From Candidatus Poribacteria bacterium (lineage in GTDB: Bacteria; Poribacteria; WGA-4E; WGA-3G), in NCBI GenBank assembly GCA_965242965.1, contig OZ251518.1:5248001-5312000 (forward strand): a stretch of DNA of 64,000 nucleotides. Direction: 5' to 3'. Positions 1 through 64,000 of the stretch are shown in pieces. Both the position numbers and the translations under genes were made by a program. The notes under the pieces were generated by a model that made no database searches, was not told where the DNA came from, and was given only the letters and a program-made list of their open reading frames with translations. Within the stretch, counting starts at the first letter, position 1. Each line of letters starts with the position of its first letter.

Positions 1-854
1 GCTGAAACCCCCGCGGCGTCCGCTGTTCGTAACGTCATCCCTAAATTATCGGGATTCCCGATATTTTCGGCGATGAGCAAGGTGCAACTCGGACTAAAGT
101 GAAAGTTCAGTTGATTGGACTCCATCAAAAATCGGCGATAGTTGAAATGCACCGATGCCACTATCGGCGGGACAGGACGGGTTGTGGTGACGGAGCCCAT
201 CACGCCATCGCTGACTTGGTAATAGGCGAGATTTTCGGCATGTGCTCGCGTGAGGAGGCTTTTCCCTGCCATTGTCCCAACGAAACCGGCGGTATAGAGA
301 ATCGTTTCTACCGGCACCCCATCTGTAACGGCGCGCGCGACGATGCGCTCCCCTTCTATCACAAATTGCCCATGCTCCAATTTGCCCTTCAAGGAGGTAA
401 GTTTCCGAAACTGCGAAGCAACCGCATCCTTGCGTTTGGAAACAGGGCGGCGTTCTGCCTTACCGGAACTGCCGCGTTTGACACCGCGATAGAAGCGTCC
501 CGACTCCGACTCGGTAAACTCGCCCACCAAAACTTCACGCAACGCATTGTCCATCCACTTCTCTGGAAGATGAAACAAGCCTGAGTTTTGCCGTGGAAAG
601 GCGAGTAGGAGTTCGCGCAATGCCCTTTCCGTTGTGGCAGTGAGATACACCTCATAGTCCTCTGCTTGCGTGCTAGTTGGCCACATCAGCAGCACGCCGT
701 TGATTTTCTGCCAACCCGACACACTGACGTGCAGCCCGCAGCGCGCAGACGAACGCGATGCCTTAAAACGGGAAACTGCATCAGTATCAGCGTTCTCTTT
801 TTCCAAGAAATCGATGATTTTCTCGTAATCTAAAGCATTTTCTTCCGTGTCCAT
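1..854 (-). CDS. TrmH/SpoU-family RNA methyltransferase, 3' end truncated by window edge
   Basis: Not in the ORF track. Manual translation from ATG 854 (MDTEENALDYEK) gives FVIEGERIVARA and the SPOUT motif LLIAENIGNPDNLGMTLRTADAAGV. Confidence 0.85.
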   Translation of the reverse strand, partial: MDTEENALDYEKIIDFLEKENADTDAVSRFKASRSSARCGLHVSVSGWQKINGVLLMWPTSTQAEDYEVYLTATTERALRELLLAFPRQNSGLFHLPEKWMDNALREVLVGEFTESESGRFYRGVKRGSSGKAERRPVSKRKDAVASQFRKLTSLKGKLEHGQFVIEGERIVARAVTDGVPVETILYTAGFVGTMAGKSLLTRAHAENLAYYQVSDGVMGSVTTTRPVPPIVASVHFNYRRFLMESNQLNFHFSPSCTLLIAENIGNPDNLGMTLRTADAAGVS

Positions 855-865
855 AACTTGTTACA

Positions 866-1262
866 GTAGGAGAGACCTCCTGGTCTCGATGCAATAGGGC
901 GGCGCGCCTTCCGGGGCAGCGGCGACAGAAACCCCCCCCTTCATCGTAGGGCGAGGGCCTGTCCCTCGCCATCGTTCACGCTCCAGACTCTGTAGTTCAG
1001 GATCGCCTGATCCTGAACTGTTTGTGATCAGGCGATCACAAACTACAGAGGCGGAAACACACATCATGACGATGGAGATCGCGGGGGAAACCCGCTCGGA
1101 TGCGCGTATGGCATCCGAGGGCCCCCGCGCTACGATAAAAAACGCCACCTCCTCACCGTAGGGCGAGGGCCTGTCCCTCGCCATCGCTCGCGTAATCCAA
1201 CGATCGCGGGGGACAGGCCCCCGCGCTACGGGAACATCGAGACCGGGAGGTCTCGCCTACCG
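866..1262. repeat. Cluster of GTAG-type REP hairpins
   Basis: GTAGGAGAGACCTCCTGGTCTC (866), GTAGGGCGAGGGCCTGTCCCTCGCC (946), GTAGTTCAGGATCGCCTGATCCTGAA (992) and inverted partners. Confidence 0.9.
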
Positions 1263-1295
1263 GGGGGAGTCGAAACCTCCCAGACTCAATACGCG

Positions 1296-2144
1296 TTACC
1301 AAGACGTTCCTAGATAGATTGCGCCGAGCCCGACAAAGATATCCCACTTCATCCAGCGTTGGATGAAGGCGCAACTCTCCTTGGAGGCATCGCGCCACAG
1401 CCGAATGCCCAAGTAGAGGATAACCACATCCACGCCGAGCACAACAATGACCAAATAGACCGCGGAATACCATCCAAATAGATAAGGGATAGGACTAAAC
1501 AAAATAACGGCTGCGAGGAATCCTAACGCGACATTCACGGCGAGCCGCGGGTTGAGAATCGCCAGCGTCTTCACCCCGTTTTTCAGATCACCCTCTGTGT
1601 CCTCGAGGTCCTTCACAATTTCACGCGGCAGTGTAAATAGAAACGCGAAAATTGCAGGAACAATCGTGCCTCGCACCGATTCTATCGCGACACCACCGGC
1701 GATGAAGGTTAACCCTGTCAACCCACTCACAAGGAGGTTCCCGATAAACGGCGTGCCTTTCAACCAGAACGCATAAGTGACAACAGCGGCGGCGACAAGC
1801 ACTGCGATGCCGAGCGCGTTAATGTTGATACACGCGCCAAGTCCTATGCCGATTGCGATAAGGGATAAGGCAAAAATCAGCGCGTCGCGCCGGCGAATGC
1901 GGCCGGAAGGAAGCGGCCGTTGAACCCTATTGACTCGATCTATCTCATAATCGCAGTAGTCGTTTATAGCGTTGCCTGCGGAGAGCAAAACGAGTGCCGA
2001 GCCCGAAACCAGCCAGAGTTCCTGATTTAGCAAGAGAGACTGCCCGTTCTCAATCCCACGACTGGCGAACACGCCGCCGAGCCACGCGGAGATAAAAGCG
2101 ATGATGCCGTTCAGTGGGCGCGCTAATTCCAGATAATTTTTCAT
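1296..2144 (-). CDS. UbiA-family prenyltransferase (DGGGP synthase-like)
   Basis: NAINDYCDYEIDRVNRVQRPLPSG and REIVKDLEDTEGD Asp-rich motifs; multiple TM helices; start at ATG 2144. Confidence 0.85.
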   Translation of the reverse strand: MKNYLELARPLNGIIAFISAWLGGVFASRGIENGQSLLLNQELWLVSGSALVLLSAGNAINDYCDYEIDRVNRVQRPLPSGRIRRRDALIFALSLIAIGIGLGACININALGIAVLVAAAVVTYAFWLKGTPFIGNLLVSGLTGLTFIAGGVAIESVRGTIVPAIFAFLFTLPREIVKDLEDTEGDLKNGVKTLAILNPRLAVNVALGFLAAVILFSPIPYLFGWYSAVYLVIVVLGVDVVILYLGIRLWRDASKESCAFIQRWMKWDIFVGLGAIYLGTSW

Positions 2145-2196
2145 ATCATATCCGTCCGTTCGCGCCGCGGGCAAAGGTGGCTATCGCCATCCGTCC

Positions 2197-3276
2197 TTAC
2201 AGTTCTTCTTTTCGCCCCAATTCTCGGATTTGCGCCTCCAATTCCTCCACGCGTTTCTGAAGTCTGCTAAATTCAGGTAAAAGTTCCGGCAATTTTCGGG
2301 TGGCGGCGTGTATGCGCAATTCCTGTTTATGAGGACGCGCGGGAAATCCGGAGAGATGACTGCCGGGCGGCATATCCTTCGTCACCGCGGATTTTGCGTA
2401 AACGACGCTATCGTCACCGAGTGTGAGATGTCCTGCTGCACCGCCGTGTCCTGCGATGTTCACCCGGTCTCCGATGATGGTGCTTCCTGCAATACCCGCC
2501 TGCGCGGCGATGCAACAGTCCTCGCCGATAACAACGTTGTGTGCGATTTGCACGAGGTTATCCAACTTCGTTCCACGTTTGATGTGGGTTGCCGCGAGCG
2601 TTGCCCTGTCGATAGTAGTATTCGCGCCAATCTCCACGTCGTCCTCAATAATTACCGTGCCGATCTGGGGGATTTTGTGGTGCAGCGGCGTGCTTTTCTC
2701 ACGGCGTGTGCCAACCGGCGCGAAGCCGAACCCATCACTGCCGATAACAGCACCGCAGTGAATAATCACCCTGTCCCCGATAGTCACCTCCTCGCGTATG
2801 TTGACGTGTGGGTAAATCAACCCATCGGTGCCGATTTTGGTGCCTTCGCCGATATAGACGAACGGTTGTACGACGGTATTATCCCCGATTTCAACGTTGT
2901 CGGCGATGACAGCGAACGCTTGAATGGAAACGCGCTGGCCAAGTTTCACGTTCTTCCCGAGAATCGCCGTATCATCAACACCGGGGAGGACTTGATGGAT
3001 TTTATCCCTGGCGAACATTTCCAGGACTTGGACGAATGCCCAATAGGGATTCTCCACACGGACAGTCGGTTTTCCGTTGCCGACGACATCGCGGCCGATG
3101 ATAATCGCAGCCGCCTCCGTTGTCTCCATAGAGGCGAGATATTTTGAGTTCGCGATGAAGGTAATCTGTGTCGGCAGTGCCTCTTTGATACCTGAAACGC
3201 CGCTAATCTCAATCTCACCATCACCGGAGAGTTCGCCATCCAGTTCTTTGCAAATGTGCTTGAGTTTAATACGCAT
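2197..3276 (-). CDS. lpxD: UDP-3-O-acylglucosamine N-acyltransferase
   Basis: Hexapeptide repeats, IGSDGFGF, EIGANTTIDR and KLDNLVQIAHN motifs. Confidence 0.95.
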   Translation of the reverse strand: MRIKLKHICKELDGELSGDGEIEISGVSGIKEALPTQITFIANSKYLASMETTEAAAIIIGRDVVGNGKPTVRVENPYWAFVQVLEMFARDKIHQVLPGVDDTAILGKNVKLGQRVSIQAFAVIADNVEIGDNTVVQPFVYIGEGTKIGTDGLIYPHVNIREEVTIGDRVIIHCGAVIGSDGFGFAPVGTRREKSTPLHHKIPQIGTVIIEDDVEIGANTTIDRATLAATHIKRGTKLDNLVQIAHNVVIGEDCCIAAQAGIAGSTIIGDRVNIAGHGGAAGHLTLGDDSVVYAKSAVTKDMPPGSHLSGFPARPHKQELRIHAATRKLPELLPEFSRLQKRVEELEAQIRELGRKEEL

Positions 3277-3316
3277 TTTTTTAGTTCGCTCAGTCCAGCG
3301 TGCACCGGCGGCATCG

Positions 3317-3937
3317 CTATTCCGCGGTGTCTTCGTTTAACGAGCTAATCACCGTTTGTGTGAGATCGTGTTTTTCGTTGACGTAAAGCACGATGAGCCC
3401 CTTCTCAAGGATGATGTCGTAGCCGTTCGCTTCACCGAGCTCGATAATCCGGTCGCGAATTTCTTTGTAAATGGGCTCCATCAGTTTCTTCTCTTCCTCA
3501 AGCAGGCCCTGTTGTCCGAGTTCTGCCTCGCGCTGGTATTCCTGCTGTTTGCGGCGGATTTCCGCCTCCAAATCCGCTGTCTGTGCCTCCTCTACGAAAC
3601 GCTGCGTTTTCGCCTTTCTATCCTGCAGCGTCCGAATCTCATCGGCAAGAGCACTCAGACTTTTTTCTAAGCGACTGCCTTGCGTTCGGAGAACCTCAAT
3701 GGCACTTGACGCTTTGGTGTAGCCCTCTAATACCTGCTGCGTATTGACGACACCCATTTTGAAGGACTCCTGGCCGATACTGCCAGAAATGAGACAGAGC
3801 GTGGCGATTAAAACAGTGAGCATCAATAGCGATGGCGAGGCATAAGTTCCCCGCACCGTCCGTTTTGTTAGGCGTGCTTTCGCAGCACGCGACCTAGGTG
3901 ATTTCATAAATAAATCCTTTAATTTCCGGTAGGGCAT
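3317..3937 (-). CDS. skp: OmpH/Skp periplasmic chaperone (start uncertain)
   Basis: KMGVVN..VL start, coiled-coil body, GYDIILEK...DLT end; lies between bamA and lpxD. Confidence 0.85.
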   Translation of the reverse strand: MPYRKLKDLFMKSPRSRAAKARLTKRTVRGTYASPSLLMLTVLIATLCLISGSIGQESFKMGVVNTQQVLEGYTKASSAIEVLRTQGSRLEKSLSALADEIRTLQDRKAKTQRFVEEAQTADLEAEIRRKQQEYQREAELGQQGLLEEEKKLMEPIYKEIRDRIIELGEANGYDIILEKGLIVLYVNEKHDLTQTVISSLNEDTAE

Positions 3938-4009
3938 CCGACCGGGTTTGTTGTTGAGCGTCTGTTGAGGGACTCATCCCTCGCCTTGCGCCGGGCTGAA
4001 AATCGCGTG

Positions 4010-6460
4010 CTAAAATCCGGGACCGACGGTGAAATGGAATTTGCCCGCTGGCACTCCCGTAATCCTGTCTAAACCGTAACCCCATCCGAGGCGGACGAGC
4101 ATGCCGAGCATCGTAAACCGTGCCTCCGCACCGACTGCACGTTTCAGGCTAATTTCCCGAAAAACGTTTGTCGTGCTTTCATCCCACACCTGTCCGATGT
4201 CAAAAAACACGGCCGCTGTGAGCTGCGGGGAGACAGGAATGCGATATTCAAAATTGGCGAAGAACACTTTGTCACCGCCGTATGGATTTAAACTGTCGGG
4301 GTAAATCTCCCAATCCTCGTAGCCGCGGAGCGTATCCACACCACCGAGGAAGAAGCGTTCATAGAAGAGGAATTCCCTATCCGTGCTTTTGCTGAGCATA
4401 TAACCCGCGCGGGCGTGCGCCGCAAAAACGTGATTCCACCACGGACTATAGAACCAACTGGTGTCCGCCGAGTATTTCTGGAAGTTGTTATCCGCACCCA
4501 AAAACCCGCCGGAATATTCGTAAGAGAGGGTATTTAGCGAACCCGCCGTCGGGTCAAATACCGAAGTGCGGTAGTCACGGGTATCTCTACCGATGGCGAA
4601 CAGAATGCTTCGCGTAGACCTGTCGATGACTTGTGCCTCCGGCCTGTGTGCTTCAACCGATTCGTTCCGGAAGCGGACAGACAGGTCGATATTCTGCGTA
4701 ATCGGGTGTCCGAGCGATACCGAAGCACCTCTTCTACCCCAAACATACCGGTCGAAGAGATAGGAGTTCCCCCCTGTCCGCAGTGCTGCACCGACTGTCC
4801 CGTAGTAGCGTCGGAAGCGTCGGTTATCATAGAGTCGTGCATTCAGCCGCGTCGGCGTGCCGAGAATCCAAGGCGTTCCGAAGCTGAGCTCTGCGGTGTG
4901 ATGGTCGCGGGTGCCTAACTCGCCTTTAAGATGCAAGCGATAGGCGCGCCCACGGAAATTGTTTTGTCCTACCTCCGCCACGCCGAAGATACCGCCTTCG
5001 CTCCCGTAGCCGCCCCCAAGGCTCAGCATCCCGGTGCGCGGTGTTTCAGCGATGTTCACACGCAGGTCCTTCCGATTTTCATCTCCCGTATCGGTGGGCA
5101 CAAAATCAACCGCGCGGATAAAAGAGCCCATTTGGAACAACCGTTGCCGCGCTTTCCGCAAGGATTTGACATCCAGCAGCTCTTCTTGTTTAATTTTTAG
5201 CCAATCCAACTCACGTCTGACAACGTGCTCCTTCGTCTTTTCCAACCCGGAGATCAGCACCTTGTTAATGATGATGACATCGCCTTCGTTGATATTCAGT
5301 GTGATGTTCACCACGCCGTTCACCTCGTCAAACACCGGAATTGGCACAACTTCCGAGAGGAGGTAACCTTTGTCAAGGTAAGCTTGCTGCAGTTTTCCGA
5401 TGGATTCGTCAAAAGTGCCGCGGTTGAAAACCTCACCTTCGGCCGGGTCCAGCATACTCCGAATTTTCTTTTCCGAGTAGACTGCCTTTGCGCCGGATTG
5501 CACTTCAAGTTGATATGCGCCGATGACAAATTCGGGGCCCTCATCCACGTTGATGTCCAGAATCAGCCCGGTTTTGTCCTCCGTGAACCGCTTTTCATGT
5601 CCGAGGATTTTCACTTGCGCGAAGCCTCTGTCTTGGTAGTAGTTTCGGAGGTTTAAGGCTAAGTCCTCTTCTTCAAACAACAGCCGGTCAAACGGTTTTC
5701 CGACGCGCGTCTTGAGATGCTTTTGGAGTTTGTTAGCAGAGACGCGTTCGTTCCCGACGAAGTTAATCTCCTCAATTTTAACACGCGGTCCTTCCTCAAT
5801 TTCAAACGTGATCTGGATGGTTTTGGCTGCGGCAGTTTCTCCCTCCAAATCCTCCGCGTCACGCTTTTCGTCCGCCTCGTTTTCGGTATCAAGGGGCCGA
5901 ATATGAGCCTGAATGCTCACCAAGTAGTATCCCTTTTCGTGGTAAAGCTGCTTGAGGGCGCGTTCGCTCTCCCACTGCCGTCGCTCACTATAAATTTCGG
6001 AGGGCCGAAGCGTCAAGGTATCCTTGAGTTTGCCGGTGCTCATCTCTTCATTCCCGATGAAGTTGATGCCGCCAATCTTCGGGCTCTCAACGACGTTATA
6101 GATTACGGCTAACCCGCCGTCCGGAAGGGATTTCACTTCTACTGAAATATCGGAGAAGAACCCGGTATCCTTGTAGAGGCTCTCAATGTCCTTCGTGAGC
6201 AGTTCTGCCGTGATTTCCTGTCCGACGCGCGTCTGTAGGAGCGTCCGCAACATATCCTCAGACGTGGTGTGGACACCTTTAAACGCGACCTTTTTGACAA
6301 CCAGCGTTTCGTCAGCTTTGGACAGCGCAGATTTTTCGTCTGGAACGGTTTGCGCTGCTGGTTCTTCGGCTGCCGCCGCGAAACCTATTGGCCCTGCAAT
6401 GACCAGGGCGAACAGGCAAAGCGCGATGAGTTTGGTTAACATGTCTCTGATTTCCTCCAT
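4010..6460 (-). CDS. bamA: Outer membrane protein assembly factor BamA
   Basis: Signal peptide, POTRA repeats, FFLGGVDTLRGY motif, terminal Phe. Confidence 0.93.
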   Translation of the reverse strand: MEEIRDMLTKLIALCLFALVIAGPIGFAAAAEEPAAQTVPDEKSALSKADETLVVKKVAFKGVHTTSEDMLRTLLQTRVGQEITAELLTKDIESLYKDTGFFSDISVEVKSLPDGGLAVIYNVVESPKIGGINFIGNEEMSTGKLKDTLTLRPSEIYSERRQWESERALKQLYHEKGYYLVSIQAHIRPLDTENEADEKRDAEDLEGETAAAKTIQITFEIEEGPRVKIEEINFVGNERVSANKLQKHLKTRVGKPFDRLLFEEEDLALNLRNYYQDRGFAQVKILGHEKRFTEDKTGLILDINVDEGPEFVIGAYQLEVQSGAKAVYSEKKIRSMLDPAEGEVFNRGTFDESIGKLQQAYLDKGYLLSEVVPIPVFDEVNGVVNITLNINEGDVIIINKVLISGLEKTKEHVVRRELDWLKIKQEELLDVKSLRKARQRLFQMGSFIRAVDFVPTDTGDENRKDLRVNIAETPRTGMLSLGGGYGSEGGIFGVAEVGQNNFRGRAYRLHLKGELGTRDHHTAELSFGTPWILGTPTRLNARLYDNRRFRRYYGTVGAALRTGGNSYLFDRYVWGRRGASVSLGHPITQNIDLSVRFRNESVEAHRPEAQVIDRSTRSILFAIGRDTRDYRTSVFDPTAGSLNTLSYEYSGGFLGADNNFQKYSADTSWFYSPWWNHVFAAHARAGYMLSKSTDREFLFYERFFLGGVDTLRGYEDWEIYPDSLNPYGGDKVFFANFEYRIPVSPQLTAAVFFDIGQVWDESTTNVFREISLKRAVGAEARFTMLGMLVRLGWGYGLDRITGVPAGKFHFTVGPGF

Positions 6461-6508
6461 TTTTTCTCCTCTGCTGCGGTTTTCAGCGAATAGGCGTTGG
6501 ACGTGTGC

Positions 6509-7381
6509 CTACGCGTAAATCGGTGTTCCGGTGCTGTTCGCCAATTGTCGAAATGCCGCGATGAGTTTCTGTGTTACGGTGCCGGGTTGTCCATCGCCGA
6601 TGACGCGCCTGTCTATCTGGACGACAGGGATAACCTCTGCAGCCGTGCCAGTGAGGAAGCACTCGTCTGCAATATAGAGTTCGTGGCGTGTAAAGACGCG
6701 TTCCTCTACGTGCATGTCAGCCTCGCGCGCCAATTCGATGACGCTGTTCCGCGTAACGCCTTCCAAGATGCCGATGTGGCTAGGCGGCGTGACGAGCACC
6801 TCGTTCTTCACCCAGAAGATATTATCGCCGCTGCATTCCGCGACATAGCCATCGGCGTTGAGCATTAGCACCTCAACCGCGCCGGCTTGCTTCCCCTCAA
6901 TTTTCGCCAAGATGTTATTGAGGTAGTTCAGCGACTTGATGCGTGGGTTAATGGCTTCGGGATAATTCCGGCGGATGGAGGTGGTGACGATTGCCAATCC
7001 CTCTTCATAAAATTTTTGTGGATAGAGCGTGATCTTATCTGCAATAATAATGATCGAGGGGTTCGGGCATTTGTCCGGGTCCAACCCCAAGTCTCCCACG
7101 CCGCGTGTGACGATAAGGCGAATATAAGCCTCCCGGAGGTGATTTCGACGGAGTGTCTCCAGAACCGTTTCCTTCATCGTTTCGATAGGCATCGGAATCT
7201 GTAACATAATAGATTTGGCAGAGTCGTAGAGGCGTTTGAGGTGTTCGTCAAGTTTAAAGACGCGCCCGTTATAGGAGCGGATGCCCTCAAAAACGCCATC
7301 GCCGTAGAGCAAGCCGTGGTCAAACACAGAGACTTTGGCTTCTTCGGGCGGTAAAAATTCTCCGTCGATATAAATCAACAT
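6509..7381 (-). CDS. ilvE: Branched-chain amino acid aminotransferase
   Basis: DHGLLYGDGVFEGIR, IKSLNY, ILEGVTR and FLTGTAAE motifs; start at MLIYIDG. Confidence 0.95.
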   Translation of the reverse strand: MLIYIDGEFLPPEEAKVSVFDHGLLYGDGVFEGIRSYNGRVFKLDEHLKRLYDSAKSIMLQIPMPIETMKETVLETLRRNHLREAYIRLIVTRGVGDLGLDPDKCPNPSIIIIADKITLYPQKFYEEGLAIVTTSIRRNYPEAINPRIKSLNYLNNILAKIEGKQAGAVEVLMLNADGYVAECSGDNIFWVKNEVLVTPPSHIGILEGVTRNSVIELAREADMHVEERVFTRHELYIADECFLTGTAAEVIPVVQIDRRVIGDGQPGTVTQKLIAAFRQLANSTGTPIYA

Positions 7382-7445
7382 AAACGGTTCCTTCCAATTC
7401 AGCGGACTGACGCGCGTTTCGGGGTTTGTTTTGCGCCTGTCCAAT

Positions 7446-8171
7446 TTATTCAGATACTTCGCTGATTTTTCCATCAACGAGATGAACAATTCTGTCTGCA
7501 CGTTCGGCGAGTTCCTGATTGTGCGTGACGATAATGAACGTCTGTCCCGATTGTGCGTTCAGTTTCCATAAAAGTTCTAACATTGCGTCGCTACTACGCT
7601 GGTCCAGATTGCCAGTCGGTTCGTCAGCGAGGACAACTTTGGGTTGATTCATCAGTGCTCGTGCGATGGCGACACGCTGCCGTTCACCGCCGGAGAGTTG
7701 GCTTGGGTAATGCGTCAGCCGTTCGGAGAGTCCGACGTAGGCGAGCAGTTCCCGGGCCCTTTCATCGATATTGTTCTCCGTTTTTAAAGACGTGTTGCCA
7801 TCTTCACGCCACTGCTTTGCGATAATCGCGCTCATGACGACGTTTTCAAGCGCGGTAAATTCCGGTAGCAGATGATGAAACTGAAAGACAAACCCGATGC
7901 GCTTGTTCCGAAACCGGGCGAGTTCCTTATCGGGCAAAGCGAAGATATCCTGCCGTTCATAAAAGACACTTCCTATTGTCGGCCGGTCTAACGCGCCGAT
8001 GATATGAAGGAGTGTGCTTTTCCCAACACCGGATGCGCCGACGATGGCAAGCATCTCTGAAGGATGCACCGTGAAATCCACGCCTTGCAGCACGGGGAGT
8101 TCAGACTCGCCATCATAATAGGATTTATGTAAATCCTCAATGTGGATAAGTGCCTCTTGCGAGTTTGTCAC
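7446..8171 (-). CDS. lolD: Lipoprotein-releasing ABC ATPase
   Basis: Walker A GASGVGKS, LSGGERQR, ADEPTGNLD; next to lolC/E. Confidence 0.88.
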   Translation of the reverse strand: MTNSQEALIHIEDLHKSYYDGESELPVLQGVDFTVHPSEMLAIVGASGVGKSTLLHIIGALDRPTIGSVFYERQDIFALPDKELARFRNKRIGFVFQFHHLLPEFTALENVVMSAIIAKQWREDGNTSLKTENNIDERARELLAYVGLSERLTHYPSQLSGGERQRVAIARALMNQPKVVLADEPTGNLDQRSSDAMLELLWKLNAQSGQTFIIVTHNQELAERADRIVHLVDGKISEVSE

Positions 8172-8250
8172 ACTGTCTTCCTCGTCTTCCTCTTTTATGA
8201 ATGCCCCGGCGAGGGATATGCCCTCGCCCTACCGGGACAAGCAAATTACT

Positions 8251-8570
8251 GAGGGTGTTTCATATTTCGATGGCTTCCCGGTAGGAGAGACCTCCCGGTC
8301 TCGATTTCTGCCGCCGGGTCTCGCCTACCGGAAGGCATTGGGCCCACCGCTGTAGTTCGGGAGCGCCCGCTCCCGAACGGGTCAGGATCAGGCGATCCTG
8401 ACCTACAGAGGTGATGCGGTCTGCCAGCCAAACGCCTGGCGAGGGACAGGCCCTCGCCCTACGTGAAGAGGCGGCGTTTTTTTTTCATCGTAGCGCGGGG
8501 GCCCTCGGATGCCACACGCGCATCCGAGCGGGTTTCCCCCGCGACGTTGGACGATTTATGAAACACCCTC
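8251..8570. mobile_element. TIR-bounded MITE-like element carrying REP hairpins
   Basis: GAGGGTGTTTCAT...ATGAAACACCCTC ends; flanks AAATTACT and AAATTATT (7/8 match). Confidence 0.8.
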
Positions 8571-8573
8571 AAA

Positions 8574-10034
8574 TTATTCGTGTTGCAGTGCCTCAACCGG
8601 ATTCAAATTCGCCGCCTGCCATGCCGGGTAGAACGTCGCCAGCCAGCAAATCAAGAACGAGAGCGCGTTGATGAAACCGACAAAGAACCAATTGACTTTT
8701 ATCGGCAACTGATTCATCTGGTAAATTTGGCTGAGTCCCAGTTCTGCCAGAGAAATCGGTTTAACAAGACAATAGAGCCCGAGCCCGATTGCAACTAACC
8801 AAAAGAGCCACAATGCCGTTTTAAAACCCTTCGGTTTCGGAGCAATTCGCCGTAACGCAATCAGCACTTGGAACAGCACTGGCAGCGCGACGATAAGTGC
8901 CCACCACGGTGACGGCCGCACGGTGTTGGAGCTGAGAAGCCAACAGAGCGTGAGTCCCAGTCCAGTGCCGAGCAGCGTTCCAAGGAGGCCGATGACGCTT
9001 CCCTGAATCATGAAAATGCCCATCACGCTGCCGCGTGAGGAGCCGAGTGTGCGCAACGTGCCAACGTCTCTTGTCTTCTCCATGACTGTCATAATCAGTG
9101 TGCTGGCGATGTTAAACGCCGCCACCAAAATAATGAGTGCCTCAATGACAACCGTGAGCGTCTTCTCTAACCGCAGTGCGGCGAATAGCGGTGCATGCAC
9201 CTCCATCCACGTTCGCGTCATAGGAAATCCCTCTAAAACGGAGAATTCCACCGCGTCCTCAATCCGTGTGGCGGCTTGCGGTGCCAATTCCGCATCAATT
9301 AGCCGGACGAAGATGGCGTTGATACGATTTGCGTTGTTATACAACTTCTGCGCTGCTTCAATGTGAATAAACCCGAAACTGTTGTCGTAAACCGCCAATT
9401 CCGATTCATACAATCCGATGACGACGAAATTGGAAAGATCTGGGATGAACGTATCCGGATTTATCGGATGTTCCTGCAGTTCCACGACAAGACGCAAGAT
9501 GTCGCCTTTGCCGATGCCGAGCCGGTCTGCTAATCGCACGCCGAGGACGATGCCGCCGGTAATCGTGTTATCGCTCTGCAGTTCCGCCGCCGCAATGAGC
9601 GGCGAATTCTGGAAGTCAACCGAGCCTACCACAAATTGCGAGAAGCCGGTTACCGTGTCTTCCTTCGCCGGTTCAATGCCCTTGATATGAATCACGTCCT
9701 GAATTCTTTTGCTATGTTCAGGAAAAACGGCTACCTGCGAGTAAACCACCGGCGATGCGGCGACAACTTCGTCAAGTGCCTCAATCTTTGCGATGCGTTC
9801 TGAAGCTGCGCCAAAAAACTCGCTACCGTGCAACATCAAGACGACGTGTGCCTCATTCGCGAGGAACCGTTCCTTAAGCCCGTGCTCAACGCCGTTGAGC
9901 ACGGCAATCGCCAAAATTACGGTTGCCACGCCGAGTGCGACACCACCGATGGAGATGATACTGATAAGCGAGATAAAGGACTGCTTTCGCCGCGAACGGA
10001 GGTATCGTGAGGCGACAAACCATTCAAATTTCAT
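8574..10034 (-). CDS. LolC/LolE-family ABC permease
   Basis: FVASRYLRSRRKQSFISLIS, AAFNIASTLIMTVMEKTRDVG and NPVEAL motifs. Confidence 0.92.
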   Translation of the reverse strand: MKFEWFVASRYLRSRRKQSFISLISIISIGGVALGVATVILAIAVLNGVEHGLKERFLANEAHVVLMLHGSEFFGAASERIAKIEALDEVVAASPVVYSQVAVFPEHSKRIQDVIHIKGIEPAKEDTVTGFSQFVVGSVDFQNSPLIAAAELQSDNTITGGIVLGVRLADRLGIGKGDILRLVVELQEHPINPDTFIPDLSNFVVIGLYESELAVYDNSFGFIHIEAAQKLYNNANRINAIFVRLIDAELAPQAATRIEDAVEFSVLEGFPMTRTWMEVHAPLFAALRLEKTLTVVIEALIILVAAFNIASTLIMTVMEKTRDVGTLRTLGSSRGSVMGIFMIQGSVIGLLGTLLGTGLGLTLCWLLSSNTVRPSPWWALIVALPVLFQVLIALRRIAPKPKGFKTALWLFWLVAIGLGLYCLVKPISLAELGLSQIYQMNQLPIKVNWFFVGFINALSFLICWLATFYPAWQAANLNPVEALQHE

Positions 10035-10576
10035 ATTTTGACGAAATCACTTTTTAGGATACCGTAAAGGACTAAATCTTCAAAAATGCCGCACTTTCTG
10101 GCTTCTTTCGGATAGTCTCCTTCGTGTTGCATCCCGATTTTCTGCATCACGCGTCCAGAAGCCGGATTGCGTCTGAAGTGATACGCATAAATCCGATGAA
10201 GGCATAATTCGTGGAACCCGTATCCCAGGACAGCGCGCGCCGCTTCGGTGCAGTAACCGCGATGCCAATAAGGTTTACCCACCCAATAGCCGAGTTCAGC
10301 GGTACCGTGTGCATCCTTACGCCCCAGGCCAATCGCGCCAATCAGACTTCCCTCTTCTCGCAGTGTTATCGCGAACGTCGCGCCTTCTTCCTTTTCAAAT
10401 TCCTCGTGCGTTGAACGAATCCACTTTTCCGCCACGCCGTCCTCATAGGGATGCGGGATTTGCGTCATATCTGCGATGTCGTGTTCACCGGCGAGTCGTT
10501 GCACGTCCGCTGCATCCGCAAGCGTCAATGGACGGCAGGCGAGCCTATCGGTGTAGAGTGTCGGTTGTGTGCACAT
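10031..10576 (-). CDS. RimJ/RimL-type GNAT acetyltransferase
   Basis: AELGYWVG..W.RGY.TEA and NPASGRVMQKIGM motifs. Confidence 0.9.
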   Translation of the reverse strand: MCTQPTLYTDRLACRPLTLADAADVQRLAGEHDIADMTQIPHPYEDGVAEKWIRSTHEEFEKEEGATFAITLREEGSLIGAIGLGRKDAHGTAELGYWVGKPYWHRGYCTEAARAVLGYGFHELCLHRIYAYHFRRNPASGRVMQKIGMQHEGDYPKEARKCGIFEDLVLYGILKSDFVKI

Positions 10577-12049
10577 CTAATTCTCCGGTCGCATCTGTGG
10601 AAACAGGATGACATCCCGAATGGCGTGTTGGTTTGTGAGCAACATCGTCAGCCTGTCAATACCGATGCCGAGTCCGCCTGTTGGCGGCATTCCGTATTCC
10701 AGGGCGCGGAGGTAGTCTTCGTCCAACATGAACGCCTCTTCGTCGCCGCGCTCCAGCCGATTTGCCTGCTCCATGAAGCGTTGCCGCTGATCTACCGGGT
10801 CATTTAGTTCGCTAAAGGCGTTGCCAACTTCCATCCCGCAGACGAAAAATTCAAAGCGTTCCACGAATTCGGGATTATTGGGTTTCTTCTTCGCGAACGG
10901 CGATACCTCAAGCGGGTAATCGGTGATGAACGTTGGCTGAATCAGTTTTGGCTCGACAAATTCATCGAAGAGTTCGGCGATGATTTCACCTTTGGATTCA
11001 TCGCCAGCCAAAGCGACACCGGCGTTAATTGCCTCCGTGTAAAGTTCATCGGATGACAGAGATACGGAATCAATGCCGCTGTGCTCCCGAACGGCATCTA
11101 CCATAGTGAGCCTGCGCCAAGGCGGCGTGAAATCGATTTCATGCTCTTGATATGGAATCTTCATTGTCCCATGGACGCGCGCCACCGTCTGCGCGATGAG
11201 CGTCTCTGTCAACTCCATGATTTGGAGATAGTCGGCGTAAGCCTGATAGAGTTCAAGCATCGTAAATTCGGGGGAATGATTCCTGTCTATCCCTTCATTT
11301 CGGAAGTCGCGGGAGAATTCATAAACCCTGTCAAACCCGCCGACGATGAGCCGCTTGAGGTAAAGTTCGTTTGCGATGCGCAGATAGAGTGCTTGTTCCA
11401 AGGTATGGTGATACGTTGTAAATGGTCTCGCGCTTGCACCGCCATAAATCGGCTGTAGCACCGGTGTCTCCACTTCAATAAAACGTTGCGCGTTGAGCAT
11501 GTCCCGAAGTGCTTGGACAATCTGTGTCCGCTTGATAAAGACGTTTTTGACTTCTGGGTTCATGATAAGATCAGCGTAACGTTGTCGATAACGCGTCTGT
11601 TTGTCTTGCAAGCCGTGCCATTTTTCGGGTAGCGGCCGGAGCGACTTGGCGAGCAGCTGCACCACCTCAGCGAGGATGGTGAGTTCTCCGGTGCGCGTTC
11701 GGAAAACTACGCCTTCAACGCCGATGATGTCGCCGATGTCAAACCGGCGGTAAACCCGATAGGGTTCCGGGTCGACTTTATCGCGTCGGACGTAGATTTG
11801 GATGCGTCCATCGGTATCTTGTAGGTGCGCGAAGCTGCTTTTGCCGTGGTCGCGCTTAGTCATGATGCGTCCGGCGAGTCGGATGCGTTGCGTTTCGTCA
11901 GGTGTTTCTTGCACTTCGGCGAAGTCCCGGTGAATCGCCGCAGTGGTGTGCGTCGGTTCATATTGATGCGGATACGGGTTCACGCCGAGTTCGCGAATTT
12001 CGTTGAGTTTGTCGCGGCGTTGCTGAATGAGTGCTTTTGTTTCTTCCAA
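10577..12049 (-). CDS. lysS: Lysyl-tRNA synthetase class II
   Basis: RYRQRYADL, FRNEGID and YGMPPTGGLGIGIDRL motifs. Confidence 0.97.
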   Translation of the reverse strand: MEETKALIQQRRDKLNEIRELGVNPYPHQYEPTHTTAAIHRDFAEVQETPDETQRIRLAGRIMTKRDHGKSSFAHLQDTDGRIQIYVRRDKVDPEPYRVYRRFDIGDIIGVEGVVFRTRTGELTILAEVVQLLAKSLRPLPEKWHGLQDKQTRYRQRYADLIMNPEVKNVFIKRTQIVQALRDMLNAQRFIEVETPVLQPIYGGASARPFTTYHHTLEQALYLRIANELYLKRLIVGGFDRVYEFSRDFRNEGIDRNHSPEFTMLELYQAYADYLQIMELTETLIAQTVARVHGTMKIPYQEHEIDFTPPWRRLTMVDAVREHSGIDSVSLSSDELYTEAINAGVALAGDESKGEIIAELFDEFVEPKLIQPTFITDYPLEVSPFAKKKPNNPEFVERFEFFVCGMEVGNAFSELNDPVDQRQRFMEQANRLERGDEEAFMLDEDYLRALEYGMPPTGGLGIGIDRLTMLLTNQHAIRDVILFPQMRPEN

Positions 12050-12218
12050 CGGTTCTCCCTCCTTTCGTTTTGTCTGCTTTAATTATACCTTAATTTTCAT
12101 GATATGTCAACAGAAAAATGAAAGATGTCAAATAACAGGCTATAGTTTGGGCGCGCCCGAGCCGAAGCACGGCGAGGGACAGGTTTTCGCTGCGCTCCGG
12201 CTCGCGCAGGTTATCCTG

Positions 12219-13323
12219 CTATTTCTGTTGTGCTTTCATCTTGAGGTAACCCTCAATGAAAGGGTCCAACGCGCCATCCAACACCGCGTTGACATTGCCG
12301 GTTTCAACGTTTGTTCGGACATCCTTGACGCGCTGGTAAGGATGCAGGACATAAGAGCGGATCTGGCTGCCGAAGTTAATATCGGGACGCGCGCTGCGCT
12401 GCTTAGCAAGTTCAGCCTCGCGTTCTTCGCGGTACCGTTCGTGGAGGCGCGAGCGCAACAGTTTCATCGCAATCTCGCGATTTTTGTGCTGCGAACGTTC
12501 ATTTTGGCACTGCACGACAATGCCGGTAGGCTTGTGCGTAATCCGAACGGCAGAATCGGTGACGTTGACATGCTGTCCGCCCGCGCCGCTGGCGCGATAG
12601 CAATCAATGCGAAGTTCATCCTCGTGGATATCCACCTCCACCGTGTCGTCAATTTCAGGCGTAACGTCAATTGCGGCGAAGGAGGTATGCCGGCGGTTGT
12701 TAAAGTCATAAGGAGACAACCGGACGAGCCGATGGACTCCCGCTTCGGCTTGCAGATAGCCGTAGACATCAGCGCCTGCGACGAGAATGGTTGCACCCTT
12801 AATGCCCCCTTCATTGTCAGTGGTTATATCCACAATTTCAGTTTTGTAGCCGCGAGTGTCGCACCATCGGAGATACATCCGCATCAGCATTTCCGCCCAA
12901 TCCTGCGCGTCTACACCACCTGCGCCGGCGTGTATACTGAGAATAGCGTTGTTTTCATCAAACTCGCCGGTGAGCATTAAGCGAAGTTCCATCGTCTCTA
13001 ACCGGGTTGCCGCCGCCGCCAATCCGCTGGAGATTTCGGTGTGTAAGGTGGCATCGTTCTCCTCAATGGCGAGTTCCAGCAAGGTTTCAAGTTCTTCGAT
13101 CTCGCCGCTCAGTTTTTCATAATCGGCGATTTCCTCTCGGAGGAAGGCGATGCGCTGGTTCACCTTTTGGACACGCTGCGGCTTCTTCCAAAAATCGGGC
13201 GCGAGCGCGTCTTCTTCCAACCTCGCCAATTCCTTCTGTTTTTCAGCCAGGTCAAAGATAGCCTCGGATTTCAAGGAGCCGAGCGTGCATCTCTTCGGCC
13301 TGGGTTTTCAGTTCTACGAGCAT
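12219..13323 (-). CDS. prfB: Peptide chain release factor 2 with programmed +1 frameshift
   Basis: ATG 13323 opens MLVELK...RGYL, followed by CTT TGA C (13257-13251); SPY and GAGGQ motifs are in the +1 frame. Confidence 0.96.
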
Positions 13324-15057
13324 TTAATTTTTTCTCCGTTCATAAATTATCCACGCGAACCCCCCAACGCAGAGGATGGCGCAGGAGATTGGAAACCAGT
13401 CGCCGTAGCGCGTGTAAAGCGTTTGTCCATCTTGCGTCAATAGAGGCACGCGAGCGACGAGCACTTCTTCGGTGGTGTTTGGTGTTATCAGCGGCGTTAT
13501 CGTCCTTCCGAATTTGTCGACAATGCATGAAATGCCGCCGTTCGCGCAGCGGAAGATGGCAATCCTATTCTCCACAGCACGGAAAGGTGCCATGGAGAGA
13601 TGCTGTTCCGGGAACGCCGTTCCGACGAACCACGCATCGTTAGTGAGGATGCCCATCACCTGCGCGCCTTCTTGGACGAATTTGCGAAAATGAGCTGGGA
13701 AAACAGACTCAAAGCAAATCGCAACGCCTAGGTTGATATTTTCAGTGCCTCTTCTTTTAACGCCTCTTCTTTTAACGCCTCTTCTTTTAACGTTTGACAG
13801 CGGTAAAAGGTTTACTTTTTTTCCCGGCACAAACGGTTCAAAGAGGATAAAGTTTGGGACAAAGTCAGGAATAAACCGCCGCAAAGGCACATATTCCCCG
13901 AAAGGGACAAGATGCATTTTGTCATACTGCCCGAGTTCCTTGACTTGCGGTGAGAGCAAAAAGACGCTGTTGAAAAGTTTTTTTGATGCATCGCGATGGG
14001 TTGTCCCTAGCAGGAACGGAATCCCTGTCTCCTGCAGCAGCCGCCGAAACCTGCCGTGATAGGTTGGCCAATCGCCTGTCACGACTTTTTCTCTCACCGC
14101 GGTTTCGGGCCACACAATAAGCTCGGGGAGCTCGGGTGACGCTGTGCTTGCTTGCCGCGTCAGCGTTATATAGCGGTGCAATATGGCTGGAACTTCGTTA
14201 CGGTTCCATTTTTGTAGTTGCGGAATGTTCCCCGGGACGAGCGCGACGTTTAAACTGTTCTGATTTGCATCCGCGCTTTGGACGCGCGCCTCTTCTGATT
14301 GCAATTGCAAAACGCCGTAAGCGAAGCAGGCAAGCGTTACAATGAGCGGCACTACCGTTGCTGGCATCTGTAACAACTTGAAGAAACCTGCACGGTGAGG
14401 GACAGGTTTCTCGCGCGATACGGTATGAAAAGCGTTGAAAATTACAGTCGCGATACCGGCGTTGAATAGCACGATGACGAAACTTACGCCGTGCACACCG
14501 AATATGGACGCTATCTGTATCATCGACAGATTGTTCCACTGCGAATAGCCGATGCTTCCCCATGGAAACCCGGTTATCATCCAACTCCGCACCCATTCAA
14601 GGGCTGTCCAGATACAGGCGGCTGCGATAGGAAATAGCACACCGGCGCGCCAGGGTAGCACGTGAATTAGCGCGGCAAATACCGCAAAATAGAGCGCGGT
14701 ATAGCCAACGAGAAGCAGGTATCCGAGCAAGGTAGCGGCGATGTTCGCATACGGATAGAGGAGCAAGATGGCGAGAAGCGTTCCTGCGAAAAAGAGGAAG
14801 CCCGTTAAATAGCCGATACCGAAAGCGGATTTCCAACTTTTCGCATGCGTCATCGCGACGAAAAGCGGCACTAGTGCAATCCAAGCCAGCGGAAAAAGAT
14901 TTGCATTCGGGAAGCTGCAAAACAGCAAAACCGCCGAGAGTATCGCGAGTATCCAATGTTGGTAGCGTTTGACAAAATCTTTCGTAGGGTTACCCTCCAA
15001 AGGGATTCGGAAGAACAGATATGCAAACTGTCTGTCCGGATTGCTAGTTCTCCTCAC
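13324..15057 (-). CDS. lnt: Apolipoprotein N-acyltransferase (start uncertain)
   Basis: GFPW, WPETA, YDKMHLVPFGEY, ICFES and TNDAWF motifs. Confidence 0.93.
   Translation of the reverse strand: MRRTSNPDRQFAYLFFRIPLEGNPTKDFVKRYQHWILAILSAVLLFCSFPNANLFPLAWIALVPLFVAMTHAKSWKSAFGIGYLTGFLFFAGTLLAILLLYPYANIAATLLGYLLLVGYTALYFAVFAALIHVLPWRAGVLFPIAAACIWTALEWVRSWMITGFPWGSIGYSQWNNLSMIQIASIFGVHGVSFVIVLFNAGIATVIFNAFHTVSREKPVPHRAGFFKLLQMPATVVPLIVTLACFAYGVLQLQSEEARVQSADANQNSLNVALVPGNIPQLQKWNRNEVPAILHRYITLTRQASTASPELPELIVWPETAVREKVVTGDWPTYHGRFRRLLQETGIPFLLGTTHRDASKKLFNSVFLLSPQVKELGQYDKMHLVPFGEYVPLRRFIPDFVPNFILFEPFVPGKKVNLLPLSNVKRRGVKRRGVKRRGTENINLGVAICFESVFPAHFRKFVQEGAQVMGILTNDAWFVGTAFPEQHLSMAPFRAVENRIAIFRCANGGISCIVDKFGRTITPLITPNTTEEVLVARVPLLTQDGQTLYTRYGDWFPISCAILCVGGFAWIIYERRKN
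13748..13792. repeat. In-frame 15-bp tandem repeat x3 (VKRRG) within lnt
   Basis: CCTCTTCTTTTAACG repeated three times. Confidence 0.9.
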
Positions 15058-15466
15058 TCAATCTTGAAAGCAGTTGGTGAGGCGTGAGGACAGGCATCGG
15101 GCTTCCGGTGAATCCCGAAGAATCGCGGGTGACAATGCAGTCAAGTTGCAGGCTCATCGCGCAGGCAATTTGCAGATTGTCCTCAAAATCGTTGCCTTCC
15201 AGCATTATCGCCGCTTCCAATTCATCTGCCCCAACTGTGATAATAGACAGTTGATTCAAAGTGGCTTGAACCAACTCCCATGCTCTCTCGCGCCCTGCTT
15301 GGCGGCGCGTGACGTAAAATACGTCAGTCAGCGAAGTCGCGGTGACGTAGGCAACAAATTGCCCATCAAGATCGGCTTGCATGATGGCACCGGCATCGGT
15401 TTCCCAGGGAGCCCGTTCAAGCAGCGCGTCAAGAATCACATTGGTATCCAACAGTGCGTGAATCAT
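15044..15466 (-). CDS. PIN-domain (VapC-like) toxin
   Basis: LLDTNVILD, DFEDNLQIACA and IVTRD motifs; ATG overlaps the upstream TGA. Confidence 0.85.
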   Translation of the reverse strand: MIHALLDTNVILDALLERAPWETDAGAIMQADLDGQFVAYVTATSLTDVFYVTRRQAGRERAWELVQATLNQLSIITVGADELEAAIMLEGNDFEDNLQIACAMSLQLDCIVTRDSSGFTGSPMPVLTPHQLLSRLSEEN

Positions 15467-15699
15467 CCGTATTTTTTCAGTCGCTCCTCTTCGATGATTT
15501 TCCTGCATTCCTCGTCGGTGGGTGGAGGATTGCCTGTCCTTACAATTGCGCGCATCTCTTCCAGCGTCATCGTCTTTGGCGGTTTTGGGGGCCTCGGTGG
15601 CACGACTGTCTCTAGAATGCGCCGAGCGAGCTCAATTCTCACGTCAGCATCCCACTGCCGCACGTGATGAACTATCTCAAAAATCTGTTTGGAATCCAT
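15463..15699 (-). CDS. Putative antitoxin
   Basis: 78 aa; ATGA-coupled to the PIN gene; C-terminus PPTDEECRKIIEEERLKKYG. Confidence 0.7.
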   Translation of the reverse strand: MDSKQIFEIVHHVRQWDADVRIELARRILETVVPPRPPKPPKTMTLEEMRAIVRTGNPPPTDEECRKIIEEERLKKYG

Positions 15700-15749
15700 A
15701 TTCTGAAACTCCTTTCGTTATTGGGTTAACAGCAAGTGTATCATCTCCT

Positions 15750-16251
15750 CCGCGCTCCGGAAAAAAACGGCACTTCACCGTAGGGCTTGGGCCCTCGCAT
15801 GCCACACGCGCATCCGAGCGGGTTTCCCTCGCCATGCCTCGCGCAATCCAACGCGCGCTACGAAAAAAACGCTTCCCCTCATCGTAGGGCGAGGGCCTGT
15901 CCCTCGCCATCGCTCGCGCGCCCCAGGCTCTGTAGTTCAGGAGCACCCGCTCCTGAACCGTTTGTGATCAGGCGATCACAAACTACAGACGGGAAACACA
16001 TCGGGACGATAGGGATCGCGGGGGCCTGTCCCCCGCGCTACGAAAAAAAACGCCGCTCGCGCGCTCCAACGCTCGCGGGGGACAGGCCCCCGCGCTACGA
16101 AAAAAACGCTTCCCCTCATCGTAGGGCGAGGGCCTGTCCCTCGCCATCGTTCGATCTCTCCAACGCTCGCGGGGGACAGGCCCCCGCGCTACGGGAACAT
16201 CGAGACCAGGAGGTCTCTCCTACCGAACGCATCGAAATATGAAACACCCTC
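15750..16251. repeat. REP mosaic with right-hand TIR only
   Basis: GTAG-REP modules; ATGAAACACCCTC ends at 16251. Confidence 0.85.
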
Positions 16252-16289
16252 GTTTAAATAGGATACCACGACGTGACAAAAATGTCAAC

Positions 16290-18398
16290 TCAAAAAATAT
16301 CCGCCTTTAACAAATGCGCAATCTTCACAAACACAATCCGCTCCCTCTCCCCATCGACATCGCGGTTGTCATTGTAGACGACAAAGAAATTGCTCTCTGG
16401 ACGATATTCATACGCGAAGAGCCCGAAGACACGGCGTTCCTGCTCTAACGTAAATTCCGCGCTGACTCTCGCGTACATCCGCTGCGCAAACTGATAACTG
16501 ACGATGAAACGGCGCGTCCATTCCGAAAGCCGCCACTGTGCGGCATCCGGTTCGCGTTCATGGAGACGTTGGAGGATGAACTCACAGCTGAGTTTCGGCG
16601 TGGGACGAATCGTAATCTCCGGTCGGATGAAGAACGTATCCCGATTATCGCGCACGCCGAATGTGCCGGTGTTCCGAATCTGGACATATTTCGGCGGGAA
16701 CCACCCGGCGAAAAAGCGGACTGTCCTGTCCGTAAACGGTTCATTCTCATCGTTCATGTGATAATACCATTCCGGGCCGAGGAGAAAAAAGAAATCTTTC
16801 ACGCCGAGCAGGCCGCTCACATTCGCGCGGTGGTTCGTCAGTTCACCGGCATGGTTTTCAAGCCGTTCATAAGTTGCCTCGCCGCGGAGCCGCTCCAGCG
16901 CGCCTTTATACTGCTTGTTATAGCGGCTCCTCAAGACGAACCCACGTCTATCAATACGCGGGATAAAGCCGGTTTCGGGGTTAAAATTTTCGCCGATATC
17001 CGCGTAAATCGCCTCAAATGAAAATACATTCGTCCGCCGGTCCAACTGAATGAAGGCTAGGTTATCTGCCGTGCTTTCTGTCATGTCCAAGCCGCCTGCC
17101 TTCCATTCCCGCGCGTATTCCAAATTAAGATTCATATCGGCGGGTAGCCGAATGCGCGCATCCATGCCGCCTGCCCTATCGTAGACACCCCCGCGCTGTT
17201 TGTTTACGCCTAGCACACCGACAGAGGAGGTTTTTCCTAACTCCCGTTGCAACCGAAAAACGGTGTAGTTATAGTCATTAAGAGGCAAGTCTCCCGTCTC
17301 AAGCTCCTTATCTTTATCCTCCGGACCGGCGATGGCTCCCATCAAGGCGATATTGTAATCGCTAACCTTGCCGATGACTTTCCCGCCGCCGACCAGGTTT
17401 TCGACGCGGCGGCTATAGAACAGATCGAGCGGCATTTGGAAGAGTTCGTTTCCTTCAAGAAAAAAGGGACGTTTTTCCGGGAAACGGAGTGGGATATCGG
17501 TTAAATTGACAAGATCCGGGTCTGCCTCAATTTGAGCGAAATCGGGATTGAGCGTCACATCCACCGTGAAATCGGTGCTAGGATACCGCACGTCAATGCC
17601 CGCGTCTGCCTTCATACTGATTGGTTCATCATCGATTTGTTGCGGTTTCAAGGTGGTATAAGGTTTGAATTTCAGGGGACGCTTCGTCACCAATTCGGTA
17701 ATCGGCATCCCGGTCAGCCTTCCAAACCGAGAGACAGCGTATTGGCGTTCGCCCAGGTCTGCCCAGGTCTGCTCTTCGCCGAGAGCTTCATCGTTTCGCC
17801 AGAAGTTGATGCCCCATGTTGTGGCTGTCGGTTCCTTTGGAAAGCGGAGTGATGCAAACGGAATGGCGAGTTCGGCTATCCACTTGTCAGCCTCTTTCGC
17901 GGCTTGTCCTGTCCATTCGCAGTCCCATGAAATGGCGGTGCCGATTTGAGACGAGCCGGTGCGTCGGTTCGCGCCTTCATTCGTGAGCCGCCGGTCCGTC
18001 TGCGTGCCGAGTGGATTCAAGGCGAACGCGTAGCAGTTGCGGTTGTCGAGAAAGGTATCAATGAGGATTTCGACGTGATCATCGGAGAAAAAGAACGAGT
18101 CGCGCCGCGTCTGATTCGCCGCGAGGTTGTGCATATCGTTCTTGAAGCATTCAAAAGCGACGTAGAGATTATTCGCATCGTGTGTGAGATAAACGGTGGT
18201 TGCCTGCGTGGCTTGCGCGCCTCGCTGCGGCTCAAATTGAATGAACTGTCCTGTTTGAGATGCGTGCTGCCAACAGGCATCGTCAAGTTTCCCATCGATG
18301 TTCGGGGGTGTTTCAGTTGAGACAGCGTTAATCTCTCGGCCCGCGGCGGCTATGCTGCAGAGACAGAAGATGCCGAGGATGCTAAGTGCGATTTTCAT
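16290..18398 (-). CDS. CBM9-like/DUF5916 outer-membrane beta-barrel protein
   Basis: Signal peptide, PPNIDGKLDDACW, TLNPDFAQIEAD, FPEKRPFFLEG, terminal Phe. Confidence 0.8.
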   Translation of the reverse strand: MKIALSILGIFCLCSIAAAGREINAVSTETPPNIDGKLDDACWQHASQTGQFIQFEPQRGAQATQATTVYLTHDANNLYVAFECFKNDMHNLAANQTRRDSFFFSDDHVEILIDTFLDNRNCYAFALNPLGTQTDRRLTNEGANRRTGSSQIGTAISWDCEWTGQAAKEADKWIAELAIPFASLRFPKEPTATTWGINFWRNDEALGEEQTWADLGERQYAVSRFGRLTGMPITELVTKRPLKFKPYTTLKPQQIDDEPISMKADAGIDVRYPSTDFTVDVTLNPDFAQIEADPDLVNLTDIPLRFPEKRPFFLEGNELFQMPLDLFYSRRVENLVGGGKVIGKVSDYNIALMGAIAGPEDKDKELETGDLPLNDYNYTVFRLQRELGKTSSVGVLGVNKQRGGVYDRAGGMDARIRLPADMNLNLEYAREWKAGGLDMTESTADNLAFIQLDRRTNVFSFEAIYADIGENFNPETGFIPRIDRRGFVLRSRYNKQYKGALERLRGEATYERLENHAGELTNHRANVSGLLGVKDFFFLLGPEWYYHMNDENEPFTDRTVRFFAGWFPPKYVQIRNTGTFGVRDNRDTFFIRPEITIRPTPKLSCEFILQRLHEREPDAAQWRLSEWTRRFIVSYQFAQRMYARVSAEFTLEQERRVFGLFAYEYRPESNFFVVYNDNRDVDGERERIVFVKIAHLLKADIF

Positions 18399-18507
18399 AA
18401 GTTTTCTGGTTTGGGAGCCTCCTTTTTTACGTTGGGGGTATGGTATCAGATTTTGGGTTTTGTGTCAACTGTCGTTATCGGAGAAAAAAATAAATGCCAG
18501 TTGTTTC

Positions 18508-18660
18508 GTAGGGCGAGGGCCTGTCCCTCGCCATGCAACGATCGCGGGGGACAGGCCCCCGCGCTACGGTATGCAAGGCCGCCTCCCTTTCACCGTAGTG
18601 CGAGGGCCTGTCCCTCGCCGTGCAACGCTCGCGGGGGACAGGCCCCCGCGCTACGGACAA
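18508..18660. repeat. REP doublets
   Basis: Inverted pairs of GTAGGGCGAGGG and GTAGCGCGGGGG hairpins. Confidence 0.85.
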
Positions 18661-18705
18661 TGCAGCAACCATCCGCTTCACCACCGTGCTGATCTCCAAA
18701 AAAAC

Positions 18706-18909
18706 TTGACAAAAAACACCAAATTTGCTAAATTAAAATCACTTTCAACCATTTTTGGCAATTTTTCGCGGGAATTTGACACTTTTTTCGATTTTCCCGC
18801 AAAAAACTTGACAAAAAAACTGAAATTCGCTAAAATAAGACCAGGTTTAACGTTTTTAGCGAATTTCTCGCAAAAAAAATTTGACATTTATCACGTTTCC
18901 GTGTATAAT
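18706..18909 (+). promoter_or_regulatory. Three tandem sigma70-type promoters
   Basis: TTGACA-17-TAAATT (18706), TTGACA-17-TAAAAT (18808) and TTGACA-17-TATAAT (18881), each preceded by an A-tract. Confidence 0.75.
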
Positions 18910-18993
18910 TAATGCAAACGTGGTGATGCGCGTGAAAAAATCGCGCCACCATGCGCCTGAAATCCGCAAACTTGCTGAACAAGGAACAATACC

Positions 18994-19170
18994 GTGAACC
19001 AGCGAATTGATTATGCCATTGCGAAAAAGGTCACCGTAGACCTACCCGGGCCCCGCGAGATGCCGCACATCCCGTGCGCGTCTGGCCCGTTTGTCGCGCC
19101 ATCACGAGTTCCCGTTCACCTTAATGCCCAGAAGGGAGGCTCGACCCCCCCCTACACTCCCAGGCGTTAA
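18994..19170 (+). CDS. Putative 58-aa small protein
   Basis: AAGGAA ribosome-binding site, then GTG; MNQRIDYAIAKKVTVDLPGPREMPHIP...PPYTPRR; first ORF after the promoters. Confidence 0.35.
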   Translation: MNQRIDYAIAKKVTVDLPGPREMPHIPCASGPFVAPSRVPVHLNAQKGGSTPPYTPRR

Positions 19171-19525
19171 GCAAATCTTATTCACTTGACAGCGGCGACT
19201 TTTGTCGTCATGTTGTCTTCAACCCCGCACGCATTCTTTGCGTGGCGGGTTATTTTCGTTGCATCGGGGTTGTCCCAGTGCACGTTTTCCCTGCCGCATT
19301 ATCGGTTGCTCCCGTTTTCTTTGTTATTTCCCCTATTTGTCCCATTTCGCTGTTGCGCGCCGCAACCGCTGTTCTCCCATTTTTCAAAGGTGGGGCAAAC
19401 GGGGGAATCTCATTCTGCTCCCACGATAAGAGACTTCCTAATCCTGAAAATCCTGTAAATCCTGATTCAGACAACTGGCGGGGACGCGCCCCGCAAACTG
19501 ACGAAACATAAGGAGATTTAATCCA

Positions 19526-20314
19526 ATGAACAAAAACGTTTTCACTTTCACATTACTACTCGGCGTTTGCTGCCTTTTGGCAACTAGCCTCGCAGCAGCA
19601 CCGCGCGATACCGTGCGCATCACGCCCGCGCAGACGACACCCGCGGCCATCGGCGAACACGTGGTTTTCAACGTGGACATCGTCAGTCAACAGCCCATCG
19701 ATGCCTATCAGTTCACGCTGACGTTCGATCCGACGGCACTGCGCTACGTCTCAAACACCAACGGCGACTATTTGCCGGACGCGTTTGTGGCACCGGCGCA
19801 AGTCAAGGCGAGTCAGGTGACGCTGGTGGCGGTGTCGCTATCGGGCAGCAACATGGGAGAAGGCGCGCTTGCCTCCCTCACGTTTGAAGTGCTATCGCAA
19901 CCAACATCGCCGCTGACGTTCTCCGAGGTGTTGCTACCGGTGACGACAGGCGGACTTGCCGAACCGCAAGTGACTCAGAGCACCACGGGTGCAACGCTGT
20001 CGGAACTACGGCAGACGGTGCAAGAAACCGCCGTGTTGCCGAACTATCCGAACCCGTTCAATCCAGAGACGTGGATACCTTACCAACTCGCCGCCCCGGC
20101 CGAAGTAACGCTGTGCATCTATTCGATGCAGGGGGCACTCGTGCGGGAATTGGCGTTAGGGTATCAGGCATCCGGTGCCTATCAACACCGCTCTCGTGCC
20201 GCGTATTGGGATGGGAAAAACGCGCTCGGTGAGACGGTGGCAAGCGGTGTCTATTTCTATACGTTCACCGCCGGCGATTTTTCTGCAACCGGCAAGATGG
20301 TCATCATGAAATAG
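19526..20314 (+). CDS. Secreted cohesin-domain protein with FlgD-Ig/T9SS-like C-terminal domain
   Basis: AGGAG RBS, signal peptide, YQFTLTFDPTALRYV...G.G.LA.LTFEV, LPNYPNPFNPETWIPYQL...WDGKN..GE.VASGVYFY. Confidence 0.82.
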   Translation: MNKNVFTFTLLLGVCCLLATSLAAAPRDTVRITPAQTTPAAIGEHVVFNVDIVSQQPIDAYQFTLTFDPTALRYVSNTNGDYLPDAFVAPAQVKASQVTLVAVSLSGSNMGEGALASLTFEVLSQPTSPLTFSEVLLPVTTGGLAEPQVTQSTTGATLSELRQTVQETAVLPNYPNPFNPETWIPYQLAAPAEVTLCIYSMQGALVRELALGYQASGAYQHRSRAAYWDGKNALGETVASGVYFYTFTAGDFSATGKMVIMK

Positions 20315-20369
20315 CCGGTATCTTCATTGATACCGCAACGGTTAATGTTCCACGAATGCCAAAGAACCA

Positions 20370-20695
20370 GTAGGAGAGACCTCTGGTCTCGATTCTTCCC
20401 GGTAGGAGAGACCTCTGGTCTCGATGCGTTTCATATCGGGACAGGGATGTCCCTCCTACTGCAACAGGTGCGGTATCGGGACAAGGATGTCCCTCCTACT
20501 GCAACAGAGACAGGTGCGGTATCGGAACAGGGATGTCCCTCCTACTGCACAGCATCCGGTAGGAGAGACCTCTGGTCTCGATGCGTTTCATATCGGGACA
20601 GGGATGTCCCTCCTACTGCAACAGGTGCGGTATCGGGACAGGGATGTCCCTCCTACTGCACAAATACTGGTAGGAGAGCCCTTCCCGGTCTCGAT
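20370..20695. repeat. Tandem array of REP hairpins
   Basis: About five TATCGGGACAGGGATGTCCCTCCTAC units interleaved with GTAGGAGAGACCTCTGGTCTCG. Confidence 0.85.
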
Positions 20696-20798
20696 GCTGC
20701 ATTAATCATTTGGCAGATTCACAACTTCACGCCGCGGTGGAAGCGAGGATGCCTCGCGTCCATCGCTGGCAATTCTATTTTTTCATAAGGAGTCTATT

Positions 20799-21452
20799 TT
20801 GAAAACAGTAAAAACGCTTTTCATTTTCGCATCAGTCGTCCTCATCGGTATTGCCTTGGGCGGCTGTGATGAGGCACAGCAAATGGTCCCGCCCACCGTT
20901 GAGGACACAACTACGCCGCCTGTCGAACCACCTGCACCTGTGGAACCCCCGGCGGACGGCGGCGAGGAGACAACGATGCCAACCGTCGAACCACCGCCCA
21001 TGGACGACAATGGCGGTGGGGAGACAACGATGCCACCTGTTGCACCGCCTCCCGTAGTTCCCGAGGGCCCTGTTGTCAGCATCATGCCCGCATCGGTGAC
21101 ATCTCCTTCTGTCGGCGAGCAACTGGTAGTGGAAATTCAGGTTGCAGGCGCGGAAAACGTTTTCGGCTATGAACTCACACTGAGGTTTGATGCCGCCGCG
21201 CTCCGCTATGTTGAGAGTGCAAACGGTGACTATCTGCCAGGGGCATTTTTCGTACCATCGCTGAAAAATGACAACGAGATCGCAATTTACGCTTCGGGCG
21301 CGGGGACCAAAGCCAGCGGCACGCTAGCCACGGTGACGTTTGAAGTCGTCTCACGCCAAGTTTCCACGCTGACGCTCGCTAATGTGCTACTCAGTGATGC
21401 CGACGGTGTCAATTCCGAGCCGCACGTCGTCAACGCGGAGATAAGCGAATAA
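20799..21452 (+). CDS. Lipoprotein with Pro/Thr-rich linker and C-terminal cohesin domain
   Basis: Lipobox ALGGC, PPVEPP linker, GYELTLRFDAAALRYV...SGTLATVTFEV. Confidence 0.8.
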   Translation: MKTVKTLFIFASVVLIGIALGGCDEAQQMVPPTVEDTTTPPVEPPAPVEPPADGGEETTMPTVEPPPMDDNGGGETTMPPVAPPPVVPEGPVVSIMPASVTSPSVGEQLVVEIQVAGAENVFGYELTLRFDAAALRYVESANGDYLPGAFFVPSLKNDNEIAIYASGAGTKASGTLATVTFEVVSRQVSTLTLANVLLSDADGVNSEPHVVNAEISE

Positions 21453-21477
21453 CGGTGACAGGAAACGGTTCTCTCAC

Positions 21478-21770
21478 CGTAGGGCGAGGGCCTATCCCCG
21501 CCATGCACCGATCGCGGGGGACAGGCCCCCGCGCTACGGTATGCAAGGCTGCCTCCGTTTCACCGTAGGGCTTGGGCCCTCGCATGCCACACGCGCATGC
21601 GAGCGGGTTTCCCTCGCCAAGCAACGATCGCGGGGGACAGGCCCCCGCGCTACGCGAAGGGCCGCAGCTCACGGGGACAGGCCCCCGCACTACGGTAGCA
21701 TCGGCGTTTTCCCGATGCCCAGAACCTACAATAAACGCTCACGGGGGATAAGCCCCCACATGACGAAAAA
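21478..21770. repeat. REP cluster
   Basis: GTAG-REP hairpins in inverted pairs. Confidence 0.85.
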
Positions 21771-21784
21771 AAGGAGTATCTCTC

Positions 21785-23242
21785 ATGAAAAATCGAACAC
21801 GTCTCTTGTATTTTTTAACCATTATCTTATGCCTCGGCGCAACAGCAATGAGTTACGGACGAGCTGTTGTCTCCGTAAGTCCCTCTCCCGTTGCATCGCC
21901 GGCAGCAGGAAGCACGCTGAAAGTCAACATTCAAATCAGCAGCGGCAGCGGGATTGCAGGGTATGAACTCACCGTAGAGTTTGATACGTCGGCGTTGACG
22001 TATGTCTCTGCCGCGAACGCGACATATCTCCCATCCGGTGCCTTTGCCCCGAGCCCTGCGGTGTCAGGGAACCGCGTGACGCTTACGGCGGCAGCCGCGA
22101 GTGCAGCAACGAAAAGGAGTGGCACCCTCGCTACAGTCACGTTCCGTGTGGTTGCCGCCAAAGCGTCAACGCTGCGCCTTCGGGACGTTGTTTTGTCCGA
22201 CGTGGCCGGAAAAAACTTAGCCTTCAGCACCAGGAACGGACAGGTAGTTAAAAGCAGTGGGGCAGCCTACGATGTGAATCAGGATGGAAAGGTCAACGTC
22301 AGCGACTTAGTCCTCGTCTCACGCAACCTCGGTTCGCGTTCGCCTTCCAACCCGCGAGCCGATGTGAATGGGGATGGACAAGTCAACGTCAGTGACTTAG
22401 TCCTCGTCTCGCGCAACCTCGGTAAGACGGTCGACCCCGGCACCACGCCACCTCCCGTAGTCACAGAGCCTACGCCACCCGAAGGCATGGTGTTCATCCC
22501 CGCAGGACAATTCCAAATGGGCAGCATCGACGATGAAGCACAAAATGATGAACAGCCCGTGCATACCGTCCACATCGACGCATTCTTCATGGACGAACAT
22601 GAAGTCACCAACTTGGAATACAAGGAATTCCTCCTTGAAAATCCACGCTGGCAAAAGAGCCGTATCGATAAGCGATTCCACAACGGCAACTACCTTAAAC
22701 ACTGGAGTGGCAATAACTACCCCTCCGGGAAAGCGAACCATCCGGTGACGTATGTGAGTTGGTATGCTGCCATGGCGTATGCAGAATGGGCAGGGAAACG
22801 GTTGCCGACAGAGGCAGAATGGGAATACGCCGCACGCGGCGGGCTTGCAGGAATGAAGTATCCCTCAGGGAATACGATTTCCACCCGCCAGGCCAACTAC
22901 AATAGGCATGTCGGGGACACTACAGCTGTCGGACGTTATGCGGCGAACGACTACGGGCTCTACGATATGGCAGGGAATGTGTGGGAATGGTGTCTTGATG
23001 AATATGATGCCGATTTCTACTTTGTTTCTCGCAACAGTCGGAATCCGATTTCGGGTGCGCGGACGATCCAATGGGTACTTGATAACTTCGCGAGTATCCC
23101 GACCAACACCTCGCGCGTGTTGCGCGGCGGCAGTTGGTTCAATACAGCGCGGCTTTTGCGCGTCGCCGATCGCGCCTACACTACGCCAACGGGCACGAAC
23201 GACTACATCGGTTTTCGTTGCGCGAGGGCTGTTACTCCCTGA
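21785..23242 (+). CDS. Cohesin + dockerin + FGE-sulfatase (CLec-fold) protein, putative DGR target
   Basis: Signal peptide; cohesin; two D.N.DG.VNVSDLVLV dockerin loops; EVTN, RLPTEAEWEYAARGG, GLYDMAGNVWEW and RVLRGGSW...IGFRC motifs. Confidence 0.88.
   Translation: MKNRTRLLYFLTIILCLGATAMSYGRAVVSVSPSPVASPAAGSTLKVNIQISSGSGIAGYELTVEFDTSALTYVSAANATYLPSGAFAPSPAVSGNRVTLTAAAASAATKRSGTLATVTFRVVAAKASTLRLRDVVLSDVAGKNLAFSTRNGQVVKSSGAAYDVNQDGKVNVSDLVLVSRNLGSRSPSNPRADVNGDGQVNVSDLVLVSRNLGKTVDPGTTPPPVVTEPTPPEGMVFIPAGQFQMGSIDDEAQNDEQPVHTVHIDAFFMDEHEVTNLEYKEFLLENPRWQKSRIDKRFHNGNYLKHWSGNNYPSGKANHPVTYVSWYAAMAYAEWAGKRLPTEAEWEYAARGGLAGMKYPSGNTISTRQANYNRHVGDTTAVGRYAANDYGLYDMAGNVWEWCLDEYDADFYFVSRNSRNPISGARTIQWVLDNFASIPTNTSRVLRGGSWFNTARLLRVADRAYTTPTGTNDYIGFRCARAVTP
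23111..23230 (+). other. Putative DGR variable region (VR)
   Basis: NNY codons (TTC, AAT, CTT, GAT, GCC, TAC, ACT, GGC, AAC, GAC, TAC) at the positions where CLec-target templates typically carry AAY. Confidence 0.65.
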
Positions 23243-23262
23243 CTCTTAACTCCCTTACCCCT

Positions 23263-23284
23263 TCTGATCGGTTTACCGATCAGA
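23263..23284. promoter_or_regulatory. Perfect hairpin after VR (DGR cis-acting hairpin candidate)
   Basis: TCTGATCGG-TTTA-CCGATCAGA, 20 nt after the stop; a second hairpin GGCGAGAAACC...GGTTTCTCGCC lies at 23358-23391. Confidence 0.7.
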
Positions 23285-23412
23285 CCGTTATGAAATTGGG
23301 GTACGTACTTAATAGACCTAACGCCCAGGCCGGGGTGTGACTCTCGCGGCAAATTCAGGCGAGAAACCCGCTCAAAACGCGGTTTCTCGCCATGCTGCGC
23401 GCCCAGAATTTT

Positions 23413-23760
23413 ATGACAGAATCAACGCTGACAGCCGTGCCAAAACTCTACGATGTCGTCACGTGGTTAATGGGGCGCGTGGAGAAATTCCCGCGCTCGC
23501 AAAAATTTACGTTGGGTGACAGAATCGTGAATCTCGCGTTGGATATTTTGGAATTGCTTATCGAGGCAACTTATACCCGCGACCGGCTTCCGCTTCTTCG
23601 GCGTGCGAACATTCAATTAGAGAAACTTCGCTATCTCATCCGTTTGTCGCATGAATTCAAACTGTTATCAACGAAGCAGTATCGTCATATTTCGGGTGAG
23701 ATTAATGAAGTCGGCAAACGTATCGGGGGTTGGATCAAGAGTCAATCGCGGAGAAAGTAG
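23413..23760 (+). CDS. avd: DGR accessory variability determinant (four-helix bundle)
   Basis: KLYD...VEKFPRSQKFTLGDRI...ANIQLEKLRYLIRLSHE...NEVGKRIGGWIK; basic protein directly after a CLec gene. Confidence 0.88.
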   Translation: MTESTLTAVPKLYDVVTWLMGRVEKFPRSQKFTLGDRIVNLALDILELLIEATYTRDRLPLLRRANIQLEKLRYLIRLSHEFKLLSTKQYRHISGEINEVGKRIGGWIKSQSRRK

Positions 23761-23779
23761 GGCAGCGTAGTCAGGATAT

Positions 23780-25120
23780 CGTAGGGCTTGGGCCCTCGCA
23801 TGCCATACGCGCATGCGAGCGGGTTTCCCTCGCCATCGTTCGCGCAGTCCAACGCTCGCGGGGGACAGGCCCCCGCGCTACGGGCCCTAAAAACGTCCCT
23901 CAAATCGTAGGGCGAGGGCTTGTCCCTCGCCACGCCAATCGTCTGAATCAGGATTTACACGATTATCACGATTAACAAGATTAGGAACTCTAGTCTCCAA
24001 CCGATGCTTAAGGTCCGTAGGACCTTAATGTCTATAGCACCCTGCAATGCGAAGACTCTTAAGGTCTGTAGGACCTTAATGTGCATTCGCGCCGCGTATC
24101 TAGCATCCTATTAAGGACCTAAAGGACCTTGAATACGGTGAAAAGCACGTTTTCTATAGACATTAAGGACCTAAAGGACCTAAAGAGCCGTTTTTTTAAG
24201 AGGTCTCGTCGCCGCGAGAGACATAATCCTGAAAATCCTAGAATCTTGCAAATCCTGATTCAGACAGCTGAGAGATCGCGGGGGACAGGCCCCCGCGCTA
24301 CGGTAAGAAATAGGCAATCGCCGCATGGCACGTAGGGCGAGGGCCTGTCCCTCGCCGTGCCTAAGGTCTGTCAGACCTTAATGTCTATAGCAGCTGCACC
24401 GCAGAGCACCCTAAAGTCCTTTAGGTCCTTAATGTGCCTTGATTCGCTTGGCTGCCATTTCCATTAAGGTCCTAACGGACCTTGAAAACGGTGGCAGATC
24501 TATTTTTCTATAGACATGCAGGACCTAAAGGACCTGAAGAGGCATCCATTGCAAAAAAAATGCTCGCGGCGCGGGAGATGATCTTGTAAATCTTGTAAAT
24601 CCTGCAAATCCTGCTTCAGACAATTAAGATCGCGGGGGACAGGCCCCCGCGCTCCGTCACCTAAAATACCTCTCCTTTACCGTAGGGCGAGGGCCTGTCC
24701 CTCGCCATGCCCCGGTCTGAGCAACAACCATCCGTGTTTTCTGGGTTTCGGGCATTTTTCGCCTAGGTTGAGAGATCGCGGGGGACAGGCCCCCGCGCTA
24801 CGGTATGCAAGGCCGCCTCCGTTTCACCGTAGGGCGAGGGCCTGTCCCTCGCCATGCCAATCGTCTGAAGCAGGATTTACAGGATTATAGGATTTACAAG
24901 ATTAGGGATCCTAGTCTCCAACCGATGCTTTAGGTCCGTAGGACCAAAAGAGGCATCCATTGGAAAAGGAATGCTCGTTGCGCGAGAGATAATCTTTGAA
25001 ATCCTGAAAATCTTGTAAATCCTGCTTCAGAACAGTTAGAGGCACCGCGGGGGACAGGCCCCCGCGCTACGAAAAAAAACGGTTCTTGAGCCATCGCGGG
25101 GGACAGGCCCCCGCACTACG
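23780..25120. repeat. Large mosaic of REP, AGGTCC-palindrome and 9-bp repeats
   Basis: GTAG-REPs, CTATAGACATTAAGGACCTAAAGGACCT modules and AATCCTG/AATCTTG tandems; no credible ORF. Confidence 0.88.
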
Positions 25121-25288
25121 GACGCGCGAACACTTTTTCTCCGCGTGAGTTGCGAGAAACAGACCTCTCTTCCAACAAATATGCAAACGCTGTTTTTTTC
25201 TATGTAAACCAAACCCCACAATTCACGTTAAAACTAACGTTAAAAAATCGCATTCAAAAAGGAGGGCGCGTCTTGAACGCGCTTTTTC

Positions 25289-26449
25289 ATGATACAACAC
25301 TGGACTTTTGACAAGGCAAGGGACAAACCCACTGCCTACATTTACCCTTTACTGATATGTTTGACACTCGCACTGATTTTCCCGGCGATGCTCTGGGCCG
25401 GCCCCGGGCGGACAGGTGCGCAAATCTTGAACCTCGGCGGCGGCGCGCGGGCGAGGGCCCTCGGCGATGCTTTCTCCGCCATTTCCGGTGATGTTACGAC
25501 ATCACTCTGGAATCCGAGCGGTATCGCACAGATGCCGGAGAGCAAACTCCGTTCCGGCCAGAGCGCAGCGCAAGCCTCTATGTTTTATACCGATTACAGC
25601 GCGCCGTTCGGTGAAGCAGGCGAAGGGTTATACTACACCTTTCTCTCCGGCGCGATGCCTCTCGGTGATATGGGGACTATCGGCGCGACACTCCAACTGC
25701 AGGGACAAGGCACGATTGCCGTGACTACCGATTCGCCCGATGTCGTCCGTGAGGAAAGCCTCGGCACGAACTGGGCATTGACGTTCTCTTACGCCGACAG
25801 GATTACCGAAAATCTGGCGGCGGGAATTAGCGGCAAGATGATTCGGATGGTGCTCGGTAGGGAGAACGGGAGTTCTTACGCCGTTGACATGGGGATGCAG
25901 TATCTGCTGCCGGTTGATATGATGCCGATAACCGTCGGCGCAGCGATTCAGAACGTCGGCCCCGGTATTTCGTTTATTGATGAGAATCAGGCTGATCCGT
26001 TGCCGCGCCTCCTCCGCCTCGGCACCTCTATGAGTCTTTTGCGCGCGAAACATCACCACATCCGCTTCGTCAGCGGCATCACGGCGTATATTGATAAACT
26101 TGCCGAAAATGAAGAGGAACTCACCGCAGATTTGGACCGGTTGAACGCCGAACGCGAGGACAAACTGACGCGCGAGCAGCTCCTCTCCGACCGGGGTGTC
26201 GGTATCCGCGCGTTTGAATGGCGACACCTCCAAAAAAACCTCGGCTTAGAATATTGGCTCGGAAACCTGCTGGCACTCCGCGTCGGCTACAAGGCGGAAC
26301 CGGGCATCAACTTGCCCGATCTCACCGACTATTTTACCTACGGCATCGGTATCCAAGTCTACCTTTTCAACCTAGATTTAACTTACGGCCCACGCTTCGG
26401 TCCGAGTCGTGAACGGCTCATTGAGGCGACGGGGATAGTCGTCTTTTAG
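25289..26449 (+). CDS. PorV/PorQ-family outer membrane protein
   Basis: GAQILNLGGGARARALGDAF...WNPSG and YAVDMG motifs, barrel strands, terminal Phe. Confidence 0.82.
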   Translation: MIQHWTFDKARDKPTAYIYPLLICLTLALIFPAMLWAGPGRTGAQILNLGGGARARALGDAFSAISGDVTTSLWNPSGIAQMPESKLRSGQSAAQASMFYTDYSAPFGEAGEGLYYTFLSGAMPLGDMGTIGATLQLQGQGTIAVTTDSPDVVREESLGTNWALTFSYADRITENLAAGISGKMIRMVLGRENGSSYAVDMGMQYLLPVDMMPITVGAAIQNVGPGISFIDENQADPLPRLLRLGTSMSLLRAKHHHIRFVSGITAYIDKLAENEEELTADLDRLNAEREDKLTREQLLSDRGVGIRAFEWRHLQKNLGLEYWLGNLLALRVGYKAEPGINLPDLTDYFTYGIGIQVYLFNLDLTYGPRFGPSRERLIEATGIVVF

Positions 26450-26458
26450 AGGATAAAT

Positions 26459-27220
26459 ATGAAAATCTATACGCGAACCGTGGTCCTTGCGATGGTGTGC
26501 TGTTTGGTATCCGGGGTTTGTCTTGCTACGGATGAAGCGGCTGTAAACGCTCTCAACGGGTTTTATCTTGAGTCTGCGCTGGGGAATCGGACATTGGAGT
26601 CAGCGGATGCGGCGATACCGCTGAAATCGCCGAACGAGGCGTTTCTCTATTCGCTCGTTTTGCCGGGCGCGGGGCAATTTTATACGGGTGCGAAGCGCGG
26701 CTATCTCTACGCCGCCGCCGAGGTAGGGTTGCTCGCCACCTACTTTATCTTGCGCAATAGTGCCGCGAGCACGCGCGATGAATATCGCGATGTCGTCAGG
26801 CAGCACGTTATTTTTGACGGCCCCGGGTCTTTTGATAATTGGGATCTGGTTGAAGATTTCGAGCACGCGACGCAGTATGAAAACTGGAACCATGTCTACG
26901 ATTCTGAAGCGACACGGACGCGGACAGGAAAGTGGTATTGGGAGGACGCGCGGCCTTTTAAAGACGAGGAAGACATCGCTATCGATTTTGACTCGCGCCA
27001 CCGATTGGAGGCGTTCGATCTTCGGCAACAGGCGAATGACAAGTTTGAACTCGCACGCACCTTCCTCGGCATGGCGATTTTGAACCACGTCGTCAGCGCG
27101 ATTGATGCGCGTATCACAACCAAAAGTTGGAATCGGAAGCAGGCGCGGGCGAACTCTCTGGAGATAGGCGTGCAAGCAGGCGCGACGGAAAGCGCGGTAA
27201 TGCTGCGGAAATGGTTCTAG
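26459..27220 (+). CDS. Hypothetical exported/membrane protein
   Basis: Signal peptide; KSP..AFLYSLVLPGAGQFY and NHVVSAIDA motifs. Confidence 0.7.
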   Translation: MKIYTRTVVLAMVCCLVSGVCLATDEAAVNALNGFYLESALGNRTLESADAAIPLKSPNEAFLYSLVLPGAGQFYTGAKRGYLYAAAEVGLLATYFILRNSAASTRDEYRDVVRQHVIFDGPGSFDNWDLVEDFEHATQYENWNHVYDSEATRTRTGKWYWEDARPFKDEEDIAIDFDSRHRLEAFDLRQQANDKFELARTFLGMAILNHVVSAIDARITTKSWNRKQARANSLEIGVQAGATESAVMLRKWF

Positions 27221-27226
27221 TTAGGT

Positions 27227-27487
27227 GAGGGGGTTTCATAAATCGTTTTCCCCGGTAGGAGAGACCTCCCGGTCTCGATGCATCGCGCATGCGCGAGACC
27301 GTAGTTCGGGAGCGCCCGCTCCCGAACGGGTCAAGATCAGGCGATCTTGACCTACAGGGGTGATGCGGGCTGACACCAAAACGCATGGCGAGGGCCTGTC
27401 CCTCGCCCTACGTGAAGGGACGGCGTTTTTTTTCACTGTAGCGCGGGGCCTGTCCCCGCGAAGTTGAGCAATTTATGAAACACCCTC
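27227..27487. mobile_element. TIR-bounded MITE-like element
   Basis: TIRs plus a perfect 8-bp direct repeat AGTTAGGT on both flanks. Confidence 0.88.
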
Positions 27488-27552
27488 AGTTAGGTTCGCA
27501 GCGCGAGGGCTTGTCCCTCACGTCATGCATAACCAAAAGGACAGATACGAAA

Positions 27553-28491
27553 ATGTCTATAGAAACCCCAAAACTTTTAGACGCGTTAAATTCAGTCACC
27601 GCAATTCCTGTTATCCCCTTCAGTGGTAACAAAATTGATTACGCAGGGCACGCGAAAAACGTTGACTATTTAATGCGCAACAACTATCTTGACGCGGGGC
27701 GGCCCCGTGTCATCGCCATCGCCGGCACGAGCCTGATTCATCACATCAGCGAAACAGAGCAACTCCGCCTCGTTGAGAAAACAGGGAAGCAGATAGGAGA
27801 CGATGGCATCCTCATTTCCGGCATTGTGCCAAACCCGATTCACCAAGCCGGGCAGCTGATTGAGGCACAAGCGGAACTGCCGAGGCCGCCAGATGCCTAT
27901 CTGCTGATGCCGCTCACCGGCATATCAAGTCCCGAAGGCATTTATGAGCAGTATATGGCGTTCGGCGAACGTTATGGCGATTCTTGCGGCGCGCGGCTTC
28001 TCTACTATTTCCGGCAGAAGCGCGATCTGGATGCTGTTATCCGATTGCTGAAAGATTCGCCGCACTTCATCGGTGTAAAAATCGGCACGGGTGAAGAGGA
28101 TGTGACACCTCTCGTTGCTGGAGTTGGCGATAGCGGCCTCGTGATGTGGGGTATCGGGGATAGGTGCACGCGCGCAGCGCAGCTCGGCACGAAAGGACAT
28201 ACTTCCGGGATTGCTGTCGCATTCGCGCGCGCATCAGATGAGATTAACAACGCGCAACGCCGCGGCGACTACGAGACATCGGCGCGCATTGAGGCGGACA
28301 TCGCGCCGCTTGAAGAAATTCGTTTCATGAACGAACGCGTCTACAACTATTCGGCGGTAGTAGAGGCGATGCTCTTGAGCGGATTTAGTGATATTGTGGG
28401 TGGTACCGGCGGGCCGTTTAATCCGCGTGTGCCATCTGAAATTCAGGAGCAGGTCCGCGCGGCGACGCGAAATCTGAAGAAATATCATTAA
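27553..28491 (+). CDS. DapA/NanA-like class I aldolase family protein
   Basis: AIPVIPF...IDY, LLYY and FIGVKIG (Schiff-base Lys) motifs. Confidence 0.72.
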   Translation: MSIETPKLLDALNSVTAIPVIPFSGNKIDYAGHAKNVDYLMRNNYLDAGRPRVIAIAGTSLIHHISETEQLRLVEKTGKQIGDDGILISGIVPNPIHQAGQLIEAQAELPRPPDAYLLMPLTGISSPEGIYEQYMAFGERYGDSCGARLLYYFRQKRDLDAVIRLLKDSPHFIGVKIGTGEEDVTPLVAGVGDSGLVMWGIGDRCTRAAQLGTKGHTSGIAVAFARASDEINNAQRRGDYETSARIEADIAPLEEIRFMNERVYNYSAVVEAMLLSGFSDIVGGTGGPFNPRVPSEIQEQVRAATRNLKKYH

Positions 28492-28509
28492 TGCCAAGTT
28501 ACGTTGATT

Positions 28510-28993
28510 GAGAGTATTTCATAAATCGCTCAACGTCGCAGTGACAGGCCTTCGCGCGCCGGTAGGAGAGACCTCCCGGTCTCGATGCTTCCCTTTCCCG
28601 TAGCGCGGGGGCCCTCGGATGCCATACGCGCATCCGAGCGGGTTTCCCCCGCGAGCTCCATCGTCAAGCGGTGGCGTTTTAGGTCCTTTAGGACCTTAAT
28701 GTCTATAGAAAAACGTGTCGTGCAGTTTTTAAGGTCCTTTAGGTCCTTAATAAAACACGCGCGGCCCTGGCAAAACCTATTAAGGACCTAAAGGACCTTA
28801 GCGTTTTTCGCGTCCGCGCGTGCTATAGACATTAAGGACCTAAAGGACCTAAGAATCGTTTTTTCATCGTAGTGCGGGGGACAGGCCCCCGCGAGCGTTG
28901 GATTGCGCGAACGATGGCGAGGGACAGGCCCTCGCCCTACGTGAAGGGGGGGGCGTTTCTTTCGCGACGTTGGGGGATTTATGAAACACCCTC
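28510..28993. mobile_element. TIR-bounded MITE-like element
   Basis: GAGAGTATTTCAT...ATGAAACACCCTC ends; no clear target duplication. Confidence 0.75.
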
Positions 28994-29026
28994 AGGATAT
29001 TTGGAAGTGCGAGAGGGGTTATCACC

Positions 29027-29632
29027 ATGCCGTATAGCCATTTTACGCTAGATACAGTGCGAGACGCATTTCAATTAGAAAGAGTTAACGCCCGGGGTAT
29101 CTTTGCCGACGTTGAACCTATAAAACCCAGTGAACTTCTCACCGCCGTGTTGGCGCGCAGTGTGCCGTTAGCCACCGCTATCGGTACCGAAAAGGCAAAA
29201 TCCGAAATGATTGTAGCGCAGGTTCTCATTGAACTCAGCGAACTTTTAGATAACCGCGTCAGTCTTTTTTCGGGGATTGACTTCAACGTTGATAAAGATT
29301 CCGGCTTGACAGGGGTTGCTGATTTTCTAATTAGCCTCTCCCCGTGGCAATTTTCTTTGGAGGCTCCTGTCATTATCCTTGTTGAGGCGAAGGACGATGA
29401 TTTGGAAATCGGCCTCGGACAATGTGTCGCAGAGATGGTGGCTGCCCAACGTTTTAATGCGGCGCAAGAAAATGACATTCCTCGCATCTACGGTGCCACC
29501 ACGACAGGCGTGATGTGGCGGTTCCTCAAACTAGAGGGACAGACATTCCACGTTGACATGATGCCTTATCCACTAGTGCCGTGCGATAAAATCTTGGGCA
29601 TCCTTGCCAGCATGGTGGAACAAAAGGCGTAA
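29027..29632 (+). CDS. Conserved hypothetical protein with PD-(D/E)xK-like motif
   Basis: GLTGVADFLIS...IILVEAK...GLGQCVAEM...YGATTTG..W.F. Confidence 0.7.
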   Translation: MPYSHFTLDTVRDAFQLERVNARGIFADVEPIKPSELLTAVLARSVPLATAIGTEKAKSEMIVAQVLIELSELLDNRVSLFSGIDFNVDKDSGLTGVADFLISLSPWQFSLEAPVIILVEAKDDDLEIGLGQCVAEMVAAQRFNAAQENDIPRIYGATTTGVMWRFLKLEGQTFHVDMMPYPLVPCDKILGILASMVEQKA

Positions 29633-29665
29633 AACGCCACAGCCTCATAGGAGAGAAATTTCATC

Positions 29666-31381
29666 ATGGCTTACGATAGTTTAACGTTACGCCTTGTCAC
29701 AGAAGAGCTTCGCCAAACGCTTTTAGGTGGCACCATCAGGCATATTGAACAGGCAAACCCGACGACTTTTTCGTTCAAGATTGCGCGCGGGGTTGAGACG
29801 CGTTGGCTGACGCTCTCGGCGCATTCGGTTCATGCGCGCGCACATCTCATCCAGCGGCCGCCGCCGGGACAGAAGCAGTCCTACCTCGCCGATTTCCTCA
29901 CGACGCATCTGAGACGCGGGACTATCACCGAAATTGCGCAACTCGGCTGGGATCGGATTCTGAAAATCACTGTTCAACCCGTATCCGATGAACCGATTCA
30001 GCCGTCCCCGAAGGCAATCCTCGCGGAGTTTATGGGGAAACATAGTAACATTATCCTGATTGATGCGACAGACGACAGGATTTTGGAGAGTCTCAAGCAT
30101 ATTGACGAAACGCAAAGTCGGCACCGAGAGGTTTTGCCGGGCGAAACCTACTGTTTGCCGCCGCAACAGGAGAAGGCAGCCCCGTTGGAACTTGATGAGA
30201 CAGGTTTCGCTGCCATCGCTGAAAGTCTCCCACAAGTAACGTGGCGCGGGCTGTTCAATAACATCGATGGGCTCAGTCCGACGCTCGCGAAAGAAATCAT
30301 CGCGCGGGCAGAAGAGGTGCAGCTCTGGGCTGCTTATCAGCAGGTTATCGCCTATTTTGACGCGCGCCACATCTCCCCGCAGTTGCTCCTTGATGGAACA
30401 GAACCGATTGACACATCGCCGATGCCGCTGCATCAATTGCCGAATGCTACCTCCCAAACGTTTGACACGATGAGCGAGGCACTCTGTGCCTATTACGATG
30501 CGATGACGTTGAAAGAGGCGATGGCATCGGAACGGCGCGCGCTCACGCAGGCGTTGGATAAACAGCGCGCATTGCTCAAGCGGAAAGAGAAGGGGTTGAC
30601 GACAGATTTGGCACGTGCCGAAAAAGCCGCGGATTATCGCGTTCAAGGCGAACTTATCCTTGCGAATTTGCATCGCATTACCCGCGGGCAAACGGAGGTA
30701 GAACTGCAAAACTACTACAGTCCGAACTTGGAGACAATTTCGATCTCGCTGAATCCGGAACGGAGCCCTTCCGATAACGCGCAAGCATATTTCAAGAAAT
30801 ACACGAAAGCGAAACGGGGACATTCGCGCATCTTGCAACTCATTGCCGAGGTGGAAGCGGAGAAGAAGGTGCTGCAATTGGAAACCGCCAAACTTGAAGC
30901 GGCGAATTCATTGGACGCGCTCCAGCAGCTTCGCACGGAATTTGTCGCGAACGGGTATCTCAGGGCGCGGCAGCAGAACAGACAGAAGCAGCCGTTAAGC
31001 GAAGGACCCTTCCGAAAATACACCTCTGCGAACGGGTTTCAGATGTATGTCGGCAGGAACAGCCAGTCAAACGATTTGCTCTTGCGCCAGATTGCGAAGC
31101 CGCGCGATATGTGGTTGCATGCGAAGCAAATCCACGGATCACACGTCATCGTCCGGAACCCGGAAAACCGTCAGGATATTCCAATGCCGACGTTGTTGCA
31201 AGCGGCGCAGCTCGCCGCCTATTACAGCAAAGCGCACCATGCAAGTCATGTCCCCGTAGACTACACGTGGGCGCGTTACGTAGTGAAGCGGAAGGGCAAC
31301 GTTGCGGGGTATGTGCATTACACGCATGAAAAGACGTTATATGTGGAGCCTGCGCTTCCCTCGTCAAAAGCGGAGTCATAG
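29666..31381 (+). CDS. rqcH: NFACT family protein RqcH (FbpA)
   Basis: DRIL, EFMGKHSNIIL, NAQAYFKKYTKAK and VGRN...W.H...GSHV...VPVDYT motifs. Confidence 0.92.
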   Translation: MAYDSLTLRLVTEELRQTLLGGTIRHIEQANPTTFSFKIARGVETRWLTLSAHSVHARAHLIQRPPPGQKQSYLADFLTTHLRRGTITEIAQLGWDRILKITVQPVSDEPIQPSPKAILAEFMGKHSNIILIDATDDRILESLKHIDETQSRHREVLPGETYCLPPQQEKAAPLELDETGFAAIAESLPQVTWRGLFNNIDGLSPTLAKEIIARAEEVQLWAAYQQVIAYFDARHISPQLLLDGTEPIDTSPMPLHQLPNATSQTFDTMSEALCAYYDAMTLKEAMASERRALTQALDKQRALLKRKEKGLTTDLARAEKAADYRVQGELILANLHRITRGQTEVELQNYYSPNLETISISLNPERSPSDNAQAYFKKYTKAKRGHSRILQLIAEVEAEKKVLQLETAKLEAANSLDALQQLRTEFVANGYLRARQQNRQKQPLSEGPFRKYTSANGFQMYVGRNSQSNDLLLRQIAKPRDMWLHAKQIHGSHVIVRNPENRQDIPMPTLLQAAQLAAYYSKAHHASHVPVDYTWARYVVKRKGNVAGYVHYTHEKTLYVEPALPSSKAES

Positions 31382-31467
31382 GGTCTGGTAAGCGCGGTTT
31401 CAAACTGCGCTAAAGTTTTTTTGTTGACATCATTTGTGATTGTGTTATATTATTCTCCAATTAACAT

Positions 31468-32095
31468 GAGGGTGTTTCATATTTCGATGCGTTCGGTAGG
31501 AGAGACCTCCCGGTCTCGATTTCTTCCCGTAGCGCGGGGGCCTGTCCCCCGCGATCGTTGGATTGCGCGAGCGATGGCGAGGGACAGGCCCTCGCCCTAC
31601 GGTGAAGGCGTGGCGTTTTTTACCGTAGCGCGGGGGCCTGTCCCCCGCGATCTCCATCATTACGAGGTGCGTCTAGGTCCTTTAGGACCTACATGTCTAT
31701 AGAAAAACGTGCCAGTCCCTTTTTCAAGGTCCTTTAGGTCCTTAATCATGAAAACACGCCGCACCGCAAAATCTATTAAGGACCTAAAGGACCTTAGTGT
31801 TCTTCGCGGGCGCGCGTGCTATAGACATGCAGGACCTAAAGGACCTGAAGAGAAAGGATAGACGTTTTTCCCTAGCCCGAAGCATGGCGAGGGACAGGCC
31901 CTCGCCCTACGGTGCAGTGCCGTTTTTTTCCCGTAGCGCGGGGGCCTGTCCCCCGCGATCGTTGGATTGCGCGAGGCATGGCGAGGGAAACCCTCTCGGA
32001 TGCGCGTGTGGCATCCGAGGGCCCTCGCCCTACGGTGAAGGGGGCGTTTTTTATCCTAGCGCGGTTTGCTACGTTTCACCGTAGCGCGGGGGATA
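31468..32095. repeat. REP mosaic with left-hand TIR
   Basis: GAGGGTGTTTCAT at 31468, followed by REP and AGGTCC modules. Confidence 0.85.
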
Positions 32096-32291
32096 GATTC
32101 TGATGCACCAACACCCCGTGGCCTGCCACAACCGCGCAGGCGCACCAGAACCCTAATCCTGTGAAATCCTGCGAAATCTTGAAAATCTTGCTCAATCTTG
32201 TAAATCCTGCTAAAAAATGAAAATTTATTTGCAATTGTCCGATTTTTGTGTTAAAATTCTTTTTTTACGAATGCACACACGGGGAATTTAA

Positions 32292-33563
32292 ATGAATAAA
32301 TTGTTATCCGAAGTCGACCCACATATTGTTAAGATTACCGAGAGGGAGCTCGCACGCCAACAAAACGCGCTCATGCTCATCCCTTCGGAAAATTATGCGA
32401 GTCGCGCCGTAATGGAAATACAGGGTAGCATCCTCGCAAACAAATACGCCGAAGGCTACCCCGGCGAACGCTACTATAACGGCTGCGAATTCATGGACGA
32501 AGCTGAATCCCTCGCCATTGAACGCGCGAAGGCACTTTTTGACGTTGAACATGTAAACGTTCAGCCGCACGCCGGCACACAGGCGAACATGGCGGTTTAT
32601 TACGCCTTGCTGGAACCCGGTGACACGATTTTGTCGATGTCGCTCAGTCACGGTGGACACCTGAGTCACGGCGACGCGGTTAATTTTTCTGGACGTTACT
32701 ACAACGTTGTAACCTACGGCGTGAATGCCGAAACAGAACAGATTGACATGGACGAGGTATCACGCCTCGCACAGGAACATCAGCCGAAACTGATTGTCGT
32801 CGGTGCGACAGCGTATCCTCGCCAATTTGATTTCGCCGAGTGGCGGGAAGTTGCGGATTCAGTCGGTGCCTATCTGCTTGCGGACATCGCGCATATCGCC
32901 GGGCTTATCGCCGGTGGCGTGCATCCGAGTCCTGTGCCTTACAGCGATGTTGTCACGACGACAACGCATAAGACGCTGCGCGGCCCGCGGGGTGCCATCG
33001 TGATGTGCAAGGGAGAGCATGCCGCAAAAATCGACCGGGCGGTGTTCCCCGGTTTGCAAGGCGGGCCCTTTCTGCACACCATCGCCGCGAAGGCGGTAGC
33101 GTTCAAGGAAGCGAGTGAACCGGCGTTCAAAGCGTATCAGGCGCAGATTGTCAAAAACGCGAAGGCACTCGCCGCGCGGTTGATACAAAACGGGTTTCGA
33201 CTCGTGAGCGGCGGGACGGAAAACCACCTCATGCTTGTCGATCTGACTTCCAAATACGAAAAATTAAGCGGGCGACAAGCCGCCGATCATCTCGAAGATG
33301 CCGGGATTATCGTGAATAAAAACAGCATTCCTTTCGACAAAAGGAAACCCCGGACGACGAGCGGTATCCGTCTCGGCACACCGATGGTGACGACGCGCGG
33401 GATGGAAGAGGCGCAGATGCACCAGATCGCCGATTTCATCGCCGAAACGCTGGAAAACCGGCAGAAAGCCGCCATCAAACGGCGCATCCGCGAGAAAGTA
33501 GCGGAATTGTGCGCGCAGTTCCCGATATATGCCTACATGTCGGCACCAAGATTGTCAGAATAG
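32292..33563 (+). CDS. glyA: Serine hydroxymethyltransferase
   Basis: [19 protein letters not shown] and [13 protein letters not shown] motifs. Confidence 0.97.
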
Positions 33564-34885
33564 TGGATTACAACGCAGCTATCGCCTACATCACCGAATT
33601 TATTGACTACGAACGAAGTCCTGACTTTTCTCGGCAGGCGCGGTCTTACAATCTCAACCGTATCTCGCGTCTATTGGCACTGCTAGGAAATCCGCAGGAA
33701 CGGCTGCGCGTTGTCCATGTCGCGGGAAGCAAGGGCAAGGGCTCAACGGCGGCACTTATCTCGTCGATTCTCAGCCACGCAGGCTATAAGACTGGGTTAT
33801 TTACCTCGCCGCATCTGATAACGCCGCGGGAACGGTGCCGCATCGACGGTGAGCTCATTTCAGAAGCAGACGTTGCACTGTGCATCGAGAAAATGAGAAC
33901 GGCGATTGACGAGGTGTCGCGTCTGGAATTCGGGCGCGTCTCCTTCTTTGAAATCTACACCGCGCTCGCTTTTTGCTACTTTGCCGATAAAGCGACGGAC
34001 TTCGCTGTCGTTGAGGTAGGATTAGGCGGACGGCTCGATGCAACGAACGTGGTGAATCCTGTCGCAACCGTCATCACGCCAATTGGTTTAGAGCACACGG
34101 CCATCCTCGGTGAAACGCACGCCGCCATCGCCGCGGAGAAGGCGGAGATTATTAAGCCCGGGTGTCCCCTCGCTTTGGCACCGCAGGTGCCGGAGGCACA
34201 GGCAGTTTTCGAGAGGGTTGCGGCGGAACGGAACGCGCCAATTGTTGCCGCGAAAGTAAGCAACGAGATGTGTCGCGCGCGCGGACAAAGCGCGCCTACT
34301 GAACCGCTGGGACAACACTTTGACGTGGAGGACTACCCGGGGCTTTTTATGCCGCTTCTGGGGGAACATCAGCGCGTTAACGCCGCAACTGCCATCGCGG
34401 GGATTGAGTGCCTCACTCAGCGCGGGTATGCTATTCCATGTGAAAGCGTCTATCAAGGCATCGCGCAGGTGGAGTGGCCCGGACGGATGCAGGTGATTCA
34501 GGGTGCGCCGATTGTGCTACTTGATGGCGCGCATTCGCCGGAAGCGATGCAGCTTTTGTGCCGAGAGATACGCCGAAACTTCCGTTACAACCGACTGGTT
34601 TTCGTTGTCAGTCTCATGCGGGACAAGGCAGTGAAGGCGGTTGGCGAGATAGTCTGTCAAGAGGCGGATGCTGTGATTGTCACGGAGGTATCCGATAACC
34701 CGCGGGTGATGCCCGCGCACGACATCCAACGTGCATGGCAAGCAATGTGTCAAGAGGTTACTGTCTCTCCAACGCCGAAGGAGGCACTGAAAACGGCATT
34801 GGCCTTGGCATCGTCAGAAGACCTGGTTTGCGTTACCGGTTCGCTCTATCTCGTCGGCGAGGTTTTGCATGTTACACGCAATTAA
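33563..34885 (+). CDS. folC: Folylpolyglutamate/dihydrofolate synthase
   Basis: HVAGSKGKGS, FTSPHL, EVGLGGRLDATN, DGAH and GSLYLVGE motifs; GTG start overlaps the glyA stop. Confidence 0.95.
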   Translation: MDYNAAIAYITEFIDYERSPDFSRQARSYNLNRISRLLALLGNPQERLRVVHVAGSKGKGSTAALISSILSHAGYKTGLFTSPHLITPRERCRIDGELISEADVALCIEKMRTAIDEVSRLEFGRVSFFEIYTALAFCYFADKATDFAVVEVGLGGRLDATNVVNPVATVITPIGLEHTAILGETHAAIAAEKAEIIKPGCPLALAPQVPEAQAVFERVAAERNAPIVAAKVSNEMCRARGQSAPTEPLGQHFDVEDYPGLFMPLLGEHQRVNAATAIAGIECLTQRGYAIPCESVYQGIAQVEWPGRMQVIQGAPIVLLDGAHSPEAMQLLCREIRRNFRYNRLVFVVSLMRDKAVKAVGEIVCQEADAVIVTEVSDNPRVMPAHDIQRAWQAMCQEVTVSPTPKEALKTALALASSEDLVCVTGSLYLVGEVLHVTRN

Positions 34886-34958
34886 TCGTAAAAATCCATA
34901 GGAGCATCTCCTAGCACCTTGAAAATGTGAAGGTTTCCAAAGAAAAGCGTCCTTTTCC

Positions 34959-34987
34959 TTGACAAAGCGAACAGTTTGTGGTAGACT
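34959..34987 (+). promoter_or_regulatory. Sigma70-type promoter of tnpB
   Basis: TTGACA-17-TAGACT with extended TG. Confidence 0.55.
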
Positions 34988-35078
34988 AGGTGTTACCGTG
35001 TGGCAGGCTGTGTTCAACACTGACATCCTGTCAGCGTCAGCCTCCGCCTTTTGAACGAGGTAGACACGGAAACATACG

Positions 35079-36191
35079 GTGAACACGATGACACACAAAA
35101 CACATAACATTGCACTGCGCCCGAACGCGGAGCAAGAACAAGCCTTCCGCCAGCACGCAGGGTATCGCCGCTTCGTCTATAACTATGCGCTATCTGCTTT
35201 CAAAGCAGGTCTGGCCGCCGGCGAATGGCGAAGTGGCCGTGCGATTCGCACGGGATTCAATGCCAGAAAAGACACCGAGTTTGAATGGCAGCAGCCGTTA
35301 ATCGCCCGCGTGGCATCGCATGCGTTTGACGATTTTAATACGGCGTGCCAGCGGTGGAAACACAACCTTGCAAAGTTCCCGCGCTACAAACGACGGAACG
35401 GGAAACAGTCGTTTCGCATTGATAACGCCCGGGATTCGGTGAAGTTCAAGGGTAAACGGATTAAACTTCCGAAGATTGGCTGGGTGCGAACGTTTGAGAC
35501 GTTAAGGTTCAAAGGCGACATCATGCGAGTCGTCATCAAAAAGCGAGGCCACCGTTGGTTTGCATCACTACTTATCGACACCGAAACACCTGTCAGGTTT
35601 CCGGATACCTGCGGAAACCTGCCTACCGTAGGTATTGATGTAGGTATCAACAGTCTCGCCACGTTGAGTGATGGCCGCGTCTTTGAAAATCCCCGTGCGT
35701 TCCGGCGGTATGAACGCAAGCTTGCGCGCCTGCAACGGAGTCTGTCCCGTTCGGTTTACCTGAGCAATAACTGGTATCGGAAGAAGGCGAAGGTGACTCG
35801 GTTGCATTATCGTATCTCATGTCTTCGTGAAGATGCACATCACAAAGCAACGTCAGCCATCGTGCAGGGCGTTTCTGCGATAGGCATTGAGACACTGCAG
35901 GTGACGCACCTATTGAAAAATCGGCGCATTGCAAAGGCATTGCAAGATGCTGCACTGGGTGGATTTCTATACAAGTTGGTATCCAAAGCGACTGCACTCG
36001 GTATTGACGTAGTGAAGGCAGATAGATTCTTCGCCTCCTCAAAAACCTGCAGTGCTTGTGGAAACGTGAAGGAAGACTTAACCCTCGCAGATAGGAGTTA
36101 CCACTGCGAAACTTGCGGCGTGACTGTGGATAGAGACGTGAACGCCGCAATGAACTTAAAGCCTGTCGCCGCTGGTTTGACGGAGACGTAA
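35079..36191 (+). CDS. tnpB: RNA-guided endonuclease TnpB (IS200/IS605 or IS607 family), no tnpA nearby
   Basis: RuvC motifs GIDVG, IGIETL and DRDVNAAMNL; zinc finger CSAC/CETC; N-terminal HTH. Confidence 0.93.
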   Translation: MNTMTHKTHNIALRPNAEQEQAFRQHAGYRRFVYNYALSAFKAGLAAGEWRSGRAIRTGFNARKDTEFEWQQPLIARVASHAFDDFNTACQRWKHNLAKFPRYKRRNGKQSFRIDNARDSVKFKGKRIKLPKIGWVRTFETLRFKGDIMRVVIKKRGHRWFASLLIDTETPVRFPDTCGNLPTVGIDVGINSLATLSDGRVFENPRAFRRYERKLARLQRSLSRSVYLSNNWYRKKAKVTRLHYRISCLREDAHHKATSAIVQGVSAIGIETLQVTHLLKNRRIAKALQDAALGGFLYKLVSKATALGIDVVKADRFFASSKTCSACGNVKEDLTLADRSYHCETCGVTVDRDVNAAMNLKPVAAGLTET

Positions 36192-36290
36192 AACGCCTGT
36201 GGACACCGTGTCAGACTCGGGTTGCCGAGCAATGGTGGGTGAAGCAGGAATTGAGTAACCTGCGGGAATCTTCGGAAACCTGCGGAGAAA
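36130..36290 (+). ncRNA. Putative omega RNA/right end of the tnpB element (boundaries approximate)
   Basis: AAACGCCTGTGGA...GTCAGAC-CTCGG hairpin...GAAGCAGGAA, a pattern typical of tnpB 3' ends. Confidence 0.55.
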
Positions 36291-36305
36291 AAGGAACAGA
36301 AAATA

Positions 36306-38662
36306 ATGCTTGAAATCAACGCTAAAAGTGCAAAGCGTGGGAGTCGGCTTCTGTGCACGCTGATAGTTCCGTTTCTTGGGCTCAGCGCGGTTGAGTCGGC
36401 TTTTGCCCAGACAACCGTGCTGCCCACCGTGCCGGCGGCATGGTGGATCGCGCCTGTCGGCTCCCTGATCGCTTTAGGGTTCGCACTCTATTTTTACCGT
36501 GCTGTCATGAAACAAGATGAAGGCAACTCTACCATGCGTGCCATCGCGCAATCTGTCCGCGAGGGTGCGATGGCATACCTCAGACAACAGTATAAAGTCG
36601 TCGGCATCGTCTTCGTTGTGCTATGCGTCATTTTTCTGTTTATGGCGTTTGTCTTGAAGGCACAAAACCAGGTTATCCCCTTTGCCTTCCTCACCGGTGG
36701 GTTCTTCTCTGGGCTCTGCGGTTTTCTCGGCATGAAGACAGCGACGAACGCCTCCGCACGCACGACAAGCGCGGCGATGCAAGGACTCAACGCCGGCCTG
36801 AAGGTATCCTTCCGGGCAGGCGCGGTGATGGGACTCGTCGTCGTCGGCTTCGCACTGCTTGACATCACTGGATGGTTTCTCATCCTCTATTACGTGTTTC
36901 CGAAGGTATTCCCCGGATTTCTGGCGGAGAACCCGCTGCCGGAGATAACGGTGATAATGTTGAGTTTCGGGATGGGCGCATCAACGCAAGCACTCTTCGC
37001 ACGCGTTGGCGGCGGCATTTATACAAAAGCGGCGGATGTCGGCGCAGACTTAGTTGGAAAAGTCGAGGCTGGTATTCCAGAAGATGACCCGAGGAACCCT
37101 GCCGTTATCGCCGATAACGTCGGTGATAACGTCGGCGATGTCGCGGGATGGGGGCAGACCTTTATGAATCTTACGCCGGCTCCATTCTCGCGACAGCCGC
37201 CCTCGGTGTCGCTGCCGTCGCGGCGAAGGAACACGATAACCTCGCGCTCCAACTCAAATACCTCTCTGCACCGATGATGATCGCCGGCGTTGGTGTGCTC
37301 CTCTCAATCCTCGGCATCTACATGGTGCGCACAAAAGAGGGGGCATCAATGAAGGATTTGATGGGCTCGCTCAACTTCGGGATTAACGGGAGTGCAATCG
37401 GCATCGCGCTTTTGTCCATTCCGGTGGTGCTTTACTTGGATTTGCCCAACAAGTGGCAGATCTGGGGGGCGATTGTCACCGGCCTTGTAGCGGGACTCAT
37501 CATCGGAAAGGTCACGGAAGTCTTCACCTCACACGATTATTCGCCGACGCGCGCCATCGCGAAACAAGCGGAAACCGGACCCGCCACGGTGATTATTGAG
37601 GGAATTGCGGTAGGCATGGAATCCACTGCTATTCCTGTCTTGACGATTATCGGCGCGGTGGCGGTGAGTTACTATCTCCCCGGCGGTGCAAGCGAGCCGC
37701 TGATGGGACTTTACGGTGTTGGTATCGCCGCCGTTGGAATGCTGGCGACGTTGGGCATCACTCTCGCAACGGATGCCTACGGCCCCATCGCGGACAACGC
37801 CGGTGGCAACGCCGAAATGTCGGAATTAGAAGAGAGCGTCCGGCAGCGCACAGATCAGCTCGATGCACTCGGCAACACAACTGCCGCGACAGGCAAGGGA
37901 TTTGCCATCGGTTCGGCGGCACTCACCGCGCTCGCGCTCTTGGCTGCTTATCTGGAGGAGGTGCGATACGGCTTGAAACACCTCGCCGGCATGGAGACGT
38001 TGGTCATCCCCGGCGAAGGAAGCATTGATACCTTGAAGGTGACGATTAGCCAGTTTATGGCATACTACAACGTCACGCTGATGAATCCGCAAGTGCTCAT
38101 CGGGCTGTTTATCGGCGCGGTGATGGCGTTTTATTTCTGTGCGCTTACCATGAAGGCTGTCGGACGCGCGGCAGGTTCGATGGTAGAAGAGGTGCGCCGT
38201 CAATTTCGCGAGAATCCCGGTATCATGAAGCGCGAACAGCAGCCGGATTACGCGCGATGCGTTGAGATTTCGACTGTCGGGGCGCAACGGGAGATGATTT
38301 TTCCTTCCCTCATCGCCATTATTGTCCCTGTCGCTGTCGGCTTAATTTTCAACGTCGCCGGTGTGTTGGGGCTCCTCGCCGGCGGGTTGGCAAGCGGTTT
38401 TGTGCTGGCAATCATGATGGCGAACGCGGGCGGTGCGTGGGATAACGCCAAAAAGTTCATTGAGCAAGGCGCGCACGGCGGCAAAAACTCCGAGGAACAC
38501 AAAGCCACCGTCGTCGGTGATACCGTCGGAGACCCGTTCAAAGACACCTCCGGTCCCTCGCTGAATATCTTGATTAAACTGATGTCGATGGTTTCCGTAG
38601 TGTTTGCCGGCCTCATCGCCAAATATGGTGGTGTGTTTAGTACGTGGTTGGGCATCCAATAA
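36306..38662 (+). CDS. hppA: Membrane-integral pyrophosphatase split by a 1-nt frameshift near 37147 (pseudogene or sequence error)
   Basis: [20 protein letters not shown] and [12 protein letters not shown] in frame 1; [15 protein letters not shown] and [14 protein letters not shown] in frame 2. Confidence 0.92.
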
Positions 38663-39193
38663 ATGGAAGGATTGCACGTGAGATTTACACACTTCATCGC
38701 AGGAATCTTGAGTCTGATACTCTGCTGCCTCCTCGGATGCGAGCGTGATGGTGGAAAACTCGTTTCCATTTCTTCTGATGCTGCACCGGTTGCAGTTGAA
38801 AATTGGGGCACCGTCGTCATCGCCGATAAAGCCGATAACTGGGGCACCGATGATTATGTCCTGAACGCCGCCACGATAGTCGGCGATACGCTGACGCTCA
38901 ACGTATCTTACAGCGGCGGGTGTAAACGCCACGACTTTACACTCGTCGCCGCGCAGGAGTTCATGGAATCAGACCCGGTGCAACTTCGCGTCACTCTCGC
39001 GCACGACGCGAACAACGATGCGTGCGAAGCGTATCCGACCGAGGATTATCACTTTGATCTGGGGGAAATTAAGACGCTCTATCAAGAGGCTTACCGGCAG
39101 AAGGCAGGCACCATTGTCTTACGACTTGCGGGCGCGCCGGATGGCAAATTGTCTATGAATGGACGATGTGAATTGTCATTCTTCCCTTCGTAG
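38663..39193 (+). CDS. Hypothetical lipoprotein
   Basis: Lipobox LLGC; YSGGC..HDF...ESDPVQ...HDAN.D.CEA. Confidence 0.7.
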   Translation: MEGLHVRFTHFIAGILSLILCCLLGCERDGGKLVSISSDAAPVAVENWGTVVIADKADNWGTDDYVLNAATIVGDTLTLNVSYSGGCKRHDFTLVAAQEFMESDPVQLRVTLAHDANNDACEAYPTEDYHFDLGEIKTLYQEAYRQKAGTIVLRLAGAPDGKLSMNGRCELSFFPS

Positions 39194-39258
39194 GTGCGGG
39201 TTGAAACCGCGCCTACTGGGCATGCCATATCTTTCTGAGGAATTCGTAGGAGAACAAA

Positions 39259-40938
39259 ATGTCAAATCAACTCAAACCCCGAAGTTATGCGATTACCGAT
39301 GGCCCAGACCGCGCCGCCGCCCGAACCATGCTGATGTTCGGGGACGGCGGCTTGTCTCCCGAAGACCTGGATAAACCCATCATCGGGGTTGCGAACACGT
39401 GGATCGAAATCGGTCCGTGCAATTTTCATCTTCGGAGGCTCGCGGCGAAAGTCAAAGAAGGCATTCGCGCCGCAGGCGGCACCCCGCTTGAATTCAACAC
39501 TGTCAGCATCTCCGATGGAATTACGATGGGGACAGAGGGGATGAAAACCTCGCTTATTAGCCGCGAAGTCGTCGCCGATTCCATTGAACTCGTTTCGCTT
39601 GGGAACATGTTTGATGCCGTTGTCGCGCTTTGTGGTTGCGATAAGACAGTGCCGGGCACCGTCATGGCACTCGCGCGGTTGGATATCCCATCGCTCACCC
39701 TTTACGGTGGCTCCATCATGCCCGGCCATTTTCAAGGACGCGATGTCACTATCCAAGACGTATTTGAGGCAGTCGGCCAACACGCCGAAGGCACGATAAC
39801 GGTTGAAGAACTCGATGATCTGATTAGCAAAGGGTGCCCGGGTCCCGGTGCCTGTGGGGGACAATTCACCGCCAATACGATGGCGACAGCCGTTGAAATA
39901 CTCGGCATCGCACCGATGGGGAGCGGCAGCGTGCCAGCTGCTGTCAATGAGAAGGACCAGGTTGCATACGAGGCGGGACAATTAGTCATGGATATGTTAG
40001 CCGCCGATCGCCGGCCGAGCCAGATTATCACCCGTAAATCGCTGGAAAATGCGATTACCTCTGTCGCCGCGACAGGCGGTTCTACCAACGGCATTTTGCA
40101 TCTCCTTGCTATTGCGCACGAAGCACAGATTCCACTAACGCTTGAGGATTTTCACGCCATCAGCCAAAGAACACCTGTGCTGGCAGATCTGAAACCGGGT
40201 GGGCAATTTGTCGCCACGGATCTCTATCGCGCCGGCGGCATTCCGTTGCTTGCGAAACGTCTAGCCGAAGCCGGGTTGCTCCACACCGATGAACTCACCG
40301 TCACTGGCAAGACTGTCGGCGATGAAGCGAGTCAGGCTATTGAAACTGAAAACCAGAAAGTGGTGCTGCCGGTAGACAAACCGCTCAAACCGACTGGGGG
40401 ATTTGCCATCCTCAGGGGGAATCTCGCGCCGGATGGCTGTGTGATCAAATTGGCGGGACAAGACAAGACGTTGCACCGCGGTCCCGTGCGTATCTTTGAA
40501 CGCGAAGAGGACACTTTCGCGGCGATTAAAGGCGGGAGAATTAAGCCTGGTGATGTGGTGGCTATCCGTTATGAAGGACCCACCGGCGGACCTGGGATGC
40601 GTGAGATGTTGGGTGTAACGGCGGCAATCGTCGGCGCGGGGCTAAGCGAAGATGTCGCGCTATTGACTGATGGCAGATTCTCTGGTGCAACGCACGGGTT
40701 CATGATCTGCCACGTTGCACCAGAGGCCGCGAAAGGCGGTCCCGTCGCTATCCTTGAAGAGGGAGATACCGTTGTGATTGATGCGGTGAATCGTCGGTTG
40801 GACGTTGAACTTTCCGATGCCGAAATTCAGGCGCGTCTGGAGAAGTGGAATCCGCCGCAACCGCGTTATACCCGCGGTGTCATGGCAAAATACGCGAATG
40901 CTGTCTCTTCTGCTTCAGAGGGCGCGGTGACAGGGTAG
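39259..40938 (+). CDS. ilvD: Dihydroxy-acid dehydratase
   Basis: [35 protein letters not shown] and TDGRFSG motifs. Confidence 0.97.
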
Positions 40939-41009
40939 GTGAGCGGCACCATGAAAGTCGGGGAAAGTCGGGGAAATTCAAGTTTTTTACGACACCTGCA
41001 CCGCACTAA

Positions 41010-41515
41010 TCGTAGCGCGGGGGCCCTCGGATGCCATACGCGCATCCGAGCGGGTTTCCCCCGCGATCGTCAAATTGCGCGGACGATTCGCCCCCATCTG
41101 TAGTTCGGGAGCACCCGCTCCCGAAAGGGTCAGGATCAGGCGATCTTGACCTACAGAAGGAGAGAAGAGAGGATCTGGTGCATGAACGATGGCGAGGGCC
41201 TGTCCCTCGCCCTACGGTGAAGGGGAGGCGGCCTTGGCAACCGTAGCGCGAGGGCCTGTCCCTCGCGATCGTCATTGTTACGATGCGTCTCTAGGTCCTT
41301 TAGGACCTAAATGTCTATAGAAAAACGTATCGGCCTGTTTTCAAGGTCCGTAGGACCTTAATAAAAAACCACGCGCCGCAATCAAAACACATTAAGGACC
41401 TAAAGGACCTTAGATCTCTTCGCGTATCGGGCTGCTATAGACATTAAGGACCTAAAGGACCTTAAAGACGTTTTTTCCTAGCACGAGCATTGGCGAGGGA
41501 CAGGCCCTCGCCCTT
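41010..41515. repeat. REP mosaic
   Basis: GTAG-REP and AGGTCC modules. Confidence 0.85.
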
Positions 41516-41537
41516 CAGGTAAATGACGAGTTGAAAA

Positions 41538-42956
41538 ATGGATGCGATAACACAGGCACACTACAACCTCGGCACCGCTTATCTGAACGAGAAGCAGTAT
41601 ACCGAAGCGATTGCCGCGTTCCAAAAGGCGATAGCCCTTGATGTCGATTTTGCGGAAGCACACGGGCAGCTTGGGCTCGCCTATTTTGAATTGGACAGGT
41701 TTGACGAAGCCGGCGCGGAGGCAAAGGAGGCTATCCGGTTAAATCCGAATTATCAGCCCGCACTCAAAATCTTAGACGAACTCAAGCAGGAGCATTACGA
41801 CAGTGGAATCGCTTTCCTCACTGAAGAGGAATACGAAAGCGCGCTCGCGGCTTTCAAAGCAGCGATAGAAATTGACTCGGGTTTTATTGAGGCACACCAC
41901 GCGCAGGGCCTCGCATATCTAGGAATAGGCAAACTAGATATGGCCAAACAGATGGCTGAGGCGGCGTTAAGGCTTGATGCAAACTACGAACCGGCGCAAA
42001 CCCTTCTGAACGCAATAAAGCCGCCACCGGTGCCGCCGAGGCCAACTGCTTCTACGGAAGACCCGAGTGTCAACGCGGGGCAAACCTCATCTCCGGAAAC
42101 AAGCGTGCAAACGCCGATTACCGAACCCATCGTAGTGCAAACGCCGATGCCGGAGACGCATCCGTTAGTTGTCGCGTTGCAGCCAGAGGAACCGGACGCG
42201 CAACCGTCGCCGTCGGAAAAAGAGAAGCACTATGAGCAAGGCATCGCTTTTTTAAATAATGGCCAGTATGACCTGGCTATTGCGGCGTTCAAAAGTGCGA
42301 AAAACCTTGACGCGAACTATCGGGATGCCCACTATGGACTCGGGCTTGCCTACTTCAGAGTCGGCGCGTTAGACGTATCAGAAGTGGCGACGCGGGAAGC
42401 ACTCCGGCTCGATGCTAGTTTTTTGCCCGCGCACCAACTACTAGATACAATTGATGCCCAAGATGCACAGGCGAGAAAGCGGCGACTTTGGCGGAGAGTC
42501 GCGATGGCAATCGGTGTCGTCGGGATAGCACTCATCGCCTTCGCGGCATTCCGGTTAGGGCTTCTAGACTCGTGGCTGAATCCCGAGCCGCCGAAACTGT
42601 CCATCACCAAAGTCGCCTTAAGTGAACACTCCGGAGACGGTTTCCTCCATGCAGGCGAAAGTGGGAGAATTCTCATCACCGTTCAGAATAGCGGTGGCGA
42701 TGTGAGAAACGTTCAACTGAAACTGGACCCGGGCTTCCGTGCCGGTTTGCGTTATCAACCAGTGTTGACTCTTCCGCGATTGGCAGGAGACGATACGCAG
42801 ACGCTCACCATTCCTATCGCCGCCGAAAGTGGCATTCAGGCGCAGACTGTGAGAATGAACATTGACGTGATTGACAAGAACGGGATGCCGCTTGCATCCA
42901 AACCCTTTTCTTTCAAAACGCAATCTGTGCCGCTCTCACCGCAGCGGGTTCGATAA
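41538..42956 (+). CDS. TPR-repeat membrane protein with C-terminal Ig-like domain
   Basis: Repeated AHYNLG.AY/AIAAF.KA units, Pro-rich linker, one TM helix. Confidence 0.82.
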   Translation: MDAITQAHYNLGTAYLNEKQYTEAIAAFQKAIALDVDFAEAHGQLGLAYFELDRFDEAGAEAKEAIRLNPNYQPALKILDELKQEHYDSGIAFLTEEEYESALAAFKAAIEIDSGFIEAHHAQGLAYLGIGKLDMAKQMAEAALRLDANYEPAQTLLNAIKPPPVPPRPTASTEDPSVNAGQTSSPETSVQTPITEPIVVQTPMPETHPLVVALQPEEPDAQPSPSEKEKHYEQGIAFLNNGQYDLAIAAFKSAKNLDANYRDAHYGLGLAYFRVGALDVSEVATREALRLDASFLPAHQLLDTIDAQDAQARKRRLWRRVAMAIGVVGIALIAFAAFRLGLLDSWLNPEPPKLSITKVALSEHSGDGFLHAGESGRILITVQNSGGDVRNVQLKLDPGFRAGLRYQPVLTLPRLAGDDTQTLTIPIAAESGIQAQTVRMNIDVIDKNGMPLASKPFSFKTQSVPLSPQRVR

Positions 42957-42959
42957 ACT

Positions 42960-43697
42960 GAGGGGGTTTCGTAAGTCGTTTTCCCCGGTAGGAGAGACCT
43001 CCTGGTCTCGATGCAAGCGATGTTCCTTGTAGGAGAGACCTCCTGGTCTCGATTGTGATCAGGCGATCACAAACTACAGAGTGGGGAAAGCGAAAAAAAC
43101 GTCTCTCCTTTCTCTTAGGTCCGTTGGACCTAAAGACATAACTTGACGATAGAGATCGCGGGGGACAGGCCCCCGCGCTACGGGAAAAAACGGCGTGCGG
43201 TACCGTAGGGCTTGGGCCCTCGGATGCCATACGCGCATCCGAGCGGGTTTCCCTCGCCATCGTTCGCACTACGAAAAAACGTCTCTTGCTCTCTTCAGGT
43301 CCTAAAGGACCTAAAACGCGACTCTTGACGATGGAGATCGCGGGGGACAGGCCCCCGCGCTACGGGAAAAAACGGCGTGCGGTACCGTAGGGCGAGGGCC
43401 TGTCCCTCGCCATCGCTCGCGCTACGGAAAAATCGAGACCAGGAGGTCTCTCCTACGGGAAGCTCTCGGGCCCACCTCTGTAGTTTGGGAGCGCCCGCTC
43501 CCGAACGGGTCAGGAGCAGGCGCTCCTGAACTACAGAGGTAATGCAGTCTGACAGCAAGGCGCATGGCGAGGGACAGGCCCTCGCCCTACGGTGCGGGGG
43601 AGGCATTTTTTTCATCGTAGCGCGGGGCCCCTCGGATGCCCCACGCGCATCCGAGTGGGTTTCCCCCGCGACGTTGAGCGATTTATGAAGCACCCTC
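42960..43697. mobile_element. TIR-bounded MITE-like element
   Basis: GAGGGGGTTTCGT...ATGAAGCACCCTC ends. Confidence 0.75.
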
Positions 43698-43720
43698 AAA
43701 TAACCTGTATAAAACCGGAC

Positions 43721-44683
43721 CTATCGATAAGGCTCCACATCAATTCCCGGATATGCCTGCGCGAGGCGTTTGAGAGTCTCCTCCGTGTAGTAGGCATCGC
43801 CGGGGGCAGGCCATCCTAGCACGCTGCGCACCGATGGCGTTGTCCGCGCGACAAACTTCATATAGTGCGGGCTCGTCCAACCGGGCACAGGACGCGTCGT
43901 TTTACACCAATCCGCATTGTCGGCGCGATGGAAATGATACCCTATCCACGCGCGCTGTTTGCGGCGGTTCTTAAACGGCTGAGCCGCATGGACTAAATAA
44001 CTGGAACGGAAGGCGACACTCCCCGCCTTCGCCGTTACAGGAGTCGGCTCTCCTAACTCCGGAAATTCCCGCAAATCTCGAAGGCTCATGCCACCGGCGT
44101 GCCCCGGATGTTTTGCCCACACCGCATCCAATTGGTTCTGCGAACCTGGGCAGACGAGCATCGGCGCGCCATCTAACTCAATGTCGTGCAGGATAATCCC
44201 AGACAGGATATAGCCGTATCGTTGCCAATCCGGATGCGGCGGCAACGGCGAATTGGTGGCGTTGTCGATATGATACCCCTGCCACGGATGCTCACTATAA
44301 CGCGTATCGGTGAGGCCCTCTCGCACAAAAATCTGGCCATAGCCGAGCCGAATTTCTTCGCTGCCGAGCAGCTGCTGCGCAATCGCTAAATACGCCTCAT
44401 TTTCCAGAAGCGCGTCTACTGCCGCTAACCCAGTCGGAAAATGCAGGGCTTTTCCAAACGGACCGGCGAGTCTTCGCATTGCATCTGTCTTCTCATAAGC
44501 ACGCTGGAGTTCTTCCGGCTGTTCGTCCCACTTGGCGCGATATTCGGCGTAGGTTAACCCATCGTAGGCGTTCCGTTCGATTTCCGCTAACGCCGGCGCG
44601 ACCTGCTCAATTTGAAAAACGTCCGGCACCACAAGCGTCCCATCCCGTTTCCACGCCGCAAGTTGTTCGTGTGTCAGTTTCAT
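43721..44683 (-). CDS. Phytanoyl-CoA dioxygenase (PhyH) family protein
   Basis: LTHEQLAAWKRDG.LVV start, H-x-D (YHID) and distal His (LVHAA). Confidence 0.85.
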   Translation of the reverse strand: MKLTHEQLAAWKRDGTLVVPDVFQIEQVAPALAEIERNAYDGLTYAEYRAKWDEQPEELQRAYEKTDAMRRLAGPFGKALHFPTGLAAVDALLENEAYLAIAQQLLGSEEIRLGYGQIFVREGLTDTRYSEHPWQGYHIDNATNSPLPPHPDWQRYGYILSGIILHDIELDGAPMLVCPGSQNQLDAVWAKHPGHAGGMSLRDLREFPELGEPTPVTAKAGSVAFRSSYLVHAAQPFKNRRKQRAWIGYHFHRADNADWCKTTRPVPGWTSPHYMKFVARTTPSVRSVLGWPAPGDAYYTEETLKRLAQAYPGIDVEPYR

Positions 44684-45693
44684 GAGAACTTCTCCCATTT
44701 ATCCTCTTCTACCGAGGCATGAATGTTCTCCCACCACGTCTGGTTTTCAATATACCATTGGAGCGTCTCGCGCAATCCCTGCTCAAACGCTATTTTCGGT
44801 TCCCAACCTAGTTCCCTACGAATCTTCGATGAATCCAATAGATACCGACAATCGTGTCCGGGCCGGTCGGGGACGTACGTTTTCAAAGCCTGCGGTTTGC
44901 CGACAACCTCCAAAATAAAATCGCTAATCTCCTCAATGCTTTTCTCAACCCCGCTGCCGACGTTGTAAGTTTCGCCGACTTTGCCGTCGTGGATAACTAA
45001 GGCAATCGCGCGACAATGGTCTTCAACATGCAGCCATTCTCGTCGGTTATGACTGCTGCGATAGAGCGTGAGCGGTTTATCTTGGAGCGCGTTCGTCGTA
45101 AACAGCGGAATCAACTTCTCTGGATGCTGATAAGGACCGTAGTTATTGGAGCAGTTAGAAATCGTAATCGGCATGCCAAAACTATGGAAATAGGCGTTGA
45201 CGAGATGGTCTGCCGCTGCTTTTGATGCGTTATAGGGGGTCTGGGGCCGGTAAGCGGTCTCCTCCGTGAACGCATCGGGTGAGTCCAACGGCAGTTCACC
45301 GTAGACCTCGCACGTAGAGATATGATGAAACCGATGCACGCCATATTTTCGGGCGGCATCCAGCACTATCTGCGTGCCGATGACGTTCGTCTCAAAGAAC
45401 CGCCGCGGTTCTAAAATCGCCCGGCTGTTGTGTGACTCGGCGGCGAAATTGACGATGACATCGGGATGATGGGTTTTCAGCACTGCTTCAACGAGCACCG
45501 CGTCCAGCATATCGCCGTGCGCAAACTCGTAACGCCGCGGGTAACGTTCTACCACATCCTTAAGATTGGCGAGGTTACCGGCGTAAGTGAGCCGGTCGAG
45601 GTTCACGATGGCATCGTCCGGGTAGTGCTGAAGCCAGTATCGAATGAAGTTCGTGCCGATGAACCCGGCCCCGCCGGTGACGAGTAATTTCAT
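44680..45693 (-). CDS. rfbB: dTDP-glucose 4,6-dehydratase
   Basis: TGGAGFIG, LTYAGN, FAAESH, YNASK, CSNNYGPYQ and DRPGHD motifs. Confidence 0.92.
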   Translation of the reverse strand: MKLLVTGGAGFIGTNFIRYWLQHYPDDAIVNLDRLTYAGNLANLKDVVERYPRRYEFAHGDMLDAVLVEAVLKTHHPDVIVNFAAESHNSRAILEPRRFFETNVIGTQIVLDAARKYGVHRFHHISTCEVYGELPLDSPDAFTEETAYRPQTPYNASKAAADHLVNAYFHSFGMPITISNCSNNYGPYQHPEKLIPLFTTNALQDKPLTLYRSSHNRREWLHVEDHCRAIALVIHDGKVGETYNVGSGVEKSIEEISDFILEVVGKPQALKTYVPDRPGHDCRYLLDSSKIRRELGWEPKIAFEQGLRETLQWYIENQTWWENIHASVEEDKWEKFS

Positions 45694-45779
45694 TTGAGGT
45701 CTCTTCCTTCGGCCGGATAGAGAAATCCGTCCTGATATGAGTTGCGCAAAAGTCGCTTTGTCTATCTCTCGTTCTCAGC

Positions 45780-46373
45780 CTATCCCTGTTTGCCGTTTTC
45801 CGCTTCAAACGCCTTTTTTGTCTGCGTGAGTTCGTGGCGGACGTAGATAAAATAGGCATCGTCGCCATTTGTCCGATCCTTGAGCGATTCGAGGAGCGTT
45901 TGGAAGGCGTTCGGTTCGTTTTCCTCAAGCCATTGCATGGATTGGGCGAAGGCTTTGCGCGTGCGCGCTTGATGTAGGTTATGGTTCCGTTCTAACAGGA
46001 CGGACCAGAGGCGTTTGACTCTATCAATGTGCTGTTCGCACGGTGTGCCCTCACCATTGAGGGATAGTTTTCGGCGGCGGCGTTCCGCCGCGACCTCGCC
46101 AGTCCGCGGGACCCACACGATACGCTCCGCCGCCGCCCGACGAGCCAGATTTTTCTCTTCAAACCTCTCGTAGATTTGTGAAAGTTCCGCATCTTCTATC
46201 AGTTTCTCAAATTGTTCGGGAGCACGCCGTTTGAGAAATGATAACGACTGACATGCGTGTATTTTCGCTTCCTGTGCGTCCATCTTCGCGAGGCGGACGG
46301 CGCGTTCGGCGTGCTGTTCCACTCGTGTCCCAACCCCATTGAGGCGATAAGCACCTCGTCGTTTTTTAGCCAC
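45780..46373 (-). CDS. Hypothetical basic protein with internal duplication
   Basis: AAGGAG RBS, then GTG 46373; LNG.GT..EQH..R..RL motif occurs twice. Confidence 0.65.
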   Translation of the reverse strand: MAKKRRGAYRLNGVGTRVEQHAERAVRLAKMDAQEAKIHACQSLSFLKRRAPEQFEKLIEDAELSQIYERFEEKNLARRAAAERIVWVPRTGEVAAERRRRKLSLNGEGTPCEQHIDRVKRLWSVLLERNHNLHQARTRKAFAQSMQWLEENEPNAFQTLLESLKDRTNGDDAYFIYVRHELTQTKKAFEAENGKQG

Positions 46374-46454
46374 CCTTTCACTCCTTCTTTGGTTTGTCAA
46401 AATTGGATACAAACAATATATCATAAATGCGCGAGTGATGTCAAGAGTGTTTTT

Positions 46455-46862
46455 TGAGCAGGATTGAGCAGGATTGAGCAGGATTTTCAAGATTTTCAAG
46501 ATTTCACAAGATATGAGCAGGATTTTCAAGATTTCCAGGATTTACCAAGATTAGGTTTCTGGTGCGCCGTCGCGGTTTTGGCAGGCCACGGGGTATTTGA
46601 TGCACCAAGCCCTATAATCGTGGAAATCCTGCTCCTAATCGTGGAAATCCTGCTCCTAATCGTGTAAATCCTGCTCCTAATCGTGCGAAATCGTGATAAT
46701 CGTGCAAATCCTGCTCCTAATCGTGCAAATCCTGCTCCAAATCGTGCAAATCCTGCTCCAAATCGTGTAAATCCTGCTCCAAATCGTGTAAATCCTGCTC
46801 CTAATCATGAGAATCTTGTAAATCCTGCTCCAAATCGTGCTAATCCTGCAAATCCTGCTCAA
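46455..46862. repeat. Short tandem repeats (9-10 bp and 21 bp)
   Basis: GAGCAGGATT and CAAGATTTT tandems, then about nine AATCGTGNAAATCCTGCTCC(T/A) units in the opposite orientation. Confidence 0.9.
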
Positions 46863-46868
46863 ATTTCC

Positions 46869-46897
46869 TTGACAGACGAAACCCAAAATGATAAAAT
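46869..46897 (+). promoter_or_regulatory. Sigma70-type promoter of mod
   Basis: TTGACA-17-TAAAAT. Confidence 0.55.
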
Positions 46898-46945
46898 ATA
46901 CTGAAAACCCGAATTGAACCTAGCACCGAAGGATAACCACACCTA

Positions 46946-48610
46946 ATGCCAACGCTCAACTGGATCGGAAAAGAGGCGGTCGTCAATCATCACAACGAAG
47001 TGCCTGTCCATACACTCACGCACAACCCGGAACATTCTATCGGGACAAACGCGCCGCCATCGCCCGCGGCGGGGAATCTGCTCATTGAAGGCGATAACCT
47101 CCTCGCGCTCAAAGCACTCCTCACACACTACGCCGGCAAGGTTAAGTGCATCTTCATCGATCCGCCTTACAACACCGGCAACGAAAGCTGGGTTTACAAC
47201 GACAACGTCAATCATCCGACTATCCAGAAATGGCTCGGCAAAACCGTCGGCACGCTTACCGTCGATCTCTCCCGACACGACAAGTGGCTCTGCATGATGT
47301 ATCCGCGCCTCTGCCTACTCCATCAACTCCTCCGCGATGACGGCGCGATTTTCATCACCATTGACGACAACGAGGTGCATCACCTGCGCATGCTCATGGA
47401 CGACATCTTCGGCGAAGATAATTTCATCGCGAACATCGCATGGGAAAAACGTTACAGCCGTAATAACGATGCTAAACTCTTCTACTCTAAAAAGGACGCG
47501 GTTCTCGTCTTCCGAAAAAGCGATAAACTGAAACTTCTGCGGGAAAACCGGACTGATGAAGCGAACTCGCTATATAGCAATCCGGACAACGATCCTCGCG
47601 GCCCTTGGATGACTACGCCCTATGCGCGGAAAAGTAGCAAAAAACACGCGAATCTCGTTTATCCTATTACCAATCCTAATACCGGGGAAACCGTAATTCA
47701 CCCAGATTATGCGTGGAGATGCACAAAAGCACAGTATGAGATTGACGTGAAGGAAAACAGGCTCTATTGGGGGAAAAGTGGCCGGGCGAAATACCCGAGG
47801 CGAAAACGTTATCTTTCCGAAGCAAGCGGAATGGTCCCGATAGATATTTGGCTCCACAAAGAAACTGGCACCTCCGATGAAGGCACCAGAGAAGTCAAGC
47901 AGGTATTCAATACCGAAAACACTGTTTTTGACTATCCGAAGCCGACGCGCCTTATCCGACGCATCATCAACCTCGTCACAACCTCTGATGGCGATGACAT
48001 TATCCTTGATTCGTTCGCCGGGAGTGGCACGACTGGACATGCTGTCCTCGCGCAGAATCAGGAAGATGGCGGCAACCGGCGATTTATCCTCGTCGAATTG
48101 GATGCAACCATTGCCAGCGAGATTACGGCAGTGCGGCTTCAGCGCGTCATTAACGGCTGGAGGTATGAGAATAACGGCAAGCAACAGCACCGGTTCGGCA
48201 CGGGTGGCAGTTTCGCCTATTACCGCGTCGGCGAGACGTTATTGGAGAAGTCGGAGATTCCGTTTGACGAGATGGGGCAGTATCTCTTTTTCAAGGAGAC
48301 GGGAGTGCCGATGGAAGCGGATGCCGCGCTGGCTCTCACCGAATGTGAGTCGGATACTTATCCGAAAAAGAAGAAGGCGTATTGCGCGTGCAGTGCGGAT
48401 GAGCGGCTGCAGCGTGCTTTTCTCGGCAGTGCGAACGGCATCGGTGTCTATCTTCTCAACAGCGATGATATCTTGACAGAGGCGTTGCTCAGTCGTTTGC
48501 CTCCGCATTCGGGTAGCAGAGTTATCCATTGCGGTGGCAATCGGCTTACGGAGGCGGCGTTGCGGCGGTTGGGGGTTACGTTTAAGCAGATGCCGTATCA
48601 TTTGGTATAG
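46946..48610 (+). CDS. Type III R-M-like adenine DNA methyltransferase (Mod)
   Basis: LIEGDNL, IDPPYNTG, FITIDDNE, PKP and ILDSFAGSGTT motifs. Confidence 0.9.
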   Translation: MPTLNWIGKEAVVNHHNEVPVHTLTHNPEHSIGTNAPPSPAAGNLLIEGDNLLALKALLTHYAGKVKCIFIDPPYNTGNESWVYNDNVNHPTIQKWLGKTVGTLTVDLSRHDKWLCMMYPRLCLLHQLLRDDGAIFITIDDNEVHHLRMLMDDIFGEDNFIANIAWEKRYSRNNDAKLFYSKKDAVLVFRKSDKLKLLRENRTDEANSLYSNPDNDPRGPWMTTPYARKSSKKHANLVYPITNPNTGETVIHPDYAWRCTKAQYEIDVKENRLYWGKSGRAKYPRRKRYLSEASGMVPIDIWLHKETGTSDEGTREVKQVFNTENTVFDYPKPTRLIRRIINLVTTSDGDDIILDSFAGSGTTGHAVLAQNQEDGGNRRFILVELDATIASEITAVRLQRVINGWRYENNGKQQHRFGTGGSFAYYRVGETLLEKSEIPFDEMGQYLFFKETGVPMEADAALALTECESDTYPKKKKAYCACSADERLQRAFLGSANGIGVYLLNSDDILTEALLSRLPPHSGSRVIHCGGNRLTEAALRRLGVTFKQMPYHLV

Positions 48611-48652
48611 TGGCGGCGCGTTTTGACATGTTTATGGGGAATGTGTTAAACT

Positions 48653-49133
48653 GAGGGTGTTTCGTAACTCCGTTTCGGTATTTATCGCCCCTGGAGGCGG
48701 GCGAATACCGGTAGGCATCGGGCCCACCTCTGTAGTTCGGGATCGCCTGATCCCGAACGGGTCAAGATCTGGCGATCTTGACCTACAGGGGTGAGGCAGT
48801 CTGACACCAAAACGCATGGCGAGGGAAACCCGCTCGCCTGCGCGTGTGGCAGGCGAGGGCCTCGCCCTACGTGAAGGGGCGGCGTTTTTTCACCGTAGCG
48901 CGGGGGCCTGTCCCCCGCGTTGGCCATCGTCAAGCGGTGGCGTTTTAGATCCTCTCTGTAGTTTGTGATCGCCTGATCACAAACGGGTCAGGATCAGGCG
49001 ATCCTGCCCTACAGGGGTGAGGCGCGCCGCCCTATTGCATCGAGACCAGGAGGTCTCTCCTACGGGGACATCGCTTGCATCGAGACCGGGAGGTCTCTCC
49101 TACGGGGAATGTATTGATATATGAAACACCCTC
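48653..49133. mobile_element. TIR-bounded MITE-like element
   Basis: TIRs; flanks GTTAAACT and GTCAAACT (7/8 match). Confidence 0.8.
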
Positions 49134-49167
49134 GTCAAACTGATAACGACCCTAAAAGGAGGCGCAA

Positions 49168-49890
49168 ATGACACAAACGCAGGTAACATTCACGTCCGAT
49201 GGGCTTCAGCCGTTCGTTGAACGCCTACTCTTTACTTCCCGGGAACGTCTCGTCGCCCTGCTTTCACAGGACGCGGAGAGGGCCGCGCTGGAAACGGAGT
49301 TCCGCGAGTTTTTTGAAGGGTATATCGGGCTCGGGTTTTTATTGGAGGATTACGAAGAATCGCTCCTCGCAGTCCTTGAGACAGAAGAAAGGTTTTCGCC
49401 GCTGCATCACCGTGTCAAGATGGTTGAGTCTCAGCGGAAATCGTCGCCGGATAGTCGCATTGCCCGGCGGATGGGAGTGGGTCCGCTTCTCACAGATCCG
49501 CAGCCGTCGATAAAAGTGATTGAACTGCCGGATGCCGAGTTCCGTGCGTTGCTGGAGATGCTGGTGAGTTGGCCGCTGTTCGCTGCGCGCGAACGCCTCG
49601 CCAAATTGCACAAGGATACCAAAACCGACGAAAATGGCACGCCACGCTTACGCGAGAGCAAACCAGACGCGCGTCTCAAACCCGCATTCTTGGAATTTTT
49701 CGTCTGCTACTTGGAACTTGAACAGTTCCTTGAAAATTATGAATATGACCAGGATGAAGGTTTGGAAGTGCGGCCTGAGGTTCTTGAAGAATGGGATCGC
49801 AGCATCGCGGAGGTCGAAGCGGGTGGGAAAACCTATTCGCTTGAGGAAATCGCGAAAGAGTTGGGGATTGAATTGGAATGTATACCCTAG
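49168..49890 (+). CDS. Hypothetical protein with antitoxin-like C-terminus
   Basis: AGGAGG RBS; acidic tail GLEVRPEVLEE...KTYSLEEIAKELG; overlaps the relE-like gene. Confidence 0.65.
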   Translation: MTQTQVTFTSDGLQPFVERLLFTSRERLVALLSQDAERAALETEFREFFEGYIGLGFLLEDYEESLLAVLETEERFSPLHHRVKMVESQRKSSPDSRIARRMGVGPLLTDPQPSIKVIELPDAEFRALLEMLVSWPLFAARERLAKLHKDTKTDENGTPRLRESKPDARLKPAFLEFFVCYLELEQFLENYEYDQDEGLEVRPEVLEEWDRSIAEVEAGGKTYSLEEIAKELGIELECIP

Positions 49891-50135
49891 AACTCAAACC
49901 ACGGGCCCGTAAGGATTTACAACGTTTGGATTCCTCGGTCCGCGCCCAAGTTGTCCGCAGGCTGCAGTGGTTGTGCCGCCATTGCGACGAAACCAAGCGC
50001 AAGGCACTGAAAGGCAAACATCGCGGTAAATTTAGGCTAAAAGTTGCCGAAGTTTATCGAGTCCTCTATAATTTTGATACAGGCACCAGAGTTCTGACTG
50101 TCCATCGAATTGGGCACCGCCGGAACGTCTATTAA
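49878..50135 (+). CDS. RelE/ParE-family toxin
   Basis: ARKDLQRLD...KALKG...FRLKV..YRVLY...IGHRRNVY. Confidence 0.87.
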   Translation: MYTLELKPRARKDLQRLDSSVRAQVVRRLQWLCRHCDETKRKALKGKHRGKFRLKVAEVYRVLYNFDTGTRVLTVHRIGHRRNVY

Positions 50136-50137
50136 CC

Positions 50138-51002
50138 GAGGGTGTTTCATAATTCCGTTTGGGTATTTATCCCGCCTTGGAGGAAGGGCGAATACCGGCA
50201 GGCATCGGGCCCACCTCTGTAGTTCGGGATCGCCTGTGGGTGGGCGGTAAAACGGGTCAAGATCGCTTGGCAGGTATGCCAGAGCTTCAGACGATCTTGA
50301 CCTACAGAGGTGATGCACTCTGACCTCAAAACGCTGGCGAGTGAAACCCGCTCGCCTGCGCGTGTGGCAGGCGAGGGCCCCTCGCCCTACGTGAAGGGGC
50401 GGCGTTTTTTTTCCCGTAGCGCGGGGGCCTGTCCCCCGCGTTGCCTATCGTTAAGCGGTGGCGTTTTAGGTCCTCTCTGTAGTTTGTGATCGCCTGATCA
50501 CAAACAGGTCAGGATCAGGCGATCCTGACCTACAGAGGTGAGGCGCGCCGCCCTATTGCATCGAGACCAGGAGGTCTCTCCTACGGGACGCTCGCGGGGG
50601 ACAGGCCCCCGCGCTACGGTAACCGGACGGTTTTTTGGCAGCGGAACGGCTCCCCCCATCGTAGGGCGAGGGCCTGTCCCTCGCCGTGCTGCGGTCTATC
50701 GAACGCTCGCGGGGGACAGGCCCCCGCGCTACGGTAACCGAACGGTTTCTTGGCAGCAGAACGGCTCCCCCCTCCATCGTAGGGCGAGGGCCTGTCCCTC
50801 GCCATGCTGCGGTCCACCGAAAACTCGCGGGGGACAGGCCCCCGCGCTACGGTAACCGGACGGTTTTTTGGCAGCAGCACGGCTCTCCCCATCGTAGGGC
50901 GAGGACCTGTCTCTCGCCGTGCTGCGGTCTATCGAACGCTCGCGGGGGACAGGCCCCCGCGCTACGGTAACCGGACGGTTTCTTGAGTTACGAAACAGCC
51001 TC
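50138..51002. mobile_element. TIR-bounded element with about 120-bp tandem REP-doublet repeats
   Basis: GAGGGTGTTTCAT...ACGAAACAGCCTC ends; the unit is repeated 3-4 times at 50590-50990. Confidence 0.75.
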
Positions 51003-51035
51003 GCTTACGTATATCACAAGGAAAACTACCAAACC

Positions 51036-53438
51036 ATGCACCACATCCCCAAAGAATACCAACTCCGCACCCTTGAAACCTTGTCGGCTTACTATCAGAA
51101 ATGCCTGACATACGAAAAGGCAGATCTGGCTTTCTACGACATAACGGAGCGGCCCTATGCCCCCGTGGCTTCGTTACCCGGCATGCCTTATGTCTGCTTG
51201 CGGCTGCCGACTGGCGGCGGGAAAACCTTCGTCGCGTGTCATGCCGTGCGCATCACCGCGGCGGAACTCCTCAAAACCGAGAGCCCGATAGTCCTCTGGC
51301 TGGTGCCCTCAAATGCCATCCGCGATCAGACGCTGAACGCGCTCAAGGACCGGGCGCATCCGTATCGGCAAGCGTTGGAAGAGACGCGCCGCAACGCCGA
51401 AATCCGCACTGTCCAAGAGGCACTCCATCTGTCGCCTTCCGTGCTCAATACCAAAACGACGGTGATAGTCTCCACGATGCAGGCATTCCGCGTGGAGGAT
51501 ACCGAAGGACGCAAGGTTTATGAAAACTCCGGCGCGCTGATGGGGCATTTCACGCACCTGCCGGAAGAAACCCTCTCGCAGATTGAACGCGAAGAAGATG
51601 GCACCCCGGTTTATTCCCTTGCGAATCTTTTGCGCGTGAAACGTCCGCTTGTCATTGTCGACGAGGCGCACAACGCGCGCACGGAACTCTCATTTGAAAC
51701 GCTGGCGCGCTTTCGTCCCGCCGCTATCATTGAATTCACGGCGACACCCGATACGGAGAAAAATCCCTCCAATGTGCTCTACACCGTCTCCGCCGCCGAA
51801 CTTCACGCCGAAGACATGATTAAGATGCCGATTCAGTTGGAGACAATGCCGGCGTGGAAGCAGCTCCTCGCCGCCGCTATCGCGCAGCGGGATGCCTTGG
51901 AGACAGACGCGCAACGGGAACAGCACGAAACTGGCGAATACATCCGTCCTATTATGCTCATTCAGGCGCAGCAGCGGCGCAAAAATCAGGAAACCTTGAC
52001 GGTAGAAGTTGTTGAGAAGTGCCTTCGCGAGGACTACGGTATTCCCGAAGAGCAAATCGCCCGCGCCACGGGAGAGGACAGAGGTTTGGAAGATGTCGTG
52101 TTGGATGCCCCGGAATGCGCTATCCGCTATGTGATTACCGTGCAGGCGTTGCGCGAGGGATGGGACTGTCCCTTTGCCTACGTCCTCTGCTCTGTCGCCG
52201 AGATGCGTTCCTCCAGAGCCGTAGAGCAGCTATTAGGAAGAGTCATGCGCCTGCCGCGTGCACGCCGCAAGCAACAGGCATCGCTCAACAAGGCTTATGC
52301 CTTCGTCGCTTCGCGCAATTTTTACGAGACTGCATCAGCCTTAGCCGATGGGCTCGTCCAAAACGGATTTGAGAGACAGGCGGCAGCCGAGCTCATCCGC
52401 GACACAACCGAGCAACCCGTTCTCCCGCTCTTTGCCTACGAGACGAGGGAGAACATTGAATCCGCGCCTGTTGAACGCGGCGAAGTCTTTCAAGTGCCGA
52501 AACTCGTTATTCAACGCGACGCGATGTTCCTTGATTTTGAGGAATCGCGATTCTTGGAGACACCGTGGTCGCTTTCTGAATGCGATGCCGAACTCACTGA
52601 AGAAGAGTTCCCTTCGGAATTCAACACCGGCGTGCGCGGCGAAATCGGTGTCTCAGGTGCCGGGAAGATCGAGATGCACTTCCTCGGTGAACTGCATCAG
52701 CAGATGTTTCACCTCGCACCCGATAAAGGTTGGGATGCCGCCAAACTCGCCGAATGGTTGGACAGAACCATTATCCATCAGGATATTCTGCAACGCGAAT
52801 CACTCCCGTTCCTGCAAAACCTTGTCAAGCATCTGATTGAGACGCGCGGCATTCCGATAGAGGTGCTTCTTCACAACAAATATGTCCTAAAAGATACCGC
52901 CGCGGCGAAGATTGATAGTCACCGGCAGCGCGCCCACCGCGGTGCTTACGAAAACTTCCTTTTGCCCGAATGCGAAACGCCGGTAGTCGTCTCCCCCGAA
53001 AACTGCTTCACTTACGAACGTTATCCCTATAACACCCGATACACCGGCGCGTATCAGTTCCAAAAACACTATTACCGCGACATTGGGGAACTGAAATCGG
53101 AGGGTGAAGAATTCCGCTGCGCGCAGTTTATTGACACTCTCCCGGAAGTCAAGTTTTGGGTGCGCAATCTGGAACGTCAACCGCTGTATGCGTTTTGGCT
53201 CCAGACCATGGATGATAAGTTTTATCCCGATTTTGTCTGCCTGTTAACAGATGGCCGTTATCTCGTCGTTGAGTATAAAGGCGAGCATCTCTGGAGCGCG
53301 GACGATGCCGTTGAGAAACGTGAAATCGGCGAACTCTGGGAGGCGCGGAGTCATGGACAGTGCCTCTTCGTCATGCCGAAGGGGACTGATTTTGAGGCAA
53401 TCCGCGCGAAGTTTATTGACAATCCAAGACAAAAGTGA
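51036..53438 (+). CDS. Type III restriction Res-like SF2 helicase-nuclease
   Basis: LPTGGGKT, IVDEAH, FTATP, LREGWDCP, EQLLGRVMR and FYPDF...VVEYKG motifs; start at ATG 51036. Confidence 0.88.
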   Translation: MHHIPKEYQLRTLETLSAYYQKCLTYEKADLAFYDITERPYAPVASLPGMPYVCLRLPTGGGKTFVACHAVRITAAELLKTESPIVLWLVPSNAIRDQTLNALKDRAHPYRQALEETRRNAEIRTVQEALHLSPSVLNTKTTVIVSTMQAFRVEDTEGRKVYENSGALMGHFTHLPEETLSQIEREEDGTPVYSLANLLRVKRPLVIVDEAHNARTELSFETLARFRPAAIIEFTATPDTEKNPSNVLYTVSAAELHAEDMIKMPIQLETMPAWKQLLAAAIAQRDALETDAQREQHETGEYIRPIMLIQAQQRRKNQETLTVEVVEKCLREDYGIPEEQIARATGEDRGLEDVVLDAPECAIRYVITVQALREGWDCPFAYVLCSVAEMRSSRAVEQLLGRVMRLPRARRKQQASLNKAYAFVASRNFYETASALADGLVQNGFERQAAAELIRDTTEQPVLPLFAYETRENIESAPVERGEVFQVPKLVIQRDAMFLDFEESRFLETPWSLSECDAELTEEEFPSEFNTGVRGEIGVSGAGKIEMHFLGELHQQMFHLAPDKGWDAAKLAEWLDRTIIHQDILQRESLPFLQNLVKHLIETRGIPIEVLLHNKYVLKDTAAAKIDSHRQRAHRGAYENFLLPECETPVVVSPENCFTYERYPYNTRYTGAYQFQKHYYRDIGELKSEGEEFRCAQFIDTLPEVKFWVRNLERQPLYAFWLQTMDDKFYPDFVCLLTDGRYLVVEYKGEHLWSADDAVEKREIGELWEARSHGQCLFVMPKGTDFEAIRAKFIDNPRQK

Positions 53439-53474
53439 TAAAATGCCCAACAAATCCACACAAAAGGAAAAACC

Positions 53475-54416
53475 ATGCAACAACGAAAATTAGGAAACAC
53501 CGGGCTCAACGTCTCTGAAATCGGGATGGGCACGTGGGAACTCGGCGGACGCGAATGGGGAGACATCGCCGAAACCGATGCTGTCAACCTCCTCCGATAC
53601 GCCTTTGACAACGGCGTTACCTATTACGATACGGCAGACCAGTACGGCGGCGGGCGCGCCGAACGGTTACTGGGAGAAGCGTTCTCTGCACACCGCGACC
53701 GGGTGATTATCGCTACGAAACTCGGCTTTGAATTGGATTCCGATGGCTGGATTAGCCATGGTTGGGAGCATCCGGCGTTCAATGTCTCGCGCGCTTACAT
53801 CCGCGAGGCTGTTGAAGGAAGCCTCAGCCGGCTGCGCAGAGATGTCATTGATATCTATCAATTCCACGCGCCGCCTCCCGCCGCTGCATGGGACGAAGCC
53901 TTCGGCGCAATGGAGGAGCTCAAAGCAGAAGGGAAAATCCGTTTTTACGGGTTGTGCCTCGGCAGTGAGGCGGATGCGTTAAAGGCGATAGCGGAAACCG
54001 GCATTTCTTCCTTGATGTTAACCTACAACATCCTCACGCAAGGCATGGCGGACCCGGTGATGAAGACAGCGGATGAGAATGGCATAGCCGTGGTCGTCCG
54101 GCAGCCGTTGTCATCAGGATTGCTTTCTGGCAACCTCACACCGGATACCGTGTTTGCGGAAAACGATTATCGCAAGACGTGGCCGCGCGAAAAATTCCTC
54201 GCAGATCTGGCGAAGGTAGAGGAGATTAAAGCGATTGTCAGCGATGAAGCGCGGACGTTACCGCAAGCCGCGTTGCAGTTCATCTTATCACACCCCGCAG
54301 TCTGTAGCGTTGTCCCAGGGATGATGACACGGCCGCAAGTGGACGACGGTGTCGCCGCATCGGGTGCTACGTCCCTCTCGTCTGCAGTCTTGCAACAATT
54401 GCGGAGGCGCGCATGA
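53475..54416 (+). CDS. Aldo/keto reductase
   Basis: LGNTGLNVSEIGMG, DTADQYG, IATK and SLSRL..D.ID.YQFH motifs. Confidence 0.92.
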   Translation: MQQRKLGNTGLNVSEIGMGTWELGGREWGDIAETDAVNLLRYAFDNGVTYYDTADQYGGGRAERLLGEAFSAHRDRVIIATKLGFELDSDGWISHGWEHPAFNVSRAYIREAVEGSLSRLRRDVIDIYQFHAPPPAAAWDEAFGAMEELKAEGKIRFYGLCLGSEADALKAIAETGISSLMLTYNILTQGMADPVMKTADENGIAVVVRQPLSSGLLSGNLTPDTVFAENDYRKTWPREKFLADLAKVEEIKAIVSDEARTLPQAALQFILSHPAVCSVVPGMMTRPQVDDGVAASGATSLSSAVLQQLRRRA

Positions 54417-54727
54417 AAGTCATCGCAGATTTATGCATCGTCCCTCTCGGCGTTGGCGTATCTGTCTCAAAATACGTCACAGCGTGCGAAGAAGTGCTGA
54501 AAGAAGCCGGCTTGAAAACGAAACTTCACGCCTACGGCACTAACATTGAAGGCGAATGGGATGCAGTCTTCGCCGCAATCCGGCGATGCCATGAAGTGGT
54601 GCATGAGATGGGCGCGCCGCGTATCACGACAACGCTCAAGTTCGGCACTCGCACCGACCGGCACCAAACGATGGAGGATAAGGTGAACAGCGTCGAAAAG
54701 CAGGCGGCAAAAAAACTTGACTTTTAA
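54413..54727 (+). CDS. MTH1187/YkoF-like thiamine-binding protein
   Basis: IVPLG...SVSKYV, YGTNIEGEWD and RTD...MEDKV motifs. Confidence 0.88.
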   Translation: MKVIADLCIVPLGVGVSVSKYVTACEEVLKEAGLKTKLHAYGTNIEGEWDAVFAAIRRCHEVVHEMGAPRITTTLKFGTRTDRHQTMEDKVNSVEKQAAKKLDF

Positions 54728-54755
54728 TTTTTTTTGTGTTAACATCATTTTCGAT

Positions 54756-55188
54756 GTCAAATCCCCATGCTTTAGCATGCGGAATGTAGACATCGCTAAC
54801 GGTCTGGAATGAAAAAAAGGCTTGCATTCCAAAGTGAAATGTGGTATACTATCTGTAACCTGCTGGATAGGCGTTCCACCCGCGACATTCCAACGTTGCG
54901 GTGCCTATTCGTCCTCGTGGAACGGGACAGGGTGGGTTGCAGGTGAGAACCTGACAAAACATCGACGAGAGAAACCGACGCGAAAGTCGGGTCATGCTGC
55001 ATCGTGTTGGTTTCTCTCACCCTATCTTCTGGGCGGGGCATCAGTCCAGTGTGAGAGTGAGTGTTAGACGCGGATAACCGTGCATCTCACACGTTGCGGT
55101 CGGTCGCACACATCACAGAATCCATAGCAGAAGCCACGAGGATACCGACAAACTGAATCCTCCTGCTTCAGCGGGTGGAGTATGTCAA
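54756..55188 (+). mobile_element. Non-autonomous IS200/IS605-family element without ORFs
   Basis: Left hairpin CCCCATGCTTTAGCATGCGG after TCGAT; right end GAATCCTCCTGCTTCAGCGGGTGGAGTATGTCAA. Confidence 0.72.
54822..54850 (+). promoter_or_regulatory. Internal promoter of the ORF-less IS605 element
   Basis: TTGCAT-17-TATACT with extended TG. Confidence 0.6.
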
Positions 55189-55208
55189 AATAGTTTGCAA
55201 CGTTAGTT
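55030..55208 (+). ncRNA. Putative stand-alone TnpB omega RNA scaffold plus guide
   Basis: GGGCGGGGCATC...GAGTGAGTGTTAGAC-hairpin-GCATCTCAC...CAGAATCC...TCAA, followed by flank-derived sequence. Confidence 0.5.
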
Positions 55209-55870
55209 GAGGGTGTTTCACAAATCGCTCAACGTCGCGGTGACAGGCCCCCGCGCTATTGCTGGTAGGAGAGACCTCCTAGTCTCGATGAGGTAAGGCG
55301 TGCATTCTCTGGACCCGTTCGGGTGCAGGCGCACCCTAACTACAGGGCCAGCGTGCGCTCCCCGACTGTAGTTCAGGATCGCCTGATCCTGAACTGTTTG
55401 TGATCAGGCGATTACAAACTACAGAGGGGAAAACATACATCGTGACGATGGAGATCGCGGGGGAAACCCTCTCGGATGCGCGTATGGCATCCGAGGGCCC
55501 CCGCGCTACGGTAAAAAACGTCTTTTAGGTCCGTAGGACCTTAATGTCTATAGCACGTGAGGTTGCGAAGAACGCTAAGGTCCTTTAGGTCCTTAATGTG
55601 TTTTGCCAGGGCCGCGCGGGTTTTATTAAGGACCTAAAGGACCTTGGAAACGGGCTGACACGTGTTGCTATAGACATGTAGGACCTAAAGGACCTAAGAT
55701 GGCATCTTGCCGATGGCCAACGCGTGGGAAACCCGCTCGGATGCGCGTATGGAAACCTCCGAGGGCCCCCGCGCTACGGGAACATCGAGACCGGGAGGTC
55801 TCTCCTACGGAGAAGCCATCGAGACCGGGAGGTCTCTCCTACCGGGGAAAACGAGTTATGAAACACCCGC
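55209..55870. mobile_element. TIR-bounded MITE-like element
   Basis: TIRs; flanks ACGTTAGTT and ACGTTAATT (8/9 match). Confidence 0.8.
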
Positions 55871-55916
55871 ACGTTAATTGTTATTAATTTTCATAGAAAA
55901 AAAGGAGTACGTCTTC

Positions 55917-56609
55917 ATGCAAAGGAGATTCTGGGTTTACGCCTGCTGCGCATTGGTATTTTTTATAGCAGTGCCATTCGCAAGCGCGCTAGATAAAATC
56001 GAGGGACCCTGGATGTGGATAATCACCGAAAGCGAAGCCGGTCAGGGCGGCGCACTCGCCACCGACATTGACGGCATTGACGAAGCCACAAAGGGGAAAC
56101 TCACCGAAGAGGATGTCGCAAAAGAAGGGATTACCGATAAAATCCTGAAGGTTAAGTTTCCCGATAAACTTGAGTGGACCGAGGGTGAAATCGCCCCGGT
56201 CGGCGGAAACAACATCAACGACATGCTCATCAAAATTAAGTTGGGACCCGGCGGCGATGTCAATGACTATTGTTCCTATGCCGTTATCAACGCCGTGTCG
56301 AAGAAGAAACTCACCCGTGTGGAAGCCCAGGTCGGCAGCGACGATTCCATTAAGGTGTGGATGAACGGCAAAGAGGTTTGGGTAAACGCTGTCAACCGTG
56401 GTGCCGGCGGCTTTCAAGACACGTTTCCCGTTGACATCAACAAAGGCGATAACGTGCTGATGGTGAAAGTCTGCGAACGCGGTGGAGGCTGGAGCATGTT
56501 TGTCGGCATCGATGCCGATTTGGAATACAACCTGAAGTTCAGAGGGTTACCTGTTGAACCCGCCGGGAAATTGGCTACTACCTGGGCGGCAATCCGAAGC
56601 GCGTATTAA
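55917..56609 (+). CDS. Secreted beta-sandwich protein with GKLATTW tail
   Basis: AGGAG RBS, signal peptide, GSDDSIKVWMNG motif, PVEPAGKLATTWAAIR tail. Confidence 0.8.
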   Translation: MQRRFWVYACCALVFFIAVPFASALDKIEGPWMWIITESEAGQGGALATDIDGIDEATKGKLTEEDVAKEGITDKILKVKFPDKLEWTEGEIAPVGGNNINDMLIKIKLGPGGDVNDYCSYAVINAVSKKKLTRVEAQVGSDDSIKVWMNGKEVWVNAVNRGAGGFQDTFPVDINKGDNVLMVKVCERGGGWSMFVGIDADLEYNLKFRGLPVEPAGKLATTWAAIRSAY

Positions 56610-56794
56610 CCGCGCCATCCGAAAGCGCGTATTAGACGCGCCGACTCAGCAAAATTATTATTGAGCAAAATTATTATTGCTTGATTTAATTCTGCGTTAT
56701 TTGCTATACTAATTAAGGTATAATAAAAAAGGTTGTCCCATCCTTTCAGAAAGGGGAGGGACAACGCAAAATTAACCCAATTGGAGGTTTTTGA

Positions 56795-58033
56795 ATGTTG
56801 AGAAAAACATTTACGATAGGGCTGGCATGCGTGATGGCACTTTTCGTCATGACGCACGTTGCGCAAGCCCAAGATAAAATTACCGGTCCTTGGCTGTGGG
56901 TTGTTGCTCCAACCGAGGCAAACGAAGGCGGCGCGAATTCTACCGATCTCGATTCGCTTGATGCCGCTAGCGGCGGCGATGTGACAGAAGCCGATGTCGC
57001 TGCAAACGGCGCGAAGGAAGGCGACGCAGTCGGCGACTTCGCGTGGACGCTCGGTGAAATCGCCGATACTGGCGGCAATAACGTCAACGATGCCCTCAAT
57101 GAAATCGGAATGACCGAGGGCGACGTGAACGACCATTCGTCTTACGCGCTTATCACGCTTGAATCCGCAACGGATCAGTCCGATGTGACGATGAAGGTAG
57201 GCAGCGATGACTCCATCAAAGTCTGGCTTAACGGCGAAGAAGTTCACAATAACGCTGTCAACCGCGGCGCAGGCGACTTCCAAGACGAATTCCAAGTCAA
57301 TCTCGTCGCAGGCGATAATCTGTTGCTGGTGAAAGTCAGTGAGCGTGGCGGTGGTTGGAGCATGTTCGTCGGCATCGATGCGGATGTAACGGCTGTCTAT
57401 AAAGAGCCTGTGCCCCCCGTAACCGGCAAAATCACAGGGCCCTGGCTCTGGGTTATTGCGCCAACCGAGGCAAACGAAGGCGGCGCGAATTCCACCGATC
57501 TCGATCAGCTCGAAGCCGCCAGCGGTGGCGATGTGACAGAAGCGATGGTAGCGAGTGAAGGCGCAGCTGAAGGAGACCCGGTCGGCGACTTGGCGTGGAC
57601 AGTTGGTGAGATTGCGGATACCGGCGGTAATAACGTCAACGATCTCGTCAATGAACTCGGACTCGGCGAAGGCGACGTGAACGATCACTCTGTCTACGGA
57701 CTCATCGTTCTGAATTCGCCGGCAGACCAGAGCGGCGTGCCGATGAAGGTCGGCAGCGACGACTCTGTCAAAGTCTGGGTGAACGGCGAAGTTGTCCATA
57801 CCAACGCTGTCAACCGCGGCGCAGGCGATTTCCAAGATGACTTCAATGTCAACCTGAATGCCGGTGCCAACATCTTGCTGGTGAAAGTCAGTGAGCGTGG
57901 TGGCGGTTGGAGCTTGTTCGCCGGTGTCGGTGGCGAAGGCGTTACCACGGCTCTTCCTGAATCGCTTGGTACGGCGGTTGAGGCGGCTGGTAAAGTTATC
58001 ACGACTTGGGGTAGCTTGAAATCCGCCAAGTAG
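56795..58033 (+). CDS. Secreted paralog with two tandem copies of the same domain
   Basis: KITGPWLW...GSDDS.KVW.NG...ERGGGWS occurs twice; tail AVEAAGKVITTWGSLK. Confidence 0.82.
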   Translation: MLRKTFTIGLACVMALFVMTHVAQAQDKITGPWLWVVAPTEANEGGANSTDLDSLDAASGGDVTEADVAANGAKEGDAVGDFAWTLGEIADTGGNNVNDALNEIGMTEGDVNDHSSYALITLESATDQSDVTMKVGSDDSIKVWLNGEEVHNNAVNRGAGDFQDEFQVNLVAGDNLLLVKVSERGGGWSMFVGIDADVTAVYKEPVPPVTGKITGPWLWVIAPTEANEGGANSTDLDQLEAASGGDVTEAMVASEGAAEGDPVGDLAWTVGEIADTGGNNVNDLVNELGLGEGDVNDHSVYGLIVLNSPADQSGVPMKVGSDDSVKVWVNGEVVHTNAVNRGAGDFQDDFNVNLNAGANILLVKVSERGGGWSLFAGVGGEGVTTALPESLGTAVEAAGKVITTWGSLKSAK

Positions 58034-58101
58034 GCCAAGTAGTCTACGCGAATTCGGATATTCTATTTTTCGTAGGTTCGCTTTCTAAGTGTCCCCGAAC
58101 G

Positions 58102-58135
58102 AAAAAAGGCGCGGTTGCAAACCGCGCCTTTTTTT
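58102..58135. terminator. Bidirectional intrinsic terminator
   Basis: A6-GGCGCGGTT-GCA-AACCGCGCC-T7 between convergent genes. Confidence 0.8.
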
Positions 58136-58150
58136 GTTACAATGTTACCT

Positions 58151-58703
58151 GAGGGTGTTTCATATCTCGATGCCTTCCCCGTAGGAGAGACCTCCTGGTC
58201 TTGATTTCTTCGGGTAGGAGAGACCTCCCGGTCTCGATGCAATAGGGCGGCGCGCCTCCCGGGGCCGCAGCGGCAGAAAGCCCCCTTCATCGTAGGGCGG
58301 TGGGAAAACCTGTCCCTCGCCATCGTCCTCTTCAGGTCCGTAGGACCTGAATGTCTATAGCAGCCCAAACGCTAAAGGCTCTAAGGTCCTTTAGGTCCTT
58401 AATAGATTTTGCCAGGGCCGCGTGGTTTTTATTAAGGACCTAAAGGACCTTGAAAACGGCACGACACGTGTTGCTATAGACATTAAGGACCTAAAGGACC
58501 TTGAAAACGGGCCGATACGTTTTTCTATAGACATTAAGGACCTAAAGGACCTAAAACGCCACCGCTTGACGATGGCACTCGCGGGGGACAGGCCCCCGCG
58601 CTACGGGAAAAATAGTAGGTCAGGATCGCCTGATCCTGACCCGTTCGGGATCAGGCGATCCCGAACTACAGAGGTTGGCCCGATGCCTTTATGAAACATC
58701 CTC
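58151..58703. mobile_element. TIR-bounded MITE-like element
   Basis: GAGGGTGTTTCAT...ATGAAACATCCTC ends. Confidence 0.75.
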
Positions 58704-58705
58704 AC

Positions 58706-59563
58706 CTAAACTGCTGCCACGATTTCCTTGAAGACCGGCAGCGATTCCCGAAACCCATCCTCTCGCGTGCCATTCTCCGGTTCATAGACACTCTCCAGCG
58801 AAATCGCCCCTTGGTAATTATCGCGCTTCAATGCGGCGACGATGTCGGCATAATAGGGTGCCATCTGCCCGCGGTTCATCGCGCAGAAATCGAACCGTGC
58901 CGCTGGGACGTTCACAACCCCGTCCTTGAGATGCACGTGCGCGATGTGCTCGCGGATAATCTCGTAGGCATCCGGATAGGGCACCTCGGTGCAGTAGAGT
59001 GAACTGCACGGATCCCAGAGCACCTTCAGGTGTGGCGGATTACCTAAATCGTCAATCAGTTTTTTAGCGAGCACCGCCGAGGTAACGTTGCAGGAGATAG
59101 CTGTTTCAACCACCAGCGTGAGTCCCGCGGCTTCCGCAAGTTTCAACGGCTCTTCTAACAGCACAAGAAGGTTATCCCATGCACCCTCCGCAGCGTTCGG
59201 CTTTGAGCCAAACAGCACCATCTCCTTTCGGAAACTGAAAATTCGCACTAGCGGTGAGCCGAGCTCCTGCGCGATGCCGATGCACCGTTGCAGTGTGTCA
59301 ATCTGCTCGCGATAGATAGGCGCGCTCGGTGACGTATCGACAGGAATTCCTGTCAGATTGTGATGCGAGATACACGAGACCTTCAAATTCCGCGCGTTAA
59401 TGAGGCCGTGGACTTTTTTGACATCTTCAGGAGTCAACTCGCCGACCTCTTTCTCCCACAGATATTGCAATTCGACGAACTCCAATCCGGTTTGGACCAT
59501 GGTGTCCAGTGCATACTCAAAATTCCGGCTGATTCCATCGGTGATGATTCCTAGTTTTCGCAT
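58706..59563 (-). CDS. Sugar phosphate isomerase/epimerase (xylose isomerase-like TIM barrel)
   Basis: LGIITD, LVVET, WDP, HVHLKD and ISLE motifs. Confidence 0.85.
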   Translation of the reverse strand: MRKLGIITDGISRNFEYALDTMVQTGLEFVELQYLWEKEVGELTPEDVKKVHGLINARNLKVSCISHHNLTGIPVDTSPSAPIYREQIDTLQRCIGIAQELGSPLVRIFSFRKEMVLFGSKPNAAEGAWDNLLVLLEEPLKLAEAAGLTLVVETAISCNVTSAVLAKKLIDDLGNPPHLKVLWDPCSSLYCTEVPYPDAYEIIREHIAHVHLKDGVVNVPAARFDFCAMNRGQMAPYYADIVAALKRDNYQGAISLESVYEPENGTREDGFRESLPVFKEIVAAV

Positions 59564-60474
59564 TCGCCTCCCTCGTTCTTCTGTTCGGTTCTTTTCACTT
59601 CAACGCCCGCGATGTTTTCGAGGATTTTGATGATCGTCCAGTTATCCTCGTCGGGGTTTACCGATTTCCCGGCTTGGAAGAGTTCAAACGCCGCGCTTGC
59701 CGCGAACAGGGGCACACCGCAGTCGTTCGCCATATTTTTCGCGAGCCCGAGGTCTTTGTGCATTGTCCCGATATTGCTTTGACCCTTGAAGTTGCGCGAT
59801 AAGATATTTTCTGTCGTGTCCCGAAAAAGGAAATTGCCGACAACGCTGGTGCTGACGACATCGCGCAAAGTTTCCGGGGCTACCCCTGCCTTCACCGCCA
59901 AGGTGAGTGCCTCAAAGATACCGGCATAAGTCGTGCCGATGAGGACAGCGAGCGCGGACTTGACAGTCTGCCCCATGCCAACTTCTTCACCGACGTGATA
60001 GATGTCTTTCCCGACGGCTTCTAGCACCGGTTTCGTTGCGGCGAACGTCTCTTTCTCTGCCGCCACCATCATCGTCAGGGTGCCGGCGGCTGCGCCGGGC
60101 GCGCCGCCACTGACAGGCGCATCGACAATACGCATCCCGCGGCTCGCCACGAGTTCTCCCACTTCCATCACCTGTGAACGGCCAATCGTCGCCGTGCAGA
60201 TGACGGTGCTTCCCGGTTTGAGGCCTGCTAATAAGCCGTTTTCTGTCAGCAGTGCGGCTTTCACCTGTTCCAAGTTAAGCACCATGAGAAAGACTGCGTC
60301 TGCGCTTAACCCTACTTCTTTCGGGGATGTAGCAGGGCGCGCGCCTTCTTTTTTGAGCGTTTCCAAAGGCTCCGGTCTCACGTCATACGCCGTGAGTTCG
60401 TGTCCTGCTTTCAAGATGTTTCGTGCCATGCCCATCCCCATGTTGCCGACACCGATGAGTCCTACTTTTGCCAT
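59551..60474 (-). CDS. 3-hydroxyisobutyrate dehydrogenase-family NAD(P) oxidoreductase
   Basis: GLIGVGNMG, DAPVSGG..GA..GTLT and KDL motifs. Confidence 0.9.
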   Translation of the reverse strand: MAKVGLIGVGNMGMGMARNILKAGHELTAYDVRPEPLETLKKEGARPATSPKEVGLSADAVFLMVLNLEQVKAALLTENGLLAGLKPGSTVICTATIGRSQVMEVGELVASRGMRIVDAPVSGGAPGAAAGTLTMMVAAEKETFAATKPVLEAVGKDIYHVGEEVGMGQTVKSALAVLIGTTYAGIFEALTLAVKAGVAPETLRDVVSTSVVGNFLFRDTTENILSRNFKGQSNIGTMHKDLGLAKNMANDCGVPLFAASAAFELFQAGKSVNPDEDNWTIIKILENIAGVEVKRTEQKNEGGECEN

Positions 60475-60523
60475 TAATTCCCTCCTACGCTTCGGTTTTG
60501 GTGTGAATCACGCAATCTATTCT

Positions 60524-60791
60524 GAGAGTGTTGCATAAATCGCTCAACGTCACGGGGGACAGGCCCCCGCGCTACGATGAAAAAAACGCATCCTCTTCAC
60601 GTAGGGCGAGGGCCTGTCCCTCGCCATCGTTCATGCACCAGACCCTCTCCCCTCTGTAGTTCAGGATCGCCTGATCCTGACCCGTTCGGGAGCGGGTGCT
60701 CCCGAACTACAGAGGTGCGCCCGATGCCTGCCGGTATTCGCCCGCCCACCAAGGCGGGATAAATACCGAAACGGAATTATGAAACACCCTC
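60524..60791. mobile_element. TIR-bounded MITE-like element
   Basis: GAGAGTGTTGCAT...ATGAAACACCCTC ends with a perfect 9-bp duplication ATCTATTCT. Confidence 0.88.
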
Positions 60792-61048
60792 ATCTATTCT
60801 ACTATATGGCCCAAACCAGGTCAAGTGAAAATGTGTGCAAACAAGGCGATTCAGTTTTCCATATTCCAAACGCCTATTGGCAGCAAGAGGCTTCCGTATC
60901 CTTAAACGGAAAACGATAATCCTGCTAATCCTGCTAATCCTGCTAACCCTGCTCATATCCTGTTCATATCCTGTTCTAAAAAGGCGGAATCGAGACATCC
61001 GCTGCTCCCTTAAACCTTTTAGCATTCACAAACGTCTAATAAATAAAT

Positions 61049-61770
61049 GAGGGTATTTCATATTTCGATGCGTTTGTTAGGAGAGACCTCGGGGCTCGAT
61101 GTTCCCGTAGCGCGGGGGCCTGTCCCCCGCGATCGCTCAAGAACCGCTTTTTCATCGTAGCGCGGGGCCCTCGGATGCCATACGCGCATCCGAGCGGGTT
61201 TCCCCCGCGTTGTCCATCGTCCCGATGTGTTTTTCCTCATCTGTAGTTTGTGATCGCCTGATCACAAACGGGTCAGGATCAGGCGATCCTGACCTACAGA
61301 GGTGATACCTACAGAGGTGATGGGTATCGTCCCGATGTGTGTTTAGGTCTTTTAGGACCTACATGTCTATAGCAGCACGTGTCGTTCTGTTTTCAAGGTC
61401 CATTAGGACCTTAATAAAACACGCGCGGCCCTGGCAAAACCTATTAAGGACCTAAAGGACCTTAGCGTTCTTCGCGTCGCCGAGGGCTATAGACATTAAG
61501 GACCTAAAGGACCTTAAAGACGGTTTTTCCGGCGCGCCGACGCTGGGCGAGGGACAGGCCCTCGCCCTACGATGAAGGGGGGGCGTTTTTTTTACCGTAG
61601 CGCGGGGGCCTGTCCCCCGCGATCGTTGGATCGCGCGGACGATGGCGAGGGACAGGCCCTCGCCCTACGATGAAGGGGGGGCTTTCTGACTCCCTATTGC
61701 ATCGAGACCAGGAGGTCTCTCCTACAGGGACATCGCTTGCATCGAGACCGGGAGGTCTCTCCTACCCTCA
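61049..61770. repeat. REP mosaic with left-hand TIR
   Basis: GAGGGTATTTCAT followed by REP modules. Confidence 0.85.
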
Positions 61771-61832
61771 AGCGGCTGCGAAAGGCGAAAACTGAAGGCA
61801 CGCTAGTCATTGAACAATAGGAGACACTAAAA

Positions 61833-62729
61833 ATGAAAAGCCTACACACCCCCTTCTTGGGCACACTCTCGCTTTTTCTGATCTGTCTGCTCAGCGGGTT
61901 CTGGGGATGCGGCGACACTGAAGAGGCGATGGAAACGGAAGCGGGGGCACCCTTCAACCTGCTGTCACCGCGCACCGAGCGTATGGAAACGGAAGCGGTG
62001 GCACCCTTCAACCTGCTGTCACCGCTCATCGAGCAGGACGAGATAGCCTCCGACGGAAGAGAGCTCTCGATGCCGCCAGCGGAAGAAATTGCCGCTGCGG
62101 AATTACGCGCGAAACACTTCAGGGAAGAACTCAGCACCGGAAAAAGGCAGATTCCGCTAGAATGGTGGACAACCGAAGACCTGGTATTACGCGTTGAATA
62201 CTACCGCGCACAACTCATCAAACAGTTTGGCGATATTCCGCAGGTTCACACCGTCGCAGACCACGAACTCAAAGTGGCGATGGGGATTCCTTGGGTGCCA
62301 CGTGAGGTATTCATCGCTTTTTTGGAAGCGCAATATCATCTCTGGCCGCATCCCACAACGCTGCAAGCACTTGAGAACGCTCGCAATCCACCAAAGCCAC
62401 CGGATATGAAGAAACTCCGCACGGAAGACCCGGGGTTATGGGATAAGTTAAACCGCGAACATCTCATCAATCGACATGGCGATATCCCAGACGTTCACCT
62501 CGTTGCGGATTTTCAAATGACGATCACGCTGGAACAAGCGTTCACAGATGATGAATACCTCGCCTATTTGGAAGCACTCTCTCGTCTCCATCCGGCGGAT
62601 GACATCCCGCGGCTGATGGTGGAAAGATACCGAAAGGCGAAAGCAGACGGCATTCCCTTCGGTGATGTTGACGTAGACGATATTCTCGCAAAAATCGACG
62701 GTGAAGAACCTGAGGCGGAGGACGAGTAA
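61833..62729 (+). CDS. Hypothetical lipoprotein with internal repeats
   Basis: Lipobox-like FWGC; METEA.APFNLLSP twice; GDIP.VH.VAD...LEA twice. Confidence 0.72.
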   Translation: MKSLHTPFLGTLSLFLICLLSGFWGCGDTEEAMETEAGAPFNLLSPRTERMETEAVAPFNLLSPLIEQDEIASDGRELSMPPAEEIAAAELRAKHFREELSTGKRQIPLEWWTTEDLVLRVEYYRAQLIKQFGDIPQVHTVADHELKVAMGIPWVPREVFIAFLEAQYHLWPHPTTLQALENARNPPKPPDMKKLRTEDPGLWDKLNREHLINRHGDIPDVHLVADFQMTITLEQAFTDDEYLAYLEALSRLHPADDIPRLMVERYRKAKADGIPFGDVDVDDILAKIDGEEPEAEDE

Positions 62730-62774
62730 ACTCCGGAAATTAATGTCCGAATTCCTGACCTGGCGCACGAACGA

Positions 62775-63561
62775 TGGCGAGGGACAGGCCCTCGCCCTAC
62801 GTGAAGGGAAGCGTTTTTTTATCGTAGCGCGGGGGCCTGTCCCCCGCGCGCGTTGGAGTGCGCGAACGATGGCGGGTGAAACCCTCTCGGATGCGCGTAT
62901 GGCATCCGAGGGCCCTCGCCCTACGTGGAGGGGCGGCGTTTTTTTATCGTAGCGCGGGGGCCTGTCCCCCGCGATCTCCATCGTCACGATGTGTTTTCCT
63001 CATCTGTAGTTTGTGATCGCCTGATCACAAACGGGTCAGGATCAGGCGATCCTGACCTACAGAGGTGATGGGCATCGTCCCAATGTGTGTTTAGGTCCGT
63101 TAGGACCTACATGTCTATAGCAGCACGTGTCGTTACGTTGTCAAGGTCCGTTAGGTCCTTAATAAAACCACGCGCGGCCCTGGCAAAACCTATTAAGGAC
63201 CTAAAGGACCTTAGGGTTCTTTTCAGGCGCGCGTGCTATAGACATTAAGGTCCTACGGACCTAAGAACCGTTTTTTATCGTAGCGCGGGGGCCTGTCCCC
63301 CGCGTTGTCTATCGTCCCGATGTGTTCTTCCTTATCTGTAGTTTGTGATCGCCTGATCACAAACAGGTCAGGATCAGGCGATCCTGACCTACAGGGCCTG
63401 GTGCACGAACGATGGCGAGGGACAGGCCCTCGCCCTACGATAAAGGGGGCTTTCTGCCGTCCTATTGCATCGAGACCAGGAGGTCTCTCCTACCGGGGAA
63501 AACGGAATCGTTCGGGGTGTCACGAAACCATTTTGACAACAACGGGTCATGAAACACCCTC
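62775..63561. repeat. REP mosaic with right-hand TIR
   Basis: REP modules; ATGAAACACCCTC ends at 63561. Confidence 0.85.
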
Positions 63562-63615
63562 ACTTCATCATATTGAAAATCCCACTTGAAAAAAACGGGA
63601 GGCTATGAATGACAA

Positions 63616-64000
63616 TCAGGAAACCGAACGCGCCTTCCGCTTCGCATCCAACAATCGTCCCATTGCGGAGGAAGAGCCCGCCGCCATCGGTTCATCTACT
63701 GCCACTGGACGCGCCGAGGCAGTATGTGTTGCAGGAGCAGGGACACCCGCCGCTTTTTTCTCCCTCAATCGCGTTAACGTTTCTGGCACATGTTTCTCGG
63801 CGGGACCGCGTAACCGCGCCCATAATTCCGCGAAGTAACCGCTGGCAATGCTGAATCGGCGGAGAATCATCTCTGCGACGAAGAGGATAACCGCGACGAC
63901 TAACAATGCCTGTGCTAACGAGACGCGGGTTTCAACAGGTTCACCGGAACGTTGTGCGATTTGTGAGGCTGAAGGTTCGTAATGCCCAAGCCTTTGCAGT
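63616..64000 (-). CDS. C-terminus of a membrane-anchored protein (partial)
   Basis: TM helix LLVVAVILFVAEMILRR; tail MGRLLDAKRKAR; frame appears open to the window edge. Confidence 0.65.
   Translation of the reverse strand, partial: LQRLGHYEPSASQIAQRSGEPVETRVSLAQALLVVAVILFVAEMILRRFSIASGYFAELWARLRGPAEKHVPETLTRLREKKAAGVPAPATHTASARPVAVDEPMAAGSSSAMGRLLDAKRKARSVS

What the first reader, a model, noticed from the sequence alone, without database searches (positions are those of the whole stretch)
21785..23760. DGR target cassette: cohesin-dockerin-CLec protein, VR, hairpin and avd
Seen: an exported protein ends in an FGE-type domain (RVLRGGSW...IGFRC), followed by a pyrimidine-rich tract, a perfect hairpin (23263-23284) and an Avd-like gene. 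NNY codons fill the variable positions of the last 40 residues. Known: diversity-generating retroelements mutate template adenines (often in AAY codons) into the VR of CLec-fold targets, using RT, Avd and a hairpin after the VR. Inference: this is a hypervariable ligand-binding tip on a cohesin/dockerin protein.
Basis: partly seen in the sequence, partly recalled or inferred. Interest (0 to 1): 0.85.

Follow-up and report, generated by a model that had tools for sequence, protein, structure and literature searches.

The report
DGR target cassette lacking its enzyme
This is the target-gene half of a known hypermutation system (a diversity-generating retroelement) in a sponge-symbiont bacterium, with the variable protein tip, a DNA hairpin and the helper gene intact, but no reverse transcriptase or template was found in the assembled genome.

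Summary
ORF 21785-23242 encodes a signal-peptide, cohesin, dockerin and FGE-sulfatase (C-type-lectin) protein. It is followed by a pyrimidine-rich tract, a perfect 9-bp hairpin (23263-23284) and a bAvd gene (23392-23760).

Seven related Candidatus Poribacteria genomes carry the same locus as target-avd-RT-TR. Their TR/VR differences fall almost only on template adenines, so this is a DGR cassette by orthology. The VR is 23111-23225.

In this 5.70 Mb, 2-contig assembly (94.66% complete) I found no reverse transcriptase of any kind, no template repeat, and only this one avd. Homology to relatives stops at 23747, and REP/MITE-type repeats follow.

Eight VRs dispersed over the chromosome still share a genome-specific scaffold. 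Identity is 96.9% at non-adenine positions, against 38.8% at template-adenine positions and 43% just upstream. A DGR therefore wrote them recently.

Best reading (about 0.65): a very recently decapitated multi-target DGR, now frozen. Main rival (about 0.25): RT and TR exist but are unassembled, in a minority haplotype, or supplied in trans.

This is a known kind of system. New points are the host phylum and the cohesin-dockerin target. The scan has noted RT-less DGR loci before, on other genomes.

The parts
21785..23242 (+). DGR target gene, 485 aa: signal-like N-terminus, cohesin (about 21890-22201), two dockerin repeats (about 22268-22420), FGE-sulfatase/C-type-lectin domain (about 22481-23227)
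   Evidence: ORF; Pfam; PDB sequence matches to formylglycine-generating enzymes (5.3e-35) and to the T. denticola DGR variable protein TvpA, 2y3c (5e-13); dockerin direct repeat 22270-22333 / 22360-22423 at 91%.
23111..23225 (+). Variable repeat (VR), 115 nt, in register with the template repeats of seven related genomes; positions that vary among the eight best own-genome VRs lie at about 23132-23209
   Evidence: All 32 of 32 columns that are A in at least 5 of 7 relatives' TRs vary among own-genome VRs. Scaffold columns are 96.9% identical pairwise among the eight best VRs.
23226..23262 (+). Conserved 3' flank of the VR (GGGCTGTTAC..TGA..TCTTAAC..CCTTACCCCTT): IMH-like end and pyrimidine-rich tract, running past the stop codon
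   Evidence: Shared with other own-genome VR ends and, as TTTACCCCTT, with relatives. The TRs of relatives diverge from their VRs right after GCGCGA. The IMH function is inferred, not tested.
23263..23284 (+). Perfect 9-bp stem, 4-nt loop DNA hairpin after the VR; likely the target-recognition hairpin/cruciform
   Evidence: z -5.94, 0 of 200 shuffles. A hairpin of different sequence sits at the same place in 6 of 6 cassette-adjacent VRs of relatives. The same or a near-identical hairpin follows four other own-genome VRs. Function by analogy to BPP-1 (PMC3240598, abstract).
23358..23391 (+). REP-like palindrome (GGCGAGAAACCCGC...GCGGTTTCTCGCC) abutting the avd ATG. Homology with the same-genus genome G001 ends here
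   Evidence: Sequence; pairwise alignment.
23392..23760 (+). avd (bAvd accessory gene), full length and collinear with relatives. The real start is probably the ATG at 23413. The last three codons (RRK) differ from relatives
   Evidence: Pfam; only one avd in the genome; 76-82% identical to the Avd of Poribacteria with intact DGRs.
23748..23780 (.). Breakpoint: homology to the relatives' avd-RT-TR cassettes ends at 23747, and repeat DNA starts at 23780
   Evidence: no match beyond 23747 in any of 9 related loci; repeat 23780-23835 is 98% identical to 21564-21619.
23780..25280 (.). About 1.5 kb of REP/MITE-type palindromic repeats where relatives have RT and TR
   Evidence: families D1-D4, D8-D10, D13, D16; very high summed contig depth; 3446 REP-core hits in C1.

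Best explanation
The region is the left half of a chromosomal, multi-target diversity-generating retroelement of Candidatus Poribacteria. It comprises a secreted cohesin-dockerin protein whose C-terminal FGE-type C-type-lectin domain ends in the VR (23111-23225), an IMH-like flank with a hairpin that marks the site for cDNA homing, and the accessory gene avd.

In related genomes the cassette continues with a DGR reverse transcriptase and then the template repeat. There, TR RNA is reverse-transcribed with misincorporation at adenines, and the cDNA replaces the VR. This rewrites AAY codons of the ligand-binding face.

In this genome the RT and TR have been removed at a breakpoint just after avd and replaced by REP/MITE repeats. 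The VR here, and at least seven sister VRs elsewhere on the chromosome, are therefore most likely frozen records of very recent diversification.

Shown: domain content, Avd identity, orthology and synteny with complete cassettes, adenine-specific TR/VR differences in relatives, the genome-specific VR scaffold, and no RT or TR found in the assembly.

Inferred: the hairpin/IMH function, surface display and ligand binding, that the loss is real rather than an assembly or population effect, and that the loss is recent.
For: Identity of the parts:
- Pfam FGE-sulfatase 2.1e-65, dockerin 1.3e-17, cohesin 9.7e-11, bAvd 3.8e-23.
- PDB match to TvpA 5e-13.

Orthology with complete cassettes:
- 8 Poribacteria loci encode Avd at 76-82% identity.
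- The ORF after avd is RVT_1 in 5 of 5 tested (E 1.5e-23 to 9.2e-26). The ORF before avd is FGE-sulfatase in 4 of 4 tested. L008 adds cohesin and dockerin, L004 adds dockerin.
- Cohesin genes lie upstream in L005 and L008, as they do here.
- The TR lies just after the RT. TR/VR mismatches at TR adenines: 15/15 (L004), 15/15 (L005), 15/16 and 20/20 (L006), 21/22 (L007), 14/15 (L008).

Loss in this genome:
- PF00078 finds 0 matches in the own genome, while 3 of 14 control genomes ring.
- tblastn with 7 relatives' RTs gives a best E of 0.30.
- Only one avd is present.
- No A-rich VR copy by blastn or by nhmmer with a profile of 7 TRs plus flanks. That search gave 33 hits, all significant ones being VRs inside FGE genes. 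The one A-rich hit (E 0.96) lies in an unrelated coding frame.
- Homology to relatives ends at 23747.

Past DGR activity here:
- Among the eight best VRs, pairwise identity is 96.9% at 73 never-A columns, 38.8% at 32 TR-A columns and 43% in the 30 nt upstream.
- 32 of 32 TR-A columns vary against 20 of 73 never-A columns among 11 VRs.
- Same-genus G002 has its own scaffold with synonymous differences (GCGGGGTGGC, CGTTGTGCGA) shared by its VRs. The scaffolds were therefore homogenised within each lineage.

Erosion is common in the group:
- DGR-type RT (E below 1e-190) occurs in 3 of 40 relatives.
- avd fragments occur in G007, G020 and G024:C276, and none in same-genus G001 and G002.
- In G001 the orthologous locus ends exactly at the avd ATG.
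Against: - The eight VR scaffolds show no more decay (0-3 deviations each) than the VRs of G009, a genome with intact RT and TR, which range from 0 to 10 non-A mismatches. The data therefore cannot separate 'just lost' from 'still served'.
- avd is intact and full length.
- The breakpoint lies in repeat-dense DNA, where assemblies or populations can differ, and the genome is estimated 94.66% complete.
- Three species of the genus lack the RT, yet at least two have lineage-specific homogenised scaffolds. That requires independent recent losses, which is not parsimonious.
- The window VR against the TRs of other genera is not A-only (16-19 of 26-35 mismatches at TR-A), as expected across genera. 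No own TR exists to test directly.
Confidence: 0.65

Rival explanations
1. The DGR is still active. RT and TR exist in the organism or its population but are missing from this assembly. They could sit in a minority haplotype in which the REP-flanked RT-TR segment is not deleted, in a collapsed or unbinned piece, or on a mobile element that serves chromosomal targets in trans.
For: - VR scaffolds are as clean as in a genome with an intact DGR.
- avd is intact.
- The breakpoint lies in a REP/MITE array.
- Completeness is 94.66%.
- Same-genus G002 also has homogenised VRs but no RT or avd, which hints at something systematic.
- Trans service of incomplete loci is described in Thiohalocapsa (PMC10907252, passages).
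Against: - The locus lies inside a 5.66 Mb contig without N.
- No RT of any class was found on either contig.
- The second contig (38 kb) has neither RT nor VR hits, and has 1 REP core against 609 per Mb in C1, so it may not belong to this organism.
- In the 3 relatives that have the RT, it is chromosomal and next to avd.
Confidence: 0.25
2. The RT and TR were lost long ago, in the ancestor of the genus. The VR-like ends are old fossils kept similar by protein-level selection or by gene conversion among paralogues.
For: All 3 genomes of the genus (own, G001, G002) lack an RT. Many further FGE paralogues carry decayed VR-like ends with 5-19 scaffold deviations.
Against: - Within-genome scaffold identity includes synonymous sites. 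It differs between the own genome and G002 at synonymous sites.
- The paralogues are only 43% identical in the 30 nt upstream of the VR, so they are not recent duplicates.
- Gene conversion would also homogenise the adenine columns, which are the most variable (38.8% identity).
- An avd left unused since the genus split would be expected to have decayed, as it has in G001, G007, G020 and G024:C276.
Confidence: 0.05
3. This is not a DGR part at all: an ordinary FGE-family enzyme gene next to a 23S-rRNA-IVS-type four-helix-bundle gene.
For: The 23S_rRNA_IVP family gives a weak match (2e-05, 25.2 bits). The genome holds 40 FGE-domain matches, some without VR-like ends.
Against: - The IVP score is below its cut-off of 33.8, while bAvd scores 82.5 against a cut-off of 40.
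- The locus is syntenic with complete target-avd-RT-TR cassettes.
- Variation among the VRs follows the template-adenine columns.
Confidence: 0.02

Closest known systems
Treponema denticola DGR and its variable protein TvpA (PDB 2y3c); 'category b' CLec1/FGE-sulfatase targets of Wu et al. 2018 (PMC5758913, passages read)
   Same: - The VR sits at the C-terminus of an FGE-sulfatase-type C-type-lectin domain (PDB match 5e-13).
- The element is chromosomal, with several remote targets.
- An avd accessory gene is present.
   Different: - The N-terminal cohesin and dockerin modules are not among the words of Wu et al. ('cohesin' 0 and 'dockerin' 0 occurrences).
- The host is Poribacteria.
- No RT or TR was found in this genome.
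Bordetella phage BPP-1 DGR (mtd-avd-TR-brt) and its target-site hairpin/cruciform (Guo et al. 2011, PMC3240598, abstract read)
   Same: - The order target/VR, then hairpin, then avd.
- The hairpin's stem position is conserved while its sequence varies between relatives. [quoted passage not shown]
   Different: - In relatives the order is avd-RT-TR, not avd-TR-RT.
- The hairpin lies about 37 nt after the VR's last template-matching base, behind a pyrimidine tract.
- The element is cellular, not on a phage.
- The RT and TR are lost here.
'Degenerate' or incomplete DGR loci of Thiohalocapsa sp. PB-PSB1 (Doré et al. 2024, PMC10907252, passages read)
   Same: - A locus where key machinery is missing.
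- Many dispersed targets. In this genome these include caspase-domain proteins with FGE-type VR domains.
   Different: In Thiohalocapsa each class keeps one complete locus that can act in trans. Here no complete locus, RT or TR was found anywhere in the assembly.
Complete Poribacteria DGR cassettes found here (L002-L008; G004, G009, G024)
   Same: - An orthologous locus: cohesin genes, a cohesin/dockerin-FGE target, a hairpin, and Avd at 76-82% identity.
- Large sets of dispersed VRs.
   Different: They keep the RT (352-361 aa) and a 115-123 nt TR right after it. This window stops at the end of avd.

Membership tests
Diversity-generating retroelement (complete, functional cassette) | DGR-clade reverse transcriptase in the cassette or genome | tested here: not met
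   PF00078 finds 0 matches in the own genome. tblastn with 7 Poribacteria DGR RTs gives a best E of 0.30. The RT is present in relatives.
Diversity-generating retroelement (complete, functional cassette) | Template repeat that differs from the VR only at adenines | tested here: not met
   No TR was found in the own genome by the repeat finder, blastn or nhmmer with a TR profile. The feature is met in relatives: 14/15 to 21/22 mismatches at TR adenines.
Diversity-generating retroelement (complete, functional cassette) | VR at the 3' end of a target gene with a C-type-lectin or FGE fold, variable at AAY-derived codons | tested here: met
Diversity-generating retroelement (complete, functional cassette) | Accessory gene avd | tested here: met
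   bAvd PF22296 at 82.5 bits against a cut-off of 40. Collinear with the Avd of complete cassettes.
Diversity-generating retroelement (complete, functional cassette) | IMH and hairpin/cruciform downstream of the VR | tested here: inconclusive
   The hairpin is present, significant and positionally conserved. The VR/TR divergence point after GCGCGA is seen in relatives. An IMH/IMH* pair cannot be defined without an own TR, and function was not tested.
Diversity-generating retroelement (complete, functional cassette) | Ongoing VR-restricted variation in the population | tested here: inconclusive
   Only short Logan contigs were available. None of the 40 listed differences lies in 23111-23225, but 182 more were not shown and contigs drop rare variants.
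bAvd (PF22296) | Score above the curated Pfam cut-off over the full domain | tested here: met
   3.8e-23, 82.5 bits, residues 17-117 against profile positions 5-106 of 107.
23S rRNA intervening-sequence protein (PF05635) | Score above the curated Pfam cut-off | tested here: not met
   25.2 bits against a cut-off of 33.8.
FGE-sulfatase domain (PF03781), non-enzymatic DGR-target subclass | Full-length domain match; sequence similarity to a solved DGR variable protein | tested here: met
   221.3 bits over profile positions 3-255 of 255. TvpA 2y3c at 5e-13. Absence of catalytic activity was not tested.

The most novel reading that the evidence does not exclude
An intact avd and at least eight pristine, dispersed VRs are kept in genomes with no reverse transcriptase because the RT and TR are supplied from outside the chromosome. 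The source could be a mobile element, a phage or a minority haplotype. Diversification in this Poribacteria genus would then be a shared or intermittent service, not a fixed cassette. The same-genus genome G002, which has its own homogenised VR scaffold but neither RT nor avd, would be a second case.
Probability: 0.12. Interest if true: 0.75.

Novelty: new member of a known kind. Interest (0 to 1): 0.42.

Why it matters
DGRs are the only known natural system of targeted protein hypermutation in prokaryotes. This locus shows three things.

- Sponge-symbiont Poribacteria carry chromosomal DGRs with unusually large target sets. About eight to nine near-perfect VRs and some twenty decayed ones per genome were seen here and in G009.
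- The cassette-proximal target couples a variable lectin tip to cohesin and dockerin modules. This suggests a plug-in variable binder on a cell-surface scaffold.
- The engine (RT and TR) is lost again and again in this family, while targets, and here avd, remain.

I found no paper on DGRs in Poribacteria or on dockerin-bearing DGR targets in the held library. Supplementary tables of large DGR surveys were not examined and may list them.

For annotation, the practical point is that this VR should not be called actively hypervariable without read-level evidence.

Tried and rejected
- Public runs (12 runs in 5 studies hold part of the stretch) were kept only as short Logan contigs. After laying 4 runs on 21700-25600, no listed piece bridges the end of avd into unique DNA. 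The repeat zone collects contigs from hundreds of copies. One run (X11) has an exact 110-nt contig over 23123-23232. This says nothing about the junction, rare variants or activity.
- The metagenome-contig scan with Avd returned 45 loci with a best identity of 56%. No conspecific contig was found, so it gives no test of alternative haplotypes.
- The 65-nt VR-end match at C1:31239-31303 looked like a possible TR. It is a non-A-rich fragment of a VR 3' end.
- The A-rich nhmmer hit at C1:580971-581037 (E 0.96) lies in an unrelated open frame.
- My first TR/VR comparison for L003's cassette-adjacent VR was out of register (66 mismatches) and is not counted. Redone with gaps, it gives 16 of 19 mismatches at TR-A (L108).
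- Two second VRs of relatives are less clean: L003 at 19 of 26 and L004 at 20 of 25 mismatches at TR-A.
- align_proteins with guessed Avd coordinates failed on a stop codon. A script replaced it.
- No formal covariation test of the hairpin was run, because stem lengths differ between genomes. Only per-locus folds were made.
- No structure prediction, complex prediction or RNA-family search was run.
Full report
**What is there**

The window is G000:C1:5248001-5312000 of a 5,700,154-base assembly in 2 contigs, without N. ORF 21785-23242 (+) encodes 485 aa.
- Pfam finds Cohesin (9.7e-11, residues 36-139), Dockerin_1 (1.3e-17, 162-212) and FGE-sulfatase (2.1e-65, 233-481, full profile).
- By sequence it matches solved formylglycine-generating enzymes (5.3e-35) and the Treponema denticola DGR variable protein TvpA, 2y3c (5e-13).
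- The N-terminus looks like a Sec signal. This is read from the sequence and was not predicted by a tool.
- After the stop (23240-23242) come a pyrimidine-rich tract and the perfect hairpin 23263-23284 (-8.5 kcal/mol, z -5.94, 0 of 200 shuffles). The scan does not call it terminator-like.
- ORF 23392-23760 is bAvd (82.5 bits, cut-off 40). The 23S-rRNA-IVS family scores 25.2 bits, below its cut-off of 33.8.

**Relatives show what the locus is**

A scan of genome contigs with Avd gave 24 loci. Eight, all Candidatus Poribacteria MAGs, encode Avd at 76-82% identity.
- The ORF directly after avd (352-361 aa) is RVT_1 in 5 of 5 tested. The ORF before avd is FGE-sulfatase in 4 of 4 tested. L008 adds cohesin and dockerin, and L004 adds dockerin.
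- Cohesin-domain genes precede the target in L005 and L008, as in the window (19526-20314 and 20799-21452).
- A 115-123 nt copy of the VR lies just downstream of each RT.
- For the cassette-adjacent VRs, TR/VR mismatches at TR adenines are 15/15 (L004), 15/15 (L005), 15/16 (L006), 21/22 (L007), 14/15 (L008), and 16/19 for L003 when aligned with a gap.
- Second VRs give 20/20 (L006), 20/25 (L004) and 19/26 (L003).

These are working-looking DGRs with the order target-avd-RT-TR. By eye, its predicted TR differs from the L005 TR at 2 of 59 positions in the second block.

**The hairpin**

In 6 of 6 cassette-adjacent VRs of relatives, a hairpin with an 8-13 bp stem and a 3-4 nt loop follows a conserved TTTACCCCTT motif at the same distance. 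The stem sequences differ between genomes.

In the own genome the same or a near-identical hairpin follows four other VRs (1244304, 1252979, 1260894, 5173755). One G002 VR has a variant with a changed inner stem.

This fits the BPP-1 result that a hairpin/cruciform just after the VR is needed for efficient homing, and that its stem structure matters rather than its sequence (PMC3240598, abstract). Function here is inferred.

**What is missing**

- Homology to all nine related loci ends at 23747. The last three Avd codons (RRK) differ from relatives.
- From 23780 to about 25280 there are only REP/MITE-type palindromic repeats. The unit at 23780-23835 is 98% identical to 21564-21619, upstream of the target.
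- The own genome gives no PF00078 match, while 3 of 14 control genomes ring.
- tblastn with seven Poribacteria DGR RTs gives nothing better than E 0.30.
- There is a single avd.
- No TR was found. The direct-repeat search of 20000-32000, blastn of the VR against the genome and nhmmer with a profile of seven TRs plus their flanks (33 hits) return only VRs inside FGE genes (A fraction 0.10-0.24). The exceptions are a 65-nt VR-end fragment and a chance hit in an unrelated frame.

**The VRs were nevertheless written by a DGR, and recently**

The genome has 40 FGE-domain matches and 25 VR-like ends. I defined template-adenine columns from the relatives' TRs: A in at least 5 of 7 gives 32 columns, never A gives 73, and 10 are mixed.
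- All 32 of 32 adenine columns vary among the 11 best VRs, against 20 of 73 never-A columns. The Fisher p of 1.4e-13 overstates the case because the sequences are kin.
- The eight best VRs are the window, 1244304, 1252979, 1260894, 1433955, and three in one 1,287-aa ORF at 3998450-4002313.
- They are 96.9% identical pairwise at never-A columns, 38.8% at adenine columns and 43% in the 30 nt upstream. Each deviates from the common scaffold at 0-3 positions.
- The remaining VRs show 5-19 deviations.
- G009, a one-contig relative with intact RT and TR, shows the same graded picture: 0-10 non-A mismatches, then a group near 19-20.

Same-genus G002 has neither RT nor avd. Its VRs share their own scaffold, which differs from ours at synonymous sites. 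The scaffolds were therefore homogenised within each lineage after the species split. Ancient loss, protein-level selection and ordinary gene conversion do not explain this.

**Distribution**

- Among 40 relatives searched, a DGR-type RT (E below 1e-190) occurs in 3 (G004, G009, G024), all in the same family as the window. The same three have full avd.
- avd fragments occur in G007 (residues 7-86), G020 (56-94) and G024:C276 (with a TAG).
- In G001 (same genus) the orthologous target is followed by the 73 nt that precede avd, and homology stops exactly at the avd ATG. The hairpin segment 23255-23318 is also gone.
- In G002 the left and right flanks of the locus lie about 2 Mb apart.

Erosion of this cassette is frequent and happens at different breakpoints.

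**Other targets**

The sister VRs sit in proteins with Peptidase_C14 (caspase), PEGA and one to three FGE domains. One 955-aa protein has dockerin and three FGE domains. Caspase- and STAND-linked FGE targets and degenerate loci are described for Thiohalocapsa (PMC10907252, passages). Three tandem FGE domains in one target, and up to seven or eight targets, are described by Wu et al. 2018 (PMC5758913, passages).

**Verdict**

This is a real DGR half-cassette of a known kind. It is the FGE-sulfatase 'category b' target class, the largest in Wu et al.

I give 0.65 to recent loss of RT and TR, with the VR now frozen. I give 0.25 to RT and TR that are present but unassembled, in a minority haplotype, or supplied in trans. 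The lack of any scaffold decay and the intact avd keep that rival alive. The public data I could lay were short contigs and could not decide between them. A metagenome scan found no conspecific contig.

**Literature**

Searches for Poribacteria or sponge symbionts with DGRs, and for dockerin with DGRs, found nothing relevant. Supplements of DGR surveys were not examined.

Earlier notes of this scan describe the REP/MITE load of this genome and RT-less DGR loci in other genomes. The kind of finding has therefore been seen before, on other DNA.

Noticed in passing
window 23780-25280, 21470-21700, 24000-24950, 28590-29010, 31460-32000; whole contig C1: Intergenic DNA is packed with GTAG-headed palindromic REP/MITE-type repeats (18 direct-repeat families in 12 kb). 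Four REP-core motifs occur 3446 times in C1, or 609 per Mb. Earlier notes of the scan describe the same for this genome.
   Followed up: partly
contig C2 of the own genome (38,183 bases): C2 has 1 REP-core hit (26 per Mb) against 609 per Mb in C1. It has no VR, avd or RT hits. It may be a mobile element or may not belong to this organism.
   Followed up: no
G000:C1:3998450-4002313 (-), 4005225-4008197 (-), 4008403-4011258 (-), 1242756-1244435, 1251425-1253110, 1259070-1261028: Sister DGR targets are signal-peptide proteins with a caspase (Peptidase_C14/CHAT) domain, a PEGA domain and one to three FGE/VR domains. One 1,287-aa ORF carries three near-perfect VRs.
   Followed up: partly
window 19526-20314, 20799-21452, 25289-26449, 26459-27220: The target is flanked upstream by two further cohesin-domain proteins. 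One also has FlgD_ig and a weak T9SS sorting-domain match. Downstream lie PorV-like and DUF5683 proteins. This suggests a surface cohesin-dockerin assembly linked to type IX secretion.
   Followed up: no
L006:448-738 (relative, 5.4 kb upstream of its complete cassette); L009 and L032 (G024:C276): Relatives that have a complete DGR also carry second, decayed copies. L006 has a VR end plus the 3' half of avd. G024:C276 has a target plus avd truncated by a TAG, followed by an unrelated minus-strand ORF.
   Followed up: partly
G000:C1:31239-31303 (-): An isolated 65-nt fragment of a VR 3' end (GGTTTTCGTTGC...TCTTAA) lies outside any FGE ORF, about 1.2 kb upstream of a truncated FGE gene.
   Followed up: partly
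window 20399-20503 and 20556-20660: A 105-nt direct repeat at 99% identity lies in the spacer between the two cohesin genes (family D11).
   Followed up: no
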